Positions 1 through 64,000 of a DNA stretch of 64,000 bases are shown here, one piece after another. The stretch is from a virus (lineage: Duplodnaviria > Caudoviricetes). Location: IMG/VR virus record IMGVR_UViG_3300031555_004710, positions 96,001 through 160,000 of that record; one strand, given 5' to 3'. The notes below the pieces were generated by a model. That model made no database searches, had not been told where the DNA came from, and saw only the letters and a list, made by a program, of their open reading frames with translations. Positions within the stretch are counted from its first letter, which is position 1. Every line of letters starts with the position of its first letter. Both the position numbers and the translations under genes were made by a program.

Positions 1-1476
1 TTCAATGGATGTGTCTATGATATTGTAACTAATCAAACCAAAAAATATAATATATATGATAGTATAGTATTAATCGACATTAATACAAATTTTAAAAAAA
101 TGTATACCATAAGAGAACTAATATTTGCATCATTTTATAGATTTCCTGAAGGTTCAGATATTACGATGACAAACGAGCATACACATGATATTGAATATGC
201 TTATCATATTGAATCTGGGACGGTTGGTTTTTATACTATTTTAGGAGTGGAATTTAGAAAAGTCATAGTACCAAAACATAATAGATATTATAAGGCAGTA
301 ACTAAAAGTAGGAAATTTGTATTAATAGTTTCGGAAAATGGTGCTGTCTATGATATACAAAAGAAACGATTTTTAAATATTAACATTGATGATGATGGGA
401 TTCCTTATATAATACTAAAGCATACTGTAAGGATTACTATTGATGAGATATTATTATATAGCTGGAATGAGCATTTAGAAGTTGACCCAGAACTTTATCA
501 ACTAATAAACACCTCTCCAATAAAATTATTTGTGAATCGACATACATTAGTATTATTCAATGATAAAAGTAATATATATCTACCATTAAACAATGCAGTC
601 GTTTCTCAAAATATTAGCCCATTTATATCTAGCGAAAATCTTCCTCGCTCATTTAAACGTAATAATAGATATTATGATAAATGGTTAATTGATGATTTAG
701 GTAATCTTAGTCAAATACCTATAGATGGACTATCTGAATATTATATATCTAAATGCGGAATAATACTTAATCAAAATAATGCAATACTAAATCCTTATAA
801 GATAATATATAATAATGAAAATATATCAGATGTATTGTATAAATTTCCGAATATCGATAAAGTATTTTCAATTGGTGATATATTAATATGGACATATTTT
901 AGATTAAATTATTCAGCAATTGAAAAATCTTTTATACAATTTACATTTCATAAAAGATTCAATATACCAATAGTATATAATTTACACATAATATCTAAAT
1001 TCTTTCAAATAGGAAATACTACTCCATTAATAGGTGAAATGATATTTACACCAATTAGTGGATTTCCAAATTTCTTCATATCTACAACAGGTGCAATTTT
1101 TAATGCTAAGCATCGATATTTTATTCAGATGCACAATCAATCTAGAGATGACGGGACTACTCATATTCAGTTACCAATAGGAAACGAGTTACGCTGGATA
1201 GATATAAATAAAACAATGTATCGTAGCTGGTATGGTTCGATTCCACATGGAGCCAGAGTTAGCATGAAAAATATGATACGTGGAGATTATAGTTTAGCAA
1301 ATATACAACTAAATATTTCTTCATCAACTAATTGTAATATAAATAAAGTTAGAAAAATTCATGCATCAATTAATAAAAGTAGAGATCGTGAAAGAAAAAT
1401 AATAGAGAGTATTCAATCTATAACAATAGATGAATACTCTAATAAATTTCCTATACCAGAAATAATTGATATTTAA
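1..1476 (+). CDS. Tandem degenerate NUMOD4/HNH-repeat protein (5'-truncated by window edge)
   Basis: Frame is open from base 1 (FNGCVYDI...). Four repeat units: NGCVYD..TIRELIFASF, SENGAVYD..TIDEILLYSW, IPIDGLSEYYISKCG..SIGDILIWTY, ISGFPNFFISTTG..DINKTMYRSWYGSIP..VSMKNMIRGDYSLANI. They resemble NUMOD4 + HNH_3 but lack the catalytic His/Asn. Confidence 0.65.
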   Translation, partial: FNGCVYDIVTNQTKKYNIYDSIVLIDINTNFKKMYTIRELIFASFYRFPEGSDITMTNEHTHDIEYAYHIESGTVGFYTILGVEFRKVIVPKHNRYYKAVTKSRKFVLIVSENGAVYDIQKKRFLNINIDDDGIPYIILKHTVRITIDEILLYSWNEHLEVDPELYQLINTSPIKLFVNRHTLVLFNDKSNIYLPLNNAVVSQNISPFISSENLPRSFKRNNRYYDKWLIDDLGNLSQIPIDGLSEYYISKCGIILNQNNAILNPYKIIYNNENISDVLYKFPNIDKVFSIGDILIWTYFRLNYSAIEKSFIQFTFHKRFNIPIVYNLHIISKFFQIGNTTPLIGEMIFTPISGFPNFFISTTGAIFNAKHRYFIQMHNQSRDDGTTHIQLPIGNELRWIDINKTMYRSWYGSIPHGARVSMKNMIRGDYSLANIQLNISSSTNCNINKVRKIHASINKSRDRERKIIESIQSITIDEYSNKFPIPEIIDI

Positions 1477-1482
1477 AAAGAA

Positions 1483-1512
1483 TGGGATAGCGACTATTTA
1501 TTCGCTATCCCA
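1483..1512. terminator. Intrinsic terminator hairpin (probably bidirectional)
   Basis: tgggatagcga-N8-tcgctatccca immediately after the stop at 1476. Confidence 0.75.
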
Positions 1513-1735
1513 AATATATAGTATATGATTTACTATTCTCCCACCTCAATCAGTTCTATTAACCGTTTTATATTAGTATCTCATAAAGAGATGCTACCCT
1601 GAAATAATTTGAAAATATTACATATCTTTATTTTTTTATATTATACACGAATAGGTCGTGGGGCCTTGATATAGATTTTTCAAATTAATAATTTTAGTAA
1701 ACTGAAATTCTCAAAAAAGAGAGAAAATAAATCAT

Positions 1736-1747
1736 TAATTTAATGTT
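1736..1747 (-). promoter_or_regulatory. Late-type promoter candidate AACA-N6-TA (minus strand)
   Basis: Reverse complement AACAttaaatTA; divergent from the 1779 motif; short motif that can occur by chance. Confidence 0.4.
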
Positions 1748-1778
1748 ATGTATTAAAATTAAAAAATAAAACACTTGT

Positions 1779-1790
1779 AACATATGAGTA
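1779..1790 (+). promoter_or_regulatory. Late-type promoter AACA-N6-TA upstream of the large structured RNA
   Basis: AACAtatgagTA exactly at the start of the structured, GC-richer segment. Confidence 0.6.
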
Positions 1791-2555
1791 AACCTATCGA
1801 ATAGAAATTCATACTAGGTGTAATGAATGGTATTCGAAGGAGCAGTGAAAAATAGGATAAATGATTATCCTATCGGTTGATTATTCTTACAGGATTTTGA
1901 TAAACATTGAAATATTAATCATAGATGAAACGTGACTGCGATATCGGTTCATAAAAATGAAAAGAGCGTCAAAGCGCGGTATGGGATTAGGGGGGAAGCT
2001 CTCTATGATACAGCGGGTAAGTTTCTGCGTGCAGATGGATCCATGATTGATTAATATTTACAATTTCTATTTTTAATAGTGAGTTGGTTGTTTACTTTTC
2101 GGTAAGGTATGCACAGGAGTATAAACGGCATTAGTGGTAATTGGTGAGATGGAGGTCAACGAGCACCCATCAAATGGAATTGTAAGATAACTAGATTAAA
2201 AATCCTAGTTCTAGATATTTTGACAATGGTTACTATTTTACTATATGTATTATAGAGCGCATTGTTTTAAATTTTATTTAAACAATTTTCAGCCAATTAC
2301 CGCCATAAACGGTAACTCGGTAATTGCTTAGCCTCTAATGCACCCGTTTATTTATTTTTTATTTAATTTAGTAGACATGGTAGGGTACATTATCGGCACT
2401 CTTAGATTTTATAATTTAGTAGAAATATGGTTTCAGTTAAATACAGAAACTATATTTCTTTTTCATGCGTAAAGAATTTATTTCCAACTTGTTTGGAAAT
2501 AAATTATGCGCAAAATGAAAAAGTAAAACATCCTATCATAGATAGGATGTTTTTT
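1790..2555 (+). ncRNA. Candidate large structured non-coding RNA (~760 nt)
   Basis: No ORF >=60 aa; GC-richer than flanks; about 10 local hairpins plus several nested long-range helices; late promoter at the 5' end and terminator at the 3' end. Confidence 0.7.
2525..2555 (+). terminator. Intrinsic terminator
   Basis: aaaacatcctatc-ata-gataggatgtttt followed by a T tract. Confidence 0.8.
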
Positions 2556-2604
2556 CTTATTTTTAATTTATTATAAATATTTTAAATAACCAAATATATA
2601 ATCG

Positions 2605-2642
2605 TATATTATTCTACTGATAATGATATATTATTTTAATGA
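2605..2642 (+). promoter_or_regulatory. Tandem early-type promoters TATATTAT-N5-TGA
   Basis: TATATTATtctacTGA (2605) and TATATTATtttaaTGA (2627) upstream of the RBS of 2682. Confidence 0.7.
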
Positions 2643-2681
2643 ATAATATAAAAATAATTGTAATTAGGAGATTAATATAAA

Positions 2682-3248
2682 ATGAAAAATGTATGTTTAA
2701 TATATATAGGTTATTTGACTGGATATCGTTATTCTGACCCGATCTTATTATGTGTATCTGATGAAAAGATTAAAGTTAAATATTATTTAAAAAATGTAAG
2801 AAATTTATCTAATAAAGAATATGATATTCGAGAAGTAGTATTAGATTTTGATACGGCAATGATATTATACGAAGATTATGTATTACAAGATTTTGAAAAA
2901 GATTGTTTATTTTTAACTAATCGAGATATTGAATATTTAAATACAGAAATACAAACTACAATTCAACAATTAGAAATATCATATGATAATCTAAAAAGAT
3001 ATTGTGAGATTGTAAGAAAAGTACCATCTATGAAAGATTCTTTAAATACATTGTATTCTTCGTTAAAAATAATGGAAAAACAGTTATCGAAAGTAAAAAC
3101 ATTACGAAAATTATGTAATGCAGATATAAAAGACTCTCCAATATTTTCAAGAAATATTTTAGAGTATTTAAAATACATGGATATATTACAAGAAGATAAA
3201 GAACTAACCGAAATGTTTTATAGAAAGGTGTGTGATGAAAATGAGTAA
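2682..3248 (+). CDS. Hypothetical early protein
   Basis: 188-aa ORF, RBS aggag, early promoter. Confidence 0.8.
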   Translation: MKNVCLIYIGYLTGYRYSDPILLCVSDEKIKVKYYLKNVRNLSNKEYDIREVVLDFDTAMILYEDYVLQDFEKDCLFLTNRDIEYLNTEIQTTIQQLEISYDNLKRYCEIVRKVPSMKDSLNTLYSSLKIMEKQLSKVKTLRKLCNADIKDSPIFSRNILEYLKYMDILQEDKELTEMFYRKVCDENE

Positions 3249-3489
3249 AAAAGATTATAGTCTTAAATTTTATAAAGGTTTAATGACTAATACAAATGAA
3301 GAAAAATATAATTTCTATCTTGCAGGAAGAACTGAATCAGAAGCTAAAGCCTGTTTAGAAAATTATATTATAAATCACAGTACAAAATACCATATAATAC
3401 CAGACGAAAACGACATTGATCAAATTTCAATAAAAGAAGTTTCATCAGAAGATTATGGTAAAGAATATGGTTATGAAATAATTAACTAA
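3241..3489 (+). CDS. Small hypothetical protein, paralog of 3514..3738
   Basis: Shared YNFYLAGRTESEAK / YSFYIEAKTATEAE and ISIKEV..DYGK / ISIVEV..YYGK; start placed at MSKK. Confidence 0.75.
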   Translation: MSKKDYSLKFYKGLMTNTNEEKYNFYLAGRTESEAKACLENYIINHSTKYHIIPDENDIDQISIKEVSSEDYGKEYGYEIIN

Positions 3490-3513
3490 TGATACAAAGG
3501 AGTATGATTAACA

Positions 3514-3738
3514 ATGCAAAACATTCATTTCTATTTAGGCGAAGTTAAAGGGTCAGAGGATGAATATAGTTTCTATATTGAAGCTAAAACAGCAACAGAA
3601 GCTGAAAATAAACTAATATCATATTATGATAACTATTTAATGTCAACCTCAGGAGAAATGACATCTATAAGTATAGTTGAAGTAGAAGCAGCTGAATATT
3701 ACGGTAAATTAAAAATAGATAAATATTCATTTATCTAA
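3514..3738 (+). CDS. Small hypothetical protein, paralog of 3241..3489
   Basis: RBS aaggag; tandem paralogy. Confidence 0.75.
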   Translation: MQNIHFYLGEVKGSEDEYSFYIEAKTATEAENKLISYYDNYLMSTSGEMTSISIVEVEAAEYYGKLKIDKYSFI

Positions 3739-3745
3739 AGAATTT

Positions 3746-3780
3746 AAAAGATAACGAGATTTGATTTCTCGTTATCTTTT
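3746..3780. terminator. Bidirectional terminator between convergent genes
   Basis: aaaagataacgaga-N7-tctcgttatctttt. Confidence 0.8.
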
Positions 3781-3785
3781 ATTTT

Positions 3786-4304
3786 TTAATCAACTTTTCT
3801 TCTACCTTTATTTGTAAATCCTTCAGGAATATAAAGTAATCCTAATTCACTCATTCCTTTCATTAATGAATGAGAATTATCTGGAGACTTCCAATATTTA
3901 TCGCTATTAGAATCAAGACTTAAATTCTTACATAGATTAGAATTTAAAAATTCAACAAATTTTGGATATTCCATATTACAAAAGTTAGCTATACATGTAT
4001 CGAAATATTCTTTATGTAAATTATTTTTTACTGCATATCGATATGCTGGAATAGCTCTATTTGTATATAAGAAAGGACTATCCCAAATTATGAATCTTTT
4101 TCCTTTTTTATATCCTTCGAATATTACTAAATAATCTATTTTTAATTCTGAATCAAAATTTAATGCCGCATAAAGCATTTTTAAATTAGGACAAAATATT
4201 TTATAATTTTCAACTAAGTTTAAAAATAATTGCTGTCGTTGTTTTGGGTAAACTATAAGTCTTTCATTAATTGGTACATCTATTTCTTTTTTACTATCAA
4301 ACAT
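3786..4304 (-). CDS. Hypothetical protein
   Basis: 172-aa ORF with RBS aggtggtg. Confidence 0.75.
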   Translation of the reverse strand: MFDSKKEIDVPINERLIVYPKQRQQLFLNLVENYKIFCPNLKMLYAALNFDSELKIDYLVIFEGYKKGKRFIIWDSPFLYTNRAIPAYRYAVKNNLHKEYFDTCIANFCNMEYPKFVEFLNSNLCKNLSLDSNSDKYWKSPDNSHSLMKGMSELGLLYIPEGFTNKGRRKVD

Positions 4305-4355
4305 AAATTATTCACCACCTATAAAAAATAATATTAATTATAAGTTATAGAGAAT

Positions 4356-4389
4356 AAAAATATTCTAGGGTTAACCCTAGAATATTTTT
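4356..4389. terminator. Perfect 34-bp palindrome / terminator
   Basis: aaaaatattctagggtt|aaccctagaatattttt. Confidence 0.7.
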
Positions 4390-4492
4390 TCCCATATATT
4401 TTAAATTGAGGCGGGGAATTCACTCCACATAGTGAATTTACTATATATGTTTTTATTCATATATTATTATATAAAGAAAAAGAATAAATGAG

Positions 4493-5680
4493 GTGAACGA
4501 TATGAAAAATTTAAATATTTTAATTCTTTATAAAGATAAGAGAAGTAAAATAATTGATGCTAAAAAGATAAAGAAATTTAATTTATCTGATAGAAATATT
4601 AAAATTATTTTTATTCCACTATATGATAACCCAAACACATATATTCCGATAAAACCTAATCAACTATTTAATTTTAATAAAGTACATGTTGATATATCAT
4701 ATCAAGCATTCATGTACGATTATGAAGAAGAAACTGGTGTATCATTTGATATTCAAAATTTTAGTAAAACTTGTGATAATATTATCGATTTTATAAATGC
4801 AATTTATAATCTATATAAATTTAGAGGAGTTACTTTATATTTAGAAAATTCATATCAAATGACAACTTCACAATCTTCAAATCTTATAATGGTGCCTAGA
4901 GAAATAAACATTAAATTCTATGATAAAAATAATTGTATCTGTAATAAAATAGAATCTGGTTTAATGGATGATTTATCAGATTATCATTATACAGTTTTTA
5001 GAAAGACTCCACCTGCATATATTTGTGAAGATAGATTAAACTGTCTAAAAGATATTATGTATGTGCCAGATGATATTGATGGAAGTTGCTCACCTGATAC
5101 TGAAAAATTACCATTATGCATTCAGCTAGTAGATGATAATACTTGGAAAACAGTAAAGAAAAGTAGTAATTTATTAAATAGTGATTATATTTTATATAAG
5201 ATTCCAGATTTTGAAGTATACTATTTGATGGAGTATGGATTATATTTAGAACTTTTACATTTTGAAAGATTTGATATTAATTTTATTAGTACTCCTATAG
5301 ATACTTCAGTAATGGATGAAAACTATCTTCCAAGTATTGATAAAAATAAAATTCCATCATTATTTGAAAAGCAAGAAGCATATGAAGCATTCTATGATGC
5401 TAGATTATTTAGTATAGTTAATGCCGAAGTTATAATATGCTCTGCAGATACTCTTATTGAATCAATTATATTCTTTAGTACAATAATGAGTTATATTAAA
5501 TACTTTGGAATATACTGTTATGCGAGTAATTCAAGCTTTATAAAGATAAAGAATTTTGCAATATTTAATAGAGATTGCTGTGGAGAATTTAGAGATAATA
5601 TTGTATTAACTGATTTAGAGTTAGATTATGATTCGGTCAATAATACATTCTTAAGAATGATTACAGGAGGTAAGTATTAA
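4493..5680 (+). CDS. Hypothetical early protein
   Basis: 395-aa ORF; TATATTAT at 4460; likely start ATG 4502 after gaggtga. Confidence 0.8.
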   Translation: MNDMKNLNILILYKDKRSKIIDAKKIKKFNLSDRNIKIIFIPLYDNPNTYIPIKPNQLFNFNKVHVDISYQAFMYDYEEETGVSFDIQNFSKTCDNIIDFINAIYNLYKFRGVTLYLENSYQMTTSQSSNLIMVPREINIKFYDKNNCICNKIESGLMDDLSDYHYTVFRKTPPAYICEDRLNCLKDIMYVPDDIDGSCSPDTEKLPLCIQLVDDNTWKTVKKSSNLLNSDYILYKIPDFEVYYLMEYGLYLELLHFERFDINFISTPIDTSVMDENYLPSIDKNKIPSLFEKQEAYEAFYDARLFSIVNAEVIICSADTLIESIIFFSTIMSYIKYFGIYCYASNSSFIKIKNFAIFNRDCCGEFRDNIVLTDLELDYDSVNNTFLRMITGGKY

Positions 5681-6676
5681 ATGTCTATATTACAAACTAA
5701 TTTAAAAGAAATTAAGTGCTTTAAAATTGATAATTATCGAAAAATTATAAAAACCTCTTTACAGGACATCGATAACTCAGACAATGATTCTACTGTCTTA
5801 GTAGAAATGAACTTCTTTGGAATTAATCAAGTATATTCCCTCATGAATATTAATAAAATAAAGAAATTCGTTTCTAAAATAAAAGACATCCGAGATATTG
5901 GTAATATGCTATCATTGAGTAGAGTTATTGAAGATTCTCCAATTGAAGAAGGAATAAATCTAAAAACTAGAAGTATTTATTTAAATGAATTGAATCATAT
6001 TGATTGGATATCAATTTATCAATTAAATATTATTTTAGAAGGAATGAATTGTATATCTGATTTAGATATACAATATGATTTACAAATAGGTAAATATTTA
6101 GACCTTCCAACTATAAATTTATCTAAATTGGATTTCTCTCCAGATGAAGATATTAATTATAAATATATCTTTAGGTTTAATGATAATAGTTGTAGATTCT
6201 CTAATGAACTTTCTGAGTACTCAATAGATAATGAAAACCTTATCGGGATATTTATATATCTGAAAGAATTTAATTGCTGGCAGTATCTTTCTAAAAAGAG
6301 GTTTAAGACCTTAAATTATCCTAATAGTATTGAGATTAAATATGCCATAACTGATAGCCCTAGATGCTTTTCTAAAATTGGATATCATAACTTATATTCA
6401 ATAAGTGATTTTTATAATCTACTACTATATTCTATATATTTACCTGTGGATATTTATTTTAAGAAAGAATTTGAAGATTTACAGTATAAGATATCAAATA
6501 AAATATATGATGCTTTAGAAATCAGTGTCAGTTTTGAAAATTATACTACCACTGTATTATTAACTCATGATGAATTAGGTATTGATAATATTACTCAGAA
6601 TACTGGAATTTTGTATATGGATAAATTTTGGTTATTAAAATTGATTAATAATATCATTTGCTTAAAACCTTATTAA
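5681..6676 (+). CDS. Hypothetical protein
   Basis: 331-aa ORF, RBS aggagg, abuts the previous gene. Confidence 0.8.
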   Translation: MSILQTNLKEIKCFKIDNYRKIIKTSLQDIDNSDNDSTVLVEMNFFGINQVYSLMNINKIKKFVSKIKDIRDIGNMLSLSRVIEDSPIEEGINLKTRSIYLNELNHIDWISIYQLNIILEGMNCISDLDIQYDLQIGKYLDLPTINLSKLDFSPDEDINYKYIFRFNDNSCRFSNELSEYSIDNENLIGIFIYLKEFNCWQYLSKKRFKTLNYPNSIEIKYAITDSPRCFSKIGYHNLYSISDFYNLLLYSIYLPVDIYFKKEFEDLQYKISNKIYDALEISVSFENYTTTVLLTHDELGIDNITQNTGILYMDKFWLLKLINNIICLKPY

Positions 6677-6691
6677 TAAGAGGTGATTAGC

Positions 6692-6859
6692 ATGAGTGAA
6701 AAGAAAAACTTTTCTGATGAAATGCTAAAAGATTACATTTCATCAGAAATTTCAATTATTAAAAAAGAAAAAGAGGATAAATCAAATTGGAAATTAAATG
6801 AAGATTTTCATTCTCAATTAACTATTCGTAAGGAAGAAGGTGACTGTGATGTATCATAA
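6692..6859 (+). CDS. Small hypothetical protein (55 aa, not in ORF track)
   Basis: RBS gaggtga then MSEKKNFSDEMLKDYISSEISIIKKEKEDKSNWKLNEDFHSQLTIRKEEGDCDVS; fills the gap in the operon. Confidence 0.65.
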   Translation: MSEKKNFSDEMLKDYISSEISIIKKEKEDKSNWKLNEDFHSQLTIRKEEGDCDVS

Positions 6860-7358
6860 ATCCCCAATGGAAAAATTTAATAAAAATAATCCATATATAA
6901 TAATTGCTAAAAAGGTTTATGACTCAATTATAGACAAAATTCAGATTTTTGGAAAACTCTGTGTGCTTTCAACTATTATATTTATAATTGCTCAATGTAT
7001 AATAACAAGTGTACTTATAATAAATATGATTTTTAATAAGCAGTATTTATTTAATATAATTGCGATAATAATATTATTTCTATCACATGTAAGTTATATT
7101 ATTAGCATAAGAAATAAAATACAGTATTTTATATCATCGAGTCCAGCAATTAAAGAGTTTAGTCGAATTTCTGAATTAGAAGTCAATGATATCCTTGCAT
7201 TGAATAATGAAGATGTTTTAAAATGTGTGCATGGTTTATACGAGTTACGAGGAGAGCTAACTACTACTAATAAATTCTACAATTTTATGTTTTATGTAAA
7301 TATTGGTATTGAAGTAGTTCTTTTAATATTTATTATAATAATCTTATTAGGAATATAA
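6840..7358 (+). CDS. Membrane protein (3 predicted TM helices)
   Basis: Hydrophobic segments LCVLSTIIFIIAQCIITSVLII, YLFNIIAIIILFL, IGIEVVLLIFIIIILLGI. Confidence 0.75.
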   Translation: MTVMYHKSPMEKFNKNNPYIIIAKKVYDSIIDKIQIFGKLCVLSTIIFIIAQCIITSVLIINMIFNKQYLFNIIAIIILFLSHVSYIISIRNKIQYFISSSPAIKEFSRISELEVNDILALNNEDVLKCVHGLYELRGELTTTNKFYNFMFYVNIGIEVVLLIFIIIILLGI

Positions 7359-7377
7359 ATGGAAGGAGTGAAAAATA

Positions 7378-7908
7378 ATGACTGGTTTACCATTACTAAA
7401 TGCATTAGATGCTAAATATAAGGGTTCGTTTACATTAATGAATGCAATAAACGATTCTTTAATATCTGAAAATGTGGAAAAATTCTATGTTCCTCAAGTA
7501 GAAATTAAAAGTTCAATATTTATTAAAAAAGATGAAAGTATTGCAATTACACCTACAGGACCTAGAAGAATAAGATTTGTATATTTAAATCCTCAGGGAA
7601 AAAATCTTACAAATCCAGATTCATCATTTATTCAAATAGCCCCAAGTCGTAAAGGATTTCTTGCTAGACTTAGTATATCTAGAAATACTTATACTGCAGT
7701 AAATTTAGAGTTGGACTATTTTATAGATATTGAAAATATTAAGTATAAAATAGATAGTGTAATGATGAGTGAAAATAATGAGATTCTTTTAAGAGATGTA
7801 TTAAAGTTTGATAATTTGGATTTTAACGAATATTCAAAAATTAATTTCGATCCATTGATAAAAGATTTCATTATCCACAAAGAAGAATTATTCGAAATGT
7901 ATTTTTAA
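7378..7908 (+). CDS. Hypothetical protein
   Basis: 176-aa ORF, RBS aaggag. Confidence 0.8.
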   Translation: MTGLPLLNALDAKYKGSFTLMNAINDSLISENVEKFYVPQVEIKSSIFIKKDESIAITPTGPRRIRFVYLNPQGKNLTNPDSSFIQIAPSRKGFLARLSISRNTYTAVNLELDYFIDIENIKYKIDSVMMSENNEILLRDVLKFDNLDFNEYSKINFDPLIKDFIIHKEELFEMYF

Positions 7909-7913
7909 ATAAA

Positions 7914-7951
7914 AAAAATAAGAAGAGGTTTTTATACCTCTTCTTATTTTT
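7914..7951. terminator. Bidirectional terminator
   Basis: aaaaataagaagaggt-N6-acctcttcttattttt between convergent genes. Confidence 0.8.
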
Positions 7952-7957
7952 ATGCCA

Positions 7958-8131
7958 TTAGATGGCAGCTGGGTCTACAAGTTCTTCTACACAATCGTCG
8001 CAGCATTCAAGACAGCATTCTTTATTAGCTTTAACGTCTTTGATTGCTGAAACAGTTGTAGCAATAGCACCTGCTACTGTTACACCCATAAGGATTTTTG
8101 TTGTTAATGATACGTTTTCGAACATTGTCAT
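7958..8131 (-). CDS. 57-aa single-TM microprotein with Cys cluster (not in ORF track)
   Basis: RBS aaggagg; MTMFENVSLTTKILMGVTVAGAIATTVSAIKDVKANKECCLECCDDCVEELVDPAAI. Confidence 0.75.
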   Translation of the reverse strand: MTMFENVSLTTKILMGVTVAGAIATTVSAIKDVKANKECCLECCDDCVEELVDPAAI

Positions 8132-8213
8132 GTCCTCCTTTATTAAAATTATTTTTTCTCCCCTCCAATAGAAGAGGTTTTACATTATTGTGGAATACGA
8201 ATTATTTTTTTAA

Positions 8214-8438
8214 TTAGAATTCGATAACTTCTGCAGCAGCATCAGTAGCTTCTTCTATAGAAGAAGCTATCTGTTCTACTCCATCGGTTACATCTTCAAG
8301 TAATACAGCTTCGTTTTCGATTTCTTTAATTTCTTTGAAATCTCTTGCTGCACTAATTGCAGTTCCAATTCCTAACAGAATTGTCATTCCACCAATCACC
8401 TTTGTACGATTACTAAATTTGCTACCAATGTTTTTCAT
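8214..8438 (-). CDS. 74-aa single-TM microprotein with acidic tail
   Basis: Strong RBS aaggagg before MKNIGSKFSNRTKVIGGMTILLGIGTAISAARDFKE; the track extends the ORF to 8600. Confidence 0.7.
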   Translation of the reverse strand: MKNIGSKFSNRTKVIGGMTILLGIGTAISAARDFKEIKEIENEAVLLEDVTDGVEQIASSIEEATDAAAEVIEF

Positions 8439-8626
8439 TTGAGTTTCCTCCTTAAATTTTTTTAGTTTATTTGGTTTTTCTTTTAGCACATATAAAGTTG
8501 CTATTAACTGAGCTCTATTTAATGTAGTCAATACATTATCGGTCTTTTTCTCTATTCTAGAGATGTCTGACAATAGAGCAATGTTTGTCAGACCAGACAT
8601 GATTGCGGTTGCTGCTAATAGTTTAT

Positions 8627-8860
8627 TTATCCCATATCTATTATCACCCCCTCAGATGTTTCAGGTGTATCTTGAATATTATTAGCAATATCATTAGATA
8701 ATGATTTTGCAGCATCAATTCCTTCTTTAACCTGTTTTGCAGTATTGACAATTGTTTTAGAGTTAGCAATTAATTTTATTATTGTGCCTATTAATGTAGG
8801 TGCACTAAATCCTACAACTGCTGCAACCCCTAAACATTTTGGTGCTTTCTTTTCGAACAT
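8627..8860 (-). CDS. 77-aa single-TM microprotein
   Basis: RBS aaggggg; MFEKKAPKCLGVAAVVGFSAPTLIGTII; first gene after the early motif at 8927-8934. Confidence 0.7.
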   Translation of the reverse strand: MFEKKAPKCLGVAAVVGFSAPTLIGTIIKLIANSKTIVNTAKQVKEGIDAAKSLSNDIANNIQDTPETSEGVIIDMG

Positions 8861-8918
8861 TATAATGTCCCCCTTTTTATTAATTTTTATTTGGTTAACC
8901 TAAATTTGTCTATAACCT

Positions 8919-8934
8919 TCACAAAAATAATACA
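8919..8934 (-). promoter_or_regulatory. Early-type promoter (TGTATTAT-N5-TGA)
   Basis: Reverse complement TGTATTATttttgTGA upstream of the microprotein cluster. Confidence 0.6.
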
Positions 8935-9042
8935 CCATTAAATTTCGCTAATTATACGCAAAATATATCACTTATATTATAGCCAAGAACAAATCTATTA
9001 ATACAAGCAAACTATGTTGCCTTAATGTGAGGTGAATTTAAT

Positions 9043-9684
9043 ATGAATATTCCAAATATAACTTATAATGGTAATCTTGCAAAGAATATTTCTGCCGAAG
9101 ATGACTATTATGAATCGATATCATACTTTAAAACAATTGAAGACTTTATAGATGAAGCTAGTTACTCTAAATTTGTGAAAGCTGTTGAAAATTTAGTTAG
9201 AACTAGTAATGATTATAAAGTATTTATTAATTATATTAAAAATACACTAGGTTTAGACTTTTGCCAAGTGTTTTCGAAAATCTTTGATGGTGTCGATGCA
9301 AGTGTAGAATTTCATCATGGGCCTATCTTTACGTTATATGATATATGTGAAGTGGAACTTACAAAATTTATTCAGACTGGTCAGCGAATAAACACCTTTA
9401 GAGTAGCTGATTCTGTATTAGATTTACATTTTGCTATGAAGGTTAATGGAGTTTTATTATGTAAAACGGCACATGAAATGGTTCATGAGCAAGATGTGTT
9501 TATAAATATTAATCAATCAATTGGTGATGTTAATACTTATATTAAAGAAAATGGAAGATATTTTACACCAGAAGTAAAATATAAAATATGGACATATTTA
9601 AATATGTGCGAATCCAATGATAGTTTTGATAAAGGTGGTCTTGATTTATCTATAGTCAAAACTTATGTTAAACCTATAGGTTAA
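9043..9684 (+). CDS. Conserved jumbo-phage protein with HNH-like (His-Me finger) motif; paralog of 17058..17780
   Basis: RTSNDYK..C..VEFHHGPIFTLYDI..LCKTAHEMVH. Confidence 0.6.
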   Translation: MNIPNITYNGNLAKNISAEDDYYESISYFKTIEDFIDEASYSKFVKAVENLVRTSNDYKVFINYIKNTLGLDFCQVFSKIFDGVDASVEFHHGPIFTLYDICEVELTKFIQTGQRINTFRVADSVLDLHFAMKVNGVLLCKTAHEMVHEQDVFININQSIGDVNTYIKENGRYFTPEVKYKIWTYLNMCESNDSFDKGGLDLSIVKTYVKPIG

Positions 9685-9784
9685 AAAGTATAAATCTAGA
9701 GTATTTAGTACTCTAGATTTATTTTATTTGAATAAATAAATAAGATAAATAAATTAAATAACCTTTTGAAAGGATGAATTAATT

Positions 9785-10204
9785 ATGGAAAAAATGACTC
9801 CTCAAGATTATATTGAAGTAGAAGCTGCAATGGAATCTGTTTTAGATACAGCAATGGAAAATGTAAGATATAATGTGTTAGATGCTAAGACTAGAGATTC
9901 TCTTCCAGATGATGCTTTTGCTATTGTATTCACAGATGGAGATGGAAAAAGACAAAGAAAATATCCAATGCGAGTTAAGAACGATCCTGAAGCTACAGAG
10001 AAATTAATAACTAAAGCGGTTACTTATTTCCATTTCTGCCGTCCAGACTGGAAGCCTGAATTAGCTAAGGCAATTCTTAAAGCACTTAAATCTGAGAAAG
10101 TAAAGATTACTATTAGTAGAAGATCTCAGTTATTTAAATATATTAATGAGAAAGATCTTCCTATAACTGTAACTGTTACTTCACAAATCCCTGAAAAGAA
10201 ATAA
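9785..10204 (+). CDS. Probable virion head protein (DUF6582-like LPDxxF..RKYP motif, AME processing sites)
   Basis: AAME/TAME near the N terminus; LDAKTRDSLPDDAFA..RKYPM. Confidence 0.55.
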   Translation: MEKMTPQDYIEVEAAMESVLDTAMENVRYNVLDAKTRDSLPDDAFAIVFTDGDGKRQRKYPMRVKNDPEATEKLITKAVTYFHFCRPDWKPELAKAILKALKSEKVKITISRRSQLFKYINEKDLPITVTVTSQIPEKK

Positions 10205-10205
10205 T

Positions 10206-10237
10206 AAATAAGCTAGTGAGTAATCACTAGCTTATTT
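10206..10237. terminator. Bidirectional terminator
   Basis: aaataagctagtga-gtaa-tcactagcttattt. Confidence 0.8.
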
Positions 10238-10242
10238 TAAAA

Positions 10243-10926
10243 CTACTCTTCTACTGTAGTTTCTACAGATTCGGGAGCTACTTCATCTATCTTTTCAATA
10301 GATTCTTTAACTTCAATAGCAAGTTCATAACGATATACACCAAGTAATGCTGAGATAGGTAAGGATATTTTTCTGATATCTCTAACCCCATGATTTGATA
10401 TATATCTTGTAAATGCTATCTTACCATTATCAGAATCAACATCTGTGATGTGACCATAATATGAACGAGATTTCTTGTTCGGTTCATTTATATCTTTAAC
10501 CGCAAGAGAAACGAATTCACCAGCATTTACTGTAATACGATATTTTGAAGAATACTTTTCAGTATCGAATGCAAATGTGAAAGATTTTTCTTCATCAATA
10601 TCTTTATTGCGATTTGAATTTGTAGATTTTACATATTTACTAATAATAGGTATAATATCTGTTACTGTATCAAGATCAATAAGAAGCTTTTCAGCATCTT
10701 TAATTACATATTTTGTACCAGCATTTAATAACACTTTAGCAACAATATAATTTTTGTTTTCTTCTGTTTTGATTCCTGAAACCGAAACGTTATATGTTTC
10801 TCCATTAGAAACGATAGCGTATTCAGCGTTTACACGAAGTTCTGTATCTTTATGTTCATTACCATTTAAATCGACATAAGATACTTTCCAGTTACGAGGT
10901 ACATAAACCATTTTTTGTTTAGACAT
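10243..10926 (-). CDS. Hypothetical beta-rich protein
   Basis: 227-aa ORF, RBS aaggag, acidic tail. Confidence 0.8.
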   Translation of the reverse strand: MSKQKMVYVPRNWKVSYVDLNGNEHKDTELRVNAEYAIVSNGETYNVSVSGIKTEENKNYIVAKVLLNAGTKYVIKDAEKLLIDLDTVTDIIPIISKYVKSTNSNRNKDIDEEKSFTFAFDTEKYSSKYRITVNAGEFVSLAVKDINEPNKKSRSYYGHITDVDSDNGKIAFTRYISNHGVRDIRKISLPISALLGVYRYELAIEVKESIEKIDEVAPESVETTVEE

Positions 10927-11146
10927 AAGACATATCTCCTTTTTAGTATTTTATTTTTTTTTTGTATAGCATAAAGCTATAATATTAAGTATTAAAAGTA
11001 TTATAAATCTTAATATTATATTATTTCATTAATAAAATAATATGCATTTCGACTTAATCAATTATTTTAAAATCTATAAATTTATAAACTCATATAATAA
11101 AAATACTAAAAAAATATATATTATAATAATGAAAGGGTTGATAGTA

Positions 11147-11305
11147 ATGAAATACATTCCTATTTGGTATAATCAGGAGACGGTAGTAAAAGAAGATGCT
11201 CCAATTGAGGCGGCTAGCATGGAAGAAGCTAGAGATAAAGCATATATTAAATATAATGGAAACCCTCCAGCGCCTTTATTATCATTAAAGGAAGTGGGGT
11301 GTTAA
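11147..11305 (+). CDS. Small early protein (52 aa)
   Basis: Early motif at 11117 and RBS put the start at MKYIPIW; IEAASMEEA motif. Confidence 0.65.
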   Translation: MKYIPIWYNQETVVKEDAPIEAASMEEARDKAYIKYNGNPPAPLLSLKEVGC

Positions 11306-11703
11306 TAATGGTTGATGCTATTGATTACATTATGATAGTAGTTACATTTGCATTAATACTTGCAATGTTGTATTTTACAGCGGATAATTTCTTTAAAAGA
11401 ATTTATATACCATATAAAAAACAAATTATCGATTTGAATTTTGATTCGGCATTATTTATTCTTAAGACAATTATCAATAGTGAATTAGAAGCATATGAGA
11501 ATGATGTCTTTTTAAGTAAAGGAAGTATCACAAATTCAAATTTTGATAATTACTATAAAGATATAACTAGAAAGATTATTAAAAATATTTCTCCAGCTTT
11601 AATAAGTCATCTATCTCTATATATAACTGAGGATATGATATATACTATAGTTGCTAGAGCTGTTAAGAAATTTTTAACAGAAAAAATTACTGGCACAATT
11701 TAA
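11299..11703 (+). CDS. Single-TM membrane protein
   Basis: N-terminal hydrophobic helix IMIVVTFALILAMLYF. Confidence 0.75.
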   Translation: MLIMVDAIDYIMIVVTFALILAMLYFTADNFFKRIYIPYKKQIIDLNFDSALFILKTIINSELEAYENDVFLSKGSITNSNFDNYYKDITRKIIKNISPALISHLSLYITEDMIYTIVARAVKKFLTEKITGTI

Positions 11704-11717
11704 ATAAAAAAATAATA

Positions 11718-11789
11718 GTAAGATGACGGGAGTCGAACCCGCAACCTCCGGGAAAGCCCCGGCGCTCTACCACCTGAAGCTACATCTGT
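11718..11789 (-). tRNA. Non-canonical tRNA-like RNA (5-nt anticodon loop GCUUU, Lys-like; no CCA)
   Basis: Reverse complement ACAGATG TA GCTT CAGGTGGTA GAGC G CCGGG GCTTT CCCGG AGGTT GCGGG TTCGACT CCCGT CATCTTA; canonical D and T arms. Confidence 0.7.
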
Positions 11790-11797
11790 ATTACTAT

Positions 11798-11813
11798 TCA
11801 CAATAATAATATA
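11798..11813 (-). promoter_or_regulatory. Early-type promoter driving the tRNA-like RNA
   Basis: Reverse complement TATATTATtattgTGA immediately 5' of the element. Confidence 0.65.
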
Positions 11814-11839
11814 CTAATGAAAATTTATAATAATACGAT

Positions 11840-11873
11840 AAAAAAAGAAGGAACATAACGTTCCTTCTTTTTT
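11840..11873 (-). terminator. Terminator
   Basis: aaaaaaagaaggaac-ataac-gttccttctttttt. Confidence 0.8.
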
Positions 11874-12619
11874 TAAAATGTCTTTTTATAAGCCTTGTGC
11901 CACTTCTCAATTAATTCTGCAACGAGTAAATAATCTGTAGTGTGGTATTCTATAATATTTTCATAAATCCATTTTTTGAATTCTTTAAGGTTTCCAACGA
12001 AGTCATATCGGTGACACGCAATTGATAGCTTTCTATCACTATTTCTAAAAATGACTACATTCGCTCTATCTGGTAAGAAATTTGCTATTTCACGATAATG
12101 ATTGCGACTAAATATTTCAGCATTATTGGATATCATAAAATCCCCTCCAAGTCTAAGATCTCCACCAATTTTTGCGTCCCCATATATTTTTGTATTACCA
12201 AATATTGCTACATCCCCTTGTATATAGGCGTTATCATATATTCTAGCAACTCCATATATATTAGAAGTTCCCATAACAGATCCATCACCATGAATCCAAG
12301 CGTTCCCATGAATTTTTGCTTGCTGTGATATTTTAGCATTTTCATAAATGAATGCACGTTCAAATATCTTTGCAGAATCTATTATTAATGCATTTCCACT
12401 TACTTTTGCATTATCAAATACTTCAGCATCTTTAGCAACCCAGCAAGTTCCATTATGGCTTAGATTTTCTTCATTTTCAATCCATCCACCAAGGTCTCCC
12501 GCTGTTACTCCATATGTAAAGCATTTAAAATCTTTTAAAGCTTTTATTCTATATAAAGTTTTTCCGTACTCATTGACTTTAGTTTCATTAGTTAATTCAT
12601 ATTTTAACATTTGTATCAA
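11873..12619 (-). CDS. Left-handed beta-helix hexapeptide-repeat phage protein
   Basis: KYELT..GKTLYRIKALKDF..GDLGGWIENEENLS..CWV followed by AxV/IxG/DN hexapeptide repeats. Confidence 0.8.
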   Translation of the reverse strand: MIQMLKYELTNETKVNEYGKTLYRIKALKDFKCFTYGVTAGDLGGWIENEENLSHNGTCWVAKDAEVFDNAKVSGNALIIDSAKIFERAFIYENAKISQQAKIHGNAWIHGDGSVMGTSNIYGVARIYDNAYIQGDVAIFGNTKIYGDAKIGGDLRLGGDFMISNNAEIFSRNHYREIANFLPDRANVVIFRNSDRKLSIACHRYDFVGNLKEFKKWIYENIIEYHTTDYLLVAELIEKWHKAYKKTF

Positions 12620-12673
12620 GTCCTTTCATCTCATTTAAAAATAAATAAGAGAAGATAATGATATTATCTTCTC

Positions 12674-13432
12674 TTATTTTGCAATTGCTTTTAATGTTGG
12701 TAAGAATATCTTAGTATAATTATATCCTATATCAGTACATTCGATCATATCTTCATCAATCTCATCCATCATTATTTCGTTTCCATAAAGATTTACTCTG
12801 AATTTTGAAGATGATGTAAATTCTCGATATGCATTAAATGGTAGCTGCCTATTCTTATATGCTAAAGAATATTCTTTCATGAATTGATTAAGTTCTACCC
12901 AATTATTGCTTTCTTGCATCATAGTTGATATAAATGCCAGAGTTCCATCTTCATGTAACGACAATACTTCATCAGAAATACCTTTAACATCAATTATATC
13001 TTTTGAATAATAGAATTCATAATTTGGTATTAGTAGACAACCTGTATATGAATTCTTTTTAATAAATTTGACAGCGCCATTTCCAAATTCATTATATTTA
13101 ATATTTTTATTCTTAATAAAGACTGCATCTTTCTTAATAGATATTATATCAGTTTCATATTCCAGCATATTTACATTAATGAATTCTTCTATAATATCAG
13201 TAAAAGCTTTTTCAAGAGCAGTAGCAAACTCTCGATTTTTCTTAATTAACATACCAACTGATACTTCCCTATCTCTCTTGTCCATTTTTTCAAATTTTGA
13301 TATTAATTTTGGACTTGCTAAGTTATAATATTTCATTAGTGAAGTATTAGCAGAACGAATATCCCACTCCTCAATCATTTCATGATGTATGAATGGGATA
13401 TTTGTATTTGTTTTATTAATACTCATCGTCAT
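12674..13432 (-). CDS. Minimal family-B-like DNA polymerase (palm-only)
   Basis: Motif A-like EWDIRSANTS, motif C-like SIKKDAVF, downstream DVKGI; no exonuclease domain; 252 aa. Confidence 0.55.
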   Translation of the reverse strand: MTMSINKTNTNIPFIHHEMIEEWDIRSANTSLMKYYNLASPKLISKFEKMDKRDREVSVGMLIKKNREFATALEKAFTDIIEEFINVNMLEYETDIISIKKDAVFIKNKNIKYNEFGNGAVKFIKKNSYTGCLLIPNYEFYYSKDIIDVKGISDEVLSLHEDGTLAFISTMMQESNNWVELNQFMKEYSLAYKNRQLPFNAYREFTSSSKFRVNLYGNEIMMDEIDEDMIECTDIGYNYTKIFLPTLKAIAK

Positions 13433-13997
13433 CCTGAAGGAATTTTAATTCATGTTTCTTTTCAATCTTTTTTGTTAATTGATCAATTTCCTTCATTTCC
13501 TTTGGAGATAATAATTTCTTTAAACTTTTAATATCTTCGTCGAGAGTATCCTGAGAGTATATAAATTCAAAATCAACGTCTGCGATTTTATTCATCTTTT
13601 TAATTATCTTCTTTCCAAGATATTTATACACAATATTTGGAAGAACTATAAAGATATTAAGCGGTGAATTTTGTCCATTTGCAATTAAAGCTTTGAAGGC
13701 TACATTGACTGCAACGATAAAACTTTTATCTTTAATAAACTGCTTAATTTCCTTTTCTAATTTATCTGAATTTACTTCATCACCACGCTTAAGCTTTCTA
13801 AGCATTCCATAGAGTTTCACTTCTGGGCAGAACCCTCCAACCGAGTGTGCTCTATTAAACTTTGTAGCAATTGCTACTGTATCATTTGATCTTCCAGTTA
13901 CAGCAAAATTTTCTCCATCCAATATAAAGTATGGATTATATTCTGCCATCTTTTCAATTTTCTTTTTAAAGAATTTTTGATTCATTACGTAAATCAT
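13416..13997 (-). CDS. Hypothetical protein
   Basis: 193-aa ORF, RBS aaggag, overlaps the next gene. Confidence 0.8.
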   Translation of the reverse strand: MIYVMNQKFFKKKIEKMAEYNPYFILDGENFAVTGRSNDTVAIATKFNRAHSVGGFCPEVKLYGMLRKLKRGDEVNSDKLEKEIKQFIKDKSFIVAVNVAFKALIANGQNSPLNIFIVLPNIVYKYLGKKIIKKMNKIADVDFEFIYSQDTLDEDIKSLKKLLSPKEMKEIDQLTKKIEKKHELKFLQDDDEY

Positions 13998-14034
13998 TAT
14001 TTGTAACTCCTTTTTTACTTAATTATAATAATTA

Positions 14035-14919
14035 TTAGTCTCGTAGTGTAATCTTACTCAACTCTTGCTCAATCTTACTAAGATTTGGCATTTTTAGACT
14101 TCCTAAAGATGCAACTAATTTATTCTCCATCTCTTCATAATCCAGATTCATCTTTCTTCTAAGATTCATTGGTGAGGTTTGGAATGAGCACTGGCTATTT
14201 GTGCAACCAAGCATAGTATAATTACTATTCCATTTTAACTTATGCTGACATTTTGGGCATCTTAATAACTTATCCTTTTGATCATGAAGAGGATATAGAT
14301 AGCCATAGTCTAAGATACAAATGTCGTATAGATATTCAGAGTCTTCAGCATCATAGTAATCTCTCTCTTCAGGAGTTAATTTAGCTTCACGGCATCCCCA
14401 ATTATATGAATTCTTTAATGTGAAACCAATATCATCAAATAAATAGCTTTTACTCAAATCTTCTAAGATTTGCTTAATGCCAGCTTCATTAATGATAAAT
14501 TTATCTTGGTCCATAACTTCAATATATTCGCAAATATTTATGAGATAATTTGTCTCATATGTTTTTGCCAGATAACTTGGCAATTCGGTACTTCTTTTAA
14601 ACTCCTGGAAATTATCTACAAGACCTCTTCTATCGAGTGCAACCTTAACAACCACGCCATTATGAAGAAATGCTATTCGATTAGTTCCAGTACCAATTTC
14701 AGAAAATGTATTTCCAAGTATTTCGGCACATAATTCTGCTTTAATATTATTATCTGCAATATCTAATCGCATACAATTATAAAATAGTGCTTTCATTGTA
14801 GTATTATCAATAAAATATGATAGAATGTTTGGTACGACTTTTACGTCTCCAACCATTCCAGTTAACATATTTCCATTAAATATATTTTTCATTTTAATAA
14901 TCCTCCGGTATAACATCAC
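14035..14919 (-). CDS. Ser/Thr protein kinase-like protein with C-terminal Zn ribbon
   Basis: Gly loop IGTGTNR, VVVKVA Lys, helix-C Glu (DNFQE), catalytic DI..N.G, DYG; CPKC..CTNSQC. Confidence 0.7.
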   Translation of the reverse strand: MMLYRRIIKMKNIFNGNMLTGMVGDVKVVPNILSYFIDNTTMKALFYNCMRLDIADNNIKAELCAEILGNTFSEIGTGTNRIAFLHNGVVVKVALDRRGLVDNFQEFKRSTELPSYLAKTYETNYLINICEYIEVMDQDKFIINEAGIKQILEDLSKSYLFDDIGFTLKNSYNWGCREAKLTPEERDYYDAEDSEYLYDICILDYGYLYPLHDQKDKLLRCPKCQHKLKWNSNYTMLGCTNSQCSFQTSPMNLRRKMNLDYEEMENKLVASLGSLKMPNLSKIEQELSKITLRD

Positions 14920-16060
14920 TAAGTCTGAAGTTTAAATTATCGTCTCTTGAAAAATGTGCTCTATTTCTTAAAAGAGCATCCTGTAATCTTCGATCACCAA
15001 TCATTCGTTCAGTAGAACGTTTTCTTCTTTTGGCTTCTTTCTTCTTTAGCTTCTTAATTTGCTTAGGTGTAAGATTACTATAATCAGTCTGATATTTTCC
15101 ATATTTTCTAGTAACTGCTCTTACAACTTCTTTATCCATTCCACTTGTAGCAGATTTATCTAAGAATCCAAATCCTGCCTCAGTTAGAGCCGATAATATT
15201 TCCTGCTGTCTCTGCCTTTCAGGATTCATTAAATATGCACTAGAAATATAGCTTGTTTTTGGAGCAAACATATCATCTATTACATCCTGTGGAAGATAAT
15301 CAAATTCATGTGAATTTTCCATTTCTTCTGTAAATGATGAAGCTACTCTTCCCCTATCTTCAACTGAATCTGTATTAGGATTATTTAAGAAATTGATAAT
15401 CGCATCCATTCCTTGCATATTACTTGTGGTTCTAGCATAAATTGAACTTATACGATCATTCTTAACTCTAGCACTTTCTTCCTTAGAATGTAATTTAGCA
15501 ATTCTTTTAGGTAATTCATAATCTTTATCATCAGATATTTCTTTATTAGGTATATCATCAATGGCCTGATTTATTATTTTTTCATCGATAATAAAATCTT
15601 CAATAATTCTACTGGGAGTAAATCCAGAACGAATAAGATTCTTGTTAGATTTCTTATTCGTTAATTTTGGTTTCTTTGGAATATAAATTGTAGAAACACC
15701 ATTATCTGCAGCATTTTTCATCATTTCAAAGCTACCATATGCCGAATCAATATATTCGACATAGTCTAAATATGCTTCATACGCATCTAAATAATCCCAA
15801 TAATTTGAATATTTTCTTCTAATTGTATATGCTTTAAGAACATTTGGATTTGTACATGTTCCTCTTAGTTTATAATCATCTCCATCATAATCATTTAATT
15901 GAACTCCCCATAAGAATTCTGGAAATATATCATCTGGGGCCAATTCTGCCAACTGAATAGTCTCTTTTGCAATGTCACGGATTTCTTCGAGATGCTGATT
16001 TTGATTTGCTAAACTATTTTCGGTATCAGTATCAACGTAAAATAATCCCATTATAATCAC
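14894..16060 (-). CDS. Hypothetical early protein with basic C terminus
   Basis: 388-aa ORF, first gene after the early motif at 16089-16096. Confidence 0.8.
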   Translation of the reverse strand: MIIMGLFYVDTDTENSLANQNQHLEEIRDIAKETIQLAELAPDDIFPEFLWGVQLNDYDGDDYKLRGTCTNPNVLKAYTIRRKYSNYWDYLDAYEAYLDYVEYIDSAYGSFEMMKNAADNGVSTIYIPKKPKLTNKKSNKNLIRSGFTPSRIIEDFIIDEKIINQAIDDIPNKEISDDKDYELPKRIAKLHSKEESARVKNDRISSIYARTTSNMQGMDAIINFLNNPNTDSVEDRGRVASSFTEEMENSHEFDYLPQDVIDDMFAPKTSYISSAYLMNPERQRQQEILSALTEAGFGFLDKSATSGMDKEVVRAVTRKYGKYQTDYSNLTPKQIKKLKKKEAKRRKRSTERMIGDRRLQDALLRNRAHFSRDDNLNFRLSDVIPEDY

Positions 16061-16081
16061 CCTTCCATTTCATTTATCATG

Positions 16082-16096
16082 CATATAAATAATATA
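16082..16096 (-). promoter_or_regulatory. Early-type promoter
   Basis: Reverse complement TATATTATttataTG. Confidence 0.6.
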
Positions 16097-16123
16097 TGAT
16101 TAAAAAATAATTCGGGTTTAAAA

Positions 16124-16165
16124 ATATCTGTATATAGAGCAATAAAATACTCTATATACAGATAT
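16124..16165 (-). terminator. Hairpin terminator
   Basis: atatctgtatatagag-N10-ctctatatacagatat. Confidence 0.7.
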
Positions 16166-16167
16166 AA

Positions 16168-16641
16168 TTAATAACCTGAAGATGTATAATCATCTTCATA
16201 TAATTCAGTTTCATTATATACAAATTTTCTATAAAAATCTGGAAGATTTCTCATCATTTCATAATAATTTTTAATTAAATATCCAGTAATATCATCCATT
16301 AGATCCATTAAAGATTCTTCGGTTCTAATTCTTTGCTCAGAAATACATAATACAATATAGTTTCTTGATAGAATATTTACTTCTAAATCTTTTTCGCAAA
16401 CTAAAAGAAATACCCCACTATAAGGTTCTAGGGTTTCTGATTTACATAACACTCCTAATGCCATCTCCCCAGATTCAATTAAATGCCTATTTTTTGAATT
16501 TGGTGGATAAAGTTTATTTAGATTTCTTAATATATCTGAAAATGATAAATCGGTGATATCTAAATTTATTTGAGTGTAATCAATTTCCTTTACCGATTCC
16601 GGAAGAAATGTTTTTAAAAAATCAATTTTATTTTCAATCAT
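16168..16641 (-). CDS. Hypothetical protein
   Basis: 157-aa ORF. Confidence 0.75.
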   Translation of the reverse strand: MIENKIDFLKTFLPESVKEIDYTQINLDITDLSFSDILRNLNKLYPPNSKNRHLIESGEMALGVLCKSETLEPYSGVFLLVCEKDLEVNILSRNYIVLCISEQRIRTEESLMDLMDDITGYLIKNYYEMMRNLPDFYRKFVYNETELYEDDYTSSGY

Positions 16642-16745
16642 TAAAAATCACATCCAATCAAAATAAAAATAAAAAAATAACTTTATAATATATGTATAGT
16701 AAAAAATAAAATACATACGATCATTTGATCGTATGTATTATTTAC

Positions 16746-17027
16746 TCACATATCGGCAAGTTTATACCTTCCGTCAACTAATTCGTATATACCATATTGT
16801 CCACATGCTCTTGGTTCTTTACCACTATGTAAAAGTACATCGAATGTGGAAAATATGTTGGAATCGTCAATATACTTTGCATTATTTAATTTATTTTCTC
16901 TATATTTTAGAAACTCTGTAAAAGCTTCTTCAATAGTTCCATCAAAATCATCGGGAAGGATAAATGTGCAATCTTTTATCATTAATATTTTTTTAGGAAG
17001 ATTTTCTCTTCGCATATTGGTCACCAA
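16746..17027 (-). CDS. Hypothetical protein
   Basis: 93-aa ORF followed by a hairpin at 16710-16739. Confidence 0.7.
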   Translation of the reverse strand: MVTNMRRENLPKKILMIKDCTFILPDDFDGTIEEAFTEFLKYRENKLNNAKYIDDSNIFSTFDVLLHSGKEPRACGQYGIYELVDGRYKLADM

Positions 17028-17057
17028 CTCCTTTCCAATAATGATATAAAATAAACA

Positions 17058-17780
17058 CTAGTCTGTATCTTCTAATGCCTTTTCGGAATCAGAAGGTGTA
17101 AAAATTGAATTTTTCCATTCTTCAGGAATTTCAGGAAAACTAAATCCATCGACATTTAAATATACAAATTCAACATCCAATGAATCCGATACCAAATCTT
17201 GAGTCTGTAGACTTAGATTAACTTTTGCTTCAATTTTTTCAATTAATGAAGTATTCATATAAGGTTCATATTCTTTAAAGAATTCATTATATTTATGATA
17301 AATGTATTGTAATGGAATAAATATTCTTCCATTATGAACTAGTTCATGCATTGTTGAAGTCAGTGGTACCAACCCTACCAATCCAGAATAATGAAGGTCC
17401 ATTACTTCATCGGCAACATTTAAAGCATTAATAGATTCACCATGCTCTAAACGCCTTGATATAACTGTTTCAACTATATCAAATAGTGTAAAGGGTTCAT
17501 GATGTATCTCTATATGATATCTTTTACCATTACCATTTTTTATATTTGATAAAATAATACATGCATCCATATTAAGATTATTTTTTAAAAATCTAATATA
17601 ATCTTTATATTCTGTAGATTTTCGTATTACTGTCTCACATGTCTTTATAAACTTCTCTCTATCTCTTGGAGTAACATATTTTGGTATAGGACGTTTTGGA
17701 AGTTCTTCAATTTTAACATCTATCTCTCTCTTTGCCCTATCTTTCTTACCTTCTGAGAAACTTTTTTTATACAGAATCAT
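17058..17780 (-). CDS. Conserved jumbo-phage HNH-like protein; paralog of 9043..9684
   Basis: RKSTEYK..C..IEIHHEPFTLFDI..PLTSTMHELVH. Confidence 0.6.
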   Translation of the reverse strand: MILYKKSFSEGKKDRAKREIDVKIEELPKRPIPKYVTPRDREKFIKTCETVIRKSTEYKDYIRFLKNNLNMDACIILSNIKNGNGKRYHIEIHHEPFTLFDIVETVISRRLEHGESINALNVADEVMDLHYSGLVGLVPLTSTMHELVHNGRIFIPLQYIYHKYNEFFKEYEPYMNTSLIEKIEAKVNLSLQTQDLVSDSLDVEFVYLNVDGFSFPEIPEEWKNSIFTPSDSEKALEDTD

Positions 17781-18508
17781 TTATTATATACACCTCCAAT
17801 TTGAATTCCTCTAGATTTTGCATATGAGAATTCTTCGCTAGAGGCAAACTGATTACAATATATTTTATTGACTAATGCTGGATATTTTTTAAGTAATTCA
17901 TTATGAGTCATTCCACCGTAATTTCCAGTAATATATGGCATATGAACTTCATCATATACACTCTTATTCTCATTAAGGAAATTGGCTTTATGATCATTCA
18001 TTTCTCCAACAAATAATCTTTTCTTATAAGTGTCATTAACAATAATATCACATGAGAAAGGAGCAGCTGATGATACATATTCTTTTGTAAGAGAAATATT
18101 TATTGTACCAATATCTTTATTTGATCTAGGTACATATAACGAAATATTATCATTTTCAGTTCGAATAATATCACTTTTAAAATCTGCTCTAACGTAGTTC
18201 TCGATCATATATTTTGAAAAAATCTTACATGTCTTACGAAATGTATTAGTAATAGTATCCCATGCAAGATAATAATCAGATGCAAAAGTAACTCCAATAT
18301 CAGGAGCAACTAAATATATATTTCTTGCAATGTGATTTTTTACTATATTTATAACGTCCCTATAAAATGCTGGAACTAACGGAATTACTATTAGTACAGT
18401 ATTATATAAATCTGACATACAGTATATTGAAGATTTATATGAAGGATTTGTTAGTGAATATGGCGGACGAAATAATCCATAATATCCACTATGAACAAAA
18501 TTTTGCAT
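17777..18508 (-). CDS. Probable inactive metallo-beta-lactamase-fold (RNase Z-like) protein
   Basis: Overall layout and C-terminal LFVGE / DEVHM..NYGG / KIYCNQF..AKSRG resemble Bacillota MBL hydrolases, but HxHxDH is absent. Confidence 0.4.
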   Translation of the reverse strand: MQNFVHSGYYGLFRPPYSLTNPSYKSSIYCMSDLYNTVLIVIPLVPAFYRDVINIVKNHIARNIYLVAPDIGVTFASDYYLAWDTITNTFRKTCKIFSKYMIENYVRADFKSDIIRTENDNISLYVPRSNKDIGTINISLTKEYVSSAAPFSCDIIVNDTYKKRLFVGEMNDHKANFLNENKSVYDEVHMPYITGNYGGMTHNELLKKYPALVNKIYCNQFASSEEFSYAKSRGIQIGGVYNK

Positions 18509-18549
18509 ATAGACTACCTCCTTTAATAGAATGGTTAAATCTAAGATAT

Positions 18550-18604
18550 TAAAAATCTGTTCCCTGTATATTTATCACAAAATATGTAGAAAAACAGCCA
18601 AATA
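18550..18604. promoter_or_regulatory. Divergent pair of late-type promoters
   Basis: AACAgattttTA (minus, 18550-18561) and AACAgccaaaTA (plus, 18593-18604). Confidence 0.65.
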
Positions 18605-18653
18605 ATTTATTACAACCAATGATTTTTTACATAGAAAGAGGTGTAAAAAGAAT

Positions 18654-21600
18654 ATGACAAATGGTACTCAATCAAATGTATTATATTCGAATGAATTATT
18701 TAAGCAATATATAATGCAAATGTCAACAGGTATAATTTGGAAAAATTTATCAAAAGCATTAGAGAATGAATCAACTGATTTAGTTGATTTATATCTGATA
18801 GAACTTTTTATAAATGCTAATCGTGGACTTCTTAATTTTGATATAATTAAATCATTTCCTAGAAAAATTTTAGAAGAAGTGTTTGTATCTCCTAGTGAAA
18901 AGGAGATGATAGAAGTATATGCAGCAGATAAAAATAAAATACCTGTAGATATGAGAAATAGTGTTGTAAAAGCATATGAAACAGCTTTATCATCATATGA
19001 TACTGAATCTGGATATCCAGTATTCTATACTGAGACAAATGACTATTATAGAATGCTTATGGGACTTCCAAATAAAGATGATAAAGATTTTGTCTATGTC
19101 AATAATTCAAAAACTCCAATTCATGAACTTCCGAGAGTAACAAGACTCGAATTAGAAAATGATGGAATTCTTGAAGATTTAATTAAGAAATACCCAGATA
19201 AAGAATATTTAAAACACATTGGTAGAAAAAGTATAAACCCATTTAAGGCAAGAGTTGCCGATAAATTTGATTTATTGTATCATGATAATTCATCATCCGA
19301 TACATTAGACAGAGATTTTGTTGATACTTATAATAGCGCTAAACAGTTAGCATTACATGTATATTATAGTAAATCATTAAGTAAATCTAATGGTTTATAT
19401 GAGAATTTTTTAGCGATGTCAATTTTATTTATTACAATACAATCAATGCAGTATAAATATTTAAAGGTCGATATTACTAGAGACTTCTACGATATTGAAT
19501 CATTAAAACTTATTTATGATTCTTATGGTATTCCTTTTTATGATGAAATTCCTCTAGAATATCATCGAAAAATTGTAAAAAATATTAATAAATTAATATC
19601 ATATAAAGGTTCATCTCAAGTTTTCTTTGATTTATTTGATATTTTTGATATTGGTTCTATAGATGTGTACCAATACTTTTTAACAAAAACCCATATATTC
19701 GATGATAAAGGAAACCCTAAATTTGAATTTAAAAAAGATGCATCTGGTAATATTATAAAAGATATTAATGGCAATCCAATTTATGATGATAAAGCTAATT
19801 ATAAAATACAATTTTCTAGAGCTAAAATATACGATGACCCAGCATTGGCTGTATCTGATGAAGCAAATGACACAGAATATGAATTAATCACTTCTCAAGA
19901 TCCGTATTGGGTTGATGATGATGAACTTATGTCGAAACTTGCTGGAGAAGATTTTAATTATTTAGAATCTAAATATATTGGTATTCAAACAGTTTTTGAT
20001 TTAATGAAAATAACATATGAAAATGCTTATATTTTTAGAATGATTATTGATAATAGAGAATTAACCGACAATTTAACATTTACTTGGACTGATATCGGTA
20101 TTGAATGCTCTATTTTTGATGCATTTATTTATCTAGCAACACTTTATTGTGCTAGACGAGGATATAAAGGAATAATAAATAAAGAATCATATTTACAAGA
20201 TTTATATTCAGATAGAGAAGTTGCAAAAAATTCAGATAATACTGAACTAGTTAAAAAACTTGATGAAGAAATCAAAAGTATTGAATCTGATGAAAGTATT
20301 AATGGAATACCTGCAGTAATGGATACTCTTGGTTATAATTTTAAAGAAGCAATTAATATAATTAATAATGCTAAATCTAATAGTCCATATATTGCTGAGA
20401 ATCGCGAATTAATTGAATTAATAAGCAGTAATAAGATAACTAATTTAAGTAGTATTGATACAATATACGATAATATTGAGAAAATTAGAAATTTTCTTAT
20501 AAATGGATACACCAATGCAACTACTATAGAAGAATATCATGCATATAGAGATTTGTACAAATCACTTATGGTTTCTAAAGAAATTGAATCTGTATATAGA
20601 AAATTTAAAAGAGATGATAATAATAAAATTGTGTATGATAAATATTCTGGTAAACCATTGTATTCAGATGCGATTCATAGCGATTTTGAATCTGTGTTAG
20701 ATGATATCTCACCGGAGTTAATGGAAAGATATATACTACTAATACCAACCGATGATGCTAATATAGATTATACAGCAATAGATACAGAAATGACTATTGT
20801 CATAGATCAGATAGAGTCGATTATTACAAAATTAAAATATACTTCAATGTCTATTGGATTAGGTAATAGTAATTTAATAGATTCATTATTTAAAATACTT
20901 AACTTTTTTAAATCTGCTAAAGCAGAACTTGTTGGGTATAATATAATATATACCATTACAATGAGAGGAACTAATTTCTTTAAGATGTTAGATAAGATGC
21001 ATAGCTATATTTATGAAAGTGGAAAAGATGATGAATTAAAATTTAAAGAGATTCTTAAGATTGTAGCTGACATATTTTATCATAAACATGAAATAATGTC
21101 TCTAATTGAAGATATAAAAGATAAAGAAACCAGAGTATACCTAGAAGAATATCTTGAATCATTAGATGTACATCTAGTATACGCATTGGAAACTCTCGAT
21201 CATATTTTTAAAGATGATACTTGGTATATTGATTTTATGCATTCTATAAATACTACAGCAAAATTATCATCTAAAATGATTCTAGAAGATATTTCTAACT
21301 TATCATTAACGTCATTAGATATATTAGAACCTAGACATTTTGGTTTGCTTATAGATAATATGGTTATACTAAAAGATGCATTATCATTAGACCCATCGTT
21401 AATTAATACATATAATATTCTAGATATTATAAAATCTATCGATAAATTGTATCGTAGTATAGTTACTTCTAATGATAAATCTTTATCAAGTACATTAAAA
21501 ATTGATAGTGATAAAGTAATATCAACCGAAAGTACTTTGACTATAAATGATAATATCAATGATTCATATGAATCATTAATGATATTATGTAATTTTATAA

Positions 21601-21791
21601 AAGATGAAATTAGTAAATATTCCGATAATATAACATATAATGAATTTATAACTAATATGAGACGCGATAATCAATATATTATTGATATCTCTACATTAAT
21701 GAATGAATATATTGAGAAGATAGATACATCAATAGTTGTGGACAGTTTATTCGAATTTAACTCTAATGGAGAAATGATATTGATTAAATAA
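18654..21791 (+). CDS. Large virion structural protein (baseplate wedge-like)
   Basis: 1045 aa; YYRMLMGLP and SYGIP..KNINKLISYKGS segments recalled from jumbo-phage baseplate proteins; late promoter. Confidence 0.6.
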   Translation: MTNGTQSNVLYSNELFKQYIMQMSTGIIWKNLSKALENESTDLVDLYLIELFINANRGLLNFDIIKSFPRKILEEVFVSPSEKEMIEVYAADKNKIPVDMRNSVVKAYETALSSYDTESGYPVFYTETNDYYRMLMGLPNKDDKDFVYVNNSKTPIHELPRVTRLELENDGILEDLIKKYPDKEYLKHIGRKSINPFKARVADKFDLLYHDNSSSDTLDRDFVDTYNSAKQLALHVYYSKSLSKSNGLYENFLAMSILFITIQSMQYKYLKVDITRDFYDIESLKLIYDSYGIPFYDEIPLEYHRKIVKNINKLISYKGSSQVFFDLFDIFDIGSIDVYQYFLTKTHIFDDKGNPKFEFKKDASGNIIKDINGNPIYDDKANYKIQFSRAKIYDDPALAVSDEANDTEYELITSQDPYWVDDDELMSKLAGEDFNYLESKYIGIQTVFDLMKITYENAYIFRMIIDNRELTDNLTFTWTDIGIECSIFDAFIYLATLYCARRGYKGIINKESYLQDLYSDREVAKNSDNTELVKKLDEEIKSIESDESINGIPAVMDTLGYNFKEAINIINNAKSNSPYIAENRELIELISSNKITNLSSIDTIYDNIEKIRNFLINGYTNATTIEEYHAYRDLYKSLMVSKEIESVYRKFKRDDNNKIVYDKYSGKPLYSDAIHSDFESVLDDISPELMERYILLIPTDDANIDYTAIDTEMTIVIDQIESIITKLKYTSMSIGLGNSNLIDSLFKILNFFKSAKAELVGYNIIYTITMRGTNFFKMLDKMHSYIYESGKDDELKFKEILKIVADIFYHKHEIMSLIEDIKDKETRVYLEEYLESLDVHLVYALETLDHIFKDDTWYIDFMHSINTTAKLSSKMILEDISNLSLTSLDILEPRHFGLLIDNMVILKDALSLDPSLINTYNILDIIKSIDKLYRSIVTSNDKSLSSTLKIDSDKVISTESTLTINDNINDSYESLMILCNFIKDEISKYSDNITYNEFITNMRRDNQYIIDISTLMNEYIEKIDTSIVVDSLFEFNSNGEMILIK

Positions 21792-21877
21792 TACAATTAT
21801 ATTTAGTAAAAACAAAATAATTAATTATAACGAATAATCAACAACTAATTTTTGAAGAAAGTGAGGTACATTTAAAT

Positions 21878-22708
21878 ATGAACCCTATTAGAATAAATGA
21901 TTTTATGGTAAGTAATGATGATCTCGTTATTACAAATAAGATAAAAACAGAATGTGCTGCACCTCATGGAAGATTATTTCAGGTTTTAGGTGTAGATAAT
22001 GGACGTAGAGTAGTTAAAGAAATTGCATGTAATACCGTTGTTGTGGGTGGTGCTATAACAGCTTTAGAAAATCTTACAGGAGCAACTGCTAACTGGAAAC
22101 CTAGCACATTAAATGCTACTTATGGTATAAATGCGCCAGTTGCAAGTGGAACTCCAAAATTAGCATTATTTGGCATAGGTAAAGGTAGTGCAAATCTTGA
22201 CTTTGGTTCATATGTAGATCCAAATGTTAAGCAAAAAGATATCTTAGATCCAATTCCATTAAGATACTGCGAAAGTGTTACTGGCGATGATGCAAGTAAA
22301 TACTTTATGAAAGTTAAAAATTCTGATGGTATTACAAATAGTTGGTATTTAAAACAATTTTCTTCCACACCTATAATAAAAACATGCTGGAAAAATTCAG
22401 TTAATGATGAAACCGGTACAGAAATTTTATCTGGAGATATTCATGAAAGTCAGAATACTGAAGGAATTGAAACATTTACAGAACTTCAGATAGATATGAA
22501 TACTTTTGATGGAAGAGAATATTTTGAAGCAACTGGAAAACTTAAAGAAGCTAGATATAATACATTTGGTTTTTATACAGGATCATACGATCCAAAAACA
22601 AATGAATATGCTGATGTTAGATTATATTCAGCAGTTGCATTTAATAATAGAGGTTTAGATTTATCATCAAAATCTCAGTTTATCTATAGAATATATAGTT
22701 TAATTTAG
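21878..22708 (+). CDS. Virion structural protein (baseplate / tail-fibre attachment)
   Basis: NTVVVGG..LFGIGKG..PIPLRY..YLKQF..YRIY; follows the large baseplate gene. Confidence 0.55.
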   Translation: MNPIRINDFMVSNDDLVITNKIKTECAAPHGRLFQVLGVDNGRRVVKEIACNTVVVGGAITALENLTGATANWKPSTLNATYGINAPVASGTPKLALFGIGKGSANLDFGSYVDPNVKQKDILDPIPLRYCESVTGDDASKYFMKVKNSDGITNSWYLKQFSSTPIIKTCWKNSVNDETGTEILSGDIHESQNTEGIETFTELQIDMNTFDGREYFEATGKLKEARYNTFGFYTGSYDPKTNEYADVRLYSAVAFNNRGLDLSSKSQFIYRIYSLI

Positions 22709-22730
22709 GTAAAATAAATTTTTATAAGTT

Positions 22731-22765
22731 AAAAAAGAAGAAATCAAATTGATTTCTTCTTTTTT
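22731..22765. terminator. Bidirectional terminator
   Basis: aaaaaagaagaaatcaa-a-ttgatttcttctttttt. Confidence 0.75.
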
Positions 22766-22799
22766 ATTTCTTGAATTATTTATGAAATTCATTGTAATA

Positions 22800-23999
22800 T
22801 TAATCTGCTGTACATATATCTTCTTCATTTAATTGACCTGCACACATTATTATTTTTTCAAAATGTTGCATATTAAATATTGATGCATTTACATACGGGA
22901 TAGTAAATCCGGCAGCTTCTTTATGTCCTCCACCACCAAATATCTTAGCTATATTAGAAACATCTATTTCAGGTTTATTGGAATATATTGACACTTGGTT
23001 ATTAGACACAACTGCACAGAAATCTAAATCAGTATTTCTTTCAAGTGTTGTATTTGCTATTACTGGACTGGATTTTTCTGCAAAAATTACACCAATTTCA
23101 TAATCGAGTTCATGAACTTTTCCATCTTTATAGATGGTATATTTGAATGGAGTTCTAACCATTCTACGTATAGCAGATTCGACATATTTTTCATTTTTAT
23201 TCTGCTCAAGTTCTAATACCTTTGTAATCCATGTATAGTTACCATTTGATTGAGTAAGACATTCCCAATTAGGAGAGTATAAATATTCTCTTATATAAGA
23301 TTTAAACTCATCACGGTCCATAATATGGAAGAGAGTATTTAGTCTAGGAGCATCAAAGTATGTCATATCAATTTCATTTATTGAATCATTTCTGGTATTC
23401 CAGAATTCGAATGTGTCATAGACTCTAACGCATTCGACAAAATAAGCAATGGCTTTACGAATATTTTGATTATGAATCAATGAATATACTTTATCATTTC
23501 TAATAAAGTTGTAGTAAAGCTCGGTTGCGCATGTTAGTTTATTTTCGCGAATTGGGCTCTTCTCAGTAACAGTAAAATTACTAGGAAGATCTGCAACTTC
23601 GCATAGATGATGGTCAAATACTTTAACTTTATTTCCTTTAGGATGAGCATTTATCATATCAACAAGTTTTTGATTAACCGCTAAGTCTGTAATGACCACC
23701 AAATCATAATTATCTATATTATTGAAAGTCTCTTCCATTTCAGCAGATAATTTATTAGGTAATATATTAGCAGTTTCAAGTGTCATTGCGCCATCAGGAT
23801 AGAAATGCATAAGAATTTCTGAAAGTATAGTTGAACCATATCCATCAAGGTCTAGGTGACTAATATGTTTCATTCTTAATAAAGGTGAAACTGGTGGTTC
23901 TGGCTCATCTAAACTCTTATTCATCGCCTCAATTAATTTTGCTTCATCGATAGAAATATTTTCGACTTGGTTATTTTGCAAGTTTGTAGTATTTTCCAT
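22800..23999 (-). CDS. DHH/DHHA1 phosphoesterase (NrnB-like)
   Basis: SHLDLDG, ITDL, FDHH, CAT, GGGHKEAAG motifs. Confidence 0.9.
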   Translation of the reverse strand: MENTTNLQNNQVENISIDEAKLIEAMNKSLDEPEPPVSPLLRMKHISHLDLDGYGSTILSEILMHFYPDGAMTLETANILPNKLSAEMEETFNNIDNYDLVVITDLAVNQKLVDMINAHPKGNKVKVFDHHLCEVADLPSNFTVTEKSPIRENKLTCATELYYNFIRNDKVYSLIHNQNIRKAIAYFVECVRVYDTFEFWNTRNDSINEIDMTYFDAPRLNTLFHIMDRDEFKSYIREYLYSPNWECLTQSNGNYTWITKVLELEQNKNEKYVESAIRRMVRTPFKYTIYKDGKVHELDYEIGVIFAEKSSPVIANTTLERNTDLDFCAVVSNNQVSIYSNKPEIDVSNIAKIFGGGGHKEAAGFTIPYVNASIFNMQHFEKIIMCAGQLNEEDICTAD

Positions 24000-24113
24000 A
24001 TAATTTCATCTCGCTTTCTTAATTATACTTTAATTCATTGTACATTGTCTAATAAATTAAAAATAATTACAGAATATCCAATTATGGATATTCTGTAATT
24101 ATATTAAAATATT

Positions 24114-24566
24114 TTACTCTTCTACAGCTTCTTCTTTAGTTTCAGGTTTCTCCTTAATCATAAGATCAAAGATTGAATTAACCGGTGCTGCTGTAATTGC
24201 TAAGGTCATTCCTTCAGGAATTATAGCATAGTTTCCGTATGCTTTAGCAAAGTCTGCTACGATAGTCGTTACAAGATCAGTAGGGATCTGTTCACCATAT
24301 TTTTCAGTAATCATTTCTGCAGTCATTGCACCAGCACCACCACAAGAAAGTGCAAAGTCAATAAAAGGTTTCTTTAATAAACCTAAAATTGCCCCATTTT
24401 CAAAATTTTCCTGAGAAGGATATGTTACAATATCAAGATGAGTAGCATCATCAATTACTACGCTAGTTGTAACACCATCTTTTATTTGCATTTTATTTGC
24501 AAGATGATTGTCAACCATTTCATTTTTCATAACTAAAGCCATGATTAAATACCTCCTTAAATTCAA
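24114..24566 (-). CDS. Hypothetical protein
   Basis: Likely start MALVMK (24542) after RBS aggagg; terminator at 24063-24100. Confidence 0.75.
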   Translation of the reverse strand: MNLRRYLIMALVMKNEMVDNHLANKMQIKDGVTTSVVIDDATHLDIVTYPSQENFENGAILGLLKKPFIDFALSCGGAGAMTAEMITEKYGEQIPTDLVTTIVADFAKAYGNYAIIPEGMTLAITAAPVNSIFDLMIKEKPETKEEAVEE

Positions 24567-24696
24567 TACTTATTTAATTCATAATAATTATAATATTGTA
24601 TTCATATAAATAGAAATTAAAAGTATTATTTAAATGTTAAATTTAATTGTTATATTAAGGACAATTATATAATTTTATTACTAATGTACTATAATT

Positions 24697-25419
24697 ATGA
24701 AAGGATGTGCTATTATGCAAGACCCATTCAACATAATTATGATAATAATGTATTTCATATTTATATTACTAATAGGCTTTCAATATCTTAAACGTAAAAA
24801 TCCTAATATATCTCATGATAAAGAATATAGAATTAATGAAAGAAATGATTCGGTGTTGGGTATTCCATTAAATCTTATTAGAAATCAATATTTCCCATAT
24901 GATAAATTACCAGATAGAGATTTCTATATCACGTCTTTCATGCAGGAAGTATTTAATATTTTTCTAAAACTTTCACCAAACATGATATCTACTCTATCTA
25001 AGGTAGAACGTCGAATGGTTGGGTTAAAGGTTGCAATTGATAATCCTATATCTAATGATGAGCATATAAAATCTGAAATAGAATATCTAGATAATATTTT
25101 AGATGAAATGGTAAAGGTTTCTCATTCCATGATAGAAAAGCTCGAAGAGCACATCTTAGATGATCAACCTAATCAAGTAAAAGTATATCTGAGTAAAGAT
25201 ATGGTTCAATTATATATGAATGCAGTAAATCTATTGATGGATTTAACTGATAATCATGCTATGCTGAATTATGAAATTCATGGAAAACTAGTAAACAGTT
25301 ATCCAGACTTAGTAGAACCATTCAGAATTATTTCTGGAAAAGTAACGTATTTATTTTTTATAAATCTTATTAGTTATAGTAACAAAATAGATGAGAATCT
25401 ATATTTATCTGATGAATAA
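24697..25419 (+). CDS. N-terminally anchored membrane protein
   Basis: TM helix FNIIMIIMYFIFILLIGF; GACA-N6-TA at 24660. Confidence 0.75.
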   Translation: MKGCAIMQDPFNIIMIIMYFIFILLIGFQYLKRKNPNISHDKEYRINERNDSVLGIPLNLIRNQYFPYDKLPDRDFYITSFMQEVFNIFLKLSPNMISTLSKVERRMVGLKVAIDNPISNDEHIKSEIEYLDNILDEMVKVSHSMIEKLEEHILDDQPNQVKVYLSKDMVQLYMNAVNLLMDLTDNHAMLNYEIHGKLVNSYPDLVEPFRIISGKVTYLFFINLISYSNKIDENLYLSDE

Positions 25420-25434
25420 ACTACATCTTAAAAA

Positions 25435-25764
25435 ATGAAAGGAGCATACAAAATTATGACTAACGAAGCACTTCAAGCAATGATTGATGAATTTGGTGAA
25501 AGAATATCTATTATTATCTTTGATAATAATTTTAAAGTATATATTGGATATCCTTCATCTACAATAAAAAGTGTAAATGAGATTCAATTCAAGAAATTTG
25601 GAGATACTGATATGATAGGAATTCCTAAAAAATGTAGTAATCCAAAAATGGATAGAATGGGTGTTAGTACTACAATATGGCATCCTACTGAATGTATACA
25701 GTATATTGCTACTCTTGATGAAGGCTTTGAAAACTTCCGTATTGATCCAATGGAGATCGGATAA
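25435..25764 (+). CDS. Hypothetical protein
   Basis: 109-aa ORF; likely start MTNE after aggag. Confidence 0.75.
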   Translation: MKGAYKIMTNEALQAMIDEFGERISIIIFDNNFKVYIGYPSSTIKSVNEIQFKKFGDTDMIGIPKKCSNPKMDRMGVSTTIWHPTECIQYIATLDEGFENFRIDPMEIG

Positions 25765-25788
25765 AAAAATGAATTAAATTTTTTATCG

Positions 25789-25804
25789 TATATTATTAAT
25801 ATGA
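25789..25804 (+). promoter_or_regulatory. Early-type promoter
   Basis: TATATTATtaataTGA. Confidence 0.65.
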
Positions 25805-25923
25805 ATAAGTTGATATTTTATTTAAGTTATGAATATATAGTGTAGATTTCTATATTTACAGTAATATAAAAATAACAAATAGAATATCAACTTGTTATTA
25901 TTTATTATTTATAAAGAAAGGGT

Positions 25924-26412
25924 GTGTTAGCTATGGCAAATTCACACAAATCGTTAGTCACACAGATTCAGGCAGATGAGAAATTATTGCTTGCAAATCG
26001 TCGTGCAATGGATAAGGTCCAGCTTCAGTTTCAGTGCAAATGTGCACACAGAGACTCGAATGGTAGTTTCGCTTTAAGCGTACCTTCAGGTCAGAATCCT
26101 AAGAAATCTCAGTTTACAGGAGCGCCTCTGTACAGATGTCGTGTTTGTAAGAAAGAACTCGATATTTCAAACATATCTGAAGATGAATTTAATAAAGCTT
26201 TAGACCTTATTAACAGAGTATGTGACCTAAGCAAAATGTATCTTGATTTACGTAGTGAAAAAGATCAGGAAACATTAAAAGCTTTTAGTAAATTACAATA
26301 TCGTATGAACTCAATGGTTCCAGATGCATATAAGACTATCCGTAAAGGCGGTCATAAGAAGAAGAAGGGTAATAATAACCCAATGAGTGGAATGATTGAA
26401 GTTAGTCGTTAA
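25924..26412 (+). CDS. Zn-ribbon protein
   Basis: CKCAH..YRCRVC; basic C terminus. Confidence 0.7.
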   Translation: MLAMANSHKSLVTQIQADEKLLLANRRAMDKVQLQFQCKCAHRDSNGSFALSVPSGQNPKKSQFTGAPLYRCRVCKKELDISNISEDEFNKALDLINRVCDLSKMYLDLRSEKDQETLKAFSKLQYRMNSMVPDAYKTIRKGGHKKKKGNNNPMSGMIEVSR

Positions 26413-26519
26413 AGAATAAATAATGATTGTGAGCGCGCGCAATTATTATCAGATTATACTATAGGAGAAAGTTAATGCTTTCTCCTATATATTTATTTTT
26501 AGAAAGGACTTGTAGAAAA

Positions 26520-27521
26520 ATGAGTAATGTAGTAGAATTCCCTAATAAGGAAAATGATGTAAGAAACGAAATTGTTAAACAGAATGAAAATTTCATTGCT
26601 AGCATTCGTGAGAAAATGAAAAATGAATATGATGCTCTTTTAAGAACTCAAAATGAAACGGCTATTCAAATGGGTAGATCAGTTCAATTTATTGTAAATT
26701 CTGTAATTGCTGTACTTAGTAAAACATTTATAGAATCTCCTGAAATGAACGAAAAGATATCTGCTCCATATTTTATGAATCACTGTATGCAATCAGTAAA
26801 TGCTATCCTTGCAGGAGGAGTTATATCCCCAATTACTGGATGTGATGAGGAGTGGGTTGATACAACAGTCCCTGAAGATGTTGGTCAAGAATTTAAATGT
26901 ACTTATCGTGGAAGAGAGTATTCTGTAAAAATAGAATCTGTTCAGGTAAATAAACGTTATCCTAAAATTTTCCGTTTAAATAACGATAATAATCTTGCAC
27001 ATAGAATTGATTTCTTCCAGTTCCATGATGCAACTAATCCAGAACATATACATCTCACAGAAGATTCAATAAGATTTATAAAATTCCCTTATTCAATGCA
27101 GTCCGCACATTCTCAGTGCATATTAGAAGATAATAAGATATCCGATTATCTTGATTTTGATTATGATGAAATTGTGAATGGATTAGTTTATATTGATCAG
27201 ACAAATGATGATCCAAATAGCTATATCGTAGCTCCAAAGATTCCATTTAATGCTTTGGAAGGATTTGGAATCGATGTTGAAGATGAAGTTAGTGAATATC
27301 TTAAAATCATGAGTGGTACTGACGGAGATTTATCCGTATTTGATGAAGATGACAATTATCCAGACTACGATGATGATTTTGATGATGATGATGAAGATAA
27401 TATGGATCTTAACGCATTTGGTAGCCCTCTACCTAATGAAGATTTTGATGAAGACGAAGGTAGCACATTATATGATACAGTTGGCAATCCTCTTCCAAAT
27501 GTGAATATAGATGAGGAGTAA
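26520..27521 (+). CDS. Hypothetical protein with long acidic, repeated C-terminal tail
   Basis: Start MSNVVEF after aaagga; ISPITGCDEEW; Asp-rich tail with two G(S/N)PLPN repeats. Confidence 0.75.
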   Translation: MSNVVEFPNKENDVRNEIVKQNENFIASIREKMKNEYDALLRTQNETAIQMGRSVQFIVNSVIAVLSKTFIESPEMNEKISAPYFMNHCMQSVNAILAGGVISPITGCDEEWVDTTVPEDVGQEFKCTYRGREYSVKIESVQVNKRYPKIFRLNNDNNLAHRIDFFQFHDATNPEHIHLTEDSIRFIKFPYSMQSAHSQCILEDNKISDYLDFDYDEIVNGLVYIDQTNDDPNSYIVAPKIPFNALEGFGIDVEDEVSEYLKIMSGTDGDLSVFDEDDNYPDYDDDFDDDDEDNMDLNAFGSPLPNEDFDEDEGSTLYDTVGNPLPNVNIDEE

Positions 27522-27523
27522 TT

Positions 27524-27769
27524 ATGCCAGATAATAATTTACCATATACTCACGTAAGTGAAGAATTGAATAAAATAATCACTGAATTAATGAATGATTA
27601 TAATAATCTTTTATCTAAAGCAAAGAGTTATGGTCTAGATATCAAATTTGCTCCAGATAGTAAAAATAGTCTAGAATTATATTTTAACGATGATTATCCA
27701 GATACAATTCTTGTTGATAAGTTTTCATCGTGTGATAGAGGTGAACATAATCATGCATCTAACAATTAA
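27524..27769 (+). CDS. Small hypothetical protein, tandem paralog 1
   Basis: ELMNDYNNLLSKAKSYGLDIKF..LELYF. Confidence 0.75.
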   Translation: MPDNNLPYTHVSEELNKIITELMNDYNNLLSKAKSYGLDIKFAPDSKNSLELYFNDDYPDTILVDKFSSCDRGEHNHASNN

Positions 27770-27938
27770 AGAAAGATTGACAGAACTTATGTCAGATTAT
27801 AGAGATCTTGTTACTAAAGCAAAGAGTTATGGATTTGAAATAAAAGTTGCCAAATCCGATGATGGTAACTTAGATCTATACTTTTATGTAGATGAATCTA
27901 TTGCTGATGAGTTAGAAGAAGGTTTTATATCCAATTAA
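27753..27938 (+). CDS. Small hypothetical protein, tandem paralog 2
   Basis: Start MHLTIK after gaggtga; ELMSDYRDLVTKAKSYGFEIKV..LDLYF. Confidence 0.75.
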   Translation: MHLTIKERLTELMSDYRDLVTKAKSYGFEIKVAKSDDGNLDLYFYVDESIADELEEGFISN

Positions 27939-27940
27939 TT

Positions 27941-27974
27941 AAAAATAGAGAATGAATATTCATTCTCTATTTTT
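27941..27974 (+). terminator. Perfect 34-bp palindrome / terminator
   Basis: aaaaatagagaatgaat|attcattctctattttt. Confidence 0.75.
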
Positions 27975-27995
27975 TTGTATTCGATTTATATTTGA

Positions 27996-28042
27996 TATAT
28001 TATTAAAGTGTAAGTATCTATACTCACGCAAACAATTATTTA
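27996..28042 (+). promoter_or_regulatory. Early- and late-type promoters in tandem upstream of gyrB
   Basis: TATATTATtaaagTG (27996) and AACAattattTA (28031). Confidence 0.6.
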
Positions 28043-28133
28043 GCTTTAAATAGAAAGGATGATGATTAATTATTACTGAATTAAAGCTAAATTTACAAGT
28101 AAATTATATTAAAATATAAAGGAGGTCTATATT

Positions 28134-30614
28134 TTGGCTGAGAAAAATACTAAAGGTGTAGTTACATTGGATAGTAGAGATACTATCGAAGGCATTAAAG
28201 ATGACCAATTTTTCTATACGCAAGATGAGTTAGAAGCAATTCGTAGGCATCGAGGGATGTATGTACCAAGAGACCAAACTGATGGTGCTGTGCATTTATT
28301 TAAAGAAATATTTGCAAACTCAATAGACGAATGTAATAACGATAATTCTCACTGGGATAAAACCAAGAAAGAGATAACCATAATCTATTATGAAAGTGAA
28401 AGAAAAATAGTAGTAATGGATAATGGTAGAGGAATTCCTGCTGATATACTAACTAGTGTAGTAATGAAGAAACATGCTTCTACAAAAACTATTGGTTTAT
28501 CAGAATCTAGAAATAAGAAAGTTACAGGACTTAACGGTGTTGGTCTAACTGTATGTGCCGCATTAACTGACTATATGTATATAACTACTTATAGAGGTAA
28601 TAATTCTAAAACCATTGAACTCTTTGATGGTGAATTGAAAGAGCATCCAATCGTAAAGAGTAAAGAATTTAGAACTGGTACAGAAATAGGAGTTATACCA
28701 TCTGAAAAATATTTAGGTCCTATTAATTTGACTACTGATATAATTGAAGACTATATCAGAAATATGTCATATATCATTGAAAGTGATATTAAGATGACAT
28801 TTATTGGAGAGAAAAATCCAGAAGAAAAGAATCCTAAAAAGAGAAAGTATTTTACTCATAATTATGCTGCTCAAGGATTAGGAGCTGCTGTAAAATATAT
28901 GAGTAGTTCATTAGAGTTTGCTCCTATTGAAGCAAAGTTTATATCTGAAGATTACGATATTTCTATGGCTTTCTCATATGATAGGTCTTTGGATGATACT
29001 TCTATAGCATCATTTGGTAACTACGTTATCACTACTGAAGGAGGTTGTCACGAAGCTATAGCTACAAGAGCAATATGTGACTATTTTAGTAGAGAAGCTA
29101 AGAGACAAGAACCAAATGCAAAATATGAAGTTGCGTTTGATGATTGTAAGAAAGGTTTAGTATTAGCAGTAAATTTAGAGCACATAAGTCCTAAATTTGA
29201 AGGTCAGCATAAAACTAAAATTTCAAATAATGAAATTATGTCAGATGCTAAGAAAGGATTATATGATGCAATTTATAAGATAATGAATAATAATCCTCAG
29301 ACAATGAAAAAGATTATTACTTATCTTAGACAGATTGCTAGGGCTAGACAAGAATCTAGAAAAATTCGTGGAGTGTCAGTTAAGAAAACTACGACATTCT
29401 TAGAGGATGCTGAAATTGAAAAATATTTTACAGTATCAAATAGAAACTCTACAGGTTATAAAGAATTATTCCTATGTGAAGGTGACTCTGCAGCTGGTGG
29501 AATATTGAATTCTCGTAATCCTGCATATCAAGCAGTTTATACTGTACAGGGTGTAACAGATAACGTTCATGATTTATCACTCAATCAACTTTTACAGAAA
29601 AAGATGTTTAGTGAACTTATAACAATTCTTGGAACTGGTATTGGTAAGAACTTTGATATCACTAATTTGCGTTATGATAAGATTATTATATGCTCAGATA
29701 TGGATATCGATGGTTTTAACATTACTTCATTGCTACTATGCTTCTTCTTTGTATTCATGCCAGACTTAATAAGAGAAGGAAAGATATACAAAGCGATGCC
29801 GCCATTATACTTGATGGATTTACGTTCCCTTCGTAAATATTATAATGGTAGAGAATGGTTATATGATAAGATAGAATATTATAACATGATAAATGGTATA
29901 ATTGCAGATAATTGTGAAGTTGCTTTAGAAGTAGCTAATACTTCTAAAGGTGGAAAATCTAGACAGCCAGAAGTATATCCTATGTCTAAGAAAGAGATTA
30001 TTAATTGGCTTAATATGAATAGTGAATATAAACTCGAATTAGATAACTTAGGAAAGAAAGCTGCATGCGACCCTAGAATTTTAGAAAATGTATGTTATCT
30101 AAAAGTAAATACTAAAAGTCCTGCAGAGTTCCAAAAGAAATTAGAAGAAATATATCCTGAAATGACTTATGATAAGAATGCGTGTTCTTTAATAGGGTCA
30201 TGGGATGGTAACTTCTTTAGTTTAATATGCGATAGTCTCTTTGATAAGAGTGCAATGAGATTTATCAATGAGATGAAGAAAAACTCATCAATGTATGTAT
30301 GGTATAGAAATAAGAAAAATCCTAACGATAAGATGACTCGTGCAACTATCGGAGAATTCCTTACTGAAATGGATAAAGCATTCAATATCAAGATAGACCA
30401 GCGTTTCAAAGGACTTGGAGAAGCTGATGCGGATTTATTATTCAGAACTACTACAAATCCTAAATATCGTAAACTTCTTAAAATTGATATTAATGATTTT
30501 GATACTACTTCAGAAGTATTCGAATTACTTCATGGTAAATCTCCTAAACTTAGAGAAGCTCGTAGAGAACTGATCGATAGTACACCACTATCATATGCAG
30601 ATATCGATAACTAA
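28134..30614 (+). CDS. gyrB: Type IIA topoisomerase (DNA gyrase) subunit B
   Basis: GHKL motifs EIFANSIDE, DNGRGIP, GLNGVG; TOPRIM EGDSA, DMDIDG; QRFKGLGE; TTG start with RBS aggagg. Confidence 0.95.
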   Translation: MAEKNTKGVVTLDSRDTIEGIKDDQFFYTQDELEAIRRHRGMYVPRDQTDGAVHLFKEIFANSIDECNNDNSHWDKTKKEITIIYYESERKIVVMDNGRGIPADILTSVVMKKHASTKTIGLSESRNKKVTGLNGVGLTVCAALTDYMYITTYRGNNSKTIELFDGELKEHPIVKSKEFRTGTEIGVIPSEKYLGPINLTTDIIEDYIRNMSYIIESDIKMTFIGEKNPEEKNPKKRKYFTHNYAAQGLGAAVKYMSSSLEFAPIEAKFISEDYDISMAFSYDRSLDDTSIASFGNYVITTEGGCHEAIATRAICDYFSREAKRQEPNAKYEVAFDDCKKGLVLAVNLEHISPKFEGQHKTKISNNEIMSDAKKGLYDAIYKIMNNNPQTMKKIITYLRQIARARQESRKIRGVSVKKTTTFLEDAEIEKYFTVSNRNSTGYKELFLCEGDSAAGGILNSRNPAYQAVYTVQGVTDNVHDLSLNQLLQKKMFSELITILGTGIGKNFDITNLRYDKIIICSDMDIDGFNITSLLLCFFFVFMPDLIREGKIYKAMPPLYLMDLRSLRKYYNGREWLYDKIEYYNMINGIIADNCEVALEVANTSKGGKSRQPEVYPMSKKEIINWLNMNSEYKLELDNLGKKAACDPRILENVCYLKVNTKSPAEFQKKLEEIYPEMTYDKNACSLIGSWDGNFFSLICDSLFDKSAMRFINEMKKNSSMYVWYRNKKNPNDKMTRATIGEFLTEMDKAFNIKIDQRFKGLGEADADLLFRTTTNPKYRKLLKIDINDFDTTSEVFELLHGKSPKLREARRELIDSTPLSYADIDN

Positions 30615-30629
30615 GGAGGATTTTTATTT

Positions 30630-30830
30630 ATGAAAATATTTTCAAAAAAGCACACTTATTTGATATCATATGTAATACCAAATCAATATGGTGACCCTAA
30701 TAAACTCGGATTCGGTAATTCTACTCTTTATTCATCATCTAAAGGATTAGATTTAATAGACCAAGCTATCGAAGGTGCACAGCGAGTTGATGCAAATGCA
30801 ATCTTGATGAGTATTTGCAAAGTAGATTAA
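30630..30830 (+). CDS. Small hypothetical protein between gyrB and gyrA
   Basis: 66 aa, strong RBS aaggagg. Confidence 0.7.
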   Translation: MKIFSKKHTYLISYVIPNQYGDPNKLGFGNSTLYSSSKGLDLIDQAIEGAQRVDANAILMSICKVD

Positions 30831-30848
30831 ATAGGAGGTGGTTAAAAT

Positions 30849-33338
30849 ATGAGTAAAAATGATAAAAAGATAGAAAAACGTATCTGGGATGGAGTCTTTG
30901 AAAATGACTTCCAGAATGAAAGAGATATTGAAGATGTTGATATTGCGGAATATGATAAAAAGAATATGACATTATATGCAAGTAATGTAAACATTTTCCG
31001 TCAGATAATTAGACTTTCTGATAGTTTAAAACCTGTAGAACGTAGAATACTTTATGCATTATTCTTAGCTAAGGCATTCCCTGGTCATAAACTTAAGTCT
31101 ACTATGATTGGAGGCTACACTGCTGTATATCACTGTCATGGAGATTCTTATCCTGCAATGGTTGGTATGGCACAGAGTTGGAAGAAGCCTTGTCCATTAA
31201 TAGATGGTAAAGGTAACTTTGGAAGTGCAACTAGCGAATTTTATGCAGCAAGTCGTTACACTGAAGCATCAATGAGTAAATATGCGAAAGAATGTTTCTT
31301 TGATGATTATGATGATGATTGTGTTGAAATGATTTTCAATAGTGCAAGTGATTTAAATGAGCCAATGAGTTTACCTGCAAAATTTCCAAATATATTGGTT
31401 AATGGCGGAATGGGTATTGCTTTTGGTAATGCTTTTAGAATACCTACTTATAATATAGTAGATATAGTTGATGTATGTAAAAGGGTTATAGAAAATCCTG
31501 AAACTGCAAATGTATTTATGATTCCTGATTTACCTAGTGAATGTCAAATTATCGATGATGGCCAGAGTTTTAAAGATATTATCGATACTGGTAAAGGTGT
31601 ATTAAAAATGCGTGCTGATGCAGAAATTATTGAAGGTAATCGTAATTGGATTATAAAGATTACAAGTCTTCCTTGGATGACTTCTCTTATAAGTATCAAG
31701 GATAAAATAGTTTCATCGGTAAAAGCAGGTGTATTACCTATTAAAGATATTCAAGACCATTCATATATGGTAAAGGATAAGGATGGAAACGTTAAAACTA
31801 AAGTAGATTTCCGTTTAGTGTTTGATAAAGCTCATGACCCACATACTATATTGAATAAACTATATACTACAACCGACTTGCAGAAATCTGTATCCATAGA
31901 TTTTAAAGTAGTCTTAGATAATTTAACTGTAAGAAGATTAAATATGCGTGAGTTAATAAATTCTTGGTTAGATGAACGTAGAAGTTATAAACGTCGTTTA
32001 TTTAATAAGAAATTAACAAAGCTCTCTGCAAGAATTGACTTGTTAGGAATACTTATTCATCTTCTTAAAGAAGAGAACATTGAAAAGACTATTAAGATTA
32101 TTAAGAATTCGGATTCTTCTGAGGCAATCGAAAAACTTATGAAACTTGGAAAAATGACATCGTATCAAGCAGCAAAAGTTTACGATATGCGTTTAAGTGC
32201 ATTTACTAAAGATGCCAGAAAACGTTATAAAGAAGAACGTGAAGATTTAATTATTGAGCGTGATGACTTAATGAAGACAATACGTTCAGAAAAGAAAATT
32301 GATAAAATTATTTTAGATGAACTTGAAGATTTACGTAAGTATGCATCTCCTAGAAAATCTAAAATAATTGCAGAAGAAACTGGTGTTAGAATTGCTGATA
32401 CAACTCATTCAATTGTAGTTAGTAAAGGCGGTCTACTAAAGAAATTAGCATATGACCCTACTAATCCTTCTAAAAATACAAATATGGGTTCATTTAAGAC
32501 AGGCGACTTTCCAATACATCAGTGTATTGCTCACAATACTAGCAGTATTACTCTCCTTGATACTTTTGGTAGATATTCAATAATTCCAGTTCATAATATT
32601 GATAATACAGAGACATCTCATTATGGACATAAAATATTCGATATATCTAAATTAAGTGGTAAAATTGTTAGATGTATGGAGTCATATGATAATGACCTCA
32701 TAGAGACAATGCGTAAGAAGATTGGCGAACCTTATTTACTCACAATTAGTAAAAGAGGATATGCAAAGAAAACCCCAATGTCAGTATATGTTGATATGAA
32801 GAATAATAAGAATATCCGTGCAATGAAGATTCGTGATGATGATTCTATGATTGCTGCAGATGTTATATTTGATACTTCTACTATTATCATATATACTAAG
32901 AAAGGTGAATACACAATCTTACGGATGAAAGATATTGCTGAACAGGCTAAAGATTCAATGGGTCTTATTACAATGCGAGTTGCAGATGATGATGAGGTTG
33001 CAGGATTTGCACCGATTGGTTCTGATGACGATTACATTGTAATGATTTCTGATAAAGGAATGGTTAAGAAAGTTAGTATCAAATATTTTGGAGGACCTGC
33101 TAGAAGAGGTTCTTTAAAAGATCAAGGATATATGATGACACTTGACCCAACTGATACAATGAGATTCGTAAGTGGTATTCGTGAAGACCAAGATGTTGCA
33201 GTTGCTATGCGAAATAATGTTGTATTTCTAAAAGGTAATGATATACCTGACCAGACTAAAAAGTCTAAAGGAAAGAAAATGTTATCCCCTTCCGGAAATA
33301 TAAATATTGTAGCCGCATCTATAGTTGATGGTAAATAG
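30849..33338 (+). CDS. gyrA: Type IIA topoisomerase (DNA gyrase) subunit A
   Basis: DSLKPVERRIL, YHCHGD, GKGNFGS, AASRYTE catalytic Tyr, LVNG; C-terminal beta-pinwheel repeats. Confidence 0.95.
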   Translation: MSKNDKKIEKRIWDGVFENDFQNERDIEDVDIAEYDKKNMTLYASNVNIFRQIIRLSDSLKPVERRILYALFLAKAFPGHKLKSTMIGGYTAVYHCHGDSYPAMVGMAQSWKKPCPLIDGKGNFGSATSEFYAASRYTEASMSKYAKECFFDDYDDDCVEMIFNSASDLNEPMSLPAKFPNILVNGGMGIAFGNAFRIPTYNIVDIVDVCKRVIENPETANVFMIPDLPSECQIIDDGQSFKDIIDTGKGVLKMRADAEIIEGNRNWIIKITSLPWMTSLISIKDKIVSSVKAGVLPIKDIQDHSYMVKDKDGNVKTKVDFRLVFDKAHDPHTILNKLYTTTDLQKSVSIDFKVVLDNLTVRRLNMRELINSWLDERRSYKRRLFNKKLTKLSARIDLLGILIHLLKEENIEKTIKIIKNSDSSEAIEKLMKLGKMTSYQAAKVYDMRLSAFTKDARKRYKEEREDLIIERDDLMKTIRSEKKIDKIILDELEDLRKYASPRKSKIIAEETGVRIADTTHSIVVSKGGLLKKLAYDPTNPSKNTNMGSFKTGDFPIHQCIAHNTSSITLLDTFGRYSIIPVHNIDNTETSHYGHKIFDISKLSGKIVRCMESYDNDLIETMRKKIGEPYLLTISKRGYAKKTPMSVYVDMKNNKNIRAMKIRDDDSMIAADVIFDTSTIIIYTKKGEYTILRMKDIAEQAKDSMGLITMRVADDDEVAGFAPIGSDDDYIVMISDKGMVKKVSIKYFGGPARRGSLKDQGYMMTLDPTDTMRFVSGIREDQDVAVAMRNNVVFLKGNDIPDQTKKSKGKKMLSPSGNINIVAASIVDGK

Positions 33339-33382
33339 ATATTAAAATATATCGGTGATTATTTAAATATAATAATCACCGA

Positions 33383-33398
33383 TATATTATTTTATTGA
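33383..33398 (+). promoter_or_regulatory. Early-type promoter overlapping the gyrA terminator hairpin (33346-33388)
   Basis: TATATTATtttatTGA. Confidence 0.6.
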
Positions 33399-33449
33399 GT
33401 AATTGACAAGGGTTATAAATATAAAAAATAAAAAAGAGGAGGAATTAAT

Positions 33450-33680
33450 ATGAATGCGATATTTATATCAATATTAATTATATGGGTTCTTATCGCTATA
33501 TGTAATATAGCAATATTAGAATTTAATAATTATATAGATAATTATAAACCGAGTTATAGCGAACGAGTATTTATGAATTGTCTATCTATATTGATGAGTC
33601 CGATAATATTTATAATAATAATAACATGTTATATTGAATACCTCAAAAATAATAAGAAGAAAGGTGATAAAAATGAGTGA
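33450..33680 (+). CDS. Small 2-TM membrane protein
   Basis: Two hydrophobic helices; RBS gaggagg. Confidence 0.7.
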   Translation: MNAIFISILIIWVLIAICNIAILEFNNYIDNYKPSYSERVFMNCLSILMSPIIFIIIITCYIEYLKNNKKKGDKNE

Positions 33681-34482
33681 AAATTATCAAAATAATAATG
33701 AAAGTAGAGTATATAGCAATAATCAAATTTCAGTAACTACTGCAATGATGACAATATGGGATTCTGCAACAGGAGCTCAATTAAAATTATCAGTTTTAAA
33801 TAATGGATTAGGGATTGCTATATGGCTTCCATTTGTAAATCCTGATGGTTCTAGAAAATATCCTACAGAAAATAGACACTCTTCAGTGTTAACTCAAAAG
33901 AATGCTTTGGCATTAGAACGTGCAATAAATGATCATCTTATACCTGAATATGATAAAGGTAACAATGCTCATTATGGTGTATTTACTAATAATGCTCATA
34001 GTAATATGATTGAGGTTGAAGTAAGAGATGGAGATTTCTATTTATTGATGCATAGAAATTGTGACCCTTCAACCAAAATAGCAAAAGATACCATAAGATT
34101 TAAATTTGATAGCACTGCAATTATTGAAGGATATGATTCTGCAAATGGTGAAATGAACGTACTTCCAATTCAAGCAGATTTTTACGTATTTGCAAAAGCG
34201 ATATGTGCTTATAATGATTTAGCTGGAGGATATATTGCTGCTCATGGAACATCTATGGCAATGTCATCTATAAATCAGAGATTTATGGAATATATGAGAT
34301 CTATAGCAGATGCAGTTCATGCGCAGCTTCCAGCACCTAATTATCAGCAAAATGGTGGATATAGAGCACCTTCTAATTCAGGAGTTCAGCAGAATTACAA
34401 TGTTAATAATGTAGCTGCTTCATCAAATCTTCCATCGGTTACTGCTACTGAAGTAACAACATTGTCTGATTTAGTTGGATAA
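33673..34482 (+). CDS. Hypothetical beta-rich protein with disordered tail (possible ssDNA-binding protein)
   Basis: Start MSENY after aaggtga; N/Q-rich tail; the function is a guess. Confidence 0.5.
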   Translation: MSENYQNNNESRVYSNNQISVTTAMMTIWDSATGAQLKLSVLNNGLGIAIWLPFVNPDGSRKYPTENRHSSVLTQKNALALERAINDHLIPEYDKGNNAHYGVFTNNAHSNMIEVEVRDGDFYLLMHRNCDPSTKIAKDTIRFKFDSTAIIEGYDSANGEMNVLPIQADFYVFAKAICAYNDLAGGYIAAHGTSMAMSSINQRFMEYMRSIADAVHAQLPAPNYQQNGGYRAPSNSGVQQNYNVNNVAASSNLPSVTATEVTTLSDLVG

Positions 34483-34540
34483 TAAATTTAAAAAGTGAAA
34501 TTTATAAATTTCACTTTTTTATAAGAAGGTAGGTATTAAA

Positions 34541-35407
34541 ATGGGTAGATATACTGAAAGAAAAGATCTATATAATCAACCACCATTGTTTAGTGCTGAT
34601 AATAGAGATGAAAATATATTAATTGATATTTTAGGAAATTGGATTCCTGAGTGCGATATTATATATTATGGTCTTCTAAATAGTCACTATTCCGAAGAAT
34701 TATATAAATTAAAGACAACATCAATGTTTAACATTCATGATATATATTTAGATACTTCATATTTTACAGGAGATGATTTAATAAGATATCTGGCATCGAC
34801 TGACGATACTCTTGCAGAATTGAGTGATGAATATATCAGAAATGCGATAGTTACAGCAATTGATAAATATTACTATGTACCTTGTAATGAAACTATGCTT
34901 AGACACGCAATAATTGAATTAGCGTATTCCAACTTTGTAAAGTCTATTACATTACTATATCCATGGGATATTAGAGAGATTGATTATCAATACTTAAAAC
35001 ATATTATCCCATTATCTGTATTGGAAAAATTTAAAATTGTTAGTGGTACAATGTTGGGATTTCTCGAAAGTAAAGCAAATTCAGGTACTAAATATACTAC
35101 AATTATTAGTAATTCTACTGAGGATATTAATACTATGATTGATGAGTGTGATAAGTACCATACAAATGAGTCATTTTTCTTATTACGAAATCATAGTGGG
35201 AATGTCAAACATGAAATACTTGAAGACCCAGAAACACCTGGTAAAAAAATAATCAATTTTGAGGAACTTGAAAATGTTAATATTATCGGTAAATTAATGG
35301 ATATGGAATTAGGAATTCCAAAAACAAAAATGAGATTTGCTAGATATGAACCAAACTTATTTGAGGATACTCAACCAGACCCAGAAAATTTTAAAGTTGG
35401 AAGATAA
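34541..35407 (+). CDS. Hypothetical protein
   Basis: 288-aa ORF directly upstream of the chaperonin. Confidence 0.8.
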   Translation: MGRYTERKDLYNQPPLFSADNRDENILIDILGNWIPECDIIYYGLLNSHYSEELYKLKTTSMFNIHDIYLDTSYFTGDDLIRYLASTDDTLAELSDEYIRNAIVTAIDKYYYVPCNETMLRHAIIELAYSNFVKSITLLYPWDIREIDYQYLKHIIPLSVLEKFKIVSGTMLGFLESKANSGTKYTTIISNSTEDINTMIDECDKYHTNESFFLLRNHSGNVKHEILEDPETPGKKIINFEELENVNIIGKLMDMELGIPKTKMRFARYEPNLFEDTQPDPENFKVGR

Positions 35408-35410
35408 TTT

Positions 35411-37570
35411 ATGAAAGGAGATAATATAATGGATTATATCAAAAGTGCATTATATAATGAAATATTATCTAATAGCAATGTAATTAATGGTAAAGAATAT
35501 AGAGAATTAGTATGCGCTATTTCTCAGGTTGCATCCGATATGGTTGTAAAAACCCTTGGCCCTTATGGCTCTACAACAATGATTGATGAAGGAACTGGAT
35601 TTACATATCCTAGTAAAGATGGATGGTCTTGTTTAAATAAGCTCCAGTTTACTGACCCAACATATAATAGCATATTTAATATGCTGAAGAAGATTAGTTT
35701 TAATAGCGTAACCACCGTAGGTGATGGTACAACTACAGCAATGGTTGCAGCAAATAATTTTCTTCGTCAAATGTATATGGAATTCATTCCAAAAATAGAG
35801 AAAGATGGATTTCGTCAGGCGGACTTTATTGATACGATGAATGAATTCTATACTTATATAGAAAGAGAATTACGAAATAATAAAAATATTCAAAAGATAG
35901 ATGATTCCGGTGATTTTTCGGATATATATCAGATAGCATATGTTGCTACTAATGGAAATCATGAATTTGCCGAAATTATACAAAAGATATATCAAGAGAC
36001 AAATAATCCAAATATTCAGGTAACTCTCGATAAAAACTCTGAGACAACTTATGAAATTCAGCAAGGGTATAAGTTTGATGCAAGAACTTTAAATTATCCA
36101 GCATATGTAAATTGTGATGCTGGTATAATCGATTATAAGAATCATCCATGCAGAGTTGTTATATTTGACCATAACGTAACATTTCAAATGCATGAAAAGA
36201 TTATTGGTGGAATTAGTGGATTTGCTAGTAGAGATAATCTCGAAGTAATTATACTTGCACCATATTTTGATGACATTGTGACATCATGGATCGATTCTAG
36301 CGTGCAGAGAATGGTTCAGAATAGACAAATTCCGAATATAATGTTGGTTCAAATACCTATGACAGCAAATATTCAGAGAAAGTCAATTTCAGATTTATGT
36401 GTATTATCAAATGCTCAAGTATTTGATGAAGCAAAAGTGAAAGCTTTCAACATATTATATCATAATCAGACACACTCTGCTGATGAAAAGATAGAAGATC
36501 CAATGTTTTCTCTTGAACAGTATGCTTTTGAAAGCCCAGAAGAAGTTATTCGTAGATGTATGGGTACAGTTAAGAGCATTACGTTTAATAAAACAGAAGC
36601 ATTTTTACAGGACTATGAAACTGTAGCTAATCCTGTACAGTATAATGCAATAGTTACAGAAGCTAAAGAAGATTATGAAAATATGAAATCTAAAGCTTTA
36701 AAGACTATTGGAGGAATGCTTGATAAAGATTTCTTATTTACTCAAATGCGTTATATAAAACTTAAAGGCTCTACTGGAGTGATTAAGGTTGGTGCATTTT
36801 CTGATATACAGCAGAGATGTGATAAAGATGCATTAGACGATGCAGTATTAGCATGCCGTTCAGCATATGAGAATGGATATGTGCGTGGTATGAACATTGA
36901 ATTATTATCACTTCTTAAAGAGTTGCTAGAAGCATATCATACAAATACAGCACCACTAGCTTATTTTGGTCAGTATTCATATGATGTTTTACAGATGTTA
37001 TATAATTGCTTCTATCTTACATCATTACAAGTTATTATGAATAAAGAACCAAATAACAGTGCTTCAAGATTAGTAACACAGAATGATGCTAATAAAGATG
37101 AAGATATGATACCTATTAGCTACATTAAATGTAATTTAACTAATCCGGAAATATTAGATATGATTATAACTAGCAAAGAATGTTTAGACTATAATCTTCG
37201 TACAGAAGAAATGAATCCTATTGGTAGTTGGGAAGTTATAAATTCTGCTGCTACTGATATTGAAATATTGAGAGCAGTTGTAAATGTACTTACTACAGTA
37301 ATCACCTCTAATCAGTTCTTATCTGTTACACGCAGATTCGATGTAAAGGTTAACAATGAGAGAACTATTCAGAATCGTCTTGAGGAAGATGCTAGATTTA
37401 TTAAGAATAAGGTATCTGCTACAATTGACGCAGTAGTTAATCATCCTGATTATGATTTATTACAGGGACTTATAGGTGGAATCAGTGTTGATGGATTACC
37501 TTTTGAATCATTTGATGGTGAAGTTACTGAACCTACCGAATTCGATAAAAATATTAGTGAAGCTAAATAA
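35411..37570 (+). CDS. groEL: Phage GroEL-like chaperonin
   Basis: TLGPYG, SKDG, GDGTTTA, GYKFD, DDAVLACRSA..GYVRG. Confidence 0.9.
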   Translation: MKGDNIMDYIKSALYNEILSNSNVINGKEYRELVCAISQVASDMVVKTLGPYGSTTMIDEGTGFTYPSKDGWSCLNKLQFTDPTYNSIFNMLKKISFNSVTTVGDGTTTAMVAANNFLRQMYMEFIPKIEKDGFRQADFIDTMNEFYTYIERELRNNKNIQKIDDSGDFSDIYQIAYVATNGNHEFAEIIQKIYQETNNPNIQVTLDKNSETTYEIQQGYKFDARTLNYPAYVNCDAGIIDYKNHPCRVVIFDHNVTFQMHEKIIGGISGFASRDNLEVIILAPYFDDIVTSWIDSSVQRMVQNRQIPNIMLVQIPMTANIQRKSISDLCVLSNAQVFDEAKVKAFNILYHNQTHSADEKIEDPMFSLEQYAFESPEEVIRRCMGTVKSITFNKTEAFLQDYETVANPVQYNAIVTEAKEDYENMKSKALKTIGGMLDKDFLFTQMRYIKLKGSTGVIKVGAFSDIQQRCDKDALDDAVLACRSAYENGYVRGMNIELLSLLKELLEAYHTNTAPLAYFGQYSYDVLQMLYNCFYLTSLQVIMNKEPNNSASRLVTQNDANKDEDMIPISYIKCNLTNPEILDMIITSKECLDYNLRTEEMNPIGSWEVINSAATDIEILRAVVNVLTTVITSNQFLSVTRRFDVKVNNERTIQNRLEEDARFIKNKVSATIDAVVNHPDYDLLQGLIGGISVDGLPFESFDGEVTEPTEFDKNISEAK

Positions 37571-37585
37571 AATATCGAATAATAA

Positions 37586-37619
37586 AAGAAAGTAGGATAC
37601 ATATGTATCCTACTTTCTT
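37586..37619. terminator. Perfect 34-bp palindrome, bidirectional terminator
   Basis: aagaaagtaggatacat|atgtatcctactttctt. Confidence 0.8.
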
Positions 37620-38073
37620 AATTTGTTTGATTATAATCTTTAACTATTTGCTCCACTAGTTCATCTAAGGATGATGCTTTACGTGCACCATGTTTTAACA
37701 TCATATTATTTAATGCATATATTGAATTCAATAATCTTGGATTCCATGATACTGTATTCCCATCAGAATCAACATCTTCTTGCATTATGTAAAAATACGT
37801 TTTAACTTTATCATCGTGAACAGAATCTACCATTTCTGCAACACTATATATACCAACCATATTTGGGCTTAGTACATATACATGATATTTGGTGTATTGC
37901 TTTACGAGATTTTCTAATATAACATTCTCATATGTCCATCGTTCAACTGATGGGTCATAACAGTTAATATCTGAATTCATGTTTTTAATAAGTTTTAAAA
38001 AATCTTTTCTCCAGGTAGAATGATGTGTACCACCTAAAAAGATATCATACCCATGAGTTTTTAATTCGTTCAT
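37618..38073 (-). CDS. Nucleoside 2-deoxyribosyltransferase-like protein
   Basis: IFLGGT..STWR..YDPSVERWT..YVLSPNMVGIYSVAEMVD. Confidence 0.75.
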   Translation of the reverse strand: MNELKTHGYDIFLGGTHHSTWRKDFLKLIKNMNSDINCYDPSVERWTYENVILENLVKQYTKYHVYVLSPNMVGIYSVAEMVDSVHDDKVKTYFYIMQEDVDSDGNTVSWNPRLLNSIYALNNMMLKHGARKASSLDELVEQIVKDYNQTN

Positions 38074-38203
38074 TATTACATCTCCCTCTCCATATTCTCA
38101 TGTATAATTTGTCATTCTTAATTAAATATTCAAAAGTTTATAGATTCGGACAAATTCATAAGTTTTGGGATAAATATAATAAATTGAAGGGAGAATATTT
38201 ATA

Positions 38204-39142
38204 ATGAAAGCTGAATATAACTCTTTATTATATGCGTATGAATCGCACAATTCAGATATTTTAAGTATAATTGCAGACGAGCTTGATATGGCATTAGAAG
38301 CTGAGGGTGAAACTTCTACATCGGGTGATTCAACTAAAGTAGTACGTGATACTATTAGATCTGATGAATCTAAAGCTGCTTCTAAAACTCTATTAATCAA
38401 TAAAATTATTACTAAGGTAAAAGAGCTAATAAAGAAGATTTTTGAAATATTTGATTCACTTAAAAGAAAACTATCAAATCGCTTAAGATTATTAGCTGAA
38501 ACCGATAAAGGATTTTTTAATCTTTATTATAGAAGAAAAAGTATGATAAAGCCTTATGATCGTGTGAAAGTTATTACTTATCAATATAATGATAATTTTC
38601 TTGATATGAGAATTGAAAAGATTATGAGTGAAACAATAACATGCTTAGATAAACTTCGCGCAGTTAACGGAACTACAAATGGTAATTCTAGAATATCTGA
38701 AATAATAAATGCTCCACAAGGCAAAACTATAGAAGTATTATTATCGCCTTACATTGATAGTGGAGATGCTCCAATAAATACAATTCCTAATTTTGTTAAA
38801 TACATAGTATCAAAATATCGTGGCGATAAAAAAGAAATTATATTTAATAATTCACAATTACCACAAATAGAAGCTGGTGCGTTATCTACTAAACAGATTG
38901 CGAATAAATGTAATAGCTATTTAGAAAGTGCACAGAGTTCATATAATAAGATAAAAACTTTAGAGCAACAAATACGAAGAACGTCTGAAAGTGATGAAGA
39001 AATAAAATTAGTAATGTCCAATGCATCAAAGGCAGCTACTATATATAATGCATATTCAGCACTTCTTCAAGCTTATTATGAACTCAAAATAGAGCAAAGT
39101 TTAAACTATAGAGTTATCTTAAAGAAATTCTATCAATTTTAA
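38204..39142 (+). CDS. Probable internal head protein (ALE processing site)
   Basis: AYES/MALEA then a helical KIITKVKELIKKIFE segment; GACA-N6-TA at 38149. Confidence 0.55.
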   Translation: MKAEYNSLLYAYESHNSDILSIIADELDMALEAEGETSTSGDSTKVVRDTIRSDESKAASKTLLINKIITKVKELIKKIFEIFDSLKRKLSNRLRLLAETDKGFFNLYYRRKSMIKPYDRVKVITYQYNDNFLDMRIEKIMSETITCLDKLRAVNGTTNGNSRISEIINAPQGKTIEVLLSPYIDSGDAPINTIPNFVKYIVSKYRGDKKEIIFNNSQLPQIEAGALSTKQIANKCNSYLESAQSSYNKIKTLEQQIRRTSESDEEIKLVMSNASKAATIYNAYSALLQAYYELKIEQSLNYRVILKKFYQF

Positions 39143-39176
39143 AATATTTTTAATAAACAGGAGATGACTAATATAC

Positions 39177-40217
39177 ATGCGAACATCTAATTATTTATTT
39201 ACAAAGGGGTCTATAGTATTTGTAAAATTTCCACCTAAATCAGATAAAGCTTTTCTGAATGGAAGACCGTTAATAGTTGTAAGTAATCCATCACATATAC
39301 TAAGAACCATTACAGTTTGTACAACTGGCACTCAAAATAAACCTGGTATACAAGTATCTTTTTATAACCACGTTGATAAGTGTTATGTTGGTGATACTGA
39401 AATATCTCATATTTATCCATATAGTTTAATGACTATATACACAGATCAAATAATAGCATCTATTGGACAACTTGACCCATTTATAATGAATGAAGTAGAT
39501 AATGCTATTGATTTTCACTTAGGACGTAGTATGAATATCCCTAAATATTTACAAGATTGTGAAGATGACCTAGTTGGTGTATCTTATAATAATATGCAAA
39601 AATGTGATATAAAACATGAGATCGTTTCGAAAGATTTTACTCCTGCCGTAGAATATAAACGTCAATATCGTAAATCAGAAGAATTAGGTAAGAAATCGAA
39701 TTTTGTTCATAAGAAGGAAAATACTCGAAAGAACAGATCTCAGAAAGAAATTAAATCTACATCTATGGAAGCAATTGATATTAATAAATGGAGACATAAT
39801 CTACCAAAGGATGTTGACTATAGTAGAATTTATAAAAATACTAACATGCTTACACAATATATTGATGATGAATCCATTAATATTATCTGTAGTAGATTAA
39901 TACCTTTAACGTTAGTTATGGAAAAGTATAAGATATCAAAAAGAATCGCTACTATTATTCGAATTAATTTAACAAATAATCTTATTAAACGAGGAATTGA
40001 TATTCTAAAAGGTCCTCATAATATTAGTAAGAATACAAAATTATCAGAATCTTATATATTGGGAATTATTTTAGCAAAAGAATTTTCTAACGTTGATTGT
40101 AAAAATAATATTTGTGAAGTTTTTGCTGATAAAATATCTACAGTAATTAAAAAGTATAATATTAATTTTAATGATAAACGTATATGGAAATCTATTGAAA
40201 CTTATTATCTAGAATAA
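39177..40217 (+). CDS. MazF/PemK-like endoribonuclease domain fused to a long C-terminal region
   Basis: KGSIVFVKF..GRPLIVVSN..ITVCTTGT..IGQLD..MNEVDNAIDFHLG. Confidence 0.7.
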   Translation: MRTSNYLFTKGSIVFVKFPPKSDKAFLNGRPLIVVSNPSHILRTITVCTTGTQNKPGIQVSFYNHVDKCYVGDTEISHIYPYSLMTIYTDQIIASIGQLDPFIMNEVDNAIDFHLGRSMNIPKYLQDCEDDLVGVSYNNMQKCDIKHEIVSKDFTPAVEYKRQYRKSEELGKKSNFVHKKENTRKNRSQKEIKSTSMEAIDINKWRHNLPKDVDYSRIYKNTNMLTQYIDDESINIICSRLIPLTLVMEKYKISKRIATIIRINLTNNLIKRGIDILKGPHNISKNTKLSESYILGIILAKEFSNVDCKNNICEVFADKISTVIKKYNINFNDKRIWKSIETYYLE

Positions 40218-40249
40218 AAATAAGGAACGCTTAAGCGTTCCTTATTTTT
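40216..40249. terminator. Perfect 34-bp palindrome, bidirectional terminator
   Basis: aaaaataaggaacgctt|aagcgttccttattttt. Confidence 0.8.
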
Positions 40250-40659
40250 TACATAAGTGGTTCATCATCGCAATACTGATCACATTCACTCATATCAATA
40301 TTGTGTAAAAAATTATTAGCCTGTGCAGCTGCAAATGTTATACCATCACCATTTCCTCCAGTATTTTCATCTCTATTCTTATCTACTACTTTTCCAAGAA
40401 CTATTGATAAGCATGTTGATAATGGAGTAAATGTTACCGTCCAACATAATAATTGTCCAGTATAATTATATTCAATACTTAGTAAAGCAAGATATAATCC
40501 ACCAGCCAAGCCAAATGTCAATAACAGAATTAGATATATTGCTAATCTATTTGTAAATCCTATGTTTTTTACATGATTACGAAATCCTTTTTTATTCTTC
40601 TTCTTTTCTTTATTATTGCAATTTGAAGAATCTGGAATCATTTCAATACCTTTTTTCAT
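40249..40659 (-). CDS. 2-TM membrane protein (holin/antiholin-like)
   Basis: Basic N terminus, two TM helices, downstream of the LL-H holin. Confidence 0.55.
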   Translation of the reverse strand: MKKGIEMIPDSSNCNNKEKKKNKKGFRNHVKNIGFTNRLAIYLILLLTFGLAGGLYLALLSIEYNYTGQLLCWTVTFTPLSTCLSIVLGKVVDKNRDENTGGNGDGITFAAAQANNFLHNIDMSECDQYCDDEPLM

Positions 40660-40666
40660 AGTAGTT

Positions 40667-40966
40667 TTACTCTCCTTTCTTTTTTAAAGCATATACAGCA
40701 GCTTCAATCATTGCATCAATTTTATCAGCATCATATTTTATATTACGGGCTTCTAGCCAGTCTATAACATATTTTTTCTTTTCTTTACCTCTACCATTAC
40801 CAATATATATTTGCTCAGCTGCATCAACAGCTATTTTTACCCATGCATTAATTTCTTCTAACTGCTCCTTAGTTGTCTTACTCTTAATATATGGAATAAC
40901 GAATGTTGTTATTACAAGAGAGATTAATGTTAGGATAATTTTAACAATTTCAGTGATATCGTACAT
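40667..40966 (-). CDS. Phage holin, LL-H family
   Basis: ITTFVIPYIK..WVKIAVDAAEQIY..G.GKEKKKYV..IDAMIEAAV. Confidence 0.85.
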   Translation of the reverse strand: MYDITEIVKIILTLISLVITTFVIPYIKSKTTKEQLEEINAWVKIAVDAAEQIYIGNGRGKEKKKYVIDWLEARNIKYDADKIDAMIEAAVYALKKKGE

Positions 40967-41074
40967 AATAAATACCTCCTTTATTTATTTTTTATATTAT
41001 TACTAAATTTGTTAAAAAATATTACACTCAATAAAAGAAAAGTATAGGAATATTCCTATACTTTTCTATATCTT

Positions 41075-42673
41075 TTAACCTTTTAAAGGTACTGCATATC
41101 CAGAATCCGTAAAATACATTTTTACAGGTTTATTTCCAAGATTACAGTAATTTGCACAGTCACGAATAACTTCTGCTACTGTAGCACCAAATTCTTCAAG
41201 AGCATGAATAGAAATCATATATACTGCAACCGGACTACCACTTGCATCTACACCTTTCAATTCAATATCAACTTTAGAATTTTCACTGCATTTTAAATCA
41301 CTTCTTACACTAACTTTAATTTCTTGAACCATTGGCTTTTTAGCAAGTATTTGAATACCATGCTCAAGATTAGCCAAATTTTCTTCCTTTAAACGTGTTA
41401 TAAAGTGACCAGTCACAGTTTTATTTTCTTCTTTATTAGAAGAGTTTATAGAATCTAATCCACTATCAATCTTGGTAAGAATACGAGATTTACATTCGGT
41501 GTCAGATTCTGCAACTATCATGCTATCAATAATACCTTTAACTTTTTCAAGACTTTCCTTTGCCTGTTCAAGTTCTAAAGTATTATATGCACCCATTGCA
41601 ACGGATTTCTTTGTATCATTAACCACTGCATTAACTTTATCTTCTACATTTGCAAGCGTTACATTGGTTAACTTTTTAACGGATGTATTATCGTCAACGA
41701 AGTTTTTAACATCTGCGATACTAGGTTTAGCAATATGCATTGTCTTAAGAGTTTCTAAAAGTGTCATAATGCAAATTGTGCATATAAATGCAGTCTTAGC
41801 AATTTTCTTTTTCTTTATTTCAGATTCCTCTTCAGAACACTCACTTACACTCTCAGTAACAATCATCATATTTTCAAGATCTTCCATAAGTGTTTTATTT
41901 GAAAGATCAAAATATGGGAATGTTGATTCAAGAGTAATTTTTTCAAGTGTTGAATATGGAATTTCTCCATCATATTCTTCTCTTGAATGAAGAATTCCTT
42001 CCATACAAACGTCTTGCATTTTTGAAAATACAGATATGTGCTCACGAGCATCGGTAGGCTCAAGTACTAAACTGAAGTAAGATTCAATTGCTTCATCATT
42101 TGTAAGTTCAGCTTTTAAATCTTCTCTTTCTTGTCTAATAACGTCCTTAACTTCTTCACGAAGTTTTGCACTTGTTTCATATGCTGTTTTTTCATCTTTG
42201 ATTACATTAATCATTTTTTCTTTAACAAGTTTAGCAACCTCGTCAGTACCAGACTTTTTACTTGCAGCTACAAGTTTTTCAGTCTCATCGCTATTAAGTT
42301 TTGTCTGAGCTACTATTTCGGGTGTTGGATTATCACTTACTAAAGATTCCTGCACAATTCTTTTAGTAGCTGTAGTTACTACATCATCGATTGCAGATTT
42401 TAAGTTAGATACATATAAATTAGCTTTTTGATTACCTAATGTAGATTCTAATGCACGGTCTAAAAGAGTTTCAGGGTGCATTTTATCAATAACATTTACT
42501 GCATATCTACTAAGGTTTGCAGCTTCATTAGCTAATTCATCTTTATCAAAAGGAAGTGCATTGATAAATGCTTCGGTGATAATACCTGTAGTACATTTAC
42601 CAGTGAGCTTATTTCTTACCTGATCGGCAAGCAACGAAGTGTTGCGTTTCATTGGTTTATCATTCCTTTCCAA
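41075..42673 (-). CDS. Probable virion structural protein
   Basis: ALES/TLES motifs; late promoter at 42699-42710. Confidence 0.55.
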   Translation of the reverse strand: MERNDKPMKRNTSLLADQVRNKLTGKCTTGIITEAFINALPFDKDELANEAANLSRYAVNVIDKMHPETLLDRALESTLGNQKANLYVSNLKSAIDDVVTTATKRIVQESLVSDNPTPEIVAQTKLNSDETEKLVAASKKSGTDEVAKLVKEKMINVIKDEKTAYETSAKLREEVKDVIRQEREDLKAELTNDEAIESYFSLVLEPTDAREHISVFSKMQDVCMEGILHSREEYDGEIPYSTLEKITLESTFPYFDLSNKTLMEDLENMMIVTESVSECSEEESEIKKKKIAKTAFICTICIMTLLETLKTMHIAKPSIADVKNFVDDNTSVKKLTNVTLANVEDKVNAVVNDTKKSVAMGAYNTLELEQAKESLEKVKGIIDSMIVAESDTECKSRILTKIDSGLDSINSSNKEENKTVTGHFITRLKEENLANLEHGIQILAKKPMVQEIKVSVRSDLKCSENSKVDIELKGVDASGSPVAVYMISIHALEEFGATVAEVIRDCANYCNLGNKPVKMYFTDSGYAVPLKG

Positions 42674-42716
42674 TTTTAAGATTGTTCTAATACATATTTA
42701 AGTCTCTGTTTTTAGC

Positions 42717-45716
42717 TTAACTTAAGATATCTATGTCTATATTTGGATAAGATTCTCCATTTAAATCAGTAAGAATATCTAAGTTTAGAAATTCTGGAAT
42801 AAAGTTTTCTTGATAATCTGTAAGATCTGGACCAATAACTTTTTGAGCTTCGTAAGTATATTTATTGAATCCGTAATATTCAATATATGCGATTTCACTA
42901 AAATTAGAACGCATTTCTGATATTAAATTCATAATATACAGATCTTGGCCAGCAGTTGTAATCTTATCGTCTGATTCAATATAATCTTGAATAAACTTTC
43001 TGCATTTTTTAATAAACTGATCATTCGATGCAATTGTATTAAGTTTAACTCCAAAATGGAATTTACATTTAACACTATCAAGTTTACCCATTCCATTTTT
43101 ATCATAACTATTACCAACAGTAAAGAATCTAGCTTTACCATAAGTATTATAGAATTTACTATCTATACTAAAGTTATTTTCTAAAGTATAATATGCACTA
43201 TTAAGTTGATCGTTAATAGAAATATATTTAGAAATAAAGTAGTCTATATTGTCTTTATTGATAGCCCATAGAGCACCAATTAACGGTGATTCTTTAATTA
43301 TTATTTTATAGTCACCTTCTTTTTCTGGTGGTTTAAAATCAACAACGCTTCGTATAAATGGAAGGGTTCCAACAAAGTTAATATTTTCATTCTCATTACT
43401 TATATATGTATTTGTAAGAGTAAACTCATTTAGTCCTACAAATCCTCTATCACGATATTTATTTGAGCTCTGGTTGTCTCCAATGTTTTTATATAATACA
43501 TTCATTTCAAGAGTATTATTTCTCATCTTAACAGCAACATTACTGTCTTCAATACCAGATTTATCATATATTCCATGAGTAATAACTATCTGCTCAGAAA
43601 GACTAATATCGTCATCTGTTGCAAGATATGCTTCCATTACATAACCTTTAACAGATTCATTATAGCTCTGTATTGTAAAAGGTATATATTTTCCATTATT
43701 AAATAAATTATTTTCTGGTAAATCTCCACACATTACAAGATTTCCTTTATCTCCAACTCGTTTTGTTGCTAATATATCACCAGAAATAAATTCATCTCCT
43801 ACATTAAATAACATTTCGTATCCAGTAATCGATTCTTTATTAATCGATATCGTATTTGATGCTTGTATCCATTGTATTCTCTCTTTTTCATTTTCAGTAT
43901 AATATTCTATAGTATACCTAATATAACCAGCTTGTATTTCATTGTCAAAATAATATTCTTCATTTATGACTCTGCCATTATGCGCTGCTATAATCTGATT
44001 ATCATCAGATGAAGTATCACTGAATGTAATTATTGATGTTGGATCGATATCGGTCGCTGGAGTTAAAAGAATTCTAAATCGATAATAATTTGAACCAATA
44101 ATCGAATTTCTATATACTGACAATGTACCAGCAATGAATTGCTGTACTGAGTTATCATTTACATATATATATTCTATAGGAAGATACATATTATTTGATG
44201 CCATATAATATCCTACACTATTAGGATCAATATTTACACCGATTAAAAATGGGTTTGTAAAGTATAATTTATCTTTAGAATCCTCATTTTGGATATCTAA
44301 AAATGTCTTAGGTTTCCCATTCTCATCTTTAGCTAATACTAAAGTATAATCATTATCGTTTTTATATTCAAAAATTGATCCCGGTTTTATAGAAACTCGT
44401 GATAAAATAGATGTTAAATCTTCTACAAAGTCACTCTTTTTAAATTCAATATCTAGAGTATTAGTAGGAATTATATTTTTTCCCGAATCTTTCATTACTG
44501 AATATGCACCAAATAAACGAATTAATGGATCATCTCGTTTCTTTTTAAATAATACTTTTACATTCGATATATTATCGGCAATATCATCAAAATGCAATTG
44601 TAAATCATGTGATGTTGTGATTGTATTATTAGTAGAATATGCTTTTAATATAGCATTACGAAATTCTTCTGTAAGCATTTGATCAGCACCACCAGTTGCA
44701 CTACCATTTACTTTACCAAGAATTGTCATATTTGTATTATATGGGTACTTTTCAGATTCGGAACTACATACAAGGTCTTCTGCAAAAGAATTAAAATTAC
44801 CAGCTGAACCTTGAGATGTATATACCCTACAAATAATTTCCGAATTATATTTAGGTGTAAAGATAGAGTTATATCTAAAAGTCAGTCTAATTTTATTTGA
44901 ATTTACCAATTCATATTGTACATATTTAGTCATTGGAGTTTTTCCATTTATCATTACTTTTGTCAACTGTTCTTCTTTACCATTTGCATTATCTTTGTAA
45001 AAAACTTCAAAATTTGCAAGGTTTCCATCGAAGTCAATATCCATTGTGATTGTATCTAATACACTATCTTTAATTACGATATTTGTAATCTCCGTCATTT
45101 CTAATTGACGAATTGTATCAATAAATAATACAACATAATTTATACCACTATCCTTAAGTATCTTATTAGAGATATATCGTGTATCATTTGAAGTATTTAA
45201 TGAATTAGATACTTTTGTATCATAATGAATTGTATGCGAATATTTACCCCCATTATCTTTTGAAAGAATTATAATAGGGTAATCCAACATAAATTGAATA
45301 TCGCCAGCAAAAATCTTTAAGCAGTTATCAATAACACATGTCCCTACATCATCTGACCATGTTGAATTTTCAATAATTTCATTTTGAGGAATTATTAATG
45401 CACATTTACATGTTGATGGTTTAGTTAATGGGATATCTATTGATTGAAGAGTTGCCATCGCATATAAGGATGAACTAAACTGTGCAGTGACAGGATAAAA
45501 TTCTCGTCTTGCAACTGCTATAGCATTAAATGAATCTTCTGCAGTATTTGCCATTATTTCATTTACATATCCAAAAATACCAACGTTATAATTATTAACG
45601 TTATTAAAATCAAAATATTTAGTGGCTATATTATTTAACCAATAACTCTTAATATCTGATATATTAGTATAATCAGCATAAACGTTATTAGTTGTAGTTG
45701 CCATAAAAATCACCAA
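42717..45716 (-). CDS. Baseplate wedge subunit (T4 gp6-like)
   Basis: REFYPVTAQFSSSLY, VYTSQGSAGNF, ATGGAD..EEFR..ITTSHDL; late promoter at 45749-45760. Confidence 0.7.
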   Translation of the reverse strand: MVIFMATTTNNVYADYTNISDIKSYWLNNIATKYFDFNNVNNYNVGIFGYVNEIMANTAEDSFNAIAVARREFYPVTAQFSSSLYAMATLQSIDIPLTKPSTCKCALIIPQNEIIENSTWSDDVGTCVIDNCLKIFAGDIQFMLDYPIIILSKDNGGKYSHTIHYDTKVSNSLNTSNDTRYISNKILKDSGINYVVLFIDTIRQLEMTEITNIVIKDSVLDTITMDIDFDGNLANFEVFYKDNANGKEEQLTKVMINGKTPMTKYVQYELVNSNKIRLTFRYNSIFTPKYNSEIICRVYTSQGSAGNFNSFAEDLVCSSESEKYPYNTNMTILGKVNGSATGGADQMLTEEFRNAILKAYSTNNTITTSHDLQLHFDDIADNISNVKVLFKKKRDDPLIRLFGAYSVMKDSGKNIIPTNTLDIEFKKSDFVEDLTSILSRVSIKPGSIFEYKNDNDYTLVLAKDENGKPKTFLDIQNEDSKDKLYFTNPFLIGVNIDPNSVGYYMASNNMYLPIEYIYVNDNSVQQFIAGTLSVYRNSIIGSNYYRFRILLTPATDIDPTSIITFSDTSSDDNQIIAAHNGRVINEEYYFDNEIQAGYIRYTIEYYTENEKERIQWIQASNTISINKESITGYEMLFNVGDEFISGDILATKRVGDKGNLVMCGDLPENNLFNNGKYIPFTIQSYNESVKGYVMEAYLATDDDISLSEQIVITHGIYDKSGIEDSNVAVKMRNNTLEMNVLYKNIGDNQSSNKYRDRGFVGLNEFTLTNTYISNENENINFVGTLPFIRSVVDFKPPEKEGDYKIIIKESPLIGALWAINKDNIDYFISKYISINDQLNSAYYTLENNFSIDSKFYNTYGKARFFTVGNSYDKNGMGKLDSVKCKFHFGVKLNTIASNDQFIKKCRKFIQDYIESDDKITTAGQDLYIMNLISEMRSNFSEIAYIEYYGFNKYTYEAQKVIGPDLTDYQENFIPEFLNLDILTDLNGESYPNIDIDILS

Positions 45717-45829
45717 CTTTCATTTCAAAATACTTTGGACTTATGGATTACGAGTTTGTTTTTTGACTTAAAATAAAGGATTTAATATAAAAAATAGATA
45801 GAAGGAGATTTCTCCTTCTATCTATAAAA

Positions 45830-46831
45830 TTATATTTCTTTATATAATCCACTGAGAATTCTTGGCATTATTTTACTATCTTCATTTACAATAACATCCC
45901 ATGATCTATCATTTAATATATATGCTTTATTAAAAGTCACAAATAAGCAATAGAAGAAATAATCTGCACTCCATAATGCTAAATATGCACCATCTCTTCC
46001 CATATAAGATGAGAAAAGTCTTAAATATTGCTCAGCATTCATATCAATATTTGTGATTGAATGAATATTTGTGATTTCATTGGAAAACATTGTATATGCA
46101 AATGTTGACCAATCTTTATATAAATCAATACCTTTTTGATTTAAATTTGACTCAATCATTAAAATGTATTTTGATTTAGTATTCTTAATAAACTCTCCGG
46201 ATATTCTATCAATAATTGCTGGAGGGGTTTCTAAATAATACTTCATGAAGAATCTCATTGCAAAATACATGAACGCTTCGTAACGTTCTTGATTATTAAC
46301 AAAAATTCTTTGAGTTTTTAAAATATGATTAAATAATTTTGCCCATAAAAAAGACATCCATTTAGTAGTTTCAGTTGATATAACTGTTTCATCATTAAGT
46401 ACATTAAGTGCAATATATGCAGGAATTAAAAGATTATATAATTTAGGAATATCACATTTCGCTTCTAAGATATTACCGTTTTCCGATCTTTTAATTGTAG
46501 AGTACTTACTAATATCAACAATTACACAATTTTTACCATTTCTTTTTGTTTTAATATATGGAATATTTGCAGGAAATCTCTTATCTATAGGCATTGCAAC
46601 TAAAATTATTTCAAATTTTTTAACTGCCTCAACCGCTTTTAGTGTAAGAGTTTCTTTATATGCTTTTTGCACGCTATCCAAACTTTCTGTAATCTTCGAA
46701 TTTAAAACACATGTGTCATTAATTGATTTTACAGCTGTTGTAAGTTGTCCATATATTGCATTTCCAGAATTCATTTTAATAAACATATCTGAATTTGAAT
46801 AAAGACGCATTATAATTAACCTCGCTTTCAT
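45830..46831 (-). CDS. Conserved hypothetical late protein
   Basis: 333-aa ORF; late promoter at 46855-46866; terminator at 45795-45824. Confidence 0.75.
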   Translation of the reverse strand: MKARLIIMRLYSNSDMFIKMNSGNAIYGQLTTAVKSINDTCVLNSKITESLDSVQKAYKETLTLKAVEAVKKFEIILVAMPIDKRFPANIPYIKTKRNGKNCVIVDISKYSTIKRSENGNILEAKCDIPKLYNLLIPAYIALNVLNDETVISTETTKWMSFLWAKLFNHILKTQRIFVNNQERYEAFMYFAMRFFMKYYLETPPAIIDRISGEFIKNTKSKYILMIESNLNQKGIDLYKDWSTFAYTMFSNEITNIHSITNIDMNAEQYLRLFSSYMGRDGAYLALWSADYFFYCLFVTFNKAYILNDRSWDVIVNEDSKIMPRILSGLYKEI

Positions 46832-46902
46832 ATTTAATATGTATTCGTAAACTTTAAAGAATTGTTAAAATCGAACAAAAAATATTAGTAGGCTAGAAAA
46901 AT

Positions 46903-47568
46903 CTAGCCTACTTTAATTTTAGTCAATAAATCATTATCATATGGAATTAACTCACGTTCAATTACATTTTGATATACAAAATAAATTGAATTAAATATCT
47001 TTCCAAGCTCATCGATATCTTTTTGATTTATAGGATATAATGTTGATATTCTTTCATTTACAAGAATTATTGAACCACCATCTATTTTATAACCATTTTC
47101 AGTCATTAAATTATAATAACCACCAAGTTGTAATAAATGCTTCATATATACTCTTTTACTAGATTTAAAGTCGTTGAGCATATTAAATCCACTCATTTCT
47201 GCAAACCAGTCTATAGTTCCACCATACCCAAGTTTAGAAGATACAAATGTTTTCTCAGTGAAAATTGTATTATACGAATAATCTTTTATCATATTTGAGA
47301 ATTTATCTGCAATTTTTGTATATTTCTCTTCTTCTAATTTATCTTTAAATACAATGGGTTCGTTTGCTAGTGATGGGTCAACGATATGTTGTACTATTGT
47401 ATGAATTAAAGTTCCTGAATCGGCTAATCGATTTAATTCTGTATCATAATCGATGTGCCTAAATCCTAGCATATTTGCCCATTTGATAATTTCTTTATTT
47501 CCTAATACTTGCAATATCGTAGTTACTGATGGAACCTGTTTCCCATCAGGACATTCGTAAATATGCAT
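46903..47568 (-). CDS. PD-(D/E)xK exonuclease (Cas4/lambda-exo-like)
   Basis: VPSVTTIL, GTLIH, E, YGGTID, DFKSS, QLGGY. Confidence 0.85.
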   Translation of the reverse strand: MHIYECPDGKQVPSVTTILQVLGNKEIIKWANMLGFRHIDYDTELNRLADSGTLIHTIVQHIVDPSLANEPIVFKDKLEEEKYTKIADKFSNMIKDYSYNTIFTEKTFVSSKLGYGGTIDWFAEMSGFNMLNDFKSSKRVYMKHLLQLGGYYNLMTENGYKIDGGSIILVNERISTLYPINQKDIDELGKIFNSIYFVYQNVIERELIPYDNDLLTKIKVG

Positions 47569-47625
47569 TTTTAATCACCTCTCAATTAATTAATATATTA
47601 TTTATGTGAGAGTTATAAAATATTC

Positions 47626-49212
47626 TTGGTAAGACCTATATTTAATATATTAAAAAACGAAAGGAAGATACTAATGAACGATAACTTTTGGGATGGGTTA
47701 TTCCCATCAACTGAAGATGATAATGAAAATGATAATTATGGAAACTTCCCATTTAATATTCCTGGACTCTTTATTTTAGGAAAAGGGTCACCTAATTCAA
47801 ACCATCAAAAAATATCATCAATTTTTAAAAATATAAATTTATTATGTACTTTATTTAATGAGGAATATGGAATATTCCTCATTGATAAAATTGATAAAGA
47901 TGATAACTCTAAGTATCTTTTAGAATGTACTAAAATGCCTAATTCTCGCAAAGAATCAAAATATGATTTATTTTCTGTATATGAATATTTAGAGTCTAGT
48001 CATTTTATTAATTTTCTAATAGCAAAAACTTTTAATAAATCAGTATGGGCATATGAAGGTATAAATACAAAAATAGAAATAGTGAATAATGATGATGAAA
48101 AATATTCTAAAATTATGATATTTGTAGAAACATCTTCTATTCCGAATTATATATATGAAGATATTCTTTTAGACAGTTTAAAAGAAAATAATACGTATAT
48201 AGATTCGACAATACCAAATTCACCTTTGATGATTAAAGTTATAAAAAGTAAATCGTACTATAGACCGATAATAGTATATGATGTAACATTCGGATTTAAT
48301 AAAAAATCAAAGGTTAATTTCAATAATATAGATTCAATGAACTTCTATGACTGTTTTATATATTCAAAATATATAAATGATGCAATATTGAGTTTTTATA
48401 TTGGGATTCCAATAAAAATATTTAATGAATATAAAGAAAAGTTACTGAGGGTACAGTATATTGTAGAATATTCTGAACGTATAATGAAAGTTAAAATTAT
48501 ATGCACTCCTACACTATATTATAGTGGGTCAAATGTAATTAGTAAATACTTATTTATAAATGATGAATTGCATATGTTTGGTTGTCAACGACTAGATGAT
48601 AGTACCGAAAATATTGATACTAAAGAAGTATCATTTATAAATAATATTTCATCATCAGACGTTAGTCAATTGATTGTATTATCGACATTTAGAAAAGGTA
48701 TAGTTAATGAATTCTGTGAAGAGTACTCATCATTAATATGTGATTCTTTAATATTTACTCTTAATCGAGAAATCATTAGATTTAACAAAATGAAAGAATA
48801 TAGTAATCCACCGAAAATATTTACAAATCTATTGAGTAATAAGAGTGCGTTTAATTATGTTGATAACTACTGGGTACCAGCACAACCGATTTTAATAAAT
48901 GTCTCAAGTTCTGAAAATACTTCAAATATCACAAAGATGAGAATTTATGGATTTATTAATTTTAATAGAGATGAGCTTTCACCAGATGATAAATTTGAAG
49001 ACGTTTATAACGATTTACAATATGAATTGAGAAATATACTTGGTATTACAAAGTCAGATTATAATCATAATGATTTTGGGACAGTGTTGTGTTATGAAAA
49101 TATGAATACTTCACGAATAATGCTATTTAAATTTATAACTGATGAGGAGCCAAAAACTAAAAATGCTCCTAATAAATCTGCAAAATCTAAACTATGGAGG
49201 GGCAAGAATTGA
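47626..49212 (+). CDS. Hypothetical early protein
   Basis: Early motif TATATTATttatgTGA at 47594; likely start MNDN at 47674. Confidence 0.75.
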   Translation: MVRPIFNILKNERKILMNDNFWDGLFPSTEDDNENDNYGNFPFNIPGLFILGKGSPNSNHQKISSIFKNINLLCTLFNEEYGIFLIDKIDKDDNSKYLLECTKMPNSRKESKYDLFSVYEYLESSHFINFLIAKTFNKSVWAYEGINTKIEIVNNDDEKYSKIMIFVETSSIPNYIYEDILLDSLKENNTYIDSTIPNSPLMIKVIKSKSYYRPIIVYDVTFGFNKKSKVNFNNIDSMNFYDCFIYSKYINDAILSFYIGIPIKIFNEYKEKLLRVQYIVEYSERIMKVKIICTPTLYYSGSNVISKYLFINDELHMFGCQRLDDSTENIDTKEVSFINNISSSDVSQLIVLSTFRKGIVNEFCEEYSSLICDSLIFTLNREIIRFNKMKEYSNPPKIFTNLLSNKSAFNYVDNYWVPAQPILINVSSSENTSNITKMRIYGFINFNRDELSPDDKFEDVYNDLQYELRNILGITKSDYNHNDFGTVLCYENMNTSRIMLFKFITDEEPKTKNAPNKSAKSKLWRGKN

Positions 49213-50378
49213 AATATAAATTTATTGTATTAGCAGACCTTCATTGGGGAGCTATGGATAGTTATAAAATGTATAATAATCTACAGTTGGTATTAGAGTT
49301 TATTCGGCAAATGAAAGATTCTTTAGATTTCATTATCATTGCTGGAGACTATTTCGACTATAGGTTACAACTTAATTCAAAGACTGCACTTGCGGCAGTT
49401 CAATGGTTTGACGAATTAGTTAATACATGTAGGGAATCTAACATTAAAAAGATTAGGATGTTTAAAGGTACTAGAGAGCATGATAATGATCAGTTGGAAA
49501 TATTTCGTCCACCATACGAATTAGATGATGGATATTTTAAAATATTTAATACTACTGAGAGTGAGGAATTGCTTCCAGGCTTAAGATGTATATATTGCCC
49601 AGATGAAAATATGAATTTATCGGAATATCATCAGGTATATTATAGTAAATTCATCCCTCATCCAAATATCGGATTCTTTCATGGTAATTTTGATACAATC
49701 CTTCCAGATATTGAATTTAATAGAATTCAAGAGCATAACTTAGCTACAATGATTTATGAATATGATAAGTTTTCTAAGCTTATTAAAGGACCTATGATAT
49801 CTGGTCATTGGCATGTTAAAAATGAGCATAAATCTTTATATTACGTAGGAAGCTATGATAGATGGAAATTTAACGAAGAAGAAGATAAGGGATTCATCTA
49901 TGGTGAAATAGATACCGATACAAATGAATATTTTATTCATCGAGTAAATAATCCTTTAGCAACTCAGTATAAAACTATAATAGTTAGCTCAGATGAATAT
50001 TCTACACCTGAGCAGTTTGCATCATTATCAAATATGATAAATGATTATTTAAAGGATGATTCTGAGATAAAACTCAGAGTGTCATATTTATTAAGCTCTA
50101 ATAACGATGAAGCCTTAGTAAATTACAATATATTTCAACGACAGTATAGTACATGTAAGCAAGTTAAAATTGAGATAAAAGATTTGGTTAAACGTGAAGC
50201 TAAGAAAGTTAAGAAAAAACAAGTTGAAATAGAAGCTTCTAAATATCAGTATATATTTGATTCTGATTTAAAAAATATACCTAATATCGTACATCAATTT
50301 ATTCTTGATAATAAATCTGTCGATATACCCACTGCAACGATAGCAAAGTATATCAATAAATATTTAGAGAATAAGTAG
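49194..50378 (+). CDS. sbcD: SbcD/Mre11-like metallophosphoesterase nuclease
   Basis: ADLHWG, AGDYFD, GTREHD, FFHG, SGHWH, YVGS. Confidence 0.85.
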   Translation: MEGQELKYKFIVLADLHWGAMDSYKMYNNLQLVLEFIRQMKDSLDFIIIAGDYFDYRLQLNSKTALAAVQWFDELVNTCRESNIKKIRMFKGTREHDNDQLEIFRPPYELDDGYFKIFNTTESEELLPGLRCIYCPDENMNLSEYHQVYYSKFIPHPNIGFFHGNFDTILPDIEFNRIQEHNLATMIYEYDKFSKLIKGPMISGHWHVKNEHKSLYYVGSYDRWKFNEEEDKGFIYGEIDTDTNEYFIHRVNNPLATQYKTIIVSSDEYSTPEQFASLSNMINDYLKDDSEIKLRVSYLLSSNNDEALVNYNIFQRQYSTCKQVKIEIKDLVKREAKKVKKKQVEIEASKYQYIFDSDLKNIPNIVHQFILDNKSVDIPTATIAKYINKYLENK

Positions 50379-50499
50379 AATATTTAAACACATATATCTA
50401 AGAACTTTTTAGAAATTTTCCAAACTAAAAGTTCTTAGATATATTTTTTATATGTACTATAACTATAATTACGTTTACGTTTTATAATTTAGGAATGAG

Positions 50500-51090
50500 G
50501 TGAAAAATATGGACCCAAATAGAGAACAACGACTTCTTGAAATCTTAGCAGATGACCCATCTATGATTTTAATCTTTAAATACAAACACACTACTGATAA
50601 TATGTGGAAAATCTGCATTGAGAATGAACCATCATTATTTCAGTTTATGAAAACTCCTTCTGAAGAGATGATACTATTTGCATTATCTGAGGATGGCGCA
50701 AATATAAAGTATCTCAAGGAGATGGGTATTTCGTTAACTCCAAGAATGATATATACTGCAGTTAAAAGCTATCCAGGAGCAATATATATGATTCCTGCTG
50801 AATTACGAACTACTAAATTGAGAGAATATGCCTGCAATGAAGACCCATCATTAATGAAAGAGCTTCCATTAAAGAGAGAATATGTAGAAAAGAAATTAAA
50901 AGAAGATCCTGCACTTGTTAGATTTTTAAAGAATCCTACAGAAGATCAGTTATGCAAAGCAATTGCTGCAGATCCAAATATATGTGCATATGTTGATAAG
51001 TTTACACCTAAAGTAAAGCAATTAATAAAGGAACTTTATCCAGAAATTATTCCTCTTATACCAAGGCTTTCTGAGCAATTTACAGAATAA
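50500..51090 (+). CDS. Helical repeat protein (DUF4116-like)
   Basis: Repeats of QFMKTPSEEMILFALSEDG / RFLKNPTEDQLCKAIAADP. Confidence 0.6.
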   Translation: MKNMDPNREQRLLEILADDPSMILIFKYKHTTDNMWKICIENEPSLFQFMKTPSEEMILFALSEDGANIKYLKEMGISLTPRMIYTAVKSYPGAIYMIPAELRTTKLREYACNEDPSLMKELPLKREYVEKKLKEDPALVRFLKNPTEDQLCKAIAADPNICAYVDKFTPKVKQLIKELYPEIIPLIPRLSEQFTE

Positions 51091-51143
51091 AATTTAGGCT
51101 AACATCGACATAACAGAAATCAAAAGGGGAGTGAAAAATCCAC

Positions 51144-52826
51144 ATGAGTAAAGTGGTTACTAGAAAAAGTTCCTCTCAACAAACTTCTGGAAAAATAAAA
51201 TTTAACTTTGACGTGCAGATGTTAAATGCACTTATTCAATATACTCAATGTGAATACATTGCACGTTCTGATTTATATAATCTAGAAAAGTTATTAAGAT
51301 ATAGTGATGCTGAATTATATCGCCATGAAGTTCCAATCTATCTTAGATTATGCACGATTCAATCTATTCTAAGTTCAATGATTGGAAAAGGTTTAACGAA
51401 TTTAGATTTAATTAGAAGTCAGTTGAGACAGGATTTTGAACCTGGTATCGAAATTATTGATGATATCGGGTTTATGAAAAATAAACTTAATATCTCAGAA
51501 TGCGAATACATAAATAAGTTCGTTAATGAGAAACTTCAATATATTGAAATTTATCAAAAGAAAGATAAACTAATCAATCTTTTAAGAAAGATTGATGATA
51601 CAGCAGATTATAACGTATCATATTTTGAGACGATACAAGAAATAAAATCGACCGTTAGTGAGCTAATGGTATCTATTCAGGATAATGATCAAAATCAAGG
51701 TCTGCTTAGAGAATTTTCATTCTCAAATACAGATGCAGCAAATATATTGTCAAATATTGTTAATAAGGCAAAACAACCTGCTGCTATTTTACAAACTGGA
51801 ATTAGGCAGTTAAATGCAATATTATCTCCAGGATTTCAGTCTGGTAGACTATATACTATAGTAGGCGGTTCAGGAAAATTTAAATCTGGTACTTTATTAA
51901 ATATAACTGACCAAGTTAGAAGATATAATCCTCAAATTATACCATATGAAAATGGTATGAGAAAATGTATATTATTTATAACATTGGAAAATTCGATTGA
52001 AGAAACTGTTGAAAGACTTTATGATATGTATTCTGGTATGGATTCTGATTTAAGAAATATGTCTATTGAGCAAGTTCTAGAAACTTTAAGAGATGATGGT
52101 GGATTAGATTTTCGTAACGGTGGTGGAATTGATATCTGCTTTAAATATGCTGGAAATTTGGAAATATCGACAGCCGATATTTATGGAATGATATCAGATT
52201 TAAATAATAAGGGGTTAACCCCTATATGTATAGTATTGGACTATATTAAACGAATAGATTCCGCACATAATTCAAATGGCGACGAACGTGTAAGAATGTC
52301 ATTTGTTGCGAAGGAGTTAAAAACTATAGCTCAATATTATCAGATTCCTGTAATTACTGCAATGCAATTGAATCGTGAAGGTAACTCTATTATAGATTCT
52401 GCAATGCGTGAAAGTAAGCAAGACGTTGCTAGGTTTGTAGGTTCTAGTTCAATAGGTAATGCTTGGGATATTATTGAAGATTCTGACTGGGTATGCTTAA
52501 TAAACTTAGAATTACAAAAATCAACTCAGCGACTATTCTTAACTTTTAAACGTTTGAAGATTCGTGGTAAGAAAATACCGATGGCAAGTGATTATTTCAA
52601 TCATCCGTTTACAAATGCGAAAAATATTCGATTAGAACCAGATGTTGATAAAGAGGGGACATTGAGTATTATGTCTTTAGCAAATGATTTGGAATCAATT
52701 GATGAAGAGGCTGAAAATAAGAAAAATAATTTAACTAATCTTCAGCAAAAGAATAGAGAAAAGAAAAGTTCTGATTCAATATTAAATTCATTAAAAGGTA
52801 CACTTCCTAATGGATTAATGTCATAA
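51144..52826 (+). CDS. dnaB: DnaB-like replicative helicase
   Basis: QTGIRQLN, Walker A GGSGKFKS, ITLEN, LDYI, ITAMQLNR; AACA-N6-TA at 51101. Confidence 0.9.
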   Translation: MSKVVTRKSSSQQTSGKIKFNFDVQMLNALIQYTQCEYIARSDLYNLEKLLRYSDAELYRHEVPIYLRLCTIQSILSSMIGKGLTNLDLIRSQLRQDFEPGIEIIDDIGFMKNKLNISECEYINKFVNEKLQYIEIYQKKDKLINLLRKIDDTADYNVSYFETIQEIKSTVSELMVSIQDNDQNQGLLREFSFSNTDAANILSNIVNKAKQPAAILQTGIRQLNAILSPGFQSGRLYTIVGGSGKFKSGTLLNITDQVRRYNPQIIPYENGMRKCILFITLENSIEETVERLYDMYSGMDSDLRNMSIEQVLETLRDDGGLDFRNGGGIDICFKYAGNLEISTADIYGMISDLNNKGLTPICIVLDYIKRIDSAHNSNGDERVRMSFVAKELKTIAQYYQIPVITAMQLNREGNSIIDSAMRESKQDVARFVGSSSIGNAWDIIEDSDWVCLINLELQKSTQRLFLTFKRLKIRGKKIPMASDYFNHPFTNAKNIRLEPDVDKEGTLSIMSLANDLESIDEEAENKKNNLTNLQQKNREKKSSDSILNSLKGTLPNGLMS

Positions 52827-52860
52827 AAATATAGACGTGTTTAATAAACACGTCTATATT

Positions 52861-53310
52861 TTATTTAATTAAATCAGATGATATTTCTTCTTCATTATAA
52901 TTTTTAGTTTCATTCTCCAAATTTAAAATTCTTACCAATTTATCAACCACATCTACTCTGAAAAGATAAATTGTCCTAGAATTAAATTCTGTGATAGTAT
53001 GAAGTTCATTTGCTTCCAATATTAAGAACCAAAGCTCCGTTGTACCATAAATATCATATGAGAGAACTTTAGGATTAAATTTATATTTTGAATATTCTTC
53101 ATTTGATAATGAAATCTTAATTTTAATATCTTTTAATTCTGGCATATATTTAATAACCAGATTTTCAAAATTTAAGAGCATTTTGCTATCATTGACTGTA
53201 AATACTTGCTTTAAAAAGAAGGAAGATACGTTAAAATCTTCGTTTCTAAATTGTGCAACATAATCTTTTATGGTTGGTTCTTTTCCCATACTCATAGTCG
53301 AATTGGCCAT
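52861..53310 (-). CDS. Baseplate wedge protein (T4 gp53/LysM-like)
   Basis: YKFNPKVLSYDIYGTTELWFLILEAN. Confidence 0.7.
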   Translation of the reverse strand: MANSTMSMGKEPTIKDYVAQFRNEDFNVSSFFLKQVFTVNDSKMLLNFENLVIKYMPELKDIKIKISLSNEEYSKYKFNPKVLSYDIYGTTELWFLILEANELHTITEFNSRTIYLFRVDVVDKLVRILNLENETKNYNEEEISSDLIK

Positions 53311-53335
53311 ATGAATTCACCTTCTTTCATATAAT

Positions 53336-53692
53336 CTAATAAGTTATAGAATTATCTTCATCTTCTGGAGATAATTTACAAATGAGTCCATCCTCAGTTT
53401 TTACTTGTATCTTTAGTGAGCTACCATAACCGTAGCGAGGATATTTGTACGAGTTGTATGATGCTTTAGCAGTAATAAAATTTTGAGTTGATATTTTTGA
53501 AGCGACTGCTGGTTTACAATCATTTGCATTTATATAGCAAGACTTATTTAAAGATACTGGAGTTGATTTTGGGAGACCCATTGATATTTTGGACATTAAT
53601 GAAGGAACATATACTTTTAAATCCCCATTAGAAGAACCATAGGGGGATGATTGAATATACTTTGCAGATAATAATTCATTCACTTTATACAA
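53336..53692 (-). CDS. Probable baseplate hub/spike OB-fold protein
   Basis: LKVYVPSLM motif, upstream of the gp53-like gene; GACA-N6-TA at 53736-53747. Confidence 0.4.
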   Translation of the reverse strand: MYKVNELLSAKYIQSSPYGSSNGDLKVYVPSLMSKISMGLPKSTPVSLNKSCYINANDCKPAVASKISTQNFITAKASYNSYKYPRYGYGSSLKIQVKTEDGLICKLSPEDEDNSITY

Positions 53693-53775
53693 TATTATCG
53701 ACTCCTTTTTATAACACTATAAAATTGAATAATCTTAAATACTTGTCAAATAATTTATTAATGTAAAAAATTAAG

Positions 53776-54981
53776 GTGGTGAGTAATATGAAATTAGAAC
53801 CTACAGAAAGTCAAGCTATATTATTGGATAAAGTAAAAGTGTGGTTTAATAATTGGGAAAAAGGACTTAAAATTGGAGACCATCCGCAATGGTTCTCATA
53901 CTCTGGGGCAGCTGGCGTTGGTAAAGGTGTTGCTGCTAGAATGATAGTTGACATGTTAGGTCTCGGAAGACACAGTTACATTGCTTGTGCATATGTTGGA
54001 AAAGCTGTACTTCAATTATCTAAAAATGGAATGAATGCAAAAACGATTCATTCATTAATATATGATGCAAAACCAATAATAGATGAAGATGATAATAATT
54101 CAAGAATTTTAAAATATGTATTCGTTTTAAAAGAACGATTAGATGAAGATTATCGTCTAATTTTTGTTGATGAAGCTGCAATGGTAAATGATAAAATGAG
54201 AGATGAACTACTCTCATTTGGTGTACCTATAATATTTATGGGTGATATGAATCAATTACCGCCAGTATTTGGTGATTCTACAATACTTGCAAAACCTGAT
54301 CATATTCTTACTCAAATAATGAGACAGAAAGAAAATGACCCAATAGTTCAATTGTCACAAATGGTATTAAAAGGAATACCAATATTAGAAGGTGATTATG
54401 GTAAATCGAGAGTTGTTAGGGAACTTGAATTGGATAAAGGATTGATTACAGATTATGACCAGATTTTATGTAATACAAATCTTTATCGCTCAAAAATAAA
54501 TGAATATATTCGAGAAGTTATTAAAAAGTATCCAAAGTCCAGACCTGTTATAGGAGATAAGATAGTATGTTGTCAAAATAATTGGCATCTTACAGTAGAT
54601 GGATATCCTCTAACTAATGGGATGATAGGATATATTGCAGATATATCACGTCAATTTGTGCATCGCGGATATTATACAATAGATTTCGAACCAGATTTTC
54701 TTGATTCTGACCGACAATTTAGAAATCTTAAAATGGATGCACGATATATTAATGCATCTTATACTGACCAAAAGAATAGTGGTCGAATAATGAATGAAAA
54801 ATTTGAATATGGATATGCTATTACAGTATATAAATCTCAGGGTTCTGAGTTTGATAGAGTTTTATATTTTGATTCTAAATTTAGAACTCCAGAACTCACA
54901 AAGAAGAGTAGATATACTGCTATAACTAGAGCAAAAGAGAGCATTACAATTGTAATGAATCGCGAATCTTCATATATGTAA
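53776..54981 (+). CDS. Dda/RecD-like SF1B helicase
   Basis: GAAGVGK, AYVGKA, TIHSLIY, VDEAAMV, GDMNQLPPV, MRQ, YAITVYKSQGSE, YTAITRA. Confidence 0.9.
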   Translation: MVSNMKLEPTESQAILLDKVKVWFNNWEKGLKIGDHPQWFSYSGAAGVGKGVAARMIVDMLGLGRHSYIACAYVGKAVLQLSKNGMNAKTIHSLIYDAKPIIDEDDNNSRILKYVFVLKERLDEDYRLIFVDEAAMVNDKMRDELLSFGVPIIFMGDMNQLPPVFGDSTILAKPDHILTQIMRQKENDPIVQLSQMVLKGIPILEGDYGKSRVVRELELDKGLITDYDQILCNTNLYRSKINEYIREVIKKYPKSRPVIGDKIVCCQNNWHLTVDGYPLTNGMIGYIADISRQFVHRGYYTIDFEPDFLDSDRQFRNLKMDARYINASYTDQKNSGRIMNEKFEYGYAITVYKSQGSEFDRVLYFDSKFRTPELTKKSRYTAITRAKESITIVMNRESSYM

Positions 54982-54995
54982 TTAAAATGAGGTGA

Positions 54996-55490
54996 TTGAT
55001 AATGAAAATATATACCGATGGTTCATTTAATCGAAAACTATCTAAAGACAGTACAGCTTACGCTGCTGTAATAGTTACTGATGAAAATGAATCTGAATAT
55101 ATTGTAGATATTGTCTATGGTGTTATAACTGACCCAAATTATACTGGTATGTGGAATGTTGGTGGAGAAATTTGGGCAGTATTAGCTGGATTAGATTATG
55201 CTATCAATAAGTATAATCCAAAAGACATTTCCATTTACTATGATTATATTGGTCTTGGTAAATGGGTTAATGGGGAATGGAAAACTAAAAATCCAACAAC
55301 TGAAAGTTATTCTAGGTACATTAAAAATAAAATGTGTGAGCATGAGTTATCGTTTAATAAGGTAATAGGACATTCAAATGTTCTTTTAAATGAGCTTGCT
55401 GATAAATATGCGAACTATGGCACTACGACTTATTTAGAGAGTGGAAAAGTTTCAACTCTTATAACTGGATTACGAGTTCCTCGTAAGTAA
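54996..55490 (+). CDS. rnhA: Ribonuclease HI
   Basis: YTDGS, NVGGE, YDYIG, KVIGHS, NELAD. Confidence 0.9.
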   Translation: MIMKIYTDGSFNRKLSKDSTAYAAVIVTDENESEYIVDIVYGVITDPNYTGMWNVGGEIWAVLAGLDYAINKYNPKDISIYYDYIGLGKWVNGEWKTKNPTTESYSRYIKNKMCEHELSFNKVIGHSNVLLNELADKYANYGTTTYLESGKVSTLITGLRVPRK

Positions 55491-55653
55491 TAAAATCTAT
55501 AATTGAGATAATTTGAATTGGAAAGTATAAATTCAAATTATCTCAATTTATTTTTCGATATATAAATGAATTTCCTTAGTATTTTTTAGGATAGTAGGAT
55601 TAACATTTTTTTAATCTTAAGAAATAGAATAGAAAAAAGAGAGGAAGGTAATT

Positions 55654-57846
55654 ATGAAAATAATTAAACGTGATGGAACTGAAGCAATTTTTGATAAGAA
55701 TAAAATAGAAATTGCTATCAGTAAAGCAAATTTAAGTGTAAATAAATCCGACAGATTAAGTATTGATACTATAAAATATATTGCAGATGAGATAGAAACT
55801 AAGTGTGAATCTTTAGGTAGAGCACCATCTGTTGAAGAAGTTCAAGACATGGTAGAAAAAGAACTACTACGCTTTGATAAATATGAACTTAGTAAAAATT
55901 ATATTACTTATAGATATCAGCGAGCAATGACACGCTCATCTAATGCTACGGATGAAAGGATCTTATCATTAGTTAATCAATGTAATGAAGATATTAAACA
56001 AGAAAATTCAAATAAAAATCCTACAATTATTTCTACTCAAAGAGATTATATAGCTGGAGAAACTTCCAAAGATATTTCTGATAGATTATTACTCCCTGAA
56101 GATGTAGTGGAAGCTGATAGAGAAGGTATTTTCCATTTCCATGATAAAGACTATTTTATTTGTAGGGAATATAATTGTTGTCTAATAAATTTGGAAGACA
56201 TGCTACAAAATGGTACTGTTATAAGTGAAACAAAAATAGAAAAACCTCATAGTTTTGCTACGGCATGTAATATTGCAACTCAGATTATAGCACAGGTTGC
56301 TTCTAGCCAATATGGTGGTCAGAGCGTTTCTCTTACTCACTTAGCCCCATTCGTAGATATTAGTCGTCAAAAAATTAGAAAGATTGTAGAAGAAGAGCAA
56401 AGAATTGCACATAATACTGTATATGGTGGAGAATTAGTAGATTTTTCAGATAGTATGAAAGCTGCTATAGATAATATTGTAGAAAAACGAGTACGCGAGG
56501 AAGTTAAAAAAGGTGTACAAACTATACAATATCAAATATTGACACTTCTTACATCAAATGGTCAAACACCATTTGTTACCGAATTCATGTACTTAGGGGA
56601 AACTGATGATCCACAGGTAAAGGAAGATTTGGCGTTAATTATAGAAGAAACTCTTAATCAAAGAATGCAAGGAGTAATGAATGAAAAAGGTGTTTGGATA
56701 ACTCCTGCATTTCCTAAAATAATTTATGTATTAGAAGAAGATAATATACACCCAGATAGTAAATACTATTATTTGACAGAGTTAGCTGCTAGGTGTACTG
56801 CTAAACGAATGGTTCCTGATTATGTTTCTGAAAAGAAAATGAAAGAATATAAAGAAGGAAACTGTTTCCCTCCTATGGGTTGTAGAAGCATGTTATCTCC
56901 TTGGAAAGATGATAATGGTAATTATAAATTCTATGGCCGTTGTAATCAAGGCGTTGTTACGATTAATCTAGTTGATGTAGCATTATCATCCAATAAAGAT
57001 TTTGATAGTTTTTGGAAAATATTTGATGAGCGACTCGATTTATGTTATAAAGCATTAATGTGTCGTCATAATAGATTAAAAGGTACAGTTTCAGATGTTG
57101 CTCCAATTTTATGGAGACATGGTGCAATTGCAAGATTGGATAAAGGTGAGAAAATAGATAAACTTCTATATGGAGGATATTCTACAATCTCTCTAGGTTA
57201 TGCTGGATTATACGAATGCGTTAAATACATGACTGGAAAATCTCACACTGATTCGGATGCGACCCCTTTTGCCTTAGAAGTAATGCAGTATATGAATGAC
57301 AAATGTGATAAGTGGAAAAAAGAAACTAATATTGGATTTGCAATTTATGGAACTCCAATAGAATCCACAACTTATAAATTTGCAAAATGTTTACAAAGAA
57401 GATTCGGTATTATACCAGGAATAACAGATAAGAATTATATTACAAATAGTTATCATATCGACGTTAGAGAAAATATAGATGCTTTTAGTAAGCTAGAATT
57501 TGAATCTAAATTCCAACATCTTTCTACAGGAGGAGCAATTAGTTATGTGGAAGTACCTAATATGCAAAATAATATTCCTGCTGTATTGGAAGTAATGAAA
57601 TTTATATACGAAAATATAATGTATGCAGAATTAAATACTAAATCTGACTATTGTCATGAATGTGGATATGATGGAGAAATCCAAATAGTTGAAGAAGATG
57701 GAAAGCTTATCTGGGAATGCCCAAATTGTAATAATAGAGATCAAGAAAAAATGAATGTTGCTCGTCGTACTTGTGGTTATATTGGTTCTCAATTTTGGAA
57801 TCAGGGTAGAACTCAAGAAATTAAAGATAGAGTATTACATTTATAG
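55654..57846 (+). CDS. nrdD: Anaerobic ribonucleoside-triphosphate reductase
   Basis: ATP cone (IIKRDG), HFHDKDY..NCCL, PPMGCRS, CHEC..CPNC, glycyl-radical RRTCGYI. Confidence 0.97.
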   Translation: MKIIKRDGTEAIFDKNKIEIAISKANLSVNKSDRLSIDTIKYIADEIETKCESLGRAPSVEEVQDMVEKELLRFDKYELSKNYITYRYQRAMTRSSNATDERILSLVNQCNEDIKQENSNKNPTIISTQRDYIAGETSKDISDRLLLPEDVVEADREGIFHFHDKDYFICREYNCCLINLEDMLQNGTVISETKIEKPHSFATACNIATQIIAQVASSQYGGQSVSLTHLAPFVDISRQKIRKIVEEEQRIAHNTVYGGELVDFSDSMKAAIDNIVEKRVREEVKKGVQTIQYQILTLLTSNGQTPFVTEFMYLGETDDPQVKEDLALIIEETLNQRMQGVMNEKGVWITPAFPKIIYVLEEDNIHPDSKYYYLTELAARCTAKRMVPDYVSEKKMKEYKEGNCFPPMGCRSMLSPWKDDNGNYKFYGRCNQGVVTINLVDVALSSNKDFDSFWKIFDERLDLCYKALMCRHNRLKGTVSDVAPILWRHGAIARLDKGEKIDKLLYGGYSTISLGYAGLYECVKYMTGKSHTDSDATPFALEVMQYMNDKCDKWKKETNIGFAIYGTPIESTTYKFAKCLQRRFGIIPGITDKNYITNSYHIDVRENIDAFSKLEFESKFQHLSTGGAISYVEVPNMQNNIPAVLEVMKFIYENIMYAELNTKSDYCHECGYDGEIQIVEEDGKLIWECPNCNNRDQEKMNVARRTCGYIGSQFWNQGRTQEIKDRVLHL

Positions 57847-57858
57847 GAGATTGATATT

Positions 57859-58416
57859 ATGTATTATGGAGCAATTAAAAAATATGATATTGCAAATGGT
57901 CCAGGTGTAAGAGTGTCTCTATTCGTATCTGGATGTGAGCATTATTGCAAAGGATGTTTTAATTCTGAAGCTTGGGATTTTTCATATGGAAATGAATTTA
58001 ATTATAAAACTCGTGATGAATTATTTACAGCTTTAAATGCTAAATATATCAGAGGTTTGACAATTCTTGGTGGAGAACCTATGCATCCACAAAATCAATT
58101 ACAGATTTTAGATATACTTAAAGATTTTAAATTTATATATGATGAATCAGATAAAGATTTATGGATATATACTGGTTATCTATACGAAGATTTGGTTTCT
58201 AATAAAATTGGTAAATATTCAGAAGAAATTCTTAAGTATACTGATGTACTTGTAGATGGTCCTTTTATACAGGACTTAAAAGATATTGGACTAAACTTTA
58301 GAGGTTCTAGGAATCAAAGAATTATAGATGTTCAGAAATCTATTTCAAGTGGAGAGGTTATTCTACATCCATTAGGTATTGGTGATTCTGATAAATACAT
58401 TAAAAAGGAGAAATGA
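57859..58416 (+). CDS. nrdG: Anaerobic RNR activating radical-SAM protein
   Basis: NGPGVRVSLFVSGCEHYCKGCFN, LGGEP, VDGPF, RGSRNQR. Confidence 0.97.
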   Translation: MYYGAIKKYDIANGPGVRVSLFVSGCEHYCKGCFNSEAWDFSYGNEFNYKTRDELFTALNAKYIRGLTILGGEPMHPQNQLQILDILKDFKFIYDESDKDLWIYTGYLYEDLVSNKIGKYSEEILKYTDVLVDGPFIQDLKDIGLNFRGSRNQRIIDVQKSISSGEVILHPLGIGDSDKYIKKEK

Positions 58417-58417
58417 T

Positions 58418-58870
58418 ATGAATTTATGTGAGTTATATAAAGATACCCAGATTACAGTACGAGCTACACATACAGGTCACATTTATCATGGTCCTATAAA
58501 GACTATCTATAGAGTATTTCACGATATTCCAATTCAAGTATTTTATAATGGAGAATGGAATTCTGCAAGAATTATAGGAATACCTAATGAGAGAAGGATT
58601 GTAAAAATCAATAATAGTCTAATGTGTTCATTTGATTTACCATTGGTAAAAGATGATTCAATAGTTATAGTAAAGGATTTGAGTGGTAGTACTGTTGATG
58701 GAAATATGATTTCTGAAAAGTATATTTCTCATTTCACTGATGGAAAAATAAAAATAGATTCAATAGAAATTACCGATATTCATAGTGAATGGCTATTTGG
58801 AGTTGAATTTATTGATTCTAAAAATAAGTTCTATACTTTAAGTAATGGATTCATTATTTCGGCAAAATAA
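58418..58870 (+). CDS. Stand-alone degenerate Hint (intein-like) domain protein
   Basis: CELYKDTQITV (block A-like), FYNGEW, IKIDSIE..EWLFGVEF (block F-like), FYTLSNGFIISAK (block G-like without HN); own RBS aaggag. Confidence 0.65.
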   Translation: MNLCELYKDTQITVRATHTGHIYHGPIKTIYRVFHDIPIQVFYNGEWNSARIIGIPNERRIVKINNSLMCSFDLPLVKDDSIVIVKDLSGSTVDGNMISEKYISHFTDGKIKIDSIEITDIHSEWLFGVEFIDSKNKFYTLSNGFIISAK

Positions 58871-58871
58871 A

Positions 58872-58912
58872 TTAAATAAGAGTATGAATAAAATTCATAC
58901 TCTTATTTAATT
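58872..58912. terminator. Bidirectional terminator
   Basis: ttaaataagagtatgaat-aaa-attcatactcttatttaa. Confidence 0.8.
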
Positions 58913-58917
58913 TTTAA

Positions 58918-59136
58918 TTATTCTTCGATGGTTTCGTCGTTATCTTCAACAACTTCTTCCTCTTCTTCATCTTCGATAGTTTCTTCAACTTCAGCAGAAG
59001 AATCAATATCTTCTATAGGTGCACCATCTTTTGTGAATACATTTGTAGCAGGTGTGTAAGGATACATACCTCTAGTAGATGCTGCTGCTTTTTTAGCGTT
59101 TTCAATAGCTTCTAACATTCTAGGATGCTTTGCCAT
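58918..59136 (-). CDS. Small protein with very acidic tail
   Basis: 72 aa; EEEEEVVEDNDETIEE; RBS gaggg. Confidence 0.7.
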   Translation of the reverse strand: MAKHPRMLEAIENAKKAAASTRGMYPYTPATNVFTKDGAPIEDIDSSAEVEETIEDEEEEEVVEDNDETIEE

Positions 59137-59259
59137 ATTTCAACCCTCATTTCATACATTATATATTTTATTTTATAATCACTTATTAAATAATTAGTTC
59201 TAAAATGCATCTACCGATTAACATTTTTATAATAATTTATAGAAGGATGGTGATTTTAT

Positions 59260-60153
59260 ATGTCATTAGTTGAACTTTGTAGCAGCAACTATAATCATTT
59301 AAAATTAGACACTTTTGGAAAGAAATATTACCAACAATTTAACGGAAATAAGATTATCTGTGAGGAATGCGCGACAGTATATATCAATGATGTTGCTAAT
59401 AAGTTAACAGAAATTATCACTAGATATCTTGAGAGAATAAATATGAAAGATTTAGTATTAAGAGGTGATATTTATCGTGAGGAAGAATTAAATATCATTA
59501 CTAACGCAGCTATTCACGATTATATGCAATATATATTACCAATTAAATTCTCTATAAAAACTAAATTATTCTACGAAGAATATGTTTCAAATATAGAAGA
59601 TGAATATGAAGATAATTTATATAAGCTTGCAAGAGTTAATATAGAATCTATTAATTGTGTTGACCAATTTCCAGTATTTAATATGATATTGGATTTAAGA
59701 AGTATTGACACTACTGAGAGTATTAATGATGCTATTAAACAATACATATCCTCATACGTCGATTTATTATACTATGAACTAACAGATGAAGTAGTAAAAA
59801 TATTAATGACTCATTCTCCTAAAGAATATACTTCTACAGCATCATGTTCATGTTCTTCATCAGCACAGCAGTGTATTAGTTGTAATAGTTCCACAGTAAG
59901 TGAAAGCTATGTGTATAATAATAGGCATTTTTGTTTAAATTGTATGTACGATATAGTTGTAAATTTAGCAAAAGAAAATAACATTACTGATGAAGTTGGA
60001 TTAAGTATAGATAACCAATCATCAAATTCTACCAATTATGCAATAGTTAATACACCTGAGTGGAAAAGAACTGTTATTTCAAAATATCAAGCAAAAATGA
60101 GTTCGTTAGGAATTCCAATAAATATTACACATTATACAATGACTTTAAATTAA
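59260..60153 (+). CDS. Cys-rich (Zn-finger) late protein
   Basis: CEEC, CISC, CLNC; AACA-N6-TA at 59220. Confidence 0.7.
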   Translation: MSLVELCSSNYNHLKLDTFGKKYYQQFNGNKIICEECATVYINDVANKLTEIITRYLERINMKDLVLRGDIYREEELNIITNAAIHDYMQYILPIKFSIKTKLFYEEYVSNIEDEYEDNLYKLARVNIESINCVDQFPVFNMILDLRSIDTTESINDAIKQYISSYVDLLYYELTDEVVKILMTHSPKEYTSTASCSCSSSAQQCISCNSSTVSESYVYNNRHFCLNCMYDIVVNLAKENNITDEVGLSIDNQSSNSTNYAIVNTPEWKRTVISKYQAKMSSLGIPINITHYTMTLN

Positions 60154-60357
60154 ATGAAAAGATAAAAGATAGTAGACATTTCTGTCTACTATCTTTTACA
60201 CGATTTAATGATTTAAAAAATAACGGGGTGATACTCATTGATGAGCATTCGACTTATTTTTATGTTATATACGAAAATAAAAAATAACGTATATTCGAGA
60301 TATTTTAATAATGTATTATTTATGTGAATAATAATAAATAACGAGGTGATAAAATGT

Positions 60358-60504
60358 ATGCATTGGCCATTTAATTATCCAGGAGATGAATATAATACAA
60401 ACGTATTTAATCAAGTAATCATCTTATTAGAAGATGTAAAAGATAAGACAATTGAATTTATTGATGAAATTAAGGAGGGAATTAAAAATGATAAGACTAA
60501 TTGA
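60358..60504 (+). CDS. Small early protein (48 aa, not in ORF track)
   Basis: Early motif at 60312, RBS gaggtga; MHWPFNYPGDEYNTNVFNQVIILLEDVKDKTIEFIDEIKEGIKNDKTN. Confidence 0.5.
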   Translation: MHWPFNYPGDEYNTNVFNQVIILLEDVKDKTIEFIDEIKEGIKNDKTN

Positions 60505-60565
60505 CTTAGCTGTAAAAATCTATATTGCATATCTTTTGTATAAACTAGTTAAAAAATATTTATAA
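60488..60565 (+). CDS. 25-aa hydrophobic micropeptide (not in ORF track)
   Basis: RBS aaggaggg; MIRLIDLAVKIYIAYLLYKLVKKYL. Confidence 0.5.
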   Translation: MIRLIDLAVKIYIAYLLYKLVKKYL

Positions 60566-60582
60566 TTTGGGAGGAATTACAA

Positions 60583-60780
60583 ATGAAAAAAAGTATTAAA
60601 GTAGTTGGAAATTTATGTTGGATATTAATGTTTATTATCACCGTTATAATTATATCTTGGGCTATTATAAGTTATTTTAACATTATATTTAGTAACAGAT
60701 CAATCGCTGGAGCTTTTGATAGACTTTGGGATTGGAATCTCTTTAAAGTTCTTGTAAATTTAGGAACACAATTAAATTAA
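60583..60780 (+). CDS. Small membrane protein
   Basis: RBS ggagg; TM helix. Confidence 0.7.
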   Translation: MKKSIKVVGNLCWILMFIITVIIISWAIISYFNIIFSNRSIAGAFDRLWDWNLFKVLVNLGTQLN

Positions 60781-60861
60781 AAGAAAGATGATATCATCTT
60801 TCTTTTTTTTTGTGTATTTTTTAGTTTTCGTTTTGATAATATTATAAAAATATATAAAAAG

Positions 60862-61359
60862 GTGGTAAAAAATATGGATTTCCCAATAATCAACAATGAA
60901 GAAAAAGATAGTGCATGTGTAATTCTTGTAAAGTACTCAGACCCAGAATTTCCAACACTACAGATTAATAAGAACGGTGATTGGATAGATATTAAATGTG
61001 TAAAAGATTATCATATTAAGAAAGGAACTTCTGAACTTATTGATTTAGGTGTTGCAATGAAGCTTCCTGAAGGATATGAAGCATGGTTAGTTCCTAGAAG
61101 TGGGACATTTAAAAAATATGGTTTAATACAAACTAATGGTATCGGAATTATTGATAACTCTTATAGTGGCAATGACGATATTTGGAGAATGCCAGTACAT
61201 GCACTAGATAGAGATGCCGATATTGCAAAAGGTGAAAGATTGTGTCAGTTTAGATTAGTACCGACAATGAAAACTGTAAATAGATTAGGTGTTTCTTTTA
61301 CAGAAGTTTCTAATTTAGATGAGACTAATCGTGGTGGATTTGGGTCTACCGGTAGATAA
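60862..61359 (+). CDS. dut: dUTPase (trimeric type)
   Basis: DWIDI, PRSG, GIIDNSYSG, QFR, RGGFGSTG. Confidence 0.92.
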   Translation: MVKNMDFPIINNEEKDSACVILVKYSDPEFPTLQINKNGDWIDIKCVKDYHIKKGTSELIDLGVAMKLPEGYEAWLVPRSGTFKKYGLIQTNGIGIIDNSYSGNDDIWRMPVHALDRDADIAKGERLCQFRLVPTMKTVNRLGVSFTEVSNLDETNRGGFGSTGR

Positions 61360-61416
61360 TTAATATTATGATATTTGGAGTTTTGATTTTCAATCTCCAA
61401 ATATCATTTTTAATCA

Positions 61417-61432
61417 TATATTATTATTTTGA
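61417..61432 (+). promoter_or_regulatory. Early-type promoter
   Basis: TATATTATtatttTGA upstream of ligA. Confidence 0.65.
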
Positions 61433-61460
61433 TAATAAGATAGGAAGAAGGTAATTAATT

Positions 61461-63476
61461 ATGACTGATATTAAATTTAAATCACTATGGGAAAAGGTTT
61501 TGAGTGAAGAATTGTTTGTAGACGATATTGCTCATTACAAAGAGGATTTTAATAATTATGCTATTAAAATTATTTCTGGGAAAGTTTCTCCATCAGACCC
61601 AGAATTAGAAGCATTTATTAGACTATGTAATGATGTCTACACTTATTCACTTGATGGAGAAGTTCTAATACCAGATTCAATATATGACCAATGTATGCAA
61701 GTATATAAATCAAATGGAAATGATACAATTGTATTTGCAGATGTAATTGGTAAGAAGAAATGGAATTTTGTTAAGCATGATATAACTGGAGTAGTTGGTA
61801 CTATACAGAAAATTTATAATTATAAAGAATTGAAAAACTATCTTTCTAAATATATAGGTGTTAATAAGTTTATATTAGCACCAAAATATGATGGTGTATC
61901 ATGTGGAATTAAAGTTGAAAATGGAAAAATCATATCTGCTGCAACTAGGTATGACGGAATAATGGGACAGGATATTACAGAGCTTGTCAAAAGAGCAAAG
62001 AATAGTAAAAACTTCATATTTCCAGAGCATCAAGATGGGTATTATAAATGTGAATTATGTGTTGGTACAGATGAGTTTAATGAGCTGATTAAATTAAAGA
62101 GATACACAAATCGACGTTCAGCTACATCAGGTATCATTAATACTCCTACTAATATAAATTATGCAGAATTTGTTACAATAATACCACTGATAGTATATGA
62201 CAATAAAAGAAAAGAGATGCATCACGTTGCTCCATATCAGAAAACGGTATCTTACTATTCCCCATCAGATTTAATGGATGATATTGAAGAAATGCTAGAG
62301 AATATTCGTTCTAAAGACTTTCAATTTAGAGTAGATGGAGTTGTTATAAATCCAGATAGAACTAAATTACCAGACCCAAATGAATACGATTTAATGGATA
62401 ACAGCGTTGCATTCAAAATTAATACTGCTGAAGGAAAAACAAAAATATTATATGGATATATGAGCGTTGGTAGACTAGGTAAAGCTGTACCAATGCTAAA
62501 AGTTTCTCCAGTTGAAGTAAATGAAACTATTGTGGAAGATGTTAGTCTTGGCTCATATGATAAATTCTTATCAATGGATTTAAAAGAGGATGAAGAAGTA
62601 ATAGTATTCTCTGCAGGCGATGTAATTCCACAAATTAAATTACCAGCTATTAGAGCAAATATATATAATTCTCCAGATTTAAAGATTCATAGAGTTTGTC
62701 CATATTGTAACGAGAAATTGACAAGAATTAATACCGAATACTATTGTATGAATGATGATTGTATTCGAATTATAAGTGGTAGAATTTCTAATTTCTTAAT
62801 TAAGATGGGAATCGAAGGATTCTCAGATAAATCCGTAGAAATGATTTATGAAGGTTTACACATTAAATCTATTTATGATTTCTTAAATCTAACAGCAGAC
62901 AGAATTATGAAAGTAGATGGATTTGATATAAGCTCATCTACAACTTTAGAAAATGAACTTAAGAGAATCAAAAATACTCCAGTTTCAGTTTCAAAATTCT
63001 TTGGAGCTTTAGGTATCGATAAGATATCAGAAAAGAAATGTAGAAAGATTTTTGAATATGTAAATATCGAGGATTTATTATCTGGAAAGGATAAGAAGTT
63101 AGATAAAATATTCTGGCAACTTCAGTGTTCTGATGGAATTGGAGCAAAAACTGCTAGAGCATTCATTGATTATATCAAAGATCATCTAGATGAAATTAAT
63201 GATTTGCTATCAGTGATAAAAATAACTGGAAATATTAAATATAAAGCAAATGTTGTATTTACAGGATTTAGACCTAGTAGCGATATTGAATCTAGATTTA
63301 ATAATGTAGGTATTGAAGTTGCAAATAGTGTTTCTAGTAGTACAGTTGCGGTAATTACTGCATCAACTGAAAGTAATAGCGGAAAATCAAAAGCTGCAAT
63401 ATCTAAAGGAATTCCAATTATACATGCATCTAGATTAGAAGAATTCTTAGAAGATATTGAGTCAAAGGAAATTTAA
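61461..63476 (+). CDS. ligA: NAD-dependent DNA ligase
   Basis: IPDSIYD, PKYDG, TRYDG, VDGVV, VAFK, AGDVIP, CPYC..C..C Zn finger, HhH, BRCT (VVFTG). Confidence 0.93.
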   Translation: MTDIKFKSLWEKVLSEELFVDDIAHYKEDFNNYAIKIISGKVSPSDPELEAFIRLCNDVYTYSLDGEVLIPDSIYDQCMQVYKSNGNDTIVFADVIGKKKWNFVKHDITGVVGTIQKIYNYKELKNYLSKYIGVNKFILAPKYDGVSCGIKVENGKIISAATRYDGIMGQDITELVKRAKNSKNFIFPEHQDGYYKCELCVGTDEFNELIKLKRYTNRRSATSGIINTPTNINYAEFVTIIPLIVYDNKRKEMHHVAPYQKTVSYYSPSDLMDDIEEMLENIRSKDFQFRVDGVVINPDRTKLPDPNEYDLMDNSVAFKINTAEGKTKILYGYMSVGRLGKAVPMLKVSPVEVNETIVEDVSLGSYDKFLSMDLKEDEEVIVFSAGDVIPQIKLPAIRANIYNSPDLKIHRVCPYCNEKLTRINTEYYCMNDDCIRIISGRISNFLIKMGIEGFSDKSVEMIYEGLHIKSIYDFLNLTADRIMKVDGFDISSSTTLENELKRIKNTPVSVSKFFGALGIDKISEKKCRKIFEYVNIEDLLSGKDKKLDKIFWQLQCSDGIGAKTARAFIDYIKDHLDEINDLLSVIKITGNIKYKANVVFTGFRPSSDIESRFNNVGIEVANSVSSSTVAVITASTESNSGKSKAAISKGIPIIHASRLEEFLEDIESKEI

Positions 63477-63540
63477 TACGTATATTGTTATTTTGATAAA
63501 AATAATATTATAACTTTTTAAAAAGGAAAGGTGATACTTA

Positions 63541-64000
63541 ATGCAAAATGATATTAGAATTGGAATGGATACTAGTAGTGGAAGTGCATATGGAAAATTA
63601 TTTGTAATTCCTCAGGATCCAAGTGACAGAGAATTTTTATTATCAGTCGACAGAAGAGCAAGAGCTGAATTAAATCGTATCTATGGAATTTTAGTAGATT
63701 ATGATTGGCAGGCTAACACAATCGCAAATAGCGTAATTGAAACACTAATTACTGATTTGGCATTTATGCTTAAGAATGGAGCAAATAATGGAATCGGTAT
63801 TGAATTTTATGACATTATAAAAGCTATAGTTTCTATAAAGACTAATGAAAAAGCTGAAAAGGAAGGAAATATAAATATTTATTTTGAACCTGGTGCTAAA
63901 GCAATTTCCTTAATAGAAAATGGTCCAGATAAAATTGAGTATGAAGAGAAGGTTGATCCTGCTACTCGATTCTTAACTGGAGACCCTGCTGAAGATGATC
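63541..64000 (+). CDS. Hypothetical protein (3'-truncated)
   Basis: RBS aaggtga, early motif TATATTGT-N5-TGA at 63481; open to the window end (MQNDIRIGMDTSSG..EKEGNINI). Confidence 0.75.
   Translation, partial: MQNDIRIGMDTSSGSAYGKLFVIPQDPSDREFLLSVDRRARAELNRIYGILVDYDWQANTIANSVIETLITDLAFMLKNGANNGIGIEFYDIIKAIVSIKTNEKAEKEGNINIYFEPGAKAISLIENGPDKIEYEEKVDPATRFLTGDPAEDD

Follow-up and report, generated by a model that had tools for sequence, protein, structure and literature searches.

The DNA analysed here (hereafter the window) is a stretch of 64 kb, bases 96001-160000 of a 236,671-bp IMG/VR virus record which is 94% complete, and its source is an uncultured AR9-like giant (jumbo) phage. The operon that reaches into the left end of the window is headed by the gene of a 1419-aa RNA polymerase beta-like protein, putatively of the virion type, which matches the RNA polymerase beta subunit family phrog_3148 (E 1.9e-154). 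This gene has a late promoter at position 91454 of the genome, as would be expected for a virion-packaged polymerase subunit. Judged by this protein, the cultured phages nearest to it are AR9/PBS1-like ones of Listeria, Staphylococcus and Bacillus, with about 30% identity. A second polymerase-type protein was recognized by a PF00562 match in an 897-aa ORF, and the genome encodes multisubunit RNA polymerases of the jumbo-phage type, the 1419-aa and 897-aa proteins being putatively assigned to the virion and the non-virion enzyme, respectively. The last gene of the operon codes for a protein of about 500 aa that is 29% identical to its counterpart in the related contig L009 and that matches no Pfam family and, weakly, an HNH-like PHROG. 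The next gene on the right, coding for a 188-aa protein, starts at 2682. The interval between the two genes holds the elements listed in Table 1, among them a large candidate non-coding RNA on the plus strand, RNA-R, and a smaller one on the minus strand, RNA-L.

Table 1 Features predicted in and around the gene-free gap (window positions, except where genome positions are indicated)
Feature	Position	Strand	Details
Virion-type RNA polymerase beta-like gene, 1419 aa	genome 91502-95761		Operon start, two genes upstream of RNA-R
Conserved gene of about 500 aa, 3' part	1-1476	+	Last gene of the polymerase-beta operon
Putative RNA-L, second ncRNA, about 255 nt	1480-1736	-	Promoter, pair counts, G-U excess
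Bidirectional terminator hairpin	1483-1512	both	Common to the upstream operon (+) and RNA-L (-, U-run)
Divergent late-type promoter	1736-1747	-	AACA 1747-1744, N6, T1737, A1736 (predicted start)
Late-type promoter of RNA-R	1779-1790	+	AACA 1779-1782, N6 1783-1788, T1789, A1790
Putative RNA-R, large structured ncRNA, about 770 nt	1790-2559	+	Folding z, no conserved ORF, syntenic gap
5' domain with 12-bp long-range closing helix	1910-2058	+	1910-1921 with 2047-2058; MFE and centroid folds
Conserved core, five helices, about 230 nt	2122-2351	+	Covariance model R1, pair counts
P1	2122-2135 with 2334-2351	+	Present in all seven core sequences
P2	2136-2145 with 2292-2301	+	Core helix
P3	2148-2152 with 2167-2171	+	Core helix
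P4	2176-2183 with 2282-2290	+	Core helix
P5	2224-2236 with 2252-2264	+	Core helix
Long conserved 3' hairpin	2459-2522	+	Base UUUUCAUGCG...CGCAAAAUGAAAA
Intrinsic terminator of RNA-R	2525-2559	+	13-bp stem, 3-nt loop, U-run
Early-type promoter of the 188-aa gene	2604-2619	+	GTATATTAT-N6-G, fitting AR9 early ...TATATTAT-(6N)-G

The gap at 1477-2681 (1205 nt) is the longest stretch without an ORF of at least 70 aa in the whole 236,671-bp record. The initial annotation, which had proposed a large phage RNA here, called this the only long ORF-free stretch of the genome; it is the longest but not the sole one, with gaps of 862, 819 and 658 nt coming next. The largest ORFs within the gap are 49, 44 and 40 aa, and recoding of TGA as tryptophan or TAG as glutamine, by which three genetic codes were covered in all, opened no reading frame in it. 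The GC content at 1801-2200 is 0.35-0.365, compared with 0.155-0.265 in the flanks and 0.297 genome-wide, so the region is GC-richer than its surroundings as had been described, and all the sequence strings quoted in the earlier description were found where it had placed them.

To find relatives of the locus, the 188-aa downstream protein was used as a guide, and 23 homologues of it were obtained from ENA and Logan assemblies. Seven contigs (L008-L013 and L035), in which this protein is 63-72% identical, contain the whole locus; several further contigs end inside RNA-R and carry its 3' end only. Gene order is identical in the seven relatives: the gene of the protein of about 500-557 aa is followed by a gap of 1.2-1.7 kb, in which no gene was called, and then by the 188-aa gene, and contigs that extend far enough have a polymerase beta-like protein (about 1420 aa) ahead of this series. 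The only part of RNA-R that resembles the relatives by blastn is the long 3' hairpin, yet MAFFT alignment revealed conserved blocks throughout the gap. Other searches returned nothing real, namely blastn of the region against the INPHARED phages, tblastn of the neighbouring protein, and protein-guided scans of IMG/VR and the JGI metagenomes. Likewise, the loci matching a conserved 16-mer in IMG/VR (13) and a conserved 19-mer in the JGI metagenomes (92) and GTDB genomes (46) were all chance matches, as shown with nhmmer and by checking whether the other arm of the hairpin was present.

It has been reported that the transcription starts of AR9, a Bacillus jumbo phage, were mapped by dRNA-seq and primer extension (Lavysh et al., PMC5312081). 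According to that work, the late promoter, which is used by the non-virion RNA polymerase, has the form AACA-(6N)-TA/G with the last base as the start, and the early promoter, which is used by the virion polymerase, has the form AAATATATATTAT-(6N)-G (PMC5312081). In the present genome, the sequences upstream of genes are enriched for two motifs, TTTAACA(A/T) and (G)TATATTAT, which exactly match the late and early forms of AR9. The first one resolves to TAACA-N6-TAA, and all 33 copies of it are intergenic, though intergenic DNA makes up 8.7% of the genome, 25 of them with a same-strand gene start at most 120 nt away; the second, TATATTAT, stands upstream of 28 genes compared with 5 expected. 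The string AACAtatgagTA at 1779-1790 is a true copy of the genome-wide late motif, and because its form equals the AR9 late consensus it is regarded as a bona fide late-type promoter, from which transcription of RNA-R would start at A1790. The motif is retained in L008, L009, L010, L011 and L035, and in L012 with a shift of one base. The proposal of a late promoter was thereby borne out, and the motif also precedes the genes of a DnaB-like helicase and of NrdD. "Late" thus stands for transcription by the non-virion polymerase and is not restricted to virion genes; late expression of RNA-R is suggested by the type of its promoter, and in view of the helicase and NrdD genes its timing need not be strictly late. 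Orphan late promoters were also observed in several further gene-free gaps of this genome.

At the other end, the terminator that had been proposed at 2525-2555 was found, with a hairpin at 2525-2553 whose 13-bp stem is followed by a T-run giving six U. A hairpin is kept at this position in all relatives, with a U-tract that is weaker in several of them, and no clean U-run follows it in L009-L011. Because several relatives have such a poor terminal U-tract, some read-through into the next genes would be possible.

The plus strand of 1779-2555 has an MFE of -214 kcal/mol, compared with -160 +/- 5.6 for dinucleotide-shuffled sequences (z -9.6), whereas the minus strand reaches only -173 and two coding control segments of equal length gave z values of -1.8 and -0.7. 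The folding is far past chance, so the region came through the comparison with shuffled controls that had been named as a check on it. The full-length RNAs of L011 and L012 gave z values of -11.5 and -7.8, and the single-sequence folds of the relatives share a layout. To compare the structures in detail, five helices were assigned by hand and a covariance model, R1, was built from six relatives with the window excluded. This model matched the window at 2116-2323, on the plus strand only, with 68.9 bits (E 1.8e-15, filters off), and its second-best match within 6 kb reached 9.5 bits; the match is a test of homology and structure that is independent of the window's own sequence. R1 and a further model, R2, found no match in the distant 255-kb phage G001, no paralogue in the remaining gene-free gaps of this genome, and no match beside the polymerase gene of Listeria phage LPJP1. 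L013 was matched by neither of them; it retains the 3' hairpin, a UAUGCCAUGUCGG motif and helices like P2 and P3, and is treated as a divergent relative which is not counted as evidence.

In the alignment of the seven sequences that carry the core (about six of them independent), 90% of the cells in the five helices are standard pairs, compared with 28-46% when the partners are slid by 1-3 columns; the alignment was fitted to the model, which favours pairing, and the margin over the controls is large. Double changes occur in 20 of 36 pairs (1-6 in the slid controls), the covariation score is 0.44 (at most 0.11 in the controls), and none of 500 shuffles reached these pairing and covariation values. 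The helices are thus kept by compensatory change above the controls, as in structured non-coding RNAs generally, and six relatives keeping the core fold through compensatory base changes provide the covarying homologues that had been called for. An insert of about 32 nt between P2 and P1 (2302-2333) occurs in the window only among the seven. Near-invariant unpaired bases were found at UGAG after P2, RUCA in the loop of P3, AAAYG after P3, GUGA/GAGCG within P5 and, on the P1 3' strand, AUGCCGUC. A possible tertiary contact of GUCA in the P3 loop with UGAC in the P5 internal loop was rejected, as the two do not covary: L009 has AUCA with UGAC unchanged.

The long 3' hairpin was examined in a plain MAFFT alignment of eight sequences, in which 84.9% of the cells are paired compared with 37-56% in the slid controls, and 12 of its 22 pairs show double changes, for example CAU/AUG to AAC/GUU or CAC/GUG. 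Its base is conserved in sequence too, which suggests a recognition site. A second hairpin always lies downstream of it, in the window as part of the full terminator. The pair counts show that the core and the 3' hairpin are kept through compensatory changes in the alignments, and that the primary sequence has drifted past blastn recognition. By contrast with these shared parts, the 5' half differs between lineages. L008-L011 and L035 have a 5' domain of their own, with a long-range closing helix, two hairpins and the motif GGRGAGAAA, in which 10 of 26 pairs carry double changes (about four independent sequences), and the interior of the 5' domain of the window resembles only that of L013 (AGAGC...GGGGAAGCUCU).

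Most of the individual helices in the initial annotation can be judged by these alignments. Covariation supports aacgg-cattag with ctaatg..ccgtt, ggtaattgg/ccaattacc and gatgg/ccatc (2148-2171), which correspond to P1, P2 and P3, and likewise the long stem at 2459-2522. The long-range helix joining about 1910 and 2048 is plausible, being in the MFE fold and having an analogous closing helix in the relatives, but it is lineage-variable; the hairpins at 1797-1837, 1852-1873, 2189-2210 and 2421-2459 are also plausible, as they are in the MFE fold and the relatives have hairpins at the same places. Four others were dropped: attgttt/aaacaat (2261-2286) competes with the covarying P4 and P5a, ttaccg/cggtaa (about 2297-2315) overlaps the 3' strand of P2, half of gagtaaac (1786-1789) in the pairing gagtaaac/gtttactt lies upstream of the predicted start A1790, and the tcttaca/tgtaaga pseudoknot overlaps P4 and is unsupported in the relatives.

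The left part of the gap contains a second putative transcription unit. Just left of the RNA-R promoter, the plus-strand block TTAnnnnnnTGTT is the reverse complement of a divergent late-type promoter. All seven sequences have it, and their two AACA elements are 22-38 bp apart. The RNA that would be made from it, RNA-L, is predicted to have a 10-bp closing helix joining two conserved blocks, and two internal hairpins. By RNAalifold and pair counts 85% of the cells are paired, compared with 35-47% in the slid controls; the ratio of G-U to A-C cells is 25 to 5 in the minus-strand reading, the folding z is -3.8, and no minus-strand ORF of at least 20 aa is present inside RNA-L. The hairpin at its 3' end, which is shared with the upstream operon, covaries in the relatives. 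In a more distant clade (L019-L021), whose neighbouring protein is 43% identical, the minus-strand late promoter is kept and neither the plus-strand promoter nor the core is present. Judged from these alignments, the gap holds a conserved divergent pair of non-coding genes, RNA-R and RNA-L.

The features described so far bear on whether RNA-R is a gene of its own or belongs to a late transcript continuing into the 188-aa gene and its operon, of which it would be a structured 5' leader of great length, so that the early genes downstream would gain a second, regulated mode of late expression. In AR9, genes with continuous expression are served by promoters of both types, early and late (PMC5312081). 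An arrangement of this kind would fit the early-type promoter of the 188-aa gene, a block conserved in all 8 relatives, and the terminal hairpins of L009-L011 that lack a clean U-run. However, the terminator of the window is strong (13-bp stem, six U) and there is a hairpin at that place in every relative, the core lies 330-560 nt upstream of the 188-aa gene with no complementarity to its ribosome-binding site noted, and a conserved multi-domain fold of about 770 nt far exceeds the needs of known leaders. A leader is thus considered improbable.

The relation of RNA-R to known RNA families was examined with all 4227 families of Rfam 15. No family was matched at RNA-R at the gathering threshold, with only terminator-like chance matches returned, and nothing real was found at 1450-2700 with E<=10 or in the six relatives with E<=1. 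In particular, GOLLD (RF01998) had no match at the gathering threshold or at either of these E values in the respective sequences; the models of ROOL (RF03087), group II introns, OLE, RNase P, tmRNA, 6S and HEARO were unmatched in the window and the six relatives; and the group I intron model (RF00028) was unmatched in the 1.25-kb search of 1450-2700 (E<=10) and in the six relatives (E<=1). No tmRNA was found by ARAGORN. These scans covered the families by which the novelty of the RNA was to be judged (ROOL, GOLLD, OLE, RNase P, tmRNA and introns), and the novelty stands.

Descent from a self-splicing intron, with RNA-R as a degenerate or free-standing ribozyme, was also considered, since group I introns and HNH endonucleases abound in AR9-like phages, a sub-threshold 36-bit group I match exists in the same genome (183151-183403), and the gene upstream of the gap has the weak HNH-like match. 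An Rfam scan of the gap at about 219.5 kb of this genome returned no group I match at E<=0.1. Besides the lack of group I and group II matches in the window and the six relatives at the thresholds given above, what argues against it is that the flanking genes are intact, that the unit has its own promoter and terminator, and that the covarying helices of the core nest into a multi-helix junction in which no P3-P7 pseudoknot order can be recognized. This origin of RNA-R therefore seems very improbable.

The pair counts also indicate which strand is under selection. In the core there are 29 G-U cells and 3 A-C cells, and in the 3' hairpin the ratio is 10 to 2. Because G-U exceeds A-C in both, the plus strand would be the RNA under selection, in agreement with the direction of the promoter; on this evidence selection acts on the plus-strand transcript, not on a DNA duplex or a cruciform. 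That the region is instead a DNA element, i.e., a replication origin or protein-binding array in which the hairpins are cruciforms or binding sites and the promoters activate the origin, is suggested by its being the longest non-coding region, by its divergent promoters and numerous inverted repeats, and by the cumulative GC-skew minimum and a switch in gene orientation being no more than about 6 kb away, but this reading, which the initial annotation had kept as its alternative, is not favoured and is most improbable, as DNA hairpins or duplex sites would not favour G-U pairs on one strand, pairing is kept with the primary sequence poorly conserved, and the region is GC-richer than its flanks and not AT-rich. 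The cumulative GC skew tracks gene orientation and is lowest at about 88-92 kb of the record, some 6 kb left of the gap; the more AT-rich 819-nt gap (GC 0.20) adjoins this minimum and is, by these measures, a better origin candidate than the gap of RNA-R.

Taken together, 1790-2559 on the plus strand is very probably a real RNA gene. We consider it likely, with good confidence, that it represents an independently transcribed structured non-coding RNA gene of about 770 nt, whose family is new and has so far turned up only in a small clade of AR9-like jumbo phages that are uncultured. The proposal of a separate non-coding unit with a late-type promoter and a terminator is supported by the promoter, the terminator and the absent coding potential, and of the two options offered for its identity, an RNA like ROOL and GOLLD or a new class, the latter is the correct one, ROOL and GOLLD being unmatched. 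No non-coding RNA gene is described in the main text of the AR9 paper (PMC5312081), and a description of such an RNA in AR9-like phages was not found by full-text searches. Like the late units of AR9, RNA-R has a promoter of the form AACA-N6-TA with the predicted start at the last base, and companion early promoters of the form TATATTAT-N6-G occur in the genome; the difference is that here the late promoter would drive a conserved RNA without a protein, and a second copy a smaller divergent RNA.

In kind, RNA-R appears nearest to GOLLD and ROOL and is a member of neither. ROOL is a large ornate RNA of Bacillota phages and prophages without a known protein partner, and GOLLD and ROOL form RNA-only homo-oligomeric cages, as a 14-mer or an 8-mer (PMC12286853). 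The likeness to GOLLD lies in size and architecture, as GOLLD is about 800 nt long, heavily branched and found in phages and prophages, where tRNA islands often adjoin it, and its 3' region is conserved whereas its 5' region varies, as in the phage-borne RNA-R of about 770 nt. Unlike GOLLD, RNA-R is not matched by the GOLLD model, has a phage-polymerase promoter in the genome of an AR9-like jumbo phage, and has no adjacent tRNA genes; the only tRNA-like match in the window is at 11721-11787, about 9 kb away, and two tRNAs lie at genome positions 211849-212007. ROOL shares with RNA-R the character of a large ornate phage RNA, but the helix layout of RNA-R is another one and the context of a tRNA island is absent. 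A functional analogy only may be drawn with 6S RNA (RF00013), in that RNA-R would be stable and structured and could bind an RNA polymerase of the multisubunit type, and its gene is located two genes downstream of the virion polymerase beta gene. However, 6S RNA is a rod with a central bubble, whereas RNA-R is multi-branched and about four times longer. Polymerase mimicry was looked for as well, and no sequence resembling an early or late promoter is conserved within RNA-R. The neighbourhood of the polymerase gene is a lead, not evidence of an interaction with RNA-R.

With regard to function, the mechanism we prefer is that of an architectural or protein-binding RNA, an RNP or a self-assembling scaffold, which would be made alongside the virion components. 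The non-virion multisubunit RNA polymerase of the phage would transcribe RNA-R from A1790 in the late phase, and the product would work in trans through its fold and not by antisense pairing. The junction of the core, with its invariant unpaired bases, and the conserved base of the 3' hairpin would be the surfaces for binding or assembly, and the variable 5' half would be peripheral decoration. It is the compact junction, the conserved hairpin base and the freely varying peripheral stems that point to a folded trans-acting RNA which binds protein or assembles with itself, and on balance we think that RNA-R acts as such a scaffold or RNP, at a moderate level of confidence. Any particular partner is at best unlikely. 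One specific proposal is that RNA-R is a late partner of the transcription or packaging machinery, for example as a decoy or chaperone which would hold new virion RNA polymerase inactive until it is packaged, or else a self-assembling RNA like ROOL and GOLLD, in either case together with the 255-nt RNA; this proposal is speculative and has a slim chance of being right.

Few large, intricately folded RNAs of bacteria and phages are known and they have repeatedly revealed new biology; the cages of GOLLD and ROOL exceed the ribosome in size. RNA-R would be a further large-RNA family, unrelated to these two, in giant phages that have their own multisubunit RNA polymerases, and AR9-like gut phages may have a substantial layer of non-coding RNA which annotation pipelines overlook. 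The enzyme and the start site of its promoter type have been biochemically defined in AR9, and for structural studies RNA-R offers well-marked ends and a conserved core that is compact, at about 230 nt. If the reading as a partner of the phage machinery or as a self-assembling RNA is true, RNA-R would represent a new functional class of large viral RNA.

A second non-coding RNA, of about 255 nt, is transcribed divergently from the large structured RNA (RNA-R), and both its promoter and its terminator could be placed (see table). The RNA is conserved across seven sequences, and its promoter is retained even in the more distant clade of related phages represented by L019.

Coordinates of the divergent transcription unit (window) and of the coding repeat (whole record, G000:C1, outside the window)
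Feature	Position	Strand	Remarks
Second non-coding RNA, ~255 nt	1480-1747, including promoter	minus	divergent from RNA-R
Late-type promoter of ~255-nt RNA	AACA 1747-1744	minus	predicted start A1736
Bidirectional terminator	1512-1483		3' end of ~255-nt RNA
GCTACAAATTTACCATCACCATAACATA coding repeat	~60.4-61.9 kb; 167.2-172.4 kb; 177.8-179.7 kb		

Within RNA-R, the sequence GGTAATTG occurs twice (2137-2144 and 2318-2325), and does so in the window only, so that the 3' strand of P2, CCAATTACC (2293-2301), could also pair with the copy in the insert that is peculiar to the window. This second partner could be part of an alternative fold, or merely a duplication scar. Many metagenomic contigs of related phages (L014-L018, L036-L039) carry only 150-520 nt of sequence ahead of the 188-aa gene that follows RNA-R, and then end. 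These contig ends fall within the 3' part of RNA-R, where assemblies are evidently prone to break. In the cultured relative, Listeria phage LPJP1, an unannotated gap of ~1050 nt (L189:2835-3887, MZ422438.1 75618-76670) lies immediately upstream of an RNA polymerase beta-like gene; the RNA-R covariance model R2 found no match in this gap.

The conserved protein of ~500 aa encoded upstream (window 1-1476; L009:1139-2686 in the syntenic relative) contains several short-motif repeats, such as VSENGAVYDI and ISTTGAIFNAK, reminiscent of the NUMOD4-type motifs of phage homing endonucleases; no Pfam match was obtained for this protein. A separate coding repeat that includes GCTACAAATTTACCATCACCATAACATA occurs in more than 25 copies inside large genes at a spacing of ~120-130 nt, which indicates a repeated protein module of ~40 residues.

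Matches to known RNA families were also recorded elsewhere. A group I intron match (RF00028, 36.4 bits, E 1.3e-6, below the gathering threshold of 50) at G000:C1:183151-183403 (L181:72-324; outside the window) sits within a 483-nt gene-free gap and is probably an intron of a phage gene. Rfam called a tRNA at window 11721-11787 (minus strand, 34.4 bits); ARAGORN found none there, its sole calls being tRNA-Pro and tRNA-Gln at genome 211849-212007.

Outside the window, a gene-free gap of 819 nt (G000:C1:86764-87582, GC 0.20) adjoins the cumulative GC-skew minimum and a switch of gene orientation at ~88-92 kb, and is a candidate replication origin. Its folding is only moderately better than that of shuffled sequences (z -3.8 and -4.6). 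The late promoter motif TAACA-N6-TAA recurs, with no gene starting inside 120 nt of it, at window 60267 (minus) and at G000:C1 33082(+), 33158(+), 68274(+), 87519(-) and 202976(-). Most of these copies are within or adjoining other extended stretches free of genes, at window 60288-60861 and at genome 86764-87582, 202342-202999 and 68203-68611. These stretches, in which an Rfam search found no match, may represent additional non-coding units.

Follow-up and report, generated by a model that had tools for sequence, protein, structure and literature searches.

A giant gut phage that is AR9-like by protein similarity carries an element which, judged from its sequence and from its homologues, is a conserved, accessory, non-decoding tRNA mimic. 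The sequence strongly supports its being a self-contained early transcription unit with a predicted RNA of about 90-100 nt, and structure modelling strongly supports the folding of this RNA as a tRNA L-shape in which the D/T elbow and the core are intact. Both working ends of the tRNA are disabled: the anticodon arm is a GC hairpin with a 5-nt loop, and the acceptor, which has no CCA, is sealed and runs into a U-tract terminator.

The phage record (IMG/VR) comprises 236,671 bp (237 kb) at 30% GC, and its ends overlap by 126 nt. The proteins of the phage are about 24-32% identical to those of the Bacillus phages AR9 and PBS1, Yersinia phage phiR1-37, Staphylococcus S6-like jumbo phages and Fusobacterium phages. 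The window, that is, the whole 64,000-nt stretch of this record that was analysed, contains the following features at the locus studied here.

11700-11813, minus strand: the tRNA-like element.
11798-11813, minus strand: early-class promoter TATATTATT-ATTG-TGA, with the core TATATTAT at 11806-11813.
11799, minus strand: predicted transcription start G, 6 nt past the core, placed by the AR9 G(+1) spacing.
11791-11798, minus strand: closing-stem 5' arm (leader) AAUAGUAA, from sequence reading and from MFE and centroid pairing.
11718-11789, minus strand: tRNA-like core, 72 nt (read from 11789 to 11718).
11783-11789, minus strand: acceptor 5' strand ACAGAUG, positions 1 and 2 unpaired.
11764-11780, minus strand: D arm containing G18 G19, with a single extra U as a bulge.
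11748-11762, minus strand: shrunken 'anticodon' arm, five G-C pairs and the 5-nt loop GCUUU.
11726-11747, minus strand: variable loop AGGUU and T arm GCGGG / UUCGACU / CCCGU.
11714-11725, minus strand: acceptor 3' strand, continuous with the closing-stem 3' arm, without CCA.
11714-11721, minus strand: trailer arm UUACUAUU, the 3' arm of the closing stem (read from 11721 to 11714).
11702-11712, minus strand: U tract (7 U, A, 3 U), the likely 3' end, abutting the stop codon of the convergent gene.
11299-11703, plus strand: convergent gene, about 131 aa, whose stop codon touches the U tract.
11839-11875, both directions: strong bidirectional terminator of the upstream gene, insulating the tRNA-like unit from the leftward operon.
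11873-12619, minus strand: lineage-specific cargo gene for a 248-aa beta-solenoid protein, which adjoins the unit at a variable site and is absent from all relatives examined.
12674-13432, minus strand: neighbour gene, 250 aa, with graded relatives in public assemblies.

The T arm, variable loop, 5-nt loop, acceptor mismatches, lack of CCA, paired flanks and T tract from which the original prediction of a tRNA mimic was made are all present, on the minus strand. The D arm, which had been described as canonical, does have the GG, four intact stem pairs and A14, but one extra U interrupts its 5' strand and is placed in a bulge by comparison with the homologues; the homologue L182 shares this U, which does not occur in L183, L298 and L299. 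The anticodon arm CCGGG-GCUUU-CCCGG measures 15 nt instead of the usual 17 and has neither U33 nor a purine at position 37. The acceptor stem has mismatches at A1*A72 and C2*U71, and its inner five pairs are canonical. The DNA flanks AATAGTAA and TTACTATT are complementary and are followed by seven T; in place of a 7-bp acceptor stem with a free 3' end, pairing of the 3' strand with the leader continues as far as the U tract. CCA is encoded in the phage's genuine tRNAs and not in the tRNA-like element.

The Rfam tRNA model RF00005 recognised the element with 34.4 bits at 11721-11787(-), above the gathering score of 29, which supports a tRNA fold; the genuine tRNAs of the phage score 65-70 bits with this model. 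ARAGORN, which had been proposed as a check, made no call for the window element at default settings and reported Lys(ctt) only with -ps (lowered threshold), a call for which one G-C pair in the anticodon stem has to be opened, while the homologues were returned at default settings as 'tRNA-???' with 2-base anticodons. An intron-split tRNA was considered and rejected, as the tRNA-Thr with a 1574-nt intron called by ARAGORN -i is spurious, being built from the same T arm and a poor 5' half. Neither ARAGORN nor Rfam called a tmRNA in the window. The closing stem and the inner acceptor stem are present in both the MFE and the centroid folds of the predicted transcript, and the full cloverleaf with the closing stem has a predicted energy of -26.1 kcal/mol against -27.6 for the MFE, a gap within 1.5 kcal/mol. 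Thermodynamic z-scores for the single element sequence were not significant, which is usual for tRNAs. Complementarity like that of the 8-nt leader and trailer occurs in the same geometry at 0.26% of random genome positions (p about 0.003), and a GC content of 59.7% per 72 nt is reached only by the element and by the genuine tRNA pair in this genome of 29.7% GC.

The promoter was recognised through a motif, TATATTATT-N4-TGA, derived de novo by k-mer analysis of intergenic DNA. It occurs in 26 copies in the genome compared to 1.05 +/- 1.3 expected from Markov simulations, and the copies are oriented toward genes, including those for topoisomerase II and DNA ligase. Scored with the family matrix, the copy upstream of the element reaches 30.1 bits and exceeds 20 of the 24 other sites. 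The early promoters of AR9 have been mapped experimentally as AAATATATATTAT-N6-G(+1) and are recognised by the virion RNA polymerase that the phage injects (PMC5312081); the AR9 annotation agrees with the consensus AAATATATATTAT-N6-G. The sequence TATATTAT-TATTGT-G at 11799-11813(-) fits this consensus, and the core TATATTAT-N6-G with a start 6 nt downstream is identical to that of AR9 early units, from a phage with which AR9-like proteins and a late motif are also shared. The claim that an exact early promoter motif lies just upstream of the element therefore stands, with 'early' resting on homology to AR9; by the same homology, the start site and the 3' end of the RNA are probable assignments. 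The predicted start, G11799, lies 1 nt before the closing stem, so the leader arm would begin at +2. There is no downstream open reading frame on the strand of the element for 870 nt, and a scan for the sigma-70 consensus upstream of the element found no promoter. The motif GGTTCTATC was rejected as a promoter because it corresponds to a set of palindromic terminators.

The genuine tRNAs of this phage are preceded by another signal. The late motif AACA-N6-TA occurs 46 times upstream of genes compared to 12 times in the antisense control and precedes structural genes; it also precedes the genuine tRNA-Gln/tRNA-Pro pair and tRNAs in related phages. Since the late motif stands before the genuine tRNAs and the early motif before the mimic, the genuine tRNAs would be late-class and the mimic early-class. 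AR9 differs from the phage described here in having one normal tRNA-Asn behind a late-type motif and no tRNA-like gene that we could find.

We compared about 10 contigs, out of at least 60 relatives of the 250-aa neighbour gene. Between this gene and the convergent gene (about 131 aa) lies a variable cargo slot, whose contents, with the position of the tRNA-like unit, are as follows (percentages are identities of the neighbour protein).

Window lineage: 248-aa beta-solenoid gene and tRNA-like unit.
L182 (87%): tRNA-like unit before a 138-aa cargo gene.
L183 (74%): tRNA-like unit before a 219-aa cargo gene.
L298 (53%): tRNA-like unit alone, at the equivalent place.
L299/L300 (51%): tRNA-like unit alone, at the equivalent place.
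L371/L305 (39%): tRNA-like unit about 2.4 kb downstream.
L176 (87%): 138-aa cargo gene, without tRNA-like element.
P0125 contigs (77%): 133-aa cargo gene, according to the gene table.
L178 (77%) and L180 (65%): empty slot with one shared terminator.

The tRNA-like element is thus absent at the equivalent site in three relatives (L176, L178 and L180), and the T tract of the shared terminator in element-less relatives takes the position of the U tract of the window element. No tRNA-like element was found in AR9 and four other cultured relatives. R1, a covariance model built from a five-member alignment, also matches ordinary tRNAs, and family membership was consequently decided from arm length, the closure of the ends and context; with this model the element is single-copy in the genome of the window, and among 48 AR9-like IMG/VR records it was found in one only, the other matches being ordinary tRNAs. 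This distribution is that of a dispensable, accessory element at a hypervariable early locus.

The family comprises six members (window, L182, L183, L298, L299/L300 and L371), of which L371 lies outside the common intergenic neighbourhood. Their 'anticodon' arms measure, in base pairs and loop nucleotides, 5/5 (window), 6/6, 5/4, 5/6, 5/6 and 8/8, and the loop sequences are unrelated (GCUUU, CUAUGA, CGUU, CUUCCA, CAAAAA and AAUAGAAA); an arm of 5 bp and 7 nt is found in none of the six. In every member the 5' and 3' ends are paired well past seven pairs, with a maximum of 17, and none encodes CCA. A U tract ends four of the six, being missing in L182 and weak in L183. The promoter motif is exact in L182 and L298 and carries one mismatch in L183 and L299. 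A normal 7-nt loop in relatives had been named at the outset as evidence against a mimic; with loops of 4, 6, 6, 6 and 8 nt and closed acceptor ends, the relatives instead agree with the window element.

Covariation was assessed on a MAFFT alignment of five of the six members that was not fitted to the structure. All 85 cells across the 17 core pairs are standard pairs, and both sides have changed in nine of these 17; when the partner column was slid as a control, pairing was 44-55% instead of 100%. These data strongly support that the related phages keep the tRNA fold under selection and that no anticodon is selected. Two further assertions of the original prediction are borne out, namely that the tRNA mimic does not decode and that it is no silent relic. 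The first is supported by the lack of U33 and by the wrong loop length, the sealed acceptor and the missing CCA, which recur in the homologues, and the second by the stem pairing and covariation.

The identical element was recovered in contigs from two other samples, L010 (ENA, 96.8% identical over 1586 nt) and L011 (JGI). A 2-nt assembly deletion in the anticodon loop can thus be ruled out, since two independent assemblies carry the same sequence. The comparison of these strains revealed no differences in the element and none in the whole 494-nt flanking block, and is uninformative on selection. Searches farther afield gave no match to the element by blastn against GenBank phages and none to the short arm in exact-pattern scans of IMG/VR and metagenomes. 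In a broad scan of IMG/VR with the promoter core and the T loop, the matches were for the most part to unrelated AT-rich phages, tmRNAs and normal tRNAs, and an acceptor-based metagenome scan returned assorted normal tRNAs.

How such an RNA would act is a more tentative matter. We propose that the virion RNA polymerase of the phage would make the mimic within the first minutes of infection, and that the product would be a stable, closed RNA acting in trans as a look-alike of the tRNA body. It could then occupy or titrate a host factor that reads the shape of tRNA, i.e. the elbow and the core, and not the anticodon or the 3' end. Action through the elbow and core is suggested because these are the only tRNA features preserved by selection. 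Candidate targets would be RNase P or another enzyme that processes or modifies tRNA, or a defence or stress factor directed at tRNA. With its ends closed, the mimic may be excluded from translation and shielded from exonucleases and anticodon nucleases. Taken as a whole, including the identity of the element, this reading of a trans-acting early mimic that occupies a shape-reading host factor falls somewhat short of an even chance; the mechanism alone, trans-acting occupation of such a factor, is a more tentative proposal, clearly below even. An extension of it, that AR9-like gut and rumen jumbo phages carry an early 'dead-end tRNA', selected to retain the elbow and core alone with both functional ends closed, as an anti-defence or takeover factor against shape-based tRNA sensing or processing, is possible but rather unlikely.

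Alternatively, the element might be a cis-acting structural module of the hyperplastic locus, serving as a cap or stabiliser of transcript ends, a terminator or insulator of convergent transcription, an RNase P/Z processing signal or, at the DNA level, a conserved anchor for recombination that exchanges cargo genes. The unit always adjoins the variable cargo slot, whether this holds the 248-aa, 138-aa, 219-aa or 133-aa gene or nothing, and in the window it takes the place of the terminator hairpin of the relatives, just before the T tract. In L182 and L183, where the U tract is missing or weak, the unit forms the 5' leader of the cargo gene, an arrangement that fits a cis leader as well as a trans-acting RNA. 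There is also a precedent in the PeSL cassettes of T4-type phages, which combine early promoter and stem-loop/terminator motifs at indel boundaries bordering variable cargo genes (PMC4122927, PMC2839356). However, PeSLs are short, simple hairpins in multiple copies, whereas the element, a tRNA fold some 75 nt long in which tertiary nucleotides are conserved, occurs once per genome. A simple hairpin would suffice for a role in cis, and element-less relatives manage with one terminator; moreover, the D and T loops and four tRNA helices are kept with compensatory changes, which points to recognition of the tRNA shape. On balance we consider such a role in cis unlikely.

Another, improbable reading is that the transcript is a processed tRNA-like RNA with a non-ribosomal role: host RNase P would remove its leader, and after trailer trimming and CCA addition it would act as a primer, a substrate or, in the manner of a Y RNA, a scaffold. 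Such processing would be suited by the 4-nt bulge or mismatches that the window and L371 members have where RNase P canonically cuts. The bacterial Y RNAs (Yrn1; YrlA, RF02553; some phage-encoded) resemble the element as stand-alone, non-decoding RNAs that mimic the T and D arms and have a long closing helix. The nearest architectural analogue of the element is Yrn1 of D. radiodurans, whose termini are paired and whose tRNA-like domain has an 'anticodon' stem of 5 bp with a 6-nt loop, and YrlA of M. smegmatis is cut by RNase P and receives CCA, so that cutting and CCA-tailing are possible for RNAs with non-canonical anticodon loops (PMC4201824). By contrast, YrlA has a permuted topology with the acceptor closed by a loop, and the element has a phage early promoter. 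In L299 and L182 there are 12-17 continuous closing pairs, unbroken at position 1, and the Ro-binding motif was not seen in the stem. The YrlA model RF02553 gave the element 13.3 bits (E = 6.8), far below its gathering score of 69, and no match to TROVE (PF05731), the domain of Ro, was found in the 237-kb phage genome, although control genomes did match. Membership in the Y RNAs was rejected on this score, the lack of a TROVE gene and the lack of RtcB in the phage. A CCA-adding enzyme and the Rnl2-type ligase family (PF09414) are likewise absent from the phage genome. A search for the Rnl1 family (PF09511) matched neither the phage nor the control genomes and is uninformative. Other non-decoding or partly tRNA-like folds that exploit the host tRNA machinery are the tRNA-like RNAs of murid gammaherpesvirus, the 3' tRNA-like structures of plant viruses and mascRNA; these mimics of eukaryotic viruses and cells differ from the element in their hosts, transcription and processing.

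The element was clearly derived from a class I tRNA gene, a likeness shared with phage tRNAs and their pseudogenes. Decay of such a gene, with a leftover promoter and terminator, would account for the low Rfam score, for the lesions (D-arm insertion, short loop and acceptor mismatches) and for the absence from some close relatives. Yet, unlike in tRNA pseudogenes, all core pairs are kept and nine covary in lineages whose neighbour protein is only 39-53% identical, every homologue independently has neither a 7-nt loop nor a free acceptor end, there is no decay toward AT in a 30% GC genome, and the closing stem is non-random. A pseudogene is therefore very improbable, and the perfect covarying helices across diverged lineages lead us to reject a neutral relic.

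It had further been suggested that the RNA is a specific decoy for Lys-anticodon nucleases of the PrrC type. These nucleases read the anticodon loop itself, which counts against such a decoy. The CUU that ARAGORN -ps reads in a forced 7-nt loop is obtained by opening a G-C pair that closes the 5-nt loop, and the loops of the homologues are unrelated to it. The discriminator is C, compared to A73 in tRNA-Lys, and the body of the element resembles tRNA-Lys no more closely than it does other isotypes. When the comparison is limited to tRNAs that have the D and T strands in common with it, tRNA-Trp is the closest; an unbiased set of neighbouring tRNAs showed no favoured isotype of origin, and none is assigned. 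No tRNA-repair genes were found in the phage. It is true that phage tRNAs often have altered anticodon loops and that such changes have been proposed as evasion of anticodon nucleases (PMC10264068), but the loop of the element is wrong in length and not in sequence alone, its acceptor is sealed without CCA, and its promoter is early-class when the real tRNAs here and in AR9 are late-class. The Lys decoy is scarcely credible on this evidence, and decoys for synthetases or for the T-box specifier and discriminator contacts, also put forward at the outset, are unlikely for an RNA with no anticodon and no free NCCA end. That the element is an unusual but decoding tRNA, as its Rfam score above the gathering threshold might suggest, has next to no probability given five acceptor pairs only, the lack of a 7-nt loop, U33, R37, CCA and a free 3' end, and a loop length that varies across homologues. 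Even jointly, the pseudogene, Lys-decoy and decoding readings have very little probability.

The genes for tRNAs in phages are usually viewed as codon supplements or as nuclease-resistant replacements. The element is a different case: a tRNA-derived RNA kept for its shape only, unable to decode, and placed behind a promoter of the class that serves AR9 during the first minutes after infection. Binding to a host factor would make it a decoy or inhibitor, at the RNA level, of a system that reads tRNA, and a handle for finding that system; the anticodon arm and closing stem, which differ in length between the homologues, amount to a ready-made mutational series. Such genes are silently dropped or mislabelled by tRNA finders, and the mimic adds to the evidence for many non-coding RNA genes in this phage lineage. 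Should the dead-end-tRNA reading be true, the element would be a phage RNA counterpart of the protein DNA-mimics Ugi or Ocr, with tRNA as the molecule mimicked.

The AR9-type late motif was enriched upstream of genes across the whole 236,671-bp record, where 46 sense occurrences were counted against 12 antisense ones, and structural genes were among those preceded by it. It was also found upstream of tRNAs in related IMG/VR phages and upstream of the following tRNA pair of the record itself:

Genome 211,849-212,050 (L001:1490-1700), minus strand: genuine tRNA-Gln/tRNA-Pro pair, with the AR9-type late motif (AACA-N6-TAA) upstream

The early promoter that precedes the tRNA-like element also drives a stretch of about 400 nt without any ORF, located outside the window at genome 202,448-202,880 (L161:149-600) and ending with a U tract and a terminator. 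No Rfam match was obtained for this stretch, whose predicted fold reaches -107 kcal/mol, with a z-score of -5.8 relative to shuffled sequences.

Two tRNAs were also observed on other contigs. A marine metagenome contig bearing eight tRNA genes carries a phage-type tRNA (L156:11173-11245) that is almost identical to the window's element in its D arm, T arm and inner acceptor stem. Its loop is 7 nt long, with C33 and C37, its top acceptor pairs are mismatched and it scores 42 bits with Rfam; it possibly represents a related deviant phage tRNA. An IMG/VR contig of 48% GC carries a stand-alone deviant tRNA (L242:1380-1530) with anticodon AAA, U37 and two acceptor mismatches. Here, the leader pairs with the trailer and the 3' acceptor strand also contributes to a terminator hairpin that is GC-rich and of the UUCG type, which represents a different mode of acceptor-end closure.

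Near-identical palindromic terminators were detected in the genome, the perfect palindromes all lying outside the window:

Genome 10,748; 13,501; 206,728; 225,889; 226,628: perfect palindromic terminators, AGATAGAACC-N4-GGTTCTATCT
Genome 59,450: imperfect copy of the same terminator

These sequences appear to form a small repeat family of terminators. Separately, the loop of the bidirectional terminator (loop at window 11853-11860) is reverse-complemented in another strain of the phage (L010:1196-1203), an inversion that is a hairpin-loop flip.

In the phage record, the last 126 nt (236,546-236,671) repeat positions 35-160, so that the contig ends overlap, even though the classification given is linear with no end repeats.

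Comparison with seven contigs of related phages (L176, L178, L180, L182, L183, L298 and L299) identified window 11704-12673, which is flanked by the 250-aa gene and the convergent gene of 131 aa, as a hot spot of cargo swapping. Some relatives have no cargo in this slot. In others, it is filled by a gene of 133, 138, 219 or 248 aa; these cargo genes are unrelated, and each of them brings its own signals.

Follow-up and report, generated by a model that had tools for sequence, protein, structure and literature searches.

A Stand-Alone, Predicted Splicing-Dead Hint Gene Next to nrdD-nrdG in an Uncultured Phage and Evidence for Its Descent From an NrdD Mini-Intein

Organization of the Locus

The window analyzed here is a stretch of 64,000 nucleotides from a 236,671-bp IMG/VR virus record with a CheckV completeness of 94%. 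The RecD-like helicase of its operon was 32–36% identical to its nearest named matches, which belonged to jumbo phages of Bacillus (vB_BpuM-BpSp) and Staphylococcus; smaller phages of Serratia, Erwinia, and Bordetella also matched it at ~32% identity. Judged from its sequence, the source is an uncultured jumbo phage without a close cultured relative.

The forward strand carried an RNase H gene (54996–55490), nrdD (55654–57846), nrdG (57859–58416), and a small gene, P0001 (58418–58870), which was assigned to the Hint fold from its ORF and translation, AF2, Foldseek, and profile matches to NrdD inteins. The RNase H gene was a window ORF, called by gene order and by RNase_H at the equivalent position in related loci, and served as the upstream synteny anchor. 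nrdD encoded 730 aa with ATP-cone, NRDD, and glycyl radical regions (Pfam NRDD, E 3e-192), and nrdG encoded the activating enzyme of 185 aa (Pfam Fer4_12, E 3.7e-47).

The frame of P0001 opened with an ATG at 58418, closed with a TAA at 58868–58870, and encoded 150 aa (MNLCELYKDTQITV...FYNGEWNSARII...KIKIDSIE...EWLFGVEF...FYTLSNGFIISAK). The probability of 150 open codons arising by chance at 28% G+C was ~4e-7, and the remaining five frames of 58418–58870 contained 9–21 stops each. An RBS (AGGAG, 58406–58410, + strand), read from the sequence, lay within the 3′ end of nrdG, 7 nt 5′ of the Hint ATG; the TGA stop of nrdG (58414–58416) was 1 nt ahead of this start, and the two genes were read in different frames. 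Behind the gene, a terminator scan detected a two-way hairpin (58869–58913, both strands) with a 20-pair stem, common to the convergent downstream gene. The latter (58918–59136, − strand) encoded a very acidic product of 72 aa without a Pfam family. It was used as the downstream synteny anchor, and phmmer detected its homologues 3′ of the Hint gene or nrdG in L002, L004, L007, L010, L012, L015, L016, and L101–L103.

The NrdD of the window was of the T4-like MGCRS type and uninterrupted, with the motif PPMGCRS at Cys410 (codon 56881–56883). The site at which relatives carry an intein fell between 56880 and 56881 of the window nrdD; this equivalence was placed via the shared VVTINL anchor and the intein of locus L030 (PCMG/C...SHN/CRS; here and below, slashes in such strings mark the insertion junctions). 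The whole 236,671-bp record contained this single nrdD, and a Pfam Intein_splicing scan of the record detected no canonical or Pfam-detectable intein. The initial annotation, made from the letters and their ORFs, had described a 150-aa ORF with its own RBS just after the nrdG stop, a shared terminator, and an uninterrupted adjacent NrdD. Each of these features was recovered at the coordinates above, and all of the peptides it quoted were present in the translation.

Hint Fold and Relationship to NrdD Inteins

The AF2 model of P0001, built on a 25-row alignment of which two rows were real inteins, was confident (pLDDT 96.4, pTM 0.90) and superseded an earlier run on a 3-row alignment (pLDDT 52). 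The best 50 Foldseek matches of this model in the PDB were all inteins or BIL domains. The VidaL intein 6vgv gave the best TM values (0.73/0.75), and the BIL structures 2lwy and 6y75 were also found among the matches. An independent ESM Atlas single-sequence model of P0001 matched intein-bearing viral NrdD, DnaB, and terminase proteins.

Pfam and PHROGs scans assigned P0001 to no family, and Pfam Intein_splicing (PF14890) left it unmatched at E values up to 1. tblastn of P0001, P0020, and P0025 against 50,697 deposited phage genomes gave no match, a PDB sequence search with the 3-row profile returned chance matches only, and an IMG/VR scan with the close-clade alignment produced 28 pattern matches with no relative among them. 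An exhaustive search of 1.84 billion proteins with a profile of three free members returned 33 matches (E up to 0.001). About 24–25 of them were stand-alone proteins of 146–173 aa, all in metagenomic phage contigs. Five others were long proteins in which the match fell within an inserted Hint region, called an intein by Pfam in all but P0030, and four of these were NrdD (Pfam NRDD). The insert had the form ...SLSxC/CF...THN/CRL and lay immediately ahead of the catalytic cysteine, at the equivalent of Cys410 of the window NrdD. In P0030, Pfam detected only two NRDD halves flanking the insert, and P0029 was a fragment with Intein_splicing only, which ended in the same ...THN/CRL junction as the NrdD matches. 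The NrdD intein in P0033 (residues 80–418) ended in Ser-Asn, not His-Asn, and was inserted one residue earlier (LSN/C...TSN/CCRL) than the others (LSxC/C...THN/CRL). Three weak long matches of the 33 (P0032, P0034, and P0035) were unrelated proteins and were discarded.

A profile built solely from the free members matched solved inteins (gp41-1, E 4e-5). It also matched the NrdD mini-inteins of loci L100–L104 at 123–137 bits, a strength equal to that of family members. These mini-inteins were 33–37% identical to the free members, which were 18–66% identical among themselves (median 30.5%). Taken together, the AF2, Foldseek, ESM Atlas, and profile results established the Hint fold and the intein ancestry of P0001. 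The mini-intein reading of the initial annotation was supported by the three structural comparisons, and the kinship that it had proposed to NrdD inteins in particular was supported by the profile matches and the identity to the mini-inteins.

Loss of the Splicing Residues

The residue counts were taken from an alignment of 24 free members with 14 NrdD inteins, in which intein positions were scored in 11. Cys1 of block A, a Cys in NrdD inteins, corresponded to Cys4 of P0001 (58427–58429, +); it was kept in 14 of 24 free members and was the only splicing residue retained in P0001. The TxxH of block B was replaced by S71-F72-D73-L74 (58628–58639, +), which Cys70 immediately precedes. Its Thr position was Ser in 14 and Thr in 5 of the 24 free members (Thr in 10/11 NrdD inteins), and its His position, Leu74 in P0001, was His in a single free member (11/11 NrdD inteins). 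In former block F, W125-L-F-G128 (58790–58801, +) stood in place of Y-V-Y/F-C, and the F:4 Cys, present in 11/11 NrdD inteins, was found in none of the free members, 20 of which had Gly (Gly128 in P0001). Former block G ended in S148-A149-K150-stop (58859–58870, +), replacing the His-Asn and the +1 Cys. The penultimate His (Ser148) was kept in 1/24 free members and 10/11 NrdD inteins, the terminal Asn (Ala149) in 2/24 and 11/11, and the His-Asn pair in 0/24 free members. The missing residues represent a derived loss, because they are present in other inteins, among them the outgroup and those with solved structures.

P0001 had three residues ahead of Cys4 and a stop directly after K150, and it had no exteins; no C-extein followed the domain. 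Across the family, 0–13 residues preceded the Cys position, and 0 to ~10, mostly 1–2, followed the position of the intein's last residue. All free members except P0026, which ran ~10 residues beyond, ended within 3 residues of that position. P0013 and P0014 shared a conserved 13-residue leader (M-G/S-I-C-G-L-x-x-D...; L012:1876–1914) ahead of the Cys1 equivalent, which resembled a short N-extein.

As far as the sequence tells, the lack of a His-Asn pair and of a +1 residue rules out Asn cyclisation as well as transesterification to a +1 nucleophile and the ligation of exteins, and with the block B His and the block F Cys also missing, protein splicing and C-terminal cleavage of P0001 are chemically impossible. 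Lacking the block B His and having only 0–13 leader residues, the free proteins would have no evident use for an N-S acyl shift. The initial annotation had already called the gene splicing-dead, free-standing, and without exteins. The alignment and the gene's own start, stop, and RBS agree with this, and the motif replacements that it listed hold after a correction of register, which sets TxxH against S71-F-D-L74 and H-N against S148-A149, followed by K150 and the stop.

Genomic Context of the Hint Gene

Contigs were available to locate ten family clusters, and all of them lay in one syntenic backbone in the order of DnaB ... RecD/PIF1-like helicase - (DHH) - RNase H - variable part - Hint - terminator - convergent acidic gene ... 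dUTPase - NAD ligase; the convergent gene was present in every one. The variable part took three forms. nrdD-nrdG was located 5′ of the Hint gene in the window, L002, L003, L011, L004, and L014; the order was glutaredoxin - Hint - nrdD - nrdG in L007; and the Hint gene followed RNase H directly or nearly so in L010, L012/L018, and L015/L017. The Hint gene therefore adjoined nrdDG in 7/10 clusters, and nrdDG was absent within 10 kb of it in the other three. In these three, which were seen as contigs only, nrdDG may lie elsewhere in the genome.

Two unrelated nrdDG cassettes were found beside the Hint gene, a T4-like MGCRS type with an ATP-cone (window and L007) and a CCRL type (L004 and L014). 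The NrdD and NrdG of the two types were ~23–26% identical (NrdGs ~26%), and the cassette type did not track the Hint tree. A survey covered 80 further viral loci that carry a related nrdG, of which 72 also have nrdD; it detected a Hint-like ORF in none, and all positive controls were recovered. This indicated that the Hint gene is a constant part of the replication operon in this phage clade and does not generally accompany nrdDG.

These observations bear on the idea of the initial annotation that the protein is an accessory of ribonucleotide reductase, which would bind the NrdD or NrdG of the phage or its host and regulate, protect, or help to activate the anaerobic reductase. The adjacency to nrdDG in seven clusters, the overlap or 1-nt spacing of the upstream stop and the Hint start (window, L003, L004, and L011), and the descent of the domain from an intein once folded within NrdD are all in keeping with it, and intein-extein contacts have been described for the RadA intein (PMC4513877). 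However, three clusters retained the Hint gene without nrdDG within 10 kb, the cassette was swapped between types whose NrdD and NrdG are only ~23–26% identical while the Hint lineage was not, and none of the 80 other nrdG loci had a Hint-like gene. We regard this role as unlikely. A functional module coupled to nrdD-nrdG, as first proposed, was not supported by the same three observations; the neighborhood survey upheld a local link to nrdDG but not an obligatory one. A predicted complex of NrdD(96–730), NrdG, and Hint, with alignments for each, gave an ipSAE of 0.00 in two runs without controls, which is no verdict on binding.

A Hedgehog-like fusion of NrdG and Hint by frameshifting was also considered and rejected; in relatives, the genes had ordinary overlaps of 1–8 nt, or the Hint gene followed RNase H after gaps of 6–21 nt, and no slippery context was common to them.

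Several neighboring genes deserve mention. The nrdD beside the free Hint protein P0017 (L004:1359–5493, +) was split into called pieces of 187, 261, and 85 aa; the first gap held a 360-aa HNH-containing ORF, and the splits are probably group I introns. The same contig also encoded a tubulin homologue. In the phage-like contig L011, a formate/nitrite transporter gene (PF01226; 669–1292, +) was located directly 5′ of nrdG; one class of NrdD uses formate as its reductant. L014 and L007 had glutaredoxin genes ahead of nrdD or the Hint gene. A small Cys-rich ORF after nrdG in L103 (9983–10210, +), with a matching ORF in L101 (6154–6486), occupied the position of the free Hint gene in relatives and matched the ferredoxin:thioredoxin reductase beta-chain (L103, E 5.6e-5). 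The glutaredoxin and ferredoxin:thioredoxin-reductase-like neighbors suggest redoxin-dependent NrdD cassettes.

Intein-Bearing Relatives and the Origin of the Gene

The JGI loci L101/L102/L104, which represent one type, and L103 were syntenic with the Hint-bearing loci, and L101–L103 had the order DHH - RNase H - nrdD - nrdG - convergent gene. Their CCRL-type nrdD contained a real mini-intein of 148–153 aa with C1, TDDH, WVFC, and THN/CRL. After nrdG in the intein-bearing L101–L103, neither a free Hint ORF nor a remnant of one was detected (best tblastn E 0.025). The NrdDs beside the free Hint gene in L004 and L014 were also of the CCRL type, had no intein, and were 72–74% identical to the exteins of the intein-bearing P0023. 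An intein was likewise found in an IMG/VR phage at L030:200–3487 (+), where a T4-like NrdD of 1096 aa carried a LAGLIDADG intein at the catalytic Cys (PCMG/CVDG...YSHN/CRSFL); it used the same site as the CCRL-type inteins, but its similarity to the free family was weak (11.5 bits).

In the phylogeny, whose root rests on one distant outgroup, a branch with support of 95/83, recovered in 97% of bootstrap trees, had the NrdD inteins on one side, and a single clade of all free members was compatible with the data (AU p 0.56). The descent of P0001 from an NrdD mini-intein is well supported, since syntenic relatives carry a real mini-intein in nrdD at the same locus. The origin suggested in the initial annotation, an intein that left nrdD and was kept as a separate protein, is in line with these intein-bearing relatives, and the placement of the inteins in the tree agrees with it.

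All four nrdDs beside a free Hint gene (window, L004, L007, and L014) were intein-less, and the two syntenic intein-bearing locus types had no free gene or remnant. At 4 vs. 2 loci, the mutual exclusion of an intein in nrdD and a free gene is at most suggestive. Here, the free Hint gene and the NrdD mini-intein could be seen as alternative states of one element at one locus, with the free form acting in trans: it might guard the intein-less nrdD allele from invasion, or it might poison the splicing of intein-bearing NrdD precursors of competing phages, an inhibitor role that the initial annotation had also raised. Inteins are able to form domain-swapped dimers (PDB 5bkh), which would fit such an interaction. 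However, the counts are tiny, the inteins of L101–L103 are mini-inteins without an endonuclease and so are not actively homing, and the Hint gene persists in phages whose locus has no nrdDG. Moreover, we know of no way for one intact, folded Hint domain to interfere with a second. A role in conflict between intein states thus appears quite improbable.

Selection and Conserved Residues

All of the ~24 free members were open, at 146–173 aa and 18–66% identity. In the closest pair with DNA available (L003 vs. L011), the Hint proteins were 63% identical with a dN/dS of 0.11, and the adjacent nrdG was 73% identical with a dN/dS of 0.13; further close pairs gave Hint dN/dS values of 0.2–0.35, all of these figures being rough because dS was saturated. 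The Hint gene evolved faster than its neighbors, as seen in L004 vs. L014 (29% identity vs. 50% for nrdG). Contigs with identical proteins (L004–6, L007–9, and L012–13) differed by 0–1 nt. The gene is kept by purifying selection in ~24 diverged lineages, and the dN/dS check suggested with the initial annotation spoke against neutral decay.

The loss of the splicing residues and the faster evolution of the gene (63 vs. 73% and 29 vs. 50% identity in the two pairs above) would also be expected of a functionless relic, a decaying intein pseudogene carried along with the operon, and a decayed, nearly extein-less intein has a precedent in Arthrobacter Arth_1007 (PMC3196547). Against this, the 24 lineages, at 18–66% identity, are all open at 146–173 codons in DNA of 28% G+C, the closer pairs have dN/dS values of 0.11–0.35, the residues still suffice for a confidently predicted Hint fold, and the RBS and the operon position are kept. 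We find the relic reading hardly credible.

Family-wide, Phe34 was invariant, and Trp47, Leu141, and Gly144 were nearly so; all are residues of the structural core. That only core residues are conserved across the family agrees with a scaffold that changes its surface in step with a partner. DNA binding was considered as a role; the mostly mildly acidic character of the family (pI 4.9–6.3 in 18/24) does not point to it. In the close clade, the best-conserved residues were Cys4, Cys70, Ser71, Asp73, WLFG, and IISAK, which line the old active site; among its 10 members, Cys4 and Ser71 were invariant, and Cys70 and Asp73 nearly so.

This pattern raises the question of a new chemistry, in which Cys4, Cys70, Ser71, and Asp73 of the Cys-bearing clade would form a redox disulfide, a metal site, or a residual thioester-forming center. 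Besides the conservation of the four residues, Cys4 and Cys70 are the sole cysteines in P0001, P0002, P0004, P0005, and P0006, and glutaredoxin genes are nearby in L007 and L014. Cys4 is missing in 10/24 members, however; cysteine is absent from P0017, and there is a single one in each of P0015, P0020, and P0021. Because of such members, cysteine chemistry cannot be the function of the whole family, and as an explanation of the gene it is very improbable, although within the close clade the conservation at the old active site could reflect a new chemistry, a metal site, or a redox site instead of plain binding.

Proposed History and Significance

We consider it likely that P0001 is a stand-alone, catalytically dead Hint protein that derives from a mini-intein at the catalytic Cys of NrdD and was exapted once for a non-catalytic binding role. 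In the simplest reading, the coding sequence of the intein would have escaped a single time, long ago, from nrdD to the end of the operon; its splicing chemistry would then have been lost while the gene was retained for another use, and the nrdDG cassette beside it would later have been exchanged, moved, or lost. The present protein would be a small, non-enzymatic binding protein with a fast-evolving partner, acting within a replication and nucleotide-metabolism module. It would have no strict need for the phage's own NrdD or NrdG, an obligatory role with which is disfavored by the nrdDG-less contexts and the cassette swaps. Where the phage has no NrdD, that of the host could be the target.

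Inteins are usually viewed as selfish inserts that keep splicing or vanish. To our knowledge, the only well-known domesticated inteins, yeast HO and WHO, retained a nuclease, and the only described extein-poor dead intein, Arth_1007, was regarded as junk. Here, a bare mini-intein without host protein or chemistry persists under selection across many phage lineages, and it would be the first viral example of a Hint splicing domain put to use as a protein of its own. In the literature on free-standing, domesticated, or remnant inteins and on phage NrdD inteins, we found no published description of a free-standing Hint family. The family is invisible to Pfam and PHROGs, and its members would be annotated as hypothetical or, wrongly, as inteins. 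Related phages display three states, namely an intein in nrdD, a free gene with an intein-less nrdD, and a free gene alone, so that the route from parasite to host gene is directly testable. If the proposed action in trans against intein-bearing alleles were true, P0001 would be the first 'anti-intein' protein of intein origin.

Comparison With Known Systems

The class 1 NrdD mini-inteins (Clostridium phage c-st and D-1873 NrdD; L100–L104) are closest to the free Hint protein. They have the same fold, a length of 148–153 aa, 33–37% identity to it, and the common blocks FYNGEW, D/E-W-V/L-F, and YFTLxNG, and they are found in the same phage lineage at the same locus. They differ in being in frame inside nrdD and in keeping Cys1, TxDH, the block F Cys, and THN plus Cys, whereas P0001 has its own start, stop, and RBS, no exteins, and only the first Cys. 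The Hint domains of BIL and Hedgehog/Hog proteins also share the fold with P0001. However, they are parts of larger proteins in which both the N-terminal nucleophile and the block B His are retained, and they cleave or transfer an N-terminal cargo; P0001 has no cargo, and its block B His is replaced by Leu.

The yeast HO and WHO elements are domesticated, free-standing, intein-derived genes, and WHO elements adjoin the gene to which they relate (Coughlan et al., 2020, eLife 9:e55336, via PMC7282806). Like P0001, they are free-standing genes of intein descent that do not splice. Unlike P0001, which is a phage protein, they are eukaryotic, keep a LAGLIDADG endonuclease, have gained a zinc finger, and function in DNA cleavage; P0001 consists of the Hint domain alone (150 aa), its endonuclease site carries no insert, and Pfam finds no nuclease in it. 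Arth_1007 of Arthrobacter sp. FB24 is an intein pseudogene, nearly extein-less with flanks of 52 and 14 residues, in which the block B His is missing and splicing is no longer possible; only one copy, in decay, exists within a prophage remnant, and it was judged functionless (Tori and Perler, 2011, PMC3196547). P0001 resembles it as an extein-poor, intein-derived ORF without the block B His and without splicing, but the free Hint genes form a family of ~24 diverged members under purifying selection.

In gut Jug phages, stand-alone 'Intein_splicing' ORFs have been reported between nrdD fragments (PMC12880540). The likeness lies in the gut jumbo phages, nrdD, and separately called intein-similar ORFs. 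The Jug phage ORFs, however, are located between fragmented pieces of nrdD, match Pfam Intein_splicing, and may belong to interrupted genes, whereas P0001 follows an intact nrdD-nrdG pair and does not match that family. In BFVD, four small uncharacterized phage proteins of 143–172 aa (I6WBU2, A0A1S5RCV4, A0A8S5TJS4, and A0A2Z3EFP0) have Hint-like predicted folds; the sources of such proteins are Aeromonas phage CC2, Lactobacillus phage P1, and uncultured Myoviridae. Each may represent another Hint gene that stands alone or a piece of an interrupted gene, and stand-alone Hint ORFs may therefore be commoner than recognized. By the features that define these classes, P0001 is neither an intein, nor a BIL or Hedgehog domain, nor an endonuclease of the HO/WHO type, and in its probable mode of action it is like no described intein relative.
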